This document shows positions 1 through 25,047 of a stretch of 25,047 nt of DNA, in pieces. The stretch comes from a virus. Lineage: Duplodnaviria > Caudoviricetes. The notes beneath the pieces were generated by a model that saw nothing but the letters and a program-made list of their open reading frames with translations, was not told the origin of the DNA and did not search any database. The translations under genes and the position numbers were made by a program. The first letter of the stretch is position 1. Every line of letters begins with the position of its first letter. Location of the stretch: positions 1 through 25,047 of IMG/VR virus record IMGVR_UViG_3300028188_000026; one strand, written 5' to 3'.

Positions 1-1
1 T

Positions 2-136
2 TATTGTTGTCATTCTTGTCATGATATTCTTGATGGGCGTGTACAATCTGATTATTCATCGGAATTTCTACTATTGAGCCACCTAATGGGTATGAAAAGA
101 ACACAACAGATATTAGTTAGTAAGGGGTTAATGTGA
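2..136 (+). CDS. C-terminal fragment of a YbcO/DUF1364-family putative Zn-binding nuclease (5' truncated by window)
   Basis: Frame +2 reads YCCHSCHDILDGRVQ...LMGMKRTQQILVSKGLM* (TGA 134-136). CxxCHDxxD followed by GMxRTQ...L..xGL resembles the C-terminus of lambdoid YbcO/DUF1364 proteins, and the ORF lies near a NinB-like gene. Not in the supplied ORF track. Confidence 0.7.
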   Translation, partial: YCCHSCHDILDGRVQSDYSSEFLLLSHLMGMKRTQQILVSKGLM

Positions 137-303
137 GTAAAGATATGTATTATAAATGTGATGATTGTGGAAAGAAGTTTGAGTTTGATGACACTTGTTT
201 CCTTGGAAATATTGAAAGAATGGAAGACGAAGAGTGTGACCCTATGATGGATTTAGATTGTTATTGTAGTGATTGTGTAGGTAAGCATGAAACGAATCAT
301 TGA
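133..303 (+). CDS. 56-aa CxxC...CxxC zinc-finger-like hypothetical protein
   Basis: GTG start at 133 overlaps the upstream TGA, with an AAGGGG SD-like sequence at 122-127. Translation is MSKDMYYKCDDCGKKFEF...DCYCSDCVGKHETNH* (TGA 301-303). Not in the supplied ORF track. Confidence 0.65.
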   Translation: MSKDMYYKCDDCGKKFEFDDTCFLGNIERMEDEECDPMMDLDCYCSDCVGKHETNH

Positions 304-703
304 ACGTAAAAAAGAGAAACGACATATTATTGAAACAATGATAGTTAGTCACTTCAGTCAGTTCCCTGATTCTGATAAGGCAATCATCGAGATAAAAGAT
401 GATAAAGACTCTCGCTCAGTAAAGCAGAACAGACTGTATTGGGAGTGGATTAACGTCATAGGTAATGAATTGGGCTATACTAAAGCCGAGACACACATAC
501 TGTTCAGAGACAAGTTTCTAGGTTACAATGAACTGACGACAAAGAAAGGTGCAACAATAAAAGAACTAAAAAGCACTACTAAGTTGAAGGTGGGCGAGAT
601 GAAGGACTACTTAGAGCAGATAGATATATTTGTTAGTGAGTATGGCATTATGTTGCCTAGACCTGAAGATTTGTATTTAGAATCAATGGGTTACAAGAAA
701 TGA
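287..703 (+). CDS. ninB: NinB/YbcN-family recombination-associated protein
   Basis: Motifs RSxxQNxxYWxW and STTKLxVxEMxDYLExIxxFxxExGIxLP are typical of the NinB/Orf family; nin-like context upstream of terminase. Confidence 0.75.
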   Translation: MKRIIERKKEKRHIIETMIVSHFSQFPDSDKAIIEIKDDKDSRSVKQNRLYWEWINVIGNELGYTKAETHILFRDKFLGYNELTTKKGATIKELKSTTKLKVGEMKDYLEQIDIFVSEYGIMLPRPEDLYLESMGYKK

Positions 704-888
704 GCGTACATAAACACTCAGATGCAATACACGCTTGGGCTGAAGGATTCCCAATACAGAAGTTCGTACTACCTTGTTGTGTAAACAGAAGAGAAGAAGG
801 TGAGTGGAAAGAATGCAAGTGTCCTATGTGGCTTGATGAAAATGAATACAGAGTAAAACCAAAGGATAAGATTTGGGAAGATGATTAA
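700..888 (+). CDS. Small phage hypothetical protein
   Basis: ATGA overlap with the upstream gene; the HKHxxxIxAWAxG...PxW...EYRVKP pattern is a recurrent small phage ORF type. Confidence 0.7.
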   Translation: MSVHKHSDAIHAWAEGFPIQKFVLPCCVNRREEGEWKECKCPMWLDENEYRVKPKDKIWEDD

Positions 889-1072
889 CAAGTTAAAGAA
901 AATCAATCTAAACGATTATAATCCCGAAGAATTTGTAGAGTTGTATGTCTGTGCTTTAATGCTAATGGCAGAAGACTCTTCAATCAATGACGCACACGAA
1001 GGCGTTGAATTAATGAGAGAGCAGTTAGACTTCGAGTTAATGCCTGTTCCACCTCACAAGGAGTTACACTAA
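881..1072 (+). CDS. Small acidic hypothetical protein
   Basis: 63-aa ORF overlapping its neighbours (TAATG junction with terS); no recognisable motif. Confidence 0.6.
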   Translation: MINKLKKINLNDYNPEEFVELYVCALMLMAEDSSINDAHEGVELMREQLDFELMPVPPHKELH

Positions 1073-1479
1073 TGACAGCTAAGAAAACAGATAACTTCCT
1101 TCCACTAGGGAGACCCACTAAATACAATGAAGAAATGCAGGCTAAAGCAGATGAATATCTTGCAACTTATACCGATGACAGTGTAGTTCCAAGCGTAGCA
1201 GGACTGTCTTTATATATTGATATTCCTGATAGCACTATCTATGATTGGAAGGCTAAACATCCTGAATTTACGGGTACGTTAGGCAGAATCAAGAAGAAAC
1301 AAGAGGCAGAATTGCTTAATAAAGGGCTTACAAGTGAGTTTAATGCAACGATTGTTAAGTTAATGCTACACAACCATGGCTACAGTGATAAGGTCGAACA
1401 AGACTTAAAATCAAGCGATGGCTCAATGAAACCTACAGTGATTGAATTAGTGGCTAAGAGTGAAGAAAGCACAGATTGA
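1072..1479 (+). CDS. terS: Terminase small subunit (HTH DNA-packaging protein)
   Basis: GRPTKY N-terminus, HTH-like PSVAGLSLYIDIPDSTIYDW...HPEF, and position directly upstream of the large terminase. Confidence 0.85.
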   Translation: MTAKKTDNFLPLGRPTKYNEEMQAKADEYLATYTDDSVVPSVAGLSLYIDIPDSTIYDWKAKHPEFTGTLGRIKKKQEAELLNKGLTSEFNATIVKLMLHNHGYSDKVEQDLKSSDGSMKPTVIELVAKSEESTD

Positions 1480-2740
1480 ATTACCACCTAAGTTAGTTCC
1501 TGTCTTTGAGGGTGAAGCAAGATACAGAATAGCATACGGTGGACGTGGTTCAGGCAAGACAAGAACCTTTGCACTAATGACTGCTGTTATGGGTTATCGT
1601 TGGGGAATGGCAGGTAAGAAAGGACAGATACTATGCGCTCGTGAGTTTATGAACTCCCTAGACGATTCATCACTAGAAGAAATCAAGACATCCATAAGGT
1701 CAATAGACTGGCTTAACGATTATTACGATGTGGGCGAGAAGTACATCAGGTCTAAAGACGGCAACATACATTACACCTTTGTAGGACTAAGACGTTCACT
1801 AGATGCTATTAAGTCTAAGGCACGTATCATGTTGGCTTGGGTGGATGAGGCAGAACCAATGAGCGACATGGCATGGCAGAAACTAATACCAACAGTTCGA
1901 GAAGAAGGCTCAGAGATATGGGCAACGTGGAATCCCGAATCAAAGTACAGCGCAACACATGAACGATTTAGAATATCACCACCTAAAAACTCTAAGATAG
2001 TTGAACTCAATTACACTGACAATCCTTGGTTTCCAGATGTACTAGAGGCAGAACGCCTAGAAGACAAAGCCAAACGTATCGATATGTACGAACACATTTG
2101 GGAAGGTGGCTTCTTAGTATTCAGTGAAGGCGCTTACTATTCAACAGAGATGCGCTTGGCTAAGGAAGAAGATAGAGTAGGTGAGGTTAGATACGATAGA
2201 GATAAGGGTGTAGTAACTGCTTGGGATTTAGGAATAGGCGACTCAACATCTATTTGGTTTGCTCAGTACATCGGCACAGAGATACACATCATTGACTATT
2301 ACGAAGCATCAGGTGTTGGATTAGACCACTATGCTATCGTATTACAAGAGAAAGGTTACGTGTATGAACAACACATATTACCGCATGATGTAAGGGTTAG
2401 AGAACTAGGCACAGGCAAGTCAAGACTAGAGACATTAGATGGTTTAGGCATTAGAAATGTAGAGATAGCACCTGACCTAAGAGTAGATGACGGCATTCAA
2501 TCAGCACGTTCAATGATTCATAAATGTTGGTTTGATGCAAATAAATGTGAAAAAGGTATCGATTGTTTGATAAACTACACACGAGATTGGGATGAAAACG
2601 GTAAGACTTGGCGCTCAAGACCTCGACATGATTGGGCATCGCATGGCGCAGATGCTTTTAGATATTTGGCGATAGGTTACAGACCAATGAACGAATCTTG
2701 GGGTAAGCCTATAAAACGTAACATTAAGGGAGTTGTTTAA
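1460..2740 (+). CDS. terL: Terminase large subunit (PBSX/Terminase_3-type ATPase plus RNase H-like nuclease)
   Basis: Walker A GGRGSGKT, Walker B WVDEAE, coupling-motif region TWNP, nuclease motifs AWDLGIGDSTSIW and HGADAFRY; GTG start. Confidence 0.95.
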   Translation: MKKAQIELPPKLVPVFEGEARYRIAYGGRGSGKTRTFALMTAVMGYRWGMAGKKGQILCAREFMNSLDDSSLEEIKTSIRSIDWLNDYYDVGEKYIRSKDGNIHYTFVGLRRSLDAIKSKARIMLAWVDEAEPMSDMAWQKLIPTVREEGSEIWATWNPESKYSATHERFRISPPKNSKIVELNYTDNPWFPDVLEAERLEDKAKRIDMYEHIWEGGFLVFSEGAYYSTEMRLAKEEDRVGEVRYDRDKGVVTAWDLGIGDSTSIWFAQYIGTEIHIIDYYEASGVGLDHYAIVLQEKGYVYEQHILPHDVRVRELGTGKSRLETLDGLGIRNVEIAPDLRVDDGIQSARSMIHKCWFDANKCEKGIDCLINYTRDWDENGKTWRSRPRHDWASHGADAFRYLAIGYRPMNESWGKPIKRNIKGVV

Positions 2741-5700
2741 TGGGTTTATTTGATGAGTTGTTAAGTCAGCCAGGTGTTACAGCAACAGGCGGTGGCACAG
2801 GGTACGACCCAAGAGATGACGAGATGGAAGTGCGCTTCACAGCAGAAGGCACTCCTTACAATGCTAGACCTGGTACTCCGTTACATGAAGGACACACTAG
2901 AGCAAACCAACCTATGTTCGACCTTCCAACGGTCGAAGTACCTACAGAACCATCATTACTGAATTACGGATATGACCAAACTGTACAGCCACCTCAACAA
3001 GTTGACGTAAATCCTACGCAAGAATACATTGACCCTATGTCGTTATACAACAGACAAGGCAGAGCAGATTACATCCCACAGAACATTGTAGATACAAACA
3101 CAGTATTCGGCAGTCCAAGTCTAGGCTCATTACCAAACCCTACTCAAGACGCTAGTGCTATGGAAGCACTTAACAAAGCATCAGCAGAACGTGATAAACA
3201 AGCGCAGATTGAAGCACAACTACAGGTATTACTAAAGGCTCAAGGACTAGATAATCGTGCTGAGTGGGATATGCGTAGAGCAGACGACCAATTTGCTAAC
3301 CTAGACAAGCAGTACGATATTAACAACCAAGTAGCCACAGATGACTTCGGCAACCCACTATTAAACGCTAATGAGCATGGTCAAACAAGTTACGACATAA
3401 ACGCAATCAAACAAGAGTCTCTTGACAATCTAATGATGCAGGATAGAAAGCCTGTAGCCAATGTAGCCACCCCACCTGTAGTAGCACCAACAGACAACAA
3501 ACCTGATTATCCAAGCAACATGACACCTTATGCAATAAACCTACTAGAGGAACAACGCAAAAGAAACGAGATGTTTCAGGGTATAGGTGATACAGCAACA
3601 GGTATTTATGAAGGCGCTAAGACATTAGGCTCAGATATTTATGATGACGTTACAGGTTTTGACTATAAAGGATTAGGTTCAGATATTTATAAGGAAGGTG
3701 CTGACGCTGTACAAGGCGCAAAGGATTTATACACAGACTTTAATAAGCCTGATACTCGTACTCACAGACAAAGGATGATTGATAATCAGACTAATGTTGT
3801 TGAGCCTGTTAAAGAGTTTATAACTGATACTATTCCTGAATTTGCAGGTGATGCTTATGAAGGCATCTTAGGTCCTCTTGTAGGTAATTGGTATGACAAC
3901 CTGTCTAAAGATGCAGAAGGTCCTACACAAGAGTACGATTCAGCAACAGGCGTTCAGAAACCTATGGTGTTTAACTTTAAGAAGTCTCTAGCAACAGAAG
4001 TTAAAGGACTTGTGGATGCTGCAACAAGTCCTGTAGAGACAGCAGATGCTATCGCTAGTGTAATTTCAGGCGCAGTTCAACACACGCTACCTGATGATAT
4101 GGCTTGGAATGAAGACTCTAAGAAGATGGCAGGGGCTATTGGACAAATGTACGCTGAAAGATATGGCTCTATAGATGGGTTTAAGAAAGCATTAGCAGAA
4201 GACCCTGTTCCTGTATTAATTGAATTAACAGGCGCAGGATTAGTTAGTAAGGTGGTTGCAGCGAGAACCCTTGCTTCTATGAAGAAAATTGATATGGGTG
4301 AGGCTTTAGAGAAGTTCACAGACAAGGCTGTAGAGACAGCAACAATGGGAATGGAAAAGAGAGGGTTTCGTAAGGAACTGATGGTTTTTCATGGTTCGCC
4401 TCATAAGTTTGAAAAGTTCGACCACAAGTATATGAGTTCAGGTGAAGGTGGTCAAATGATGGGTTATGGTACTTATCTTGCAGAGCATCCTAGTGTTGCT
4501 AAAACTTATGCGCCTCGCGACATGGTCATGGAAGACAAGTTATTGAAATTGTATGAAGACGCTATGGACTTTAGAAGACCTGGTGGCGAAGACGTTTTTG
4601 CCTATGAGGTTTATGAAAGAGCATTAGACCATTGGACTCCAAAGGAAATATCAGAATACATCAAAGACACATATAAGGGCGATGATTTAGTTAAAGCAGA
4701 AAAAGCACTTGGCAATTTCAAAAAAATGTATGAGGAGTCTGACAGTTATTTATACGATATAGATTTGCCCGATAAAACCATTGCTAAGATGCTAGACTCT
4801 GATAAAACAATTATGGAGCAATCTGATTACGTTATATCTGCGTTAGAAGATATTTACCCTAACCTGTCTAAAGAAATTAACAACGCAAAACGAATTAAGC
4901 AGAAGTTAGACAAGACTACAAACAAGTCGGAAAGAGATGTGTTGTTCCAAGAGTATGCTGATATTAAAAATCGTTTAGGTTTCAACTTGGATGACAATGC
5001 TCATTCTCTCTATAGAGATTTAGAGAATACACTAGGCTCTGACAAGAAGGCTTCAAAACTTCTTGAAGATAAAGGAATACCAGGTGTGAAGTTTTGGGAT
5101 GGAGATTCAAGAGGTTCAGGTGAAGGAACAAGGAACTTTGTCATATTTAACGAGAATAGCGCTAAGGTTCTAAAGCGTAATGAGGTGGATATACCTAATA
5201 TTGACGATGGCGTACTAGGGCAGATAGGTAAAGCGACAGACCCCATGAAGTTTGATAATGCTGATGAATTTATTAAGGCTCAAGGCACTCTTGTTTATCA
5301 TGGCGGAACAAAGATAGATAAAATTAGCAATATAAGCGATGATTGGGGTGCTTTCTATATGTCAGACAACCCAACTTATGCTAAATCATTTGGTGGTAAT
5401 AAATCAGTTGTAAATGAAATGGTGTTAGATAAATCCGCTAACCTTGTTGATATGAGAAAACCGTCTGCTAAATTAGTATCTGAAATAAAAAGTAGATTAA
5501 AAAAAGATAATGCAGTTTTTACTGATAGTCGAATAGTTGAAGGAATAAAGGATGGAAAAGCGCATTTTTCTGAATTGCCCGAAGTTAAGGCTATATTGAA
5601 AGAATTAGGTTATGACGGTCAGATTACATCTGAAGTTCCGTGGGCTAAAAATATTGGGGTGTGGAATAAAAATGTTATCCAAACCAAGCAACAACTAACT

Positions 5701-7314
5701 GATACATGGAACAAAGCCCATAAAGTTGATGATGGTCTATTAGGTCAGGTTGATAAGACGAAAAACCCTACAACCGATTTAAGAAACTCTCTTAGAGAGG
5801 GTGGATATAAAATAGACATGGACGAAGGCATCTCGGGCGAAATTAAGTTAAGTCGTATCGAAGTTCCACCTAATGTTCGGGGCAAAGGACTTGGTACAGA
5901 TGCGATGAATCAGATTGTTAAAATGGCTGATGAAAGTGGCAAGACTATAACTTTAACACCTGATACATCATTTGGCGCAACCTCAGTTTCGAGATTAAAG
6001 AAATTCTATAAGAAGTTTGGATTTGTAGAGAACAAGGGTAAGAACAAAGACTTTTTATACAAAGATTCAATGCTACGACTACCTAACAGTCCAAAAGTGG
6101 GCAAACCTAACAAAGTAACAGATGGTCTATTAGGTCAGACACCTGTCAAGGGTGTACACCTAACCATGGAAGAGTTTGATGACTTCAAGATGGGTGCTAC
6201 AAGAGACTCAGAGCCAGGCATCCACTTTGGTACTAATTCGGCATCAGGCGAGAAACTGATTGAAAACAAGAAGTTTCAGATTGAGAATAATTATATAGGC
6301 AAGCCTAGAAACCCTGTTAATTCTCCACAAGGTATTAAGAAGATACAGGCTGACTTAAACATTAGTAAGCCACTTAGAGTATTTGAAGAACAAAGAATGA
6401 TGGGCGGAAGATGGGATGCTCACCAAATTGGTAGAAGTTTGTTTGAAGTAGATGAGTTGCCAAGAAGGTTTACTGAAGCAGACAGAGAAGCGTGGTACGA
6501 AGGGTATTTATCTTCCAAGGTTACTATTGATGGACGAGAAGTAGATGTACCACTTGAAGTCAACAAAGATGGCTCTACTCCAGATTGGAATTATTCAGAG
6601 TTAGATGCCAAGCAAGAATCAGAGTGGATTAATAATTTTCTTAATGAACGTGGGTACGACCATATTATCTATGACAACGCTTATGAAGGTGGTGGTGATT
6701 CACTTGGTGTATATGATTTATCTAAGATTAAGCAAACAGGCGCAGAGCGCTATGCAACATTAGCAATACCTACAGGCGGTCTATTAGGAACACAAGAAGA
6801 AACACAAGCAGAAGAAACCAAAGGCGGAATCCTAAACAACGTGAAATCTTGGAAGCCTAACAACAACCTAACAACATTCGTTAAGACTATGGAGAACGAC
6901 CCACTAAGAGTAGGCAATGCCAAGGTCAAAGAATATGATGATGTAGGTCATAAGGCTAAAGGTTATGGCACTAAGTCAGGTTTACTTGCACAAGATACAG
7001 AGGCAGAAGCAACCAAAGCGCTTAATAAGAAGTTAGTCGATGCTAATAAGGCAGTTGACAGACTTGTTAAAATAGACTTAAATGAAGACCAAAGGAATGC
7101 GTTAGTATCATTAGTCTATAACGTAGGTGCAACAGGTTTTGGTAAATCTAATGCCCTAAAGGCGTTAAATAATGGTAATATAAAGACATTCTTAAAAGAA
7201 GCGTTCGACCCTAAAGTGGGCTTTGTCAAGACAAAAGGTAAGATTGTTAAAGGCTTAGTCAATAGAAGAGCGAGAGAAAAGCAGATTTTCACTAAGGGTA
7301 ACTATGGCAATTAA
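2740..7314 (+). CDS. Large polyvalent (multi-effector) protein: low-complexity N-terminus, three ADP-ribosyltransferase-like domains, GNAT acetyltransferase and C-terminal GH24-like lysozyme; probably virion-associated
   Basis: ART-like 1 about 4381-5180 (FHGSPHKF...GEG...GYGTYLAE...GIPGVKF...NFVIF). ART-like 2 about 5280-5690 (YHGG...GAFYMSDNPTYAKSF...GYDG). GNAT about 5770-6085 (IEV...RGKGLGT...FYKKFGF). ART-like 3 about 6145-6735 (VH...GIHFGT...GYDHIIYDN..E). Lysozyme about 6850-7311 (GYGT...QRNALVSLVYNVG...GLVNRRAREKQIF). TAATG coupling to terL. Confidence 0.8.
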   Translation: MGLFDELLSQPGVTATGGGTGYDPRDDEMEVRFTAEGTPYNARPGTPLHEGHTRANQPMFDLPTVEVPTEPSLLNYGYDQTVQPPQQVDVNPTQEYIDPMSLYNRQGRADYIPQNIVDTNTVFGSPSLGSLPNPTQDASAMEALNKASAERDKQAQIEAQLQVLLKAQGLDNRAEWDMRRADDQFANLDKQYDINNQVATDDFGNPLLNANEHGQTSYDINAIKQESLDNLMMQDRKPVANVATPPVVAPTDNKPDYPSNMTPYAINLLEEQRKRNEMFQGIGDTATGIYEGAKTLGSDIYDDVTGFDYKGLGSDIYKEGADAVQGAKDLYTDFNKPDTRTHRQRMIDNQTNVVEPVKEFITDTIPEFAGDAYEGILGPLVGNWYDNLSKDAEGPTQEYDSATGVQKPMVFNFKKSLATEVKGLVDAATSPVETADAIASVISGAVQHTLPDDMAWNEDSKKMAGAIGQMYAERYGSIDGFKKALAEDPVPVLIELTGAGLVSKVVAARTLASMKKIDMGEALEKFTDKAVETATMGMEKRGFRKELMVFHGSPHKFEKFDHKYMSSGEGGQMMGYGTYLAEHPSVAKTYAPRDMVMEDKLLKLYEDAMDFRRPGGEDVFAYEVYERALDHWTPKEISEYIKDTYKGDDLVKAEKALGNFKKMYEESDSYLYDIDLPDKTIAKMLDSDKTIMEQSDYVISALEDIYPNLSKEINNAKRIKQKLDKTTNKSERDVLFQEYADIKNRLGFNLDDNAHSLYRDLENTLGSDKKASKLLEDKGIPGVKFWDGDSRGSGEGTRNFVIFNENSAKVLKRNEVDIPNIDDGVLGQIGKATDPMKFDNADEFIKAQGTLVYHGGTKIDKISNISDDWGAFYMSDNPTYAKSFGGNKSVVNEMVLDKSANLVDMRKPSAKLVSEIKSRLKKDNAVFTDSRIVEGIKDGKAHFSELPEVKAILKELGYDGQITSEVPWAKNIGVWNKNVIQTKQQLTDTWNKAHKVDDGLLGQVDKTKNPTTDLRNSLREGGYKIDMDEGISGEIKLSRIEVPPNVRGKGLGTDAMNQIVKMADESGKTITLTPDTSFGATSVSRLKKFYKKFGFVENKGKNKDFLYKDSMLRLPNSPKVGKPNKVTDGLLGQTPVKGVHLTMEEFDDFKMGATRDSEPGIHFGTNSASGEKLIENKKFQIENNYIGKPRNPVNSPQGIKKIQADLNISKPLRVFEEQRMMGGRWDAHQIGRSLFEVDELPRRFTEADREAWYEGYLSSKVTIDGREVDVPLEVNKDGSTPDWNYSELDAKQESEWINNFLNERGYDHIIYDNAYEGGGDSLGVYDLSKIKQTGAERYATLAIPTGGLLGTQEETQAEETKGGILNNVKSWKPNNNLTTFVKTMENDPLRVGNAKVKEYDDVGHKAKGYGTKSGLLAQDTEAEATKALNKKLVDANKAVDRLVKIDLNEDQRNALVSLVYNVGATGFGKSNALKALNNGNIKTFLKEAFDPKVGFVKTKGKIVKGLVNRRAREKQIFTKGNYGN
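5206..6792 (+). repeat. Four dispersed ~18-nt direct repeats encoding the inter-domain linker (D/G)G(L/V)LG(Q/T)
   Basis: gatggtctattaggtcag is exact at 5731-5748 and 6121-6138. gatggcgtactagggcag at 5206-5223 matches 14/18. ggcggtctattaggaaca at 6775-6792 shares the core ggtctattagg. Confidence 0.85.
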
Positions 7315-7933
7315 TACATACGCAACGTTAAAGACAGCAATAGCAGACTTTCTTAACAGAGACGACCTAACATCGGCTATCGAGAACTTCATTGCATTAG
7401 CAGAAGCACAGATTAACAGAGACATTCGTCATTGGAAGATGGAGAAACGCTCTAGTGGTCAACAAAGTGCTAACGATGAATACGCACAGATACCTGCTGA
7501 TTGGATGGAGACTATTAGATTCCACGTCACAGACAACGGAACATCACCTCTTGATTTAATCTCAAGGGCTGCTATGGCAGACAAGAGGGCATCTAATGAA
7601 GATTCTACAGGCACACCAACACATTACACACACGCAGACAGTCAGTTTCAGTTCTACCCAACACCGTCTGCTACAGTGAACACAGAATTGCTTTACTACG
7701 CTAAGACAACGGCTCTTAGTTCAAGTAACGCTGATAATTGGCTTTTACTAGAAGCACCTGATGTGTACCTTTATGGCGCACTGCTACATTCAGCACCGTA
7801 TCTAGGGGAAGATGAGAGAATCGCAGTATGGGCGCAGATGTATTCTGCTTCAGTATCACGATTAAACGAAGTATCTGAGAACGCTAGATTTAGTGGCTCA
7901 GGTTTAAAACTTAAAATAAGAGGATTAGGATAA
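7304..7933 (+). CDS. Head-tail adaptor / tail tubular protein A-like
   Basis: MAINTYATLKTAIADFLNRDDLT...FIALAEA N-terminus and NWLL...PDVYLYGAL motif typical of podophage adaptor proteins; first gene of the tail block. Confidence 0.7.
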   Translation: MAINTYATLKTAIADFLNRDDLTSAIENFIALAEAQINRDIRHWKMEKRSSGQQSANDEYAQIPADWMETIRFHVTDNGTSPLDLISRAAMADKRASNEDSTGTPTHYTHADSQFQFYPTPSATVNTELLYYAKTTALSSSNADNWLLLEAPDVYLYGALLHSAPYLGEDERIAVWAQMYSASVSRLNEVSENARFSGSGLKLKIRGLG

Positions 7934-8313
7934 TGTCATTCACAAACTTTTTAGAAACAGAAATATTAGACCACGTATTTGCAGGTGCGGCTTACACTGC
8001 TCCTACAACAATTTATTTGGCTTTATACACAGCAACTCCAGGTGAGACAGGTGGTGGTACAGAATTATCAGGTAGTGCTTATGCTCGTCAATCAGTAGCA
8101 TTTACTACATCAGGTGATACTACATCTAACTCATCAGCAGTTGAATTTCCTACAGCAACAGGCTCATGGGGTTCAGTAACTCACGTTGGTGTATTTGATG
8201 CTTTAACAACAGGAAACTTAATGGCTTATGCAACACTAACGTCAGCAAAAACTATTGATTCAGGCGATGTGTTCCGTATTCCTACAGGCGACCTAGATAT
8301 AACACTGAACTAA
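7933..8313 (+). CDS. Small beta-rich virion structural protein (fibre/tail-associated)
   Basis: Widespread phage structural pattern YLALYTAxP...E.SG..YARQ...FPTAT..WG..TH.G..DA...GNL; located in the tail block. Confidence 0.6.
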   Translation: MSFTNFLETEILDHVFAGAAYTAPTTIYLALYTATPGETGGGTELSGSAYARQSVAFTTSGDTTSNSSAVEFPTATGSWGSVTHVGVFDALTTGNLMAYATLTSAKTIDSGDVFRIPTGDLDITLN

Positions 8314-8314
8314 A

Positions 8315-8869
8315 ATGTTATATAACCAGTGGAAATACAATAGGGCGAAGTATTCCACAGCCGACTTAGAAGACGGCACATTAGTTGTATTAGCCACAGG
8401 AACAACAACCTGTATTGGCGGTAGAATAAGAGAGTCTGGCGCTATAAGTATGGGCGACACTGTTGTAACTACAGTGGGAAGCCGTCAGGCTAACGCGTCA
8501 TTAGTTGTAACATCTACATCTAGCACAACATCATCTTCTACAAGAGTTAGAGAGTCTAGTGCTACTGTAAATGCAAGTGCGTCAAACACAACCAGTGCTG
8601 AGAAGATTAACTTAGGCAGTTCTACAACCACTGCTTCAAGTACAACATCATCAATAGCAGAGGCAGTATATTTAGGTGGTGGACAGATTTCACCAACATC
8701 GACTGTTACAGCGTCTTGTATAAGGATTATGTTCTCAAGCGTAGTCATTAACGGCTCATCAGGAACACTGACAGTAGCAAGAGAGAAGTGGGAAGATATT
8801 TCAGAAACCTCATCGACTTGGACGTTAATTCCTGAAGGGTCGGAAACTTGGACAACTATAGCAGCATGA
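8315..8869 (+). CDS. Ser/Thr-rich structural protein with ~20-aa periodicity
   Basis: About seven 20-aa units between 8363 and 8782 (e.g. RIRESGAISMGDTVVTTVGS / RVRESSATVNASASNTTSAE) and a Trp-spaced C-terminus. Confidence 0.6.
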   Translation: MLYNQWKYNRAKYSTADLEDGTLVVLATGTTTCIGGRIRESGAISMGDTVVTTVGSRQANASLVVTSTSSTTSSSTRVRESSATVNASASNTTSAEKINLGSSTTTASSTTSSIAEAVYLGGGQISPTSTVTASCIRIMFSSVVINGSSGTLTVAREKWEDISETSSTWTLIPEGSETWTTIAA

Positions 8870-10344
8870 GTTTAATACCATTACAATTACCGCCAGGTGT
8901 TCACAATAACGGAACAGACTTTGAATCATCTAATAGATGGCGTGACGCTAATTTAGTTCGTTGGCATGATGGTTCAATGCGCCCTGTGGGCGGTTGGACA
9001 ACACGTAAGGCATCAGCATTCGCATCAGCACCAAGAGCAATGATTTCTTGGGTTGATAATACTTCAGGAACTAACTTAGTAGCAGGAACATACAACAAAT
9101 TATATTACGTCAATCAGTCAAGCACTGTATATGACATTACTCCAACAGGACTAACTTCAGGTAATTTAGACGCTGTAGTTAATACTTCATTTGGCGGTAG
9201 TTATTGGGGAACAGGTAACTACGGAACAGCAAGAACATCTACAGGTGTGTATCAAGAAGCAACAACATGGTCATTAGACACATGGGGTCAGAACCTACTT
9301 GGTTGTTCATCAGGTGACGGAAATATTTATGAGTGGACATTAAGCACTTCTACATTGCCAACAGCACTAACTAACGCACCTGTCAATAATAAAGGTGTAG
9401 TAGTTACAGAAGAAAGATTTGTATTCGCATTAGCATCAGGTGGAAACCCTCGTAAGGTTCAGTGGTCAGACAGAGAAGACAATACTGTTTGGACTCCTGC
9501 GGCTACTAATGAATCAGGTGATATGGAGTTACAGACATCAGGACAGATTATGTGTGGTGTTCGTATGCGTGGTAGAACTATTATATTGACAGATAATGAT
9601 GCTCATATAGCAACCTACCAAGGTCCACCGTTCGTATATGGCTTTGAACGTGTAGGTACAGCGTGTGGTGTTTCATCAAGAAAGGCTGCGGTTGCAGTAG
9701 ATGAAGGCGCTTTTTGGATGGGTCATAAGTCATTCTTCACATTTGATGGTTCAGTAGCAACAGAGATTAAGTGTGATGTTGTGGATTATGTATTCGATGA
9801 CATCAACCGAAATCAGATTAGTAAGGTGACTGCTGTACATAACTCACAGTTTGGTGAGATTTGGTGGTTTTATCCATCAGGCTCATCTACTGAGAACGAC
9901 AGATATGTTGTATTAGATTACAAAGAAGGACATTGGACTGTAGGCGAATTAGGTAGAACGGCTTGTATTGATAGAGGTGTGTTCGATAATCCTATTTGGT
10001 GTGATGCTAGTGGCAACTTGTACGAACAAGAGACAGGTATTAATCACGGCTCATCTGTTCCTTTTGCTGAATCAGGTCCTATTAGCCTTGGCAACGGTGA
10101 TACCGTAATGAGAGTAACTAACCTTATTCCTGATGAGAAAGTTCAGGGTGAGGTCAAGGTTTCGTTTAAGACTAGAATGTACCCTAATGCTACAGAAACT
10201 ACACATGGACCTTATACATTGACGAGTCCTACAGATGTTAGATTCACAGGCAGACAGGTAAGAATTAAGATTGAAGGTAACGGATATCATAATTGGCGTT
10301 CAGGCATTATGCGAATTGATGCTAAAGCAGGTGGCACTAGATGA
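8866..10344 (+). CDS. Tail nozzle / packaged-DNA stabilisation protein (P22 gp10 / tail tubular B-like)
   Basis: About 492-aa beta-propeller-like sequence (VQWSD.E...W, EIWWFYPS). The likely true start is ATG 8866 (ATGA overlap, MSLIPLQLPPG) rather than TTG 8848. Position in the tail block supports the call. Confidence 0.7.
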   Translation: MSLIPLQLPPGVHNNGTDFESSNRWRDANLVRWHDGSMRPVGGWTTRKASAFASAPRAMISWVDNTSGTNLVAGTYNKLYYVNQSSTVYDITPTGLTSGNLDAVVNTSFGGSYWGTGNYGTARTSTGVYQEATTWSLDTWGQNLLGCSSGDGNIYEWTLSTSTLPTALTNAPVNNKGVVVTEERFVFALASGGNPRKVQWSDREDNTVWTPAATNESGDMELQTSGQIMCGVRMRGRTIILTDNDAHIATYQGPPFVYGFERVGTACGVSSRKAAVAVDEGAFWMGHKSFFTFDGSVATEIKCDVVDYVFDDINRNQISKVTAVHNSQFGEIWWFYPSGSSTENDRYVVLDYKEGHWTVGELGRTACIDRGVFDNPIWCDASGNLYEQETGINHGSSVPFAESGPISLGNGDTVMRVTNLIPDEKVQGEVKVSFKTRMYPNATETTHGPYTLTSPTDVRFTGRQVRIKIEGNGYHNWRSGIMRIDAKAGGTR

Positions 10345-11018
10345 GCGCACCTGTACCACCACCGCCACTAGGACCTAATTGGAATACGTGGGGTGAGAAG
10401 TTAAACTCGTTCCTTGTTAGAACAAGAGACGCTTTAAGATTTAAACAGAACGGTGATTCTGCAGCAGAAAACGGCATCCTTATGTGGGATGAATCAGACA
10501 AGAATCCTGTAGTGTCTATTGATGGAGAATGGATTCCACTAGGTTTAGGCGGTGGAACTAATAGTGGCTCTCATGCTTACGTTTATAGTACAACAAGTCA
10601 AACTGCAAGTGCTGTGGATACTGCTTATGGCATTACTTGGAATAATATAGGCGTTAATAACAATATCTCTATTAATGGTAGCGACTCAACAAGAATTGAT
10701 TTTGCTAAAGGCGGAACATTTTATATAAACTTTCACGCTACATTAGCATCTTCAAATGCTTCTACAAAGACAGTGTATTTCTTCCCTAAGATAAACGGTA
10801 CAACTCAAGACCATTCAACTATTATTACTACACTTCACGAGAATGGTCAGAAGAAAATTGCATCAAGAAACGGATTATTTACAGTAAGCGCAGGTGATTA
10901 TTTACAAGCAATGTGGGCGACTGATGATGTGGCAGCATGGTTAGAGAATAATACCGCAACATCATTTGCACCATCTACACCGAGCGTTACTCTATCAATA
11001 GTTGAGGTAACAACGTGA
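10341..11018 (+). CDS. Tail needle/fibre-like protein with C-terminal C1q/TNF-like beta-sandwich
   Basis: Occupies the P22 gp26 position between the nozzle and the gp14-like gene. C-terminal ITWN...GTFYINFHATL...VSAGDYLQAMW resembles C1q/BclA-CTD folds. Confidence 0.5.
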   Translation: MSAPVPPPPLGPNWNTWGEKLNSFLVRTRDALRFKQNGDSAAENGILMWDESDKNPVVSIDGEWIPLGLGGGTNSGSHAYVYSTTSQTASAVDTAYGITWNNIGVNNNISINGSDSTRIDFAKGGTFYINFHATLASSNASTKTVYFFPKINGTTQDHSTIITTLHENGQKKIASRNGLFTVSAGDYLQAMWATDDVAAWLENNTATSFAPSTPSVTLSIVEVTT

Positions 11019-11380
11019 ATATTAAAGAAGAGTTAATACGTTGTAGAGAGTGGATTCAGTCTGCTTTAGACAAAGGTGGTGACACACATTCCTTTATTGA
11101 CGTTGTAGATGGTGTTGTTGGTGGGAAAATGCAATTATGGTCAGGTAAAAAAGGATGTGCTGTAACAGAGATAGTAGTGTATCCTAACAAGAAAGTCCTA
11201 CATGTCTTTTTGGCAGGTGGGAAACTAGAACAGATTACCGATATGCACAAAGATGCGGTACAATGGGCTAAAGCCCAAGGGTGTGACGGAATGACCCTAT
11301 CAGGAAGAAAGGGTTGGTTAAAAATATTAAATAAAGACGGTTGGAAAGAACAACAAATCGTTATGGCAAAGGAGTTTTGA
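11015..11380 (+). CDS. GNAT-fold virion assembly protein (P22 gp14 / T7 gp13-like)
   Basis: LHVFLAGG...WAKAQGCDGMTLSGRKGW..IL...GW pattern; GTG start overlapping the upstream TGA; precedes the ejection genes. Confidence 0.6.
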   Translation: MNIKEELIRCREWIQSALDKGGDTHSFIDVVDGVVGGKMQLWSGKKGCAVTEIVVYPNKKVLHVFLAGGKLEQITDMHKDAVQWAKAQGCDGMTLSGRKGWLKILNKDGWKEQQIVMAKEF

Positions 11381-11381
11381 T

Positions 11382-11753
11382 ATGAGCGGTGGAAAAGGCG
11401 GTAGCCAAACACAAGTAACAGAAATACCTAAGTGGATTGAAGAACCTTCAGTCAGAAACTTAGCAAGAGCAGAAACAGCACAAAAAGTTGGATATATGCC
11501 TTGGTATGGTCCTGATGTGGCATCATTTAGTCCTGCCACTCAAGAGGCTTGGAGACAGAATATTGGAGCATCAGAGGCTTTTGGATTATCAGCCCCAGGC
11601 TCATTAACCCCTATGGGGGGATTACCAGCACCTACTACTTATTCAAGCGGTGTTACAGGTTACAGTGGTCAGCCTTTATATGACCAAGCACTAGCAGAAT
11701 TAAAAACTAACAAACCTGCGGATGTTGCACAATATAACAAATTATTTGTTTAG
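11382..11753 (+). CDS. DNA ejection/pilot protein (gp7-like N-terminus)
   Basis: Begins MSGGKGGS, like the KGGKGG mature N-terminus of P22 gp7; follows the gp14-like gene. Confidence 0.55.
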   Translation: MSGGKGGSQTQVTEIPKWIEEPSVRNLARAETAQKVGYMPWYGPDVASFSPATQEAWRQNIGASEAFGLSAPGSLTPMGGLPAPTTYSSGVTGYSGQPLYDQALAELKTNKPADVAQYNKLFV

Positions 11754-11762
11754 GAGAATAAT

Positions 11763-12458
11763 ATGGCAGGTGGACCTCAAACAGGCGGAATAGCACAAAA
11801 CCCAAACATTAATCAGATGGCTGCTCAAGGAATTAAAGGAGCAGGAATTAACTCAGCAGTAGGAATGGGTTATCAGCCAGGTCAGTTAGCAACAACTAGC
11901 ATGACTCCTTACATGAATCCTTATACTACTGAAGTTATTAAGGCTAATGAGGCTGACATATTACGAGGCGCTGACAAAGGATTAGATATGTTAGGCGCAC
12001 AGGCACAGGCTGCTAAAGCATTTGGTGGTTCTCGTCATGGTGTTGCTATGGGTGAGATGGGTAGAGATGTGGCTACACAACTTGCACAATCATCAGCAGG
12101 TCTGAGACAACAAGGATTCCAACAAGCGCAACAAGCAGCGCAACAAGATATTCAGAGTGGGCTACAAGGCGCACAACAAAGATTAGGTGCAGCAAGTCAG
12201 TTAGCAAACATATCTAACCTAGGTTTCGGCATGGGTCAGACTGTTACGCAGAACTTAGCACAACAAGGCTCACAGCAAGAAGCAATGCAACAAGCGCTTA
12301 TTGATTCTGCTAAACAAAGATTCCAAGGTTATACAAATCAACCTTCTACATCTATTGGTTATGTTACTCAGGCTCTTGGTGCTACACCAGTTCCACAGAC
12401 ACAAACAACAGCAAAACAACCAGGTCTATTCGATTACTTAACATTAGCAATGTCATAG
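11763..12458 (+). CDS. DNA ejection (internal virion) protein, Q/A/G-rich
   Basis: YMNPY...AFGGSR motif, Gln/Ala/Gly-rich helical composition, AGGAG SD, position in the ejection block. Confidence 0.65.
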   Translation: MAGGPQTGGIAQNPNINQMAAQGIKGAGINSAVGMGYQPGQLATTSMTPYMNPYTTEVIKANEADILRGADKGLDMLGAQAQAAKAFGGSRHGVAMGEMGRDVATQLAQSSAGLRQQGFQQAQQAAQQDIQSGLQGAQQRLGAASQLANISNLGFGMGQTVTQNLAQQGSQQEAMQQALIDSAKQRFQGYTNQPSTSIGYVTQALGATPVPQTQTTAKQPGLFDYLTLAMS

Positions 12459-12467
12459 GAGATAGTT

Positions 12468-12974
12468 ATGGGATTCTTGATGGACACAATAAGTAATTGG
12501 AACAAGAAGAATGACGAAGAAGATAAACTAAAGGGTCTTTTAGAGAAAAACGATTTTGATAGTAATGAAGACGCAGTAAGTACCGCTAGACAATACGAAG
12601 GTTTAAAGGCTCAAACACAAGATGGTTTTCTTTCACACGCAGGTGATGATTGGTTGGGTCGTATGGGTCAACGTACAGGAATGGGTAATTTAGGAATTGG
12701 AACAGAGCAAAGTTTTATGCCTGAATATCAAATGAACGGTCAGACTTTACCTGCTATCAATAGTGGAATACAACAGGGTAATATTGATTCATTAAGAGGT
12801 GGGTATGACCCACAAGCGCCTTATTATTCTTATGAAACACAAGGAACTCCTGGTGGAATACTTGACTTGTTTGATTCTAAAGATATTAGTGGAGCGTTAA
12901 ATTACACAAAAGACACAGGCGCTAGAAGCAGACAAGAAGAGATTTTCAAGATGTTTATGAGCATGATGGGTTAA
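12468..12974 (+). CDS. Hypothetical protein, probable internal virion protein
   Basis: AGGAG SD; low-complexity Gly/Asp-rich ORF between ejection genes. Confidence 0.55.
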   Translation: MGFLMDTISNWNKKNDEEDKLKGLLEKNDFDSNEDAVSTARQYEGLKAQTQDGFLSHAGDDWLGRMGQRTGMGNLGIGTEQSFMPEYQMNGQTLPAINSGIQQGNIDSLRGGYDPQAPYYSYETQGTPGGILDLFDSKDISGALNYTKDTGARSRQEEIFKMFMSMMG

Positions 12975-12987
12975 TTAGGAGAAAATT

Positions 12988-14544
12988 ATGAGTCCTTTGT
13001 TAGAAATGATTTTAAGTGGTCTTGCGACTAAAGCGTTTAATAAGACTGAAACAGGGCAACAATCAGATGAAGGTGTTAATTCATTATTAGACTATCTAAA
13101 GAACAATATATTAGGTGGTGATTCAGAACCACAAGAAGGATTACTGTCAACAAACCAGTCTTTTATCCCTCAAGAACAACAAGATTTAGGTGGCTTCACA
13201 AGAACAGCAGATGGAACTACAAACGTTATTCCTGCTATGCCTATGGTAACTGAGCGCAAGGTAGTAGATTATAACGCTCCTACAACACAGAGTCCTGTTA
13301 TGAATCTTTCTAATCAAGACTCTATGACACCTGAACAAGTAAACAAATATTCTAATATGTCTGACACTGTAGGAAACTACGATACGACTCTTGAAGATAT
13401 TATGAATAAAAACCTAAACAGCACAAGTCCTGCTGCTGACGCATTCAGTAGAGGTTCACAAGAAATGAATCTTGCTAAAGAAGAGCCTAGTTTTATTGAT
13501 ACTGCTATGGATAAAGTTTCTGATGCAAGTTCAGATATGTGGGGTTCTACGTTTGGTGATGAGTCTTGGAGATTGAGAAAGGCTCTTGCGCTTAACTCAA
13601 TGAGACTTAACCCTGACCAAGGGTTGGCTAAGTCAATGGAGACTAGGTTAGAGGGTCTTCGTAAGAATAAACAAGCAAACAAGACAGCGCAAGCGCTTAG
13701 AGCGATGGGTCGTGAAGATTTAGCCAAGATGGTTGAGTCAGGACAGATTGATGCTAAGACAGCAATTACTATTGCTTATAAGAAAGGTTCAGCATTCGAA
13801 GAGAAGTTAGAATTTATTGAAGGTAAGACACCTGAAGAGTTGGCACGCTACAAAGACCTTGGTATTCTAGGCGGTGGAACTACTATCAACATGGGTAATG
13901 ACAAGTATTACGATGCTATTGGAAAAGATATTGCTACTATGCAATCTACTCACAGAGAGCGTGGCGAGTTGGCTACAAGTTCTTTAAATGCTCTAAACGA
14001 GTTAAATACAGCAATAGTTAATTTTGGCGAGACAGGTCCTGATGAGTACACTAAGCAGAAATTAAGAGTTATGGCATCTAAGTATGGCATGGGAAGTCTT
14101 ATTGATGAGAGTAAGATGTCTAATGGACAGTACGTTGAGGCTATTAAAAACCGAATGGTTGCTGAAGAGTTGAGACGAAACAAAGGTCCACAAACAGATT
14201 TTGATGCTAAGTTTGCAGGAACATATATTCCTGGACTAGGAACTTCAACAGAAGCTAATAAAGCGCTGATGAACTACTCTAAGTCAATTTCATTGCAACA
14301 AACAATCTTCTCTAATATGTCTGCTAGTATTAGACTTAGTGATTTTGACAACGCCCAAAATACTATACGAGAAATCGACCAACTATCCTTAATGTCTCCT
14401 GGTGCTATGGAAAGAAATGACGGAACTTGGATTACATTCAATGAGTTCTTTAACTCTGACCTAGAGCAAATTAAGAGTATGTCTGCTCAAGAGAGATTAC
14501 AAGAGTGGTCTAATAGATATAAGCAAAGAATGGGGTTTAAATAA
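12988..14544 (+). CDS. Probable DNA ejection protein (gp20-like position)
   Basis: 518 aa with disordered N-half and helical C-half containing GGGTTINMG; AGGAG SD; synteny. Confidence 0.55.
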   Translation: MSPLLEMILSGLATKAFNKTETGQQSDEGVNSLLDYLKNNILGGDSEPQEGLLSTNQSFIPQEQQDLGGFTRTADGTTNVIPAMPMVTERKVVDYNAPTTQSPVMNLSNQDSMTPEQVNKYSNMSDTVGNYDTTLEDIMNKNLNSTSPAADAFSRGSQEMNLAKEEPSFIDTAMDKVSDASSDMWGSTFGDESWRLRKALALNSMRLNPDQGLAKSMETRLEGLRKNKQANKTAQALRAMGREDLAKMVESGQIDAKTAITIAYKKGSAFEEKLEFIEGKTPEELARYKDLGILGGGTTINMGNDKYYDAIGKDIATMQSTHRERGELATSSLNALNELNTAIVNFGETGPDEYTKQKLRVMASKYGMGSLIDESKMSNGQYVEAIKNRMVAEELRRNKGPQTDFDAKFAGTYIPGLGTSTEANKALMNYSKSISLQQTIFSNMSASIRLSDFDNAQNTIREIDQLSLMSPGAMERNDGTWITFNEFFNSDLEQIKSMSAQERLQEWSNRYKQRMGFK

Positions 14545-16865
14545 TGGCTGATGAAATTGATGATTTGTTATGGGGTGGAAACACAACGACACAACCTGTA
14601 GTAACGTCTCAAGGCGGTGTTGTGGGTACAACACAGACAATAGATGATGTATTTAAGGGTAGCAATGTGCAAGCAACAGAAAAACAGTTTGAGGAAAGCC
14701 TTGAGCCAATTCTGAGAGGACTTCCCGATAATGGTAGAATACTGAGAGATAATAAAACAGGCACTCTTGTTTTTCGTTCAAATAGTTACTCAACTAGCAA
14801 CCAAGATGAAATAAAGAGAATTATTGATGAAGGCAAACAGGGAGAGGTTGTTGACCTTGGCGCTGAAGCAGAATCTAAGTTCACAAAGGACATCTTAGGG
14901 CAAATACCTGAATCGGGTTTATTATCTCAACAGTTTATGAGAGGTGGACTTGGTGGTGGCTCTTGGATGGATGAGGTTATGACAAGCGACCCTGCCGAAC
15001 AGTGGAAGTATGAAAAGGCAAGAACAGCATACGAGCAAGAATATCCTGAAAGAGCATACCCTGCTCAAATTGCAGGTTTAGGTGCAAGTACCTACCTAAC
15101 AGGTGGATTGGCACAAGGCATTGGCAAGATTGATAAAGTGGGAAAAGCGGTTAATGTTGTTAAAAATTGGTACAGTAAACTAGCACCTCTTGCACAGAAA
15201 ACAGCACAAGTTAGTGGAGTATCTGCCTTATCAGGCGCTGAGGGATTGTTATATGGCGCAGGTGACGGTAACACACTTGATGAGCGCACAGTTAATGCAC
15301 TTCAAACAGGCGCATTAAACACTGCTATTACAGCTCCTATTGCAGTAGCGTTTCCTATTGTTGCAAGCATGATTGATAGATTTAAAATTGATAAGGCTAA
15401 GATTGGCGCTATTGCGACAGAGTTTGGTATATCAGTAGAAGCATCTCGTTTCATTAAAGATGCGTTTGATAGTGGTGCTACTCTAGCGGAAATGATGGAG
15501 AAAGTGTCTCGCTCAGGTAATGAGCGCATGATTGCTGATGCTAATACAGCGTTCACTAAATTGTTAGACGCTGCTGCTACAGTCTCACCACAAGCAGGTG
15601 GTGATATTCAGAAGATTGTTGGAGACCGTGTAACAGGGTCATCAACTAAGTTGGCAAGTGATTTAGACACAAGTTTAGGTGTTCAGCCACAAGGCGAGAA
15701 GACTATCTATGATGTGATTAGTGAAGAGACTAAAGTAGGACGTAGTGACGCATATACAAAAGCGTTCTCACAGCCTGTTGATTACACATCTCCACAAGGT
15801 CAACAGATAATAAGAACTCTACAAGTTTTGCCACAAAAAACGGTTGATGGCATCAATACATTGTTAGCGATTCGTGGAAAGTCACAACGATTAAAGTATA
15901 AGGGTGTTGACAAAAACGGAAACATCCAATACACAGAACTACCTGACGTAGAGACTCTTGATTTAATAAAGAGAGAGTTAGACAACATTGCTGAAGGAGC
16001 AAGAGACCCACTTACACAGAACATTAGTGGCATTAGCAACATGGTTGCAGATGAGGCAAGAAAAGCAATTAGAGACAACCTAAAGGCTATTAATCCTGCA
16101 TACGCAGATGCCTTGTCACAAGGTCAAGGAAAGATTCTAACGCAACAGGCTGTGAGGCTTGGTACAAAACTAATGAAAGATGGCACGCCATTAGATGAAG
16201 TTAAGATTTTCATGCGTAATGCTAGTAAGGAAGAGGTTAAAGGTGTAAGACAAGGTTTGCGTGAGCAGATTGAGAGCATTATGTCTAATGCTAAGACCGC
16301 ATCCACTACAGGGCGACCTGAAGATGTATCTGAGGCTATGAAGTTAATTACCACTATGTCGTCAAGAAGTGTACGCCTAAAAGTAGAGCAAATCTTAGGT
16401 AAGAAGACATCAGACGCTATGTTCAAGAGATTAGATGAGACTCGTTCTGCTATCGAATTACAAGCAGGTACACGTACAGGCTCGGCAACAGCGTCAAGAC
16501 AAGAAATAATGGGAACTGCTGAAAGAATGATTGAGCGTGGTCCTATCGGAACTTTGTTTGAAGGTCAACCTATTAAAGCGGTACAAAAACTAAGAGACTT
16601 CTTCACAGGAACAGGTGATGACTACTTACAATCACGTAAAGAAGAGATATTTAAAGAGGTGGCAGACTTACTCACTAAAACAGGAAAGGGTGGAAAAGAT
16701 GTTGATATGGCACTTAGATACTTAGACGCTGTTAAGAGTGGTCAAAAACTAAGCAATCCACAAGCATCATATTTAACATTGTTAATCAAAAATGGTTTAC
16801 AATCTACCTCAGCACCGATTGCTACAGGTGTGGGCGCACAGCGTTTCTTAACAGAAGAAAAATAG
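14544..16865 (+). CDS. Probable large DNA ejection protein (gp16-like position)
   Basis: 773 aa, largely helical, with hydrophobic Gly/Ala-rich segments (GLGASTYLTGGLAQG; TAITAPIAVAFPIVA) and a GSATA.R motif; last gene of the ejection block. Confidence 0.6.
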   Translation: MADEIDDLLWGGNTTTQPVVTSQGGVVGTTQTIDDVFKGSNVQATEKQFEESLEPILRGLPDNGRILRDNKTGTLVFRSNSYSTSNQDEIKRIIDEGKQGEVVDLGAEAESKFTKDILGQIPESGLLSQQFMRGGLGGGSWMDEVMTSDPAEQWKYEKARTAYEQEYPERAYPAQIAGLGASTYLTGGLAQGIGKIDKVGKAVNVVKNWYSKLAPLAQKTAQVSGVSALSGAEGLLYGAGDGNTLDERTVNALQTGALNTAITAPIAVAFPIVASMIDRFKIDKAKIGAIATEFGISVEASRFIKDAFDSGATLAEMMEKVSRSGNERMIADANTAFTKLLDAAATVSPQAGGDIQKIVGDRVTGSSTKLASDLDTSLGVQPQGEKTIYDVISEETKVGRSDAYTKAFSQPVDYTSPQGQQIIRTLQVLPQKTVDGINTLLAIRGKSQRLKYKGVDKNGNIQYTELPDVETLDLIKRELDNIAEGARDPLTQNISGISNMVADEARKAIRDNLKAINPAYADALSQGQGKILTQQAVRLGTKLMKDGTPLDEVKIFMRNASKEEVKGVRQGLREQIESIMSNAKTASTTGRPEDVSEAMKLITTMSSRSVRLKVEQILGKKTSDAMFKRLDETRSAIELQAGTRTGSATASRQEIMGTAERMIERGPIGTLFEGQPIKAVQKLRDFFTGTGDDYLQSRKEEIFKEVADLLTKTGKGGKDVDMALRYLDAVKSGQKLSNPQASYLTLLIKNGLQSTSAPIATGVGAQRFLTEEK

Positions 16866-16873
16866 GAATAAAC

Positions 16874-18973
16874 ATGGCAGAACTAAAGCAAATGAGTGAA
16901 GATGACATCCAAGGCATTGTTAGTGATGCTGTAACTGATGCTATTGACTTTATGGAAAGTGAAATAACAGAAGGTCGAATTAAGGCACAACGTTATTTTG
17001 ACGGTGAAGTGGATATTGGCGAAGAAGATGGTCGTTCTAAGATTGTTGCAACCAAAGTAAGAGACACTATTAGAGCAATCAAACCAAGCCTAATGAGAGT
17101 GTTCTTATCGTCTGAGAACCCTGTTGAGTATGTTCCTACAGGTCAAGAAGACGTGTCTAACGCAGATTCAGCAACTAAGTTTGCTCATTATAGATTCAAC
17201 GAACTAAACGGATTTACCCTTCTTAACGATGCTATTCATGATGCTTTAGTTAAGAAAACAGGCGTATTAAAAGCATATTGGGAAGACTACTCAGAGGCTA
17301 AGATTCACACTTACTCAAACCTTACTGAAGAAGAAATGTCAGTTATTGTTAATGATGATGATGTAACAGTTATCGAGCAATCAACTGAACTTGAAATGTC
17401 TATGGACGAGTTTGGTATGGAAGTAGAATTGCCTAAATACACACTAAAAATTAGTCATCAGAAAGATTCAGGTAAGTTATGTATTGAAAGCGTACCACCT
17501 GAAGAGTTCCTTGTAGATAGAAACGCTATAAGTATTGAAGATGCTTATATTGTCGCCCACAGAACAGAGATGAGAGTGGGTGAATTAGTTTCAATGGGAT
17601 ATGACTTCGAGGTTGTATCAGAATTGTCAGGCATAGCATCAGACGACACCTTCACTGACGCAGAGATATACGAGAGAAACAGTTATCAAGACAGTGACGA
17701 AGAAGAAATTAAAGACCCTTCTATGAAACAAGTAGCAGTAACAGAAGCGTACATGAAGATGGACGTATATGGCACAGGTCAAGCCACCATGCACAGATTT
17801 ATACTTGCAGGTGGTGAGAGTAAACTTTTAGACTTTGAGCCTTGGGGTGATGTTCCATTTGCTGTCTTTGAGATAGACCCTGAGCCTCATACGTTCTTCG
17901 GACGCTCTATTGCTGATTTGATTATGAACGACCAAGACTCATCTACTGCTATGTTACGTGGCATGATGGATAACGTAGCATTAACTAATATGCCACGAGT
18001 AGGTGCTGTAGAAGGTCAAGTAAACATAGATGACTTAATGAACAATGAAATTGGTGGCATTGTAAGAATGAAATCACCAACAGCATTAGTTGATATTGCT
18101 ACTCCTTTTGTAGCAGGACAGGTATTAGGCGCTATGCAATACCTTGATGATGAGATTCAAGTTAAAACAGGTGTTACTAAAGCAAGTATGGGATTAGACC
18201 CTGATGCCTTACAGAACACCACTGCAACAGCAGCACAATTAACTGCTCAAGCAGGAGCAGGTCAGGTTGAGGTTATGGCTCGAAATCTTGCCGAGGGTGG
18301 CATGAAACGACTGTTTAAGTTAATCCTTAAACTTATGGTAGAAAACTCTTGTGAAGAGACTATGATGCGTCTAAACGGTAATTATGTACCGATTGACCCT
18401 CGTTCATGGAACACATCTATGGATGTGACTGTAAACGTAGGTTTAGGAACAGGTCAAGAAGAGCAAAAACAAGCAGCGCTTAATCAAGCATTCCAAACAC
18501 AAATGCAGATTTGGTCAACATACGGACCTACCAACGGTCTTGTAACTATGACAGGAATGCGTAACACATTGTCAGATATGTTGGTATTATCAGGAGTTAG
18601 AAACGTTGATAGATACTTCAACCCTATGACACCTGAACAAGAGCAACAGTTAATTCAACAACAGCAACAGGCTCAAGCACAACAGCAACCTGCCACTTCA
18701 CCTGAAGCACAGGCAATCGTACAGGCTGAGACTATTAAGGCACAAGCCAAGTCACAGACAGATATGCTTAAATTAGAGATTGAAGCGCAGAAGGCTATAG
18801 CAGAAGATGACCGTAAGAGAGATGAATTAGACCAAAAACTTGTAACAGACGCGGCTAAGATTTATGGTGATTATGGCTCTAAATTAGACATTGCTAGAGT
18901 TAAGCAGATGCAAGAAGCACCTAGATACCCACAACAACAACCAACTCAAGCAGTAACAGGCGGTAGATTTTAA
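16874..18973 (+). CDS. Portal protein (P22-like long type with C-terminal coiled-coil barrel)
   Basis: 699 aa; motifs DAL..KTGV.K.YW, VPPEEFLVD, P.PHTFFG.S.ADL..DQ, TATA, V.VGLG; Gln-rich C-terminal helix; upstream of scaffold and capsid genes. Confidence 0.9.
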   Translation: MAELKQMSEDDIQGIVSDAVTDAIDFMESEITEGRIKAQRYFDGEVDIGEEDGRSKIVATKVRDTIRAIKPSLMRVFLSSENPVEYVPTGQEDVSNADSATKFAHYRFNELNGFTLLNDAIHDALVKKTGVLKAYWEDYSEAKIHTYSNLTEEEMSVIVNDDDVTVIEQSTELEMSMDEFGMEVELPKYTLKISHQKDSGKLCIESVPPEEFLVDRNAISIEDAYIVAHRTEMRVGELVSMGYDFEVVSELSGIASDDTFTDAEIYERNSYQDSDEEEIKDPSMKQVAVTEAYMKMDVYGTGQATMHRFILAGGESKLLDFEPWGDVPFAVFEIDPEPHTFFGRSIADLIMNDQDSSTAMLRGMMDNVALTNMPRVGAVEGQVNIDDLMNNEIGGIVRMKSPTALVDIATPFVAGQVLGAMQYLDDEIQVKTGVTKASMGLDPDALQNTTATAAQLTAQAGAGQVEVMARNLAEGGMKRLFKLILKLMVENSCEETMMRLNGNYVPIDPRSWNTSMDVTVNVGLGTGQEEQKQAALNQAFQTQMQIWSTYGPTNGLVTMTGMRNTLSDMLVLSGVRNVDRYFNPMTPEQEQQLIQQQQQAQAQQQPATSPEAQAIVQAETIKAQAKSQTDMLKLEIEAQKAIAEDDRKRDELDQKLVTDAAKIYGDYGSKLDIARVKQMQEAPRYPQQQPTQAVTGGRF

Positions 18974-19206
18974 TGAACTTAGGTGAAAAATCTGCTAAGA
19001 TAAAGACATTGATGAATGATGACACCTTTAAGGATATTATTTCAGAAATCGTGGAGAGGCAAGTTGCTATCTTCATGGACGCTTATTCGGAAACGAACGA
19101 GCGCGACAGGGCGCATGACATTGTTTGTGCGATAAATGAGATTACTAATTATATGGAAAGTGTAGTAGCAGACGATAAGATTAGTAAACGTAAACGTAAA
19201 AAATAG
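18973..19206 (+). CDS. Small head-associated hypothetical protein
   Basis: 77-aa helical ORF between portal and scaffold; TAATG coupling to portal. Confidence 0.7.
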   Translation: MNLGEKSAKIKTLMNDDTFKDIISEIVERQVAIFMDAYSETNERDRAHDIVCAINEITNYMESVVADDKISKRKRKK

Positions 19207-19218
19207 GAGAACAGCACC

Positions 19219-20232
19219 GTGGAAACGACTGAAACCCAAATTGATGGTAGTATTGAATCTGCCATTGAGAGCATAATTGCTCCGATAGAAGAAGAAAAAG
19301 TAGAAGCAACTGAAGAAGAAACTCAGACAACAGAGGATGCTACAGATGTAGAGGAAACTGCTGAGGCTGAAGAAGTGGAAACTGATTCTGAAGAAGACTA
19401 TGACACCGAAGCAGAATATGATTCTGAAGAAGTATCAGAGTTGGACGAAGATAACGACCAAGTAGAGGATGCCGTTCAAAATGCGCCTTCTAACATTAAA
19501 GTCAAGATTGACGGTAATGAAGTAGAAGTAACGCTTGATGAACTAAAGCAAGGCTATAGCGGACAGAAATACGTCCAAAAGGGGATGCAAGAGGCAGCAA
19601 CGCAACGTAAAGAAGCAGAGCAAGTCTATGAATCTCTATTAAACGAACGAAAGCAGATGGCACAACTTTTCCAAGAACTTCAACAGGGAAACATTGCATC
19701 ACCACCTACTCCACCGTCTCGCGAGTTATTTGAAAGTGACCCAATAGGGTACATGGAACAAAAACTTAACTATGATGAGAGTAAAGTGACTTATGATAAT
19801 CAAATGGCACAACTTCAGCAAGTGAGTAATAAAAACTCAAATGCAGAAAAAGTTGCTAAACAGACTTATCTAAAGCAAGAAATGCAAGTTTTACAACAGA
19901 AGATTCCTGAATTTGCTGACTCTAATAAAGCAGGTAAAATCAAGGAAAGACTGGTACAAGTAGGACGTGAGCATTATGGTTATTCAGCCGATGAAATCGG
20001 ACAAGTGATGGACCATAGAGCAATACAGGTTTTACATGATGCTATGAAATACCGTGACATTATGAGTGGTAAGGCTAAGGCAGTCGCTAAGACTAAGAAA
20101 GCAAGACCTATCGTAAAGGCAGGGGCGAAGAGAGTTGATGATTCAAAAACTAAAGTTCGTAAACGCCAAAAGGCACAACTCAGAAAGTCAGGTGGCATTG
20201 AAGATGCTATCGGCTTAATTTTACAAACCTAA
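19219..20232 (+). CDS. Capsid scaffolding protein
   Basis: Highly acidic N-terminus, VKIDGNEVEVTLDELKQGYS motif, coiled-coil middle and basic C-terminus; GTG start with AGGAG SD; immediately upstream of the MCP. Confidence 0.85.
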   Translation: METTETQIDGSIESAIESIIAPIEEEKVEATEEETQTTEDATDVEETAEAEEVETDSEEDYDTEAEYDSEEVSELDEDNDQVEDAVQNAPSNIKVKIDGNEVEVTLDELKQGYSGQKYVQKGMQEAATQRKEAEQVYESLLNERKQMAQLFQELQQGNIASPPTPPSRELFESDPIGYMEQKLNYDESKVTYDNQMAQLQQVSNKNSNAEKVAKQTYLKQEMQVLQQKIPEFADSNKAGKIKERLVQVGREHYGYSADEIGQVMDHRAIQVLHDAMKYRDIMSGKAKAVAKTKKARPIVKAGAKRVDDSKTKVRKRQKAQLRKSGGIEDAIGLILQT

Positions 20233-20248
20233 TAATAGGAGAACGACA

Positions 20249-21217
20249 ATGGCACAACCATCAAACACATTTGATAGTTATGACGCAAAAGGTATTCGTG
20301 AAGACTTGGAAAACGTAATCTACGACATTTCCCCTGAAGAAACACCTTTTTATTCATCATTAAAAAAAGTAAGCGCATCTAACACTTTCCATGAGTGGCA
20401 GACTGACGCATTACGTTCATCAGCATCAAACGCTCACATTGAAGGTGACGACACTACTGCTAACGCAATGACTGCAACTACTCGTATGGGTAACTACACG
20501 CAAATCTTTAAGAATGCTGTGATTATTCCTGATACTGATGCAGGTCTTGACAAAGCAGGTAGAGCAACTGAAATGGCTTACCAAACTTTGAAGATTGCTA
20601 AAGAGCAGAAGCTAGACATCGAGAAGGCATTGTTTGACAACAACGCACACGTTGCAGGAAGCGCATCAGTGGCTCGTGAGTTAGCAGGTGTACCAACGTT
20701 TATCAATAGTAATATTGGTAATATCGGTACTTCAGGTGTAAACCCTGAATCAGTATCAGGTTGGACAGTACCAGGCTCTAAGCCACGTACTGACGGAACT
20801 GCAACTGTATTTGCTCAAGCAGACTTTGATAGCACTATGCAATCTATCTGGGAAGCAGGTGGACGTCCGGACACTGTTTACTTATCAGCGTTCCAGATGA
20901 ACAAAGCGTTAGGCTTCACTGGTAATAACAACCAACGTTCAACTGTTAAAGCAGAAAGCGAAGGCGTTATTAATCACATGGATGTTTATGTAACTCCGTG
21001 GGGTACTGTTGAGTTCACTCCAACTCGTGAGAATCGTGGTCGTGATGTTTTCATCATGCAAAACGATATGTGGGCTTGTGGCGTATTACGTCCAACCAAG
21101 AACACTGCTCTTGCGAAGACAGGTGATAATACTAAACGCCAAGTTCTTACTGAACTTACGCTTATCTCTAAGAATGAGAAAGCATCAGGCGCAGTAATCG
21201 ACTGTACTACTTCTTAA
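20249..21217 (+). CDS. Major capsid protein (HK97 fold, DUF5309-type)
   Basis: REDL.NVIY.ISP.ETPF...HEWQTD.L...EGDD...NYTQIF motifs; follows the scaffold; strong SD; followed by a terminator. Confidence 0.9.
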   Translation: MAQPSNTFDSYDAKGIREDLENVIYDISPEETPFYSSLKKVSASNTFHEWQTDALRSSASNAHIEGDDTTANAMTATTRMGNYTQIFKNAVIIPDTDAGLDKAGRATEMAYQTLKIAKEQKLDIEKALFDNNAHVAGSASVARELAGVPTFINSNIGNIGTSGVNPESVSGWTVPGSKPRTDGTATVFAQADFDSTMQSIWEAGGRPDTVYLSAFQMNKALGFTGNNNQRSTVKAESEGVINHMDVYVTPWGTVEFTPTRENRGRDVFIMQNDMWACGVLRPTKNTALAKTGDNTKRQVLTELTLISKNEKASGAVIDCTTS

Positions 21218-21231
21218 TATAAGAAGTTAAT

Positions 21232-21256
21232 AAGAGGGTGGGAAACCGCCCTTTTT
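21232..21256 (+). terminator. Rho-independent terminator after the major capsid gene
   Basis: AGGGTGG-GAAA-CCGCCCT stem (one U-G pair, GNRA loop) followed by a short T tract. Confidence 0.8.
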
Positions 21257-21272
21257 ACATAAGGAATTTAAA

Positions 21273-21563
21273 ATGAAAATAGGTGAAAAAATACACGTTG
21301 ACCACAAGAACGATAAAGTAATCGTTCAAAAGATTCACACCGCTAACCCTGCCTTAAAAAGAGCAGAGCAGTTAAGAAGCCATAAATTAGATGGCATGGG
21401 TGAGAGTAAATTAGTTGGCACAATCCCTATTTTCCTTATTAAACAATGGTGTGACGAACTTGGAATCAAGTGGGGCGACATTGAAGCACGAAAAGAAGTG
21501 GTAAAAAAGAAAATACTCAGTGGTGAATTTGATAAACTACGAGTGTGGAAAGGAACTTATTAA
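21273..21563 (+). CDS. Conserved phage hypothetical protein after MCP
   Basis: AAGGA SD; the VG.IP..LI..W..E.G...KK..S.EF..LR..KG pattern is commonly seen downstream of this capsid type. Confidence 0.7.
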   Translation: MKIGEKIHVDHKNDKVIVQKIHTANPALKRAEQLRSHKLDGMGESKLVGTIPIFLIKQWCDELGIKWGDIEARKEVVKKKILSGEFDKLRVWKGTY

Positions 21564-21577
21564 TATAGGACAATAAA

Positions 21578-22084
21578 ATGGCAGATACTACTACTACAAC
21601 TTATAGTTTGACTAAACCTGAAGTAGGAGCGTCAGCAGACACATGGGGTGGTAAGATTAATACCAACCTAGACACTCTTGATGATTTATTCGATGGCACT
21701 ACAGCCGTTGCACCCAACCTAGTAGGTTTTAAAGTTGGTGGAACATCAGTAACTTCAACCGCAGCAGAACTCAACATATTAGATGGCGTTACTTCTACAG
21801 CAACAGAATTGAATATATTAGACGGTGTTACTGCTACTACAGCAGAGTTAAATATCTTAGACGGTGTAACTTCAACAGCAGCAGAGTTAAATGCCTTAGA
21901 TGGTATAACATCTACAGTAACAGAATTAAATTATACTGATGGAGTTACGTCTGCCATTCAAACTCAGTTAGACGCAAAACAAACAACGCTAACAAGTACA
22001 TCTAATGGCTACGGTACTAAAACTGTATCAACATCAGCACCTAGTGGTGGCTCTGATGGAGACATTTGGTATAAGGTAAGCTAA
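21578..22084 (+). CDS. Tail fibre protein 1 (virion anchor, 13-aa repeat shaft, GDIW end)
   Basis: N-terminal TKPEVG.S.DTWG.K.N.NLD.LD anchor; tandem [13 protein letters not shown] repeats; C-terminal [12 protein letters not shown]. Confidence 0.75.
21749..21952 (+). repeat. Coding tandem repeat: five 39-bp units plus a partial unit
   Basis: Units start at 21749, 21788, 21827, 21866, 21905 and 21944 (partial) and encode (V/I)T(S/A)T(A/T/V)(A/T)ELNxxDG with synonymous divergence. Confidence 0.9.
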
Positions 22085-22779
22085 TGACACTCCACGTCAA
22101 ACAATCAGGCACATGGAAACAGGCACAAGAAGTTCACATAAAAGACGCAGGAACATGGAAGCCATGTAATGACGTATTAATTAAAGACGCAGGTGCTTGG
22201 AAATCAGTTCTTTATACGTCAGGTTCTCAAGATTGGTATTCAGGTAGTGGCTCTTGGACTGTTCCTTCAGGTGTTTATACCGTTACTGTTAATATGGTTG
22301 CTGGTGGTGGTGGCGGTGGTGGTGGTTCAGATTACGGTTCTGCTGGTGGTGGCTCAGGTGGTCAATATGTAAGTTATTCTTATTCTACTACTCCAGGCGC
22401 TTCATTATCTTATTCGATAGGAGCATTAGGAGCAGGTGGTAGTACAGGTGTTGCAGGCAGTAGTTCTACATTCGGTACATTAACTTGTACTGGTGGTGGC
22501 GGTGGTGGAAGCAACCCCTCTTCCCCAGGTGCAGGTGGAACACCTAGCGGTACTACAGGTGAAACTGGTAACAGAGGTACTTGTGGTTCAGCAGGTGACG
22601 GTGGTGACGGTGGTGCTTCTGCCTTCGGAACTGGTGGTTTAGGTTGTTGTGGCGGTGGTCCAGGCTCATCAGGTCCAGCAGGGGGAGCAGCATCAGGTTA
22701 CGGAGCAGGTGGTGGCGGTGGTTGTAATAATTCACAAGGCGCTAATGGCTCTGCTGGTAAAGTAAGCATTAGTTGGTAA
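22084..22779 (+). CDS. Glycine-rich tail adhesin-like protein
   Basis: Three N-terminal x(V/I)KxxG(T/A)WK repeats, WTVPSGV..V.V..VAGGGGG, multiple poly-Gly runs and terminal G..GKV.ISW; TAATG coupling to fibre 1. Confidence 0.7.
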   Translation: MTLHVKQSGTWKQAQEVHIKDAGTWKPCNDVLIKDAGAWKSVLYTSGSQDWYSGSGSWTVPSGVYTVTVNMVAGGGGGGGGSDYGSAGGGSGGQYVSYSYSTTPGASLSYSIGALGAGGSTGVAGSSSTFGTLTCTGGGGGGSNPSSPGAGGTPSGTTGETGNRGTCGSAGDGGDGGASAFGTGGLGCCGGGPGSSGPAGGAASGYGAGGGGGCNNSQGANGSAGKVSISW

Positions 22780-22799
22780 GATTAATATAGGATTAAATT

Positions 22800-23333
22800 A
22801 TGGCAGATACTACAACTACTACATTTGGCTTTACTAAGCCTGAAATAGACGGCTCAGACGATACGTGGGGAACTAAACTAAATACAAATCTTGATACTAT
22901 TGATGATTTGCTAGACGGAACTACTGCTATTAAGCCAAACTTAACAGCAGGTCAATTCAAAGTAAGTGGAACGGCAGTTAGCACGACTGCTGCTGAACTT
23001 AATGTTGTTGATATGTCTGCTTCAGGCTCAACATCAGGTCAATTACTAACATCAACAGGAACTACAACAGTGCCTACTTGGCAGGACGCTCCTGTGTCTT
23101 TACCTAGTCAAACAGGCGAGGACGGTAAGTATCTAACAACAAATGGTACAGAGGCTTCTTGGGCAACAGTATCAAGTAACTCAACAGACCAAGGTCTGTA
23201 TGAACATGCTCATACTATAAGTACAGCAATTACAATTACAACTAATTACAACGCTATGTCAGCAGGACCTGTAACTATTGATGCTAGTGGCTCAGTTACC
23301 GTTCCAACTGGTTCAGTTTGGACAATCCTTTAG
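22800..23333 (+). CDS. Tail fibre protein 2 (paralogous anchor, different C-terminus)
   Basis: First ~70 aa are paralogous to the 21578 protein; [14 protein letters not shown] fibre repeats; C-terminal [10 protein letters not shown]...[12 protein letters not shown] module. Confidence 0.75.
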
Positions 23334-23344
23334 GAGAATAGAAT

Positions 23345-24187
23345 ATGAGCAAATTAAAAGTAAGTGGTAACGCAAGTGGTACTGGTGTCATTACCCTAGA
23401 AGCACCTAATACAAATACAGATAGAACGATTACTTTACCAGATGGTGATATTAGTTTAGGTGTAGGTATTGATGATAACGCTACGAGTACAGCTATTACT
23501 ATTGATGCTAGTGAGAATGTAGACCTAAAACGTGACCTTACTATTACCAGTTATGACCCCCAGAAAATAAAGTTTAACAGGCAAACGACATCACTATTAG
23601 TTGATGCTAGTGTTGGACGGATTGAGATGTATTCAAACGATGTCTCTGGTGGTGGCACTGGAATAGCGAGTTATATAGACGCACGAACGCCTAGTAACGG
23701 AACTACCTTTGATTTAATATTTGGTACTAAAAATTACGGTACTGATGCCACAGAGAAGATGCGTATCCTATCATCAGGCGGTATCTCATTCAACGGTGAC
23801 ACAGCAGCAGCTAATGCCTTAGATGACTATGAAGAGGGTACTTGGACTCCCACTACAAATTCAGATGCTACAGGTGCTTTTTCTTATGCTTACGGGCATT
23901 ACGTAAAAATTGGCAGAGTTGTTACAGCTCACGCGAGAATATCAATCTCTGCAAATTTCACTGGTGCAAATTTTGGTGGACTACCTTTTACTGTGAACCA
24001 TCTTAGTTCTGGAGGAAGTGGCAATCAGTCTCTTGCTCTTGCGAAAGACGATGTAGGAGACCATTGCGTATTAGCATCAGACGGCTCAACTTTGCTAAAC
24101 ACAAGAATTATATCTGGTAATGCTGGTTATCTTCCAATTTCGGGAAAGACCTGGCGGTTTACAATAACTTATACAACAAATTCTTAA
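23345..24187 (+). CDS. Tail fibre / receptor-binding protein
   Basis: N-terminal RTITLPD, EKMRI.SSG, GDTAAANALDDYEEGTWTP and YVKIGRVV...GLPF C-terminal beta domain, all typical of fibre tips. Confidence 0.75.
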   Translation: MSKLKVSGNASGTGVITLEAPNTNTDRTITLPDGDISLGVGIDDNATSTAITIDASENVDLKRDLTITSYDPQKIKFNRQTTSLLVDASVGRIEMYSNDVSGGGTGIASYIDARTPSNGTTFDLIFGTKNYGTDATEKMRILSSGGISFNGDTAAANALDDYEEGTWTPTTNSDATGAFSYAYGHYVKIGRVVTAHARISISANFTGANFGGLPFTVNHLSSGGSGNQSLALAKDDVGDHCVLASDGSTLLNTRIISGNAGYLPISGKTWRFTITYTTNS

Positions 24188-24238
24188 TTACTCTGATTGG
24201 ATTATCAGGACAGACATTTAAAATAATAGGAGAAGCAA

Positions 24239-24505
24239 ATGGCTTTAACAAAAGAAACAGTAACAGACAAGATTGAAACATTAGAAAACGGCACTATCCA
24301 AGTACGCACAGCAACAAGAGTGTTAGAAGATGGTGAGGTATTATCATCAAGTTTTCATAGACACGTACTTACACCTGGTCAAGACTTAACAGACCAAGAC
24401 CCTAAAGTATCAGCTATTGCTAATGCTATTTGGACACCTGAAGTAATCAGTGCTTATGAAGTGATGATTTCTACTCAAGAAGCAGAGATGAATACTGGAG
24501 AATAA
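24239..24505 (+). CDS. Small fibre-associated protein (putative assembly chaperone or tip subunit)
   Basis: DKIE..ENG..QVR.AT...EDG..LS.SFHRHVL.PG pattern that typically follows DDYEEG-type fibres; AGGAG SD. Confidence 0.65.
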   Translation: MALTKETVTDKIETLENGTIQVRTATRVLEDGEVLSSSFHRHVLTPGQDLTDQDPKVSAIANAIWTPEVISAYEVMISTQEAEMNTGE

Positions 24506-24508
24506 CTA

Positions 24509-24610
24509 ATGAGTATATTAATTAAATTTGTAAATCAACCTATAGTTGCTTTTGTATTAGGTTATGCTTTGGCTACATTAATGTTCTTTACAACAGGAGC
24601 AACAGTATGA
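24509..24610 (+). CDS. 33-aa single-transmembrane peptide
   Basis: GGAG SD at 24497-24500; MSILIKFVNQPIVAFVLGYALATLMFFTTGATV*; ATGA overlap with the next gene. Below the ORF-track cutoff. Confidence 0.55.
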   Translation: MSILIKFVNQPIVAFVLGYALATLMFFTTGATV

Positions 24611-25047
24611 GTATTAAATACAGTGACAGTGGCTTCCTAGATGGAGCAGATGAAACAAAGAAGTTATCGTTTGATGTCAGTGGGGTAACTACTGGTACAA
24701 CAAGAACAATAACTATGCCTGATGCTAATGTAGATTTAAGCAGTGTAGGAACACCTGATGATAACTCAGTAACCCTCGCTAAAATGGCAGGTGGTACTGA
24801 TGGTAACTTAATAACTTATGACGCAAGTGGCGACCCTGCTTATGTAACTACTGGTACTAGTGGACAAGTATTAACCTCTGGTGGTACTGGTGTAGCACCT
24901 ACGTTTCAGACGGCTGCTAGTGGAGGCTTCACATCTTCAACATTCTTAGACCAAGGCACTCTATTTAGTAGAGACTCAGCTAATACACTTAGCATCCCTG
25001 ATTTAGGTGGTGTGGTAGATGGCACATTAGTCGAAGTAACAGCAACT
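24607..25047 (+). CDS. Tail fibre protein (3' truncated by window)
   Basis: AGGAG SD at 24595-24599; open from ATG 24607 to the window end: MSIKYSDSGF...TRTITMPD...SVTLAKMA...GTSGQVLTSGGTGVAPTFQ. Not in the supplied ORF track. Confidence 0.8.
   Translation, partial: MSIKYSDSGFLDGADETKKLSFDVSGVTTGTTRTITMPDANVDLSSVGTPDDNSVTLAKMAGGTDGNLITYDASGDPAYVTTGTSGQVLTSGGTGVAPTFQTAASGGFTSSTFLDQGTLFSRDSANTLSIPDLGGVVDGTLVEVTAT

Follow-up and report, generated by a model that had tools for sequence, protein, structure and literature searches.

A short in-frame DNA joint as the likely site of module gain, loss and reordering in a phage polyvalent protein

The enzymatic modules of a 1524-residue podophage protein, predicted to be packaged in the virion and injected into the host, are separated by an 18-nt coding joint that is likely the site at which modules are gained, lost and reordered, presumably through short-homology recombination by a Rad52-like annealing protein of the phage. 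We think it probable that crossovers between any two joints, driven by homology and taking place at low frequency, would yield products that stay in frame and keep their domains whole. The origin of the shifting architectures of polyvalent proteins was left open, as repeated accretion, in the passages of Iyer et al. 2017 that treat it (PMC5512222); one phage population now shows the joints, the cassettes and the products of exchange together, which renders the question of domain architecture testable.

Genomic setting and modules of the protein

The window (the whole stretch of DNA analysed, 25,047 nt) is the structural block of a podophage, with an SU10-type adaptor, portal and capsid and a GP4-type gp80. 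The gene under study is surrounded by virion genes of a portal-terminase phage (terS, terL, SU10 adaptor, portal, capsid), and the features that frame it are as follows.

287..703, + strand: NinB/Orf-like recombination mediator (PHROG 72, E 5e-23)
1460..2740, + strand: terminase large subunit (terL), upstream anchor
2740..7314, + strand: gene of the polyvalent protein (1524 aa), flanked by terL and the adaptor gene
7304..7933, + strand: SU10-type adaptor gene, downstream anchor

The sequencing runs that contain the window are marine or seawater metagenomes. Among cultured phages the best match to terL reaches 52%, and a scan of genome contigs with the adaptor returned only short MAG contigs or distant prophages, the best match (64%) being a 3.7-kb contig of a gammaproteobacterial MAG. 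Within the gene, a conserved core is followed by an array of modules and short junctions.

3940..4380, + strand: conserved core region, likely the virion-packaging or ejection part
4360..5205, + strand: ART1 module, the last fixed part before the array in the closest alleles
5206..5223, + strand: joint A1 (DGVLGQ), 2 nt off the consensus
5224..5730, + strand: ART2 cassette (M2a), ART-type fold
5731..5748, + strand: joint A2 (DGLLGQ), consensus copy
5749..6120, + strand: GNAT cassette (M4a), Pfam GNAT, E 2e-6
6121..6138, + strand: joint A3 (DGLLGQ), identical to A2
6139..6774, + strand: ART3-like cassette (M3a), weak ART-PolyVal match, E 0.025
6763..6792, + strand: type-B junction AIP[TA]GG[LV][LI]G, preceding the C-terminal muralytic module
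6793..7311, + strand: C-terminal lysozyme module, Pfam Phage_lysozyme over aa 1397-1513, E 3e-24

Judged by family matches, the ART1 (Pfam ART-PolyVal, E 3.9e-8, above the cut-off), GNAT and lysozyme labels of the original prediction are firm. ART2 falls below the Pfam cut-off (ART-PolyVal, E 8e-4) and nevertheless has an ART-type fold: a model built from a 30-sequence alignment (pLDDT 82.5) matches ART folds, the best PDB entry being 6kyf (Z 8.8, rmsd 3.8, 125 residues) and the other matches in the search being modest, with Z under 8. We take 6kyf to be the anti-CRISPR protein AcrIF11; a preprint on the AcrIF11-type ART reportedly names both terms together. The third ART label has a weak match only. 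In the ART2 model residues 1-26, which contain joint A1, are disordered and joint A2 starts at the end of the last helix, so that both flanking repeats lie outside the folded core rather than inside a domain. The position of the repeat relative to GNAT and ART3 is given by Pfam ranges and homologue coverage, the single-sequence model of the whole array (pLDDT 34.6) being unusable.

Modules of other alleles include ART-PolyVal and PBECR5 above cut-off, GNAT, and a ParB-like module that is weak in Pfam and reaches E 1e-8 in PHROGs, while the M6, M12, M14 and M18 cassettes gave no convincing family match. In some alleles the lysozyme is replaced by an unrelated C-terminal module matching PHROG endolysin/transglycosylase families (L056:413-952, L018:2611-3258). 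The adaptor gene changes along with the C-terminal module, with 82% identity in L057, though the terL of L057 is 98% identical.

Polyvalent proteins are single polypeptides of 2-15 domains whose enzymatic activities are unrelated (Iyer et al. 2017, PMC5512222). As in such proteins, unrelated enzymatic domains (here ART-PolyVal, GNAT and lysozyme) share one ORF, the gene belongs to a portal-terminase phage and lies among its virion genes, and the domain set (ART-PolyVal, GNAT next to ART, PBECR5, ParB-like) is the same; one GNAT family named in that paper adjoins an ART domain in a Mediterranean phage that is uncultured. On each feature that sequence can address, then, the 1524-aa protein belongs to the polyvalent proteins.

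A repeated joint between the modules

The motif G[LV]LG[QT] occurs four times in the ORF, in 18-mers starting at 5206, 5731, 6121 and 6775 whose spacings of 525, 390 and 654 nt are all in frame, exactly as had been read from the window. The copies at 5731 and 6121 are indeed identical over 18 nt, which makes them the longest exact repeat in the gene, and together with the weaker similarity noted upstream they form a 37-nt pair of 78% identity. The original claim of the same linker at every junction stands for the three type-A joints and has to be relaxed for the fourth (AIPTGGLLG at 6775), a related but looser sequence of a different class: this type-B junction has the middle of the type-A joint's DNA but is more variable, and its breakpoints scatter. 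Synonymous shuffling that left the protein unchanged made all six codons agree in 9 of 2000 trials (analytic value 0.0026) and produced an exact repeat of at least 18 nt in 5 of 300. Type-A copies are all direct and on the coding strand, with no copy elsewhere in the 25,047-nt window. Exact matches between joints, semi-conserved flanks included, run to 15-25 nt.

Three further features of junctions were observed. A third junction type, GGLLAQE, links M12 to M6 or GNAT without a type-A joint (L102:526-1581, minus strand; L134:360-1205, minus strand; L021:3400-3918). At L063:129-632, M18 is flanked by a direct repeat that runs about 30 nt past the joint and resembles a target duplication or the product of circle integration. 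Finally, the +1 frame of the joint (5207-5218, 5732-5743, 6122-6133) reads start-Val(Ala)-Tyr-stop, and the two variable positions of the joint are the wobble positions of that frame; this coincidence was seen post hoc, at about 1 in 28 by a rough count over eight tolerated sites, and leaves the last six fixed letters unaccounted for.

Alleles differ by gain, loss and reordering at the joint

Related loci were collected by adaptor (best 80 of 471), core region (23) and repeat pattern (44 viral and 42 metagenome stretches). Homology to terL, the adaptor or the core was seen in 132 regions; 48 of these were exact duplicates (including one of the window itself), and 84 were kept. A further 39 matches to the pattern had no such homology and were set aside as unplaced or due to chance, and later counts exclude 9 distant homologues of the core that occupy other positions in their genomes. 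Architectures were obtained by cutting ORFs at the joints. Full terL-to-adaptor regions numbered 31, of which 15 have one to three type-A joints and 16 none; the joint is present in 9 of 20 core homologues, all at identities of at least 51%, and the linker is absent from 36 of 41 ART2 homologues. This distribution indicates that the joint is a feature of one clade, and the last count that the linker is not an ancient part of the ART2 module.

Alignment of these homologous loci showed module presence and order switching at the repeat. In seven alleles the 1.5 kb before A1 is nearly the same (97.9-100% identity), yet each goes on into an array of its own, with five different modules after A1.

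Window allele: ART2-GNAT-ART3-lysozyme
L001 allele: GNAT-ART3-lysozyme
L084 allele: ART2-GNAT-M6, cut by the contig end
L057 allele: M5 (PBECR5)-other C-terminus
L081 allele: M5-lysozyme
L086 allele: M25, cut by the contig end
L164 allele: M6-M25-M5-other C-terminus

The simplest difference is that between the window and L001, which agree at 2456 of 2466 nt before A1 and at 1013 of 1014 nt after the ART2 cassette, itself absent from L001. The 1350-aa form is found on 28 contigs and the form of the window on 8. Missing from L001-type alleles, the ART2 cassette is present at 92-99% nucleotide identity, with other neighbours, in L027, L033 and L052. Depending on the allele, the neighbour of the GNAT cassette is ART1, ART2 or M6 on the upstream side and ART3, M6 or the terminal module on the downstream side. 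Domain order is thus variable among alleles and is even reversed: M6 stands before GNAT in L128 but after it in L084, and before M2b in L028 but after it in L127, L128 and L163.

To locate exchanges we defined a breakpoint as the end of a near-identical stretch (at least 94% over at least 150 nt) followed by unlike DNA. In all, the ORFs gave 97 distinct breakpoints. For 41 of them a type-A joint is no more than 30 nt away in both partners; another 7 touch a type-B junction and 3 a type-A joint in one partner, which leaves 46 with neither. Inside the arrays 41 of 48 sharp breakpoints fall within 30 nt of a joint in both partners against 8% expected, a comparison in which pairs are not independent and the array window starts at the first joint by construction. 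Breakpoints away from the joints are mostly small indels in the low-complexity front part, with 7 inside arrays, and in L045, L102 and L134 modules are fused without a type-A joint. Selection for whole domains would also favour breakpoints at domain boundaries. Each cassette extends from one joint to the next over a number of nucleotides divisible by three; crossing over at any pair of joints therefore keeps the reading frame and leaves domains whole. The seven arrays, the order reversals and the breakpoints at joints support the original proposal that the linkers serve as joints for domain gain, loss and reordering; the particular event it foresaw, a 390-bp deletion of GNAT between 5731 and 6121 giving an ART2-to-ART3 junction, was found in none of 195 loci and none of 8 runs, the loss actually seen being that of the 525-bp ART2 module.

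All sequences are assembled metagenomic contigs, in which recombination is not seen in action, and several alleles occur together in one run, which would suit the view that the alternative arrays are assembly chimeras at the repeat. That view is largely refuted and in our judgement barely credible. The run contigs use 31-letter words, longer than the 18-nt repeat, and the 525-nt skip (5228 to 5754) is bridged in run X11 by a contig with 229 nt on its shorter side. Junction copies moreover carry letter variants of their own (that of L001 matches neither window copy), and the same junctions recur in records from different samples. In 7 of 8 runs loose contig ends cluster at 5203-5231, 5726-5748 and 6088-6114; X2, possibly the run from which the window came, has none there. 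Circle or tandem-duplication joints were absent from the contigs of the 8 runs, which drop rare forms. The depth profile of run X9 (about 62 on ART1 and GNAT, 15 on ART2) was set aside, because the depth of contigs does not allow parts to be ranked.

Conservation of the joint at the DNA level

Across 39 distinct junction contexts the third positions of the joint are 90-97% fixed, with GGT in 38 (background 46%) and CAG in 37 (background 30%); codon 3 toggles between Val and Leu (GTA 25, CTA 12) and the residues DG.LGQ are almost invariant. Silent positions are near-fixed while one codon changes the amino acid, so what is conserved is the joint's DNA. Copies that differ in both their flanks use the same codon at identical residues in 3448 of 4071 cases (0.85), and sharing reaches 0.90-0.96 at five of the six joint codons, compared with 0.28-0.58 at random and with 0.67 and 0.50 in orthologous adaptor genes of 85-95% and 75-85% identity, respectively. 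The two variable positions track neither neighbour (0.51-0.64), a pattern compatible with crossovers whose place within the core varies. This conservation may reflect selection or homogenisation by crossovers.

It seems unlikely to us that the joint is a protein-level linker (a packaging tag, a binding or a cut site) whose DNA likeness is a passively inherited leader, with modules exchanged by general recombination and whole-domain products surviving. The near-invariance of DG.LGQ would favour such a linker, and so would the 4-fold enrichment of G[LIV]L in these proteins (171 against 42 expected), which persists in 22 proteins without a type-A joint (88 against 22) and is 2.5-fold in the 12988-type protein, the motif being depleted in terL, adaptor and nozzle. 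However, the 128 other G[LV]L motifs in these proteins use codons freely, so the peptide does not force the joint's letters, and in pairs sharing only one neighbour likeness falls sharply at both edges of the 18-mer; the scarcity of the linker among ART2 homologues tells against it as well. Processing by a head protease, as in virion polyproteins of the T4 internal-protein type, would call for a phage prohead protease and cleavage at the linker; a search for one protease family (Peptidase_S78, PF04586) found none in 5 of 5 records, and so gives no support to such cleavage, which may nevertheless occur. The original prediction had offered a protein-level signal as the alternative to a DNA joint; because the peptide is enriched also without the DNA joint a protein-level role is likely too, and the two are not exclusive.

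A likely engine: short-homology recombination

Among related records Sak is present in G001 and G002, ERF in G003 and G004 and SSB in G001; the annealing gene is thus seen in relatives, that part of the genome lying outside the window. Phage_integrase (PF00589) and Resolvase (PF00239) were matched in none of five related records, one of them 93% complete and the others possibly fragments. Taken together, Sak or ERF in relatives and the lack of an integrase or resolvase match make short-homology recombination the likely engine. According to the passages of De Paepe et al. 2014 on these enzymes (PMC3945230), Rad52-like proteins recombine short, diverged homologies with the help of Orf, and the minimal efficient pairing segment of Red-beta is 23-27 bp; as the 18-nt joint is below that length, events should be rare. 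The NinB/Orf homologue of the window is, by homology, a possible helper. Among the relatives Sak and ERF swap beside the SSB gene (L178:4474-5052, minus strand, and L182:2446-3036, minus strand), and G001 also has a C5 cytosine methylase and a second methyltransferase.

We propose that Sak or ERF, with SSB and perhaps NinB/Orf, would anneal any joint with any other during co-infection or replication, that the semi-conserved flanks would help by lengthening the exact matches, and that crossovers would in turn keep the joint copies alike. The joint itself may have grown from a GLL peptide linker already common in these proteins, with one type of copy becoming fixed at the DNA level. Fresh cargo would enter by rarer events at other patches of likeness, such as conserved ART-module ends. 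M2a and M2b form a nested swap in which both ends are shared and the middles are unlike (372 and 375 nt); the shared ends (window 5206-5308 and 5681-5747; M2b at L028:118-645) correspond to peptide motifs around ART2 homologues in distant polyvalent proteins, and might be the way in for further cargo.

A site-specific recombinase or nicking enzyme, encoded by phage, satellite or host and acting on the joint as on an integron-like array within one frame, would account for the sharp 18-nt edges and for letters that are near-fixed at all but two positions; the pair of short inverted arms (TGAC...GTCA) seen in 15 of 42 contexts and the longer direct repeat around the L063 module, as circle integration would leave, point the same way. 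We nevertheless consider such an enzyme quite improbable, though one supplied by the host is conceivable: the five related records hold no match to either recombinase family, the inverted arms are absent from 27 of 42 contexts, the window has no joint copy outside the array and the variable positions give no fixed cut point. Nor do the joints fold, all four junctions forming hairpins no better than shuffles (z -1.05 to 0.87). Promoters or terminators at the joints did not exceed chance (promoter-like sequences, 7 against 5.7 expected).

A predicted injected protein

That the protein is packaged and injected is predicted from its gene position, from the likeness of its core to a DNA transfer protein and from a fold match to a chain of cyanopodophage A4. 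The core shares 32% identity over 107 aa with a protein of phage DSL-LC05 annotated 'putative DNA transfer protein'; an atlas search with it returned unnamed viral clusters at 0.93-0.94, and P22 gp16, at only 0.85, is a lead at most. The ART2 model matches residues 1418-1600 of chain B of the A4 pre-ejectosome (PDB 9k3a; E 1.7e-4, Z 7.0, rmsd 3.8, 123 residues), by its numbering likely gp27. The ART-like reading of this chain comes from the fold search alone, and the main text of the A4 paper does not mention ADP-ribosyl (PMC12002296). The ART, GNAT, PBECR5 and ParB-like cargo is predicted to target macromolecules of the host during infection; for the terminal muralytic module the predicted target is the cell wall.

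The GLL peptide probably had a role at the protein level first and keeps it beside the DNA joint; from its sequence distribution, G[LIV]L may be a packaging or ejection tag. The motif is frequent in candidate internal virion proteins (12468-16865, 2740-7314) and rare in terL, adaptor and nozzle. It is conceivable, though we lean against it, that the array is integron-like, a selected and general domain-shuffling device in which one sequence would serve both as DNA crossover site and as packaging or release signal in the peptide of a virion-injected effector, needing no recombinase of its own and arising anew, each time with a different and unrelated linker, in several lineages of phages.

Comparison with known systems

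Integrons hold cassette arrays with a linked tyrosine recombinase (IntI) and attC single-strand hairpins at the cassette ends, and shufflons invert segments between inverted repeats by means of a linked invertase. The array described here resembles both in that cassettes are bounded by short repeated sites and change order. It differs in that no tyrosine or serine recombinase was found (5 related records), no attC-like hairpin is present, the repeats are direct rather than inverted and the cassettes are domains rather than genes. Exchange at conserved motifs within a gene has a precedent in the tail-fibre genes of T-even phages.

Closer parallels exist among phage exchange systems. PeSL elements are intergenic promoter/stem-loop sequences that move whole genes in T4-type phages; mini-circles were shown and no dedicated recombinase was identified in the parts of that report considered (Arbiol et al. 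2010, PMC2839356). As in PeSL and in Botstein-Campbell 'linker' exchange, short conserved sequences flank variable modules and serve as exchange sites; unlike PeSL, the joint is coding and in frame, shows no hairpin or promoter excess and moves domains. The mini-circles have no counterpart here, back-joints being absent from the 8 runs, whose contigs drop rare forms. The system also recalls Rad52-like mosaicism (PMC3945230), with Sak or ERF and SSB in relatives and a NinB/Orf homologue in the window, but that mosaicism, as its authors' passages describe it, uses chance patches of likeness, whereas here one short sequence repeats at domain boundaries. Polymorphic toxins and phage MuF toxins likewise have variable effector domains renewed by recombination (PMC3482391, PMC5576092); in the sections compared, however, polymorphic toxins vary a C-terminal toxin with separate cassettes and immunity genes, whereas here internal modules vary in number and order. 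MuF toxins combine an N-terminal MuF domain with a C-terminal toxin and have an immunity gene downstream; the present protein has no MuF family match and ends in a lysozyme, and its gene is followed by that of the adaptor.

The passages of the polyvalent paper compared here describe domain accretion and make a single suggestion of cassette recombination, in Verrucomicrobium; 'linker' and 'shuffl' have no match in its main text, and an in-frame DNA joint with exchanges at that joint sets the present array apart from those passages (PMC5512222). In the literature searched, which covered few subscription papers, no in-frame DNA joint in a phage polyvalent protein is described. With this joint the Botstein-Campbell linker idea is extended from modules made of genes to the domains of a single protein. 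Exchange at it would renew the enzymes that the virion is predicted to inject into the host, and it offers a search handle, the DNA between two copies being a candidate gene segment for a phage counter-defence enzyme.

Repeats of other kinds are present in the tail genes of the window. Four 39-nt tandem units lie in a tail-fibre-like gene (21749-21948), and two tail genes have a common 163-nt start of 72% identity (21559-21721 and 22781-22943).
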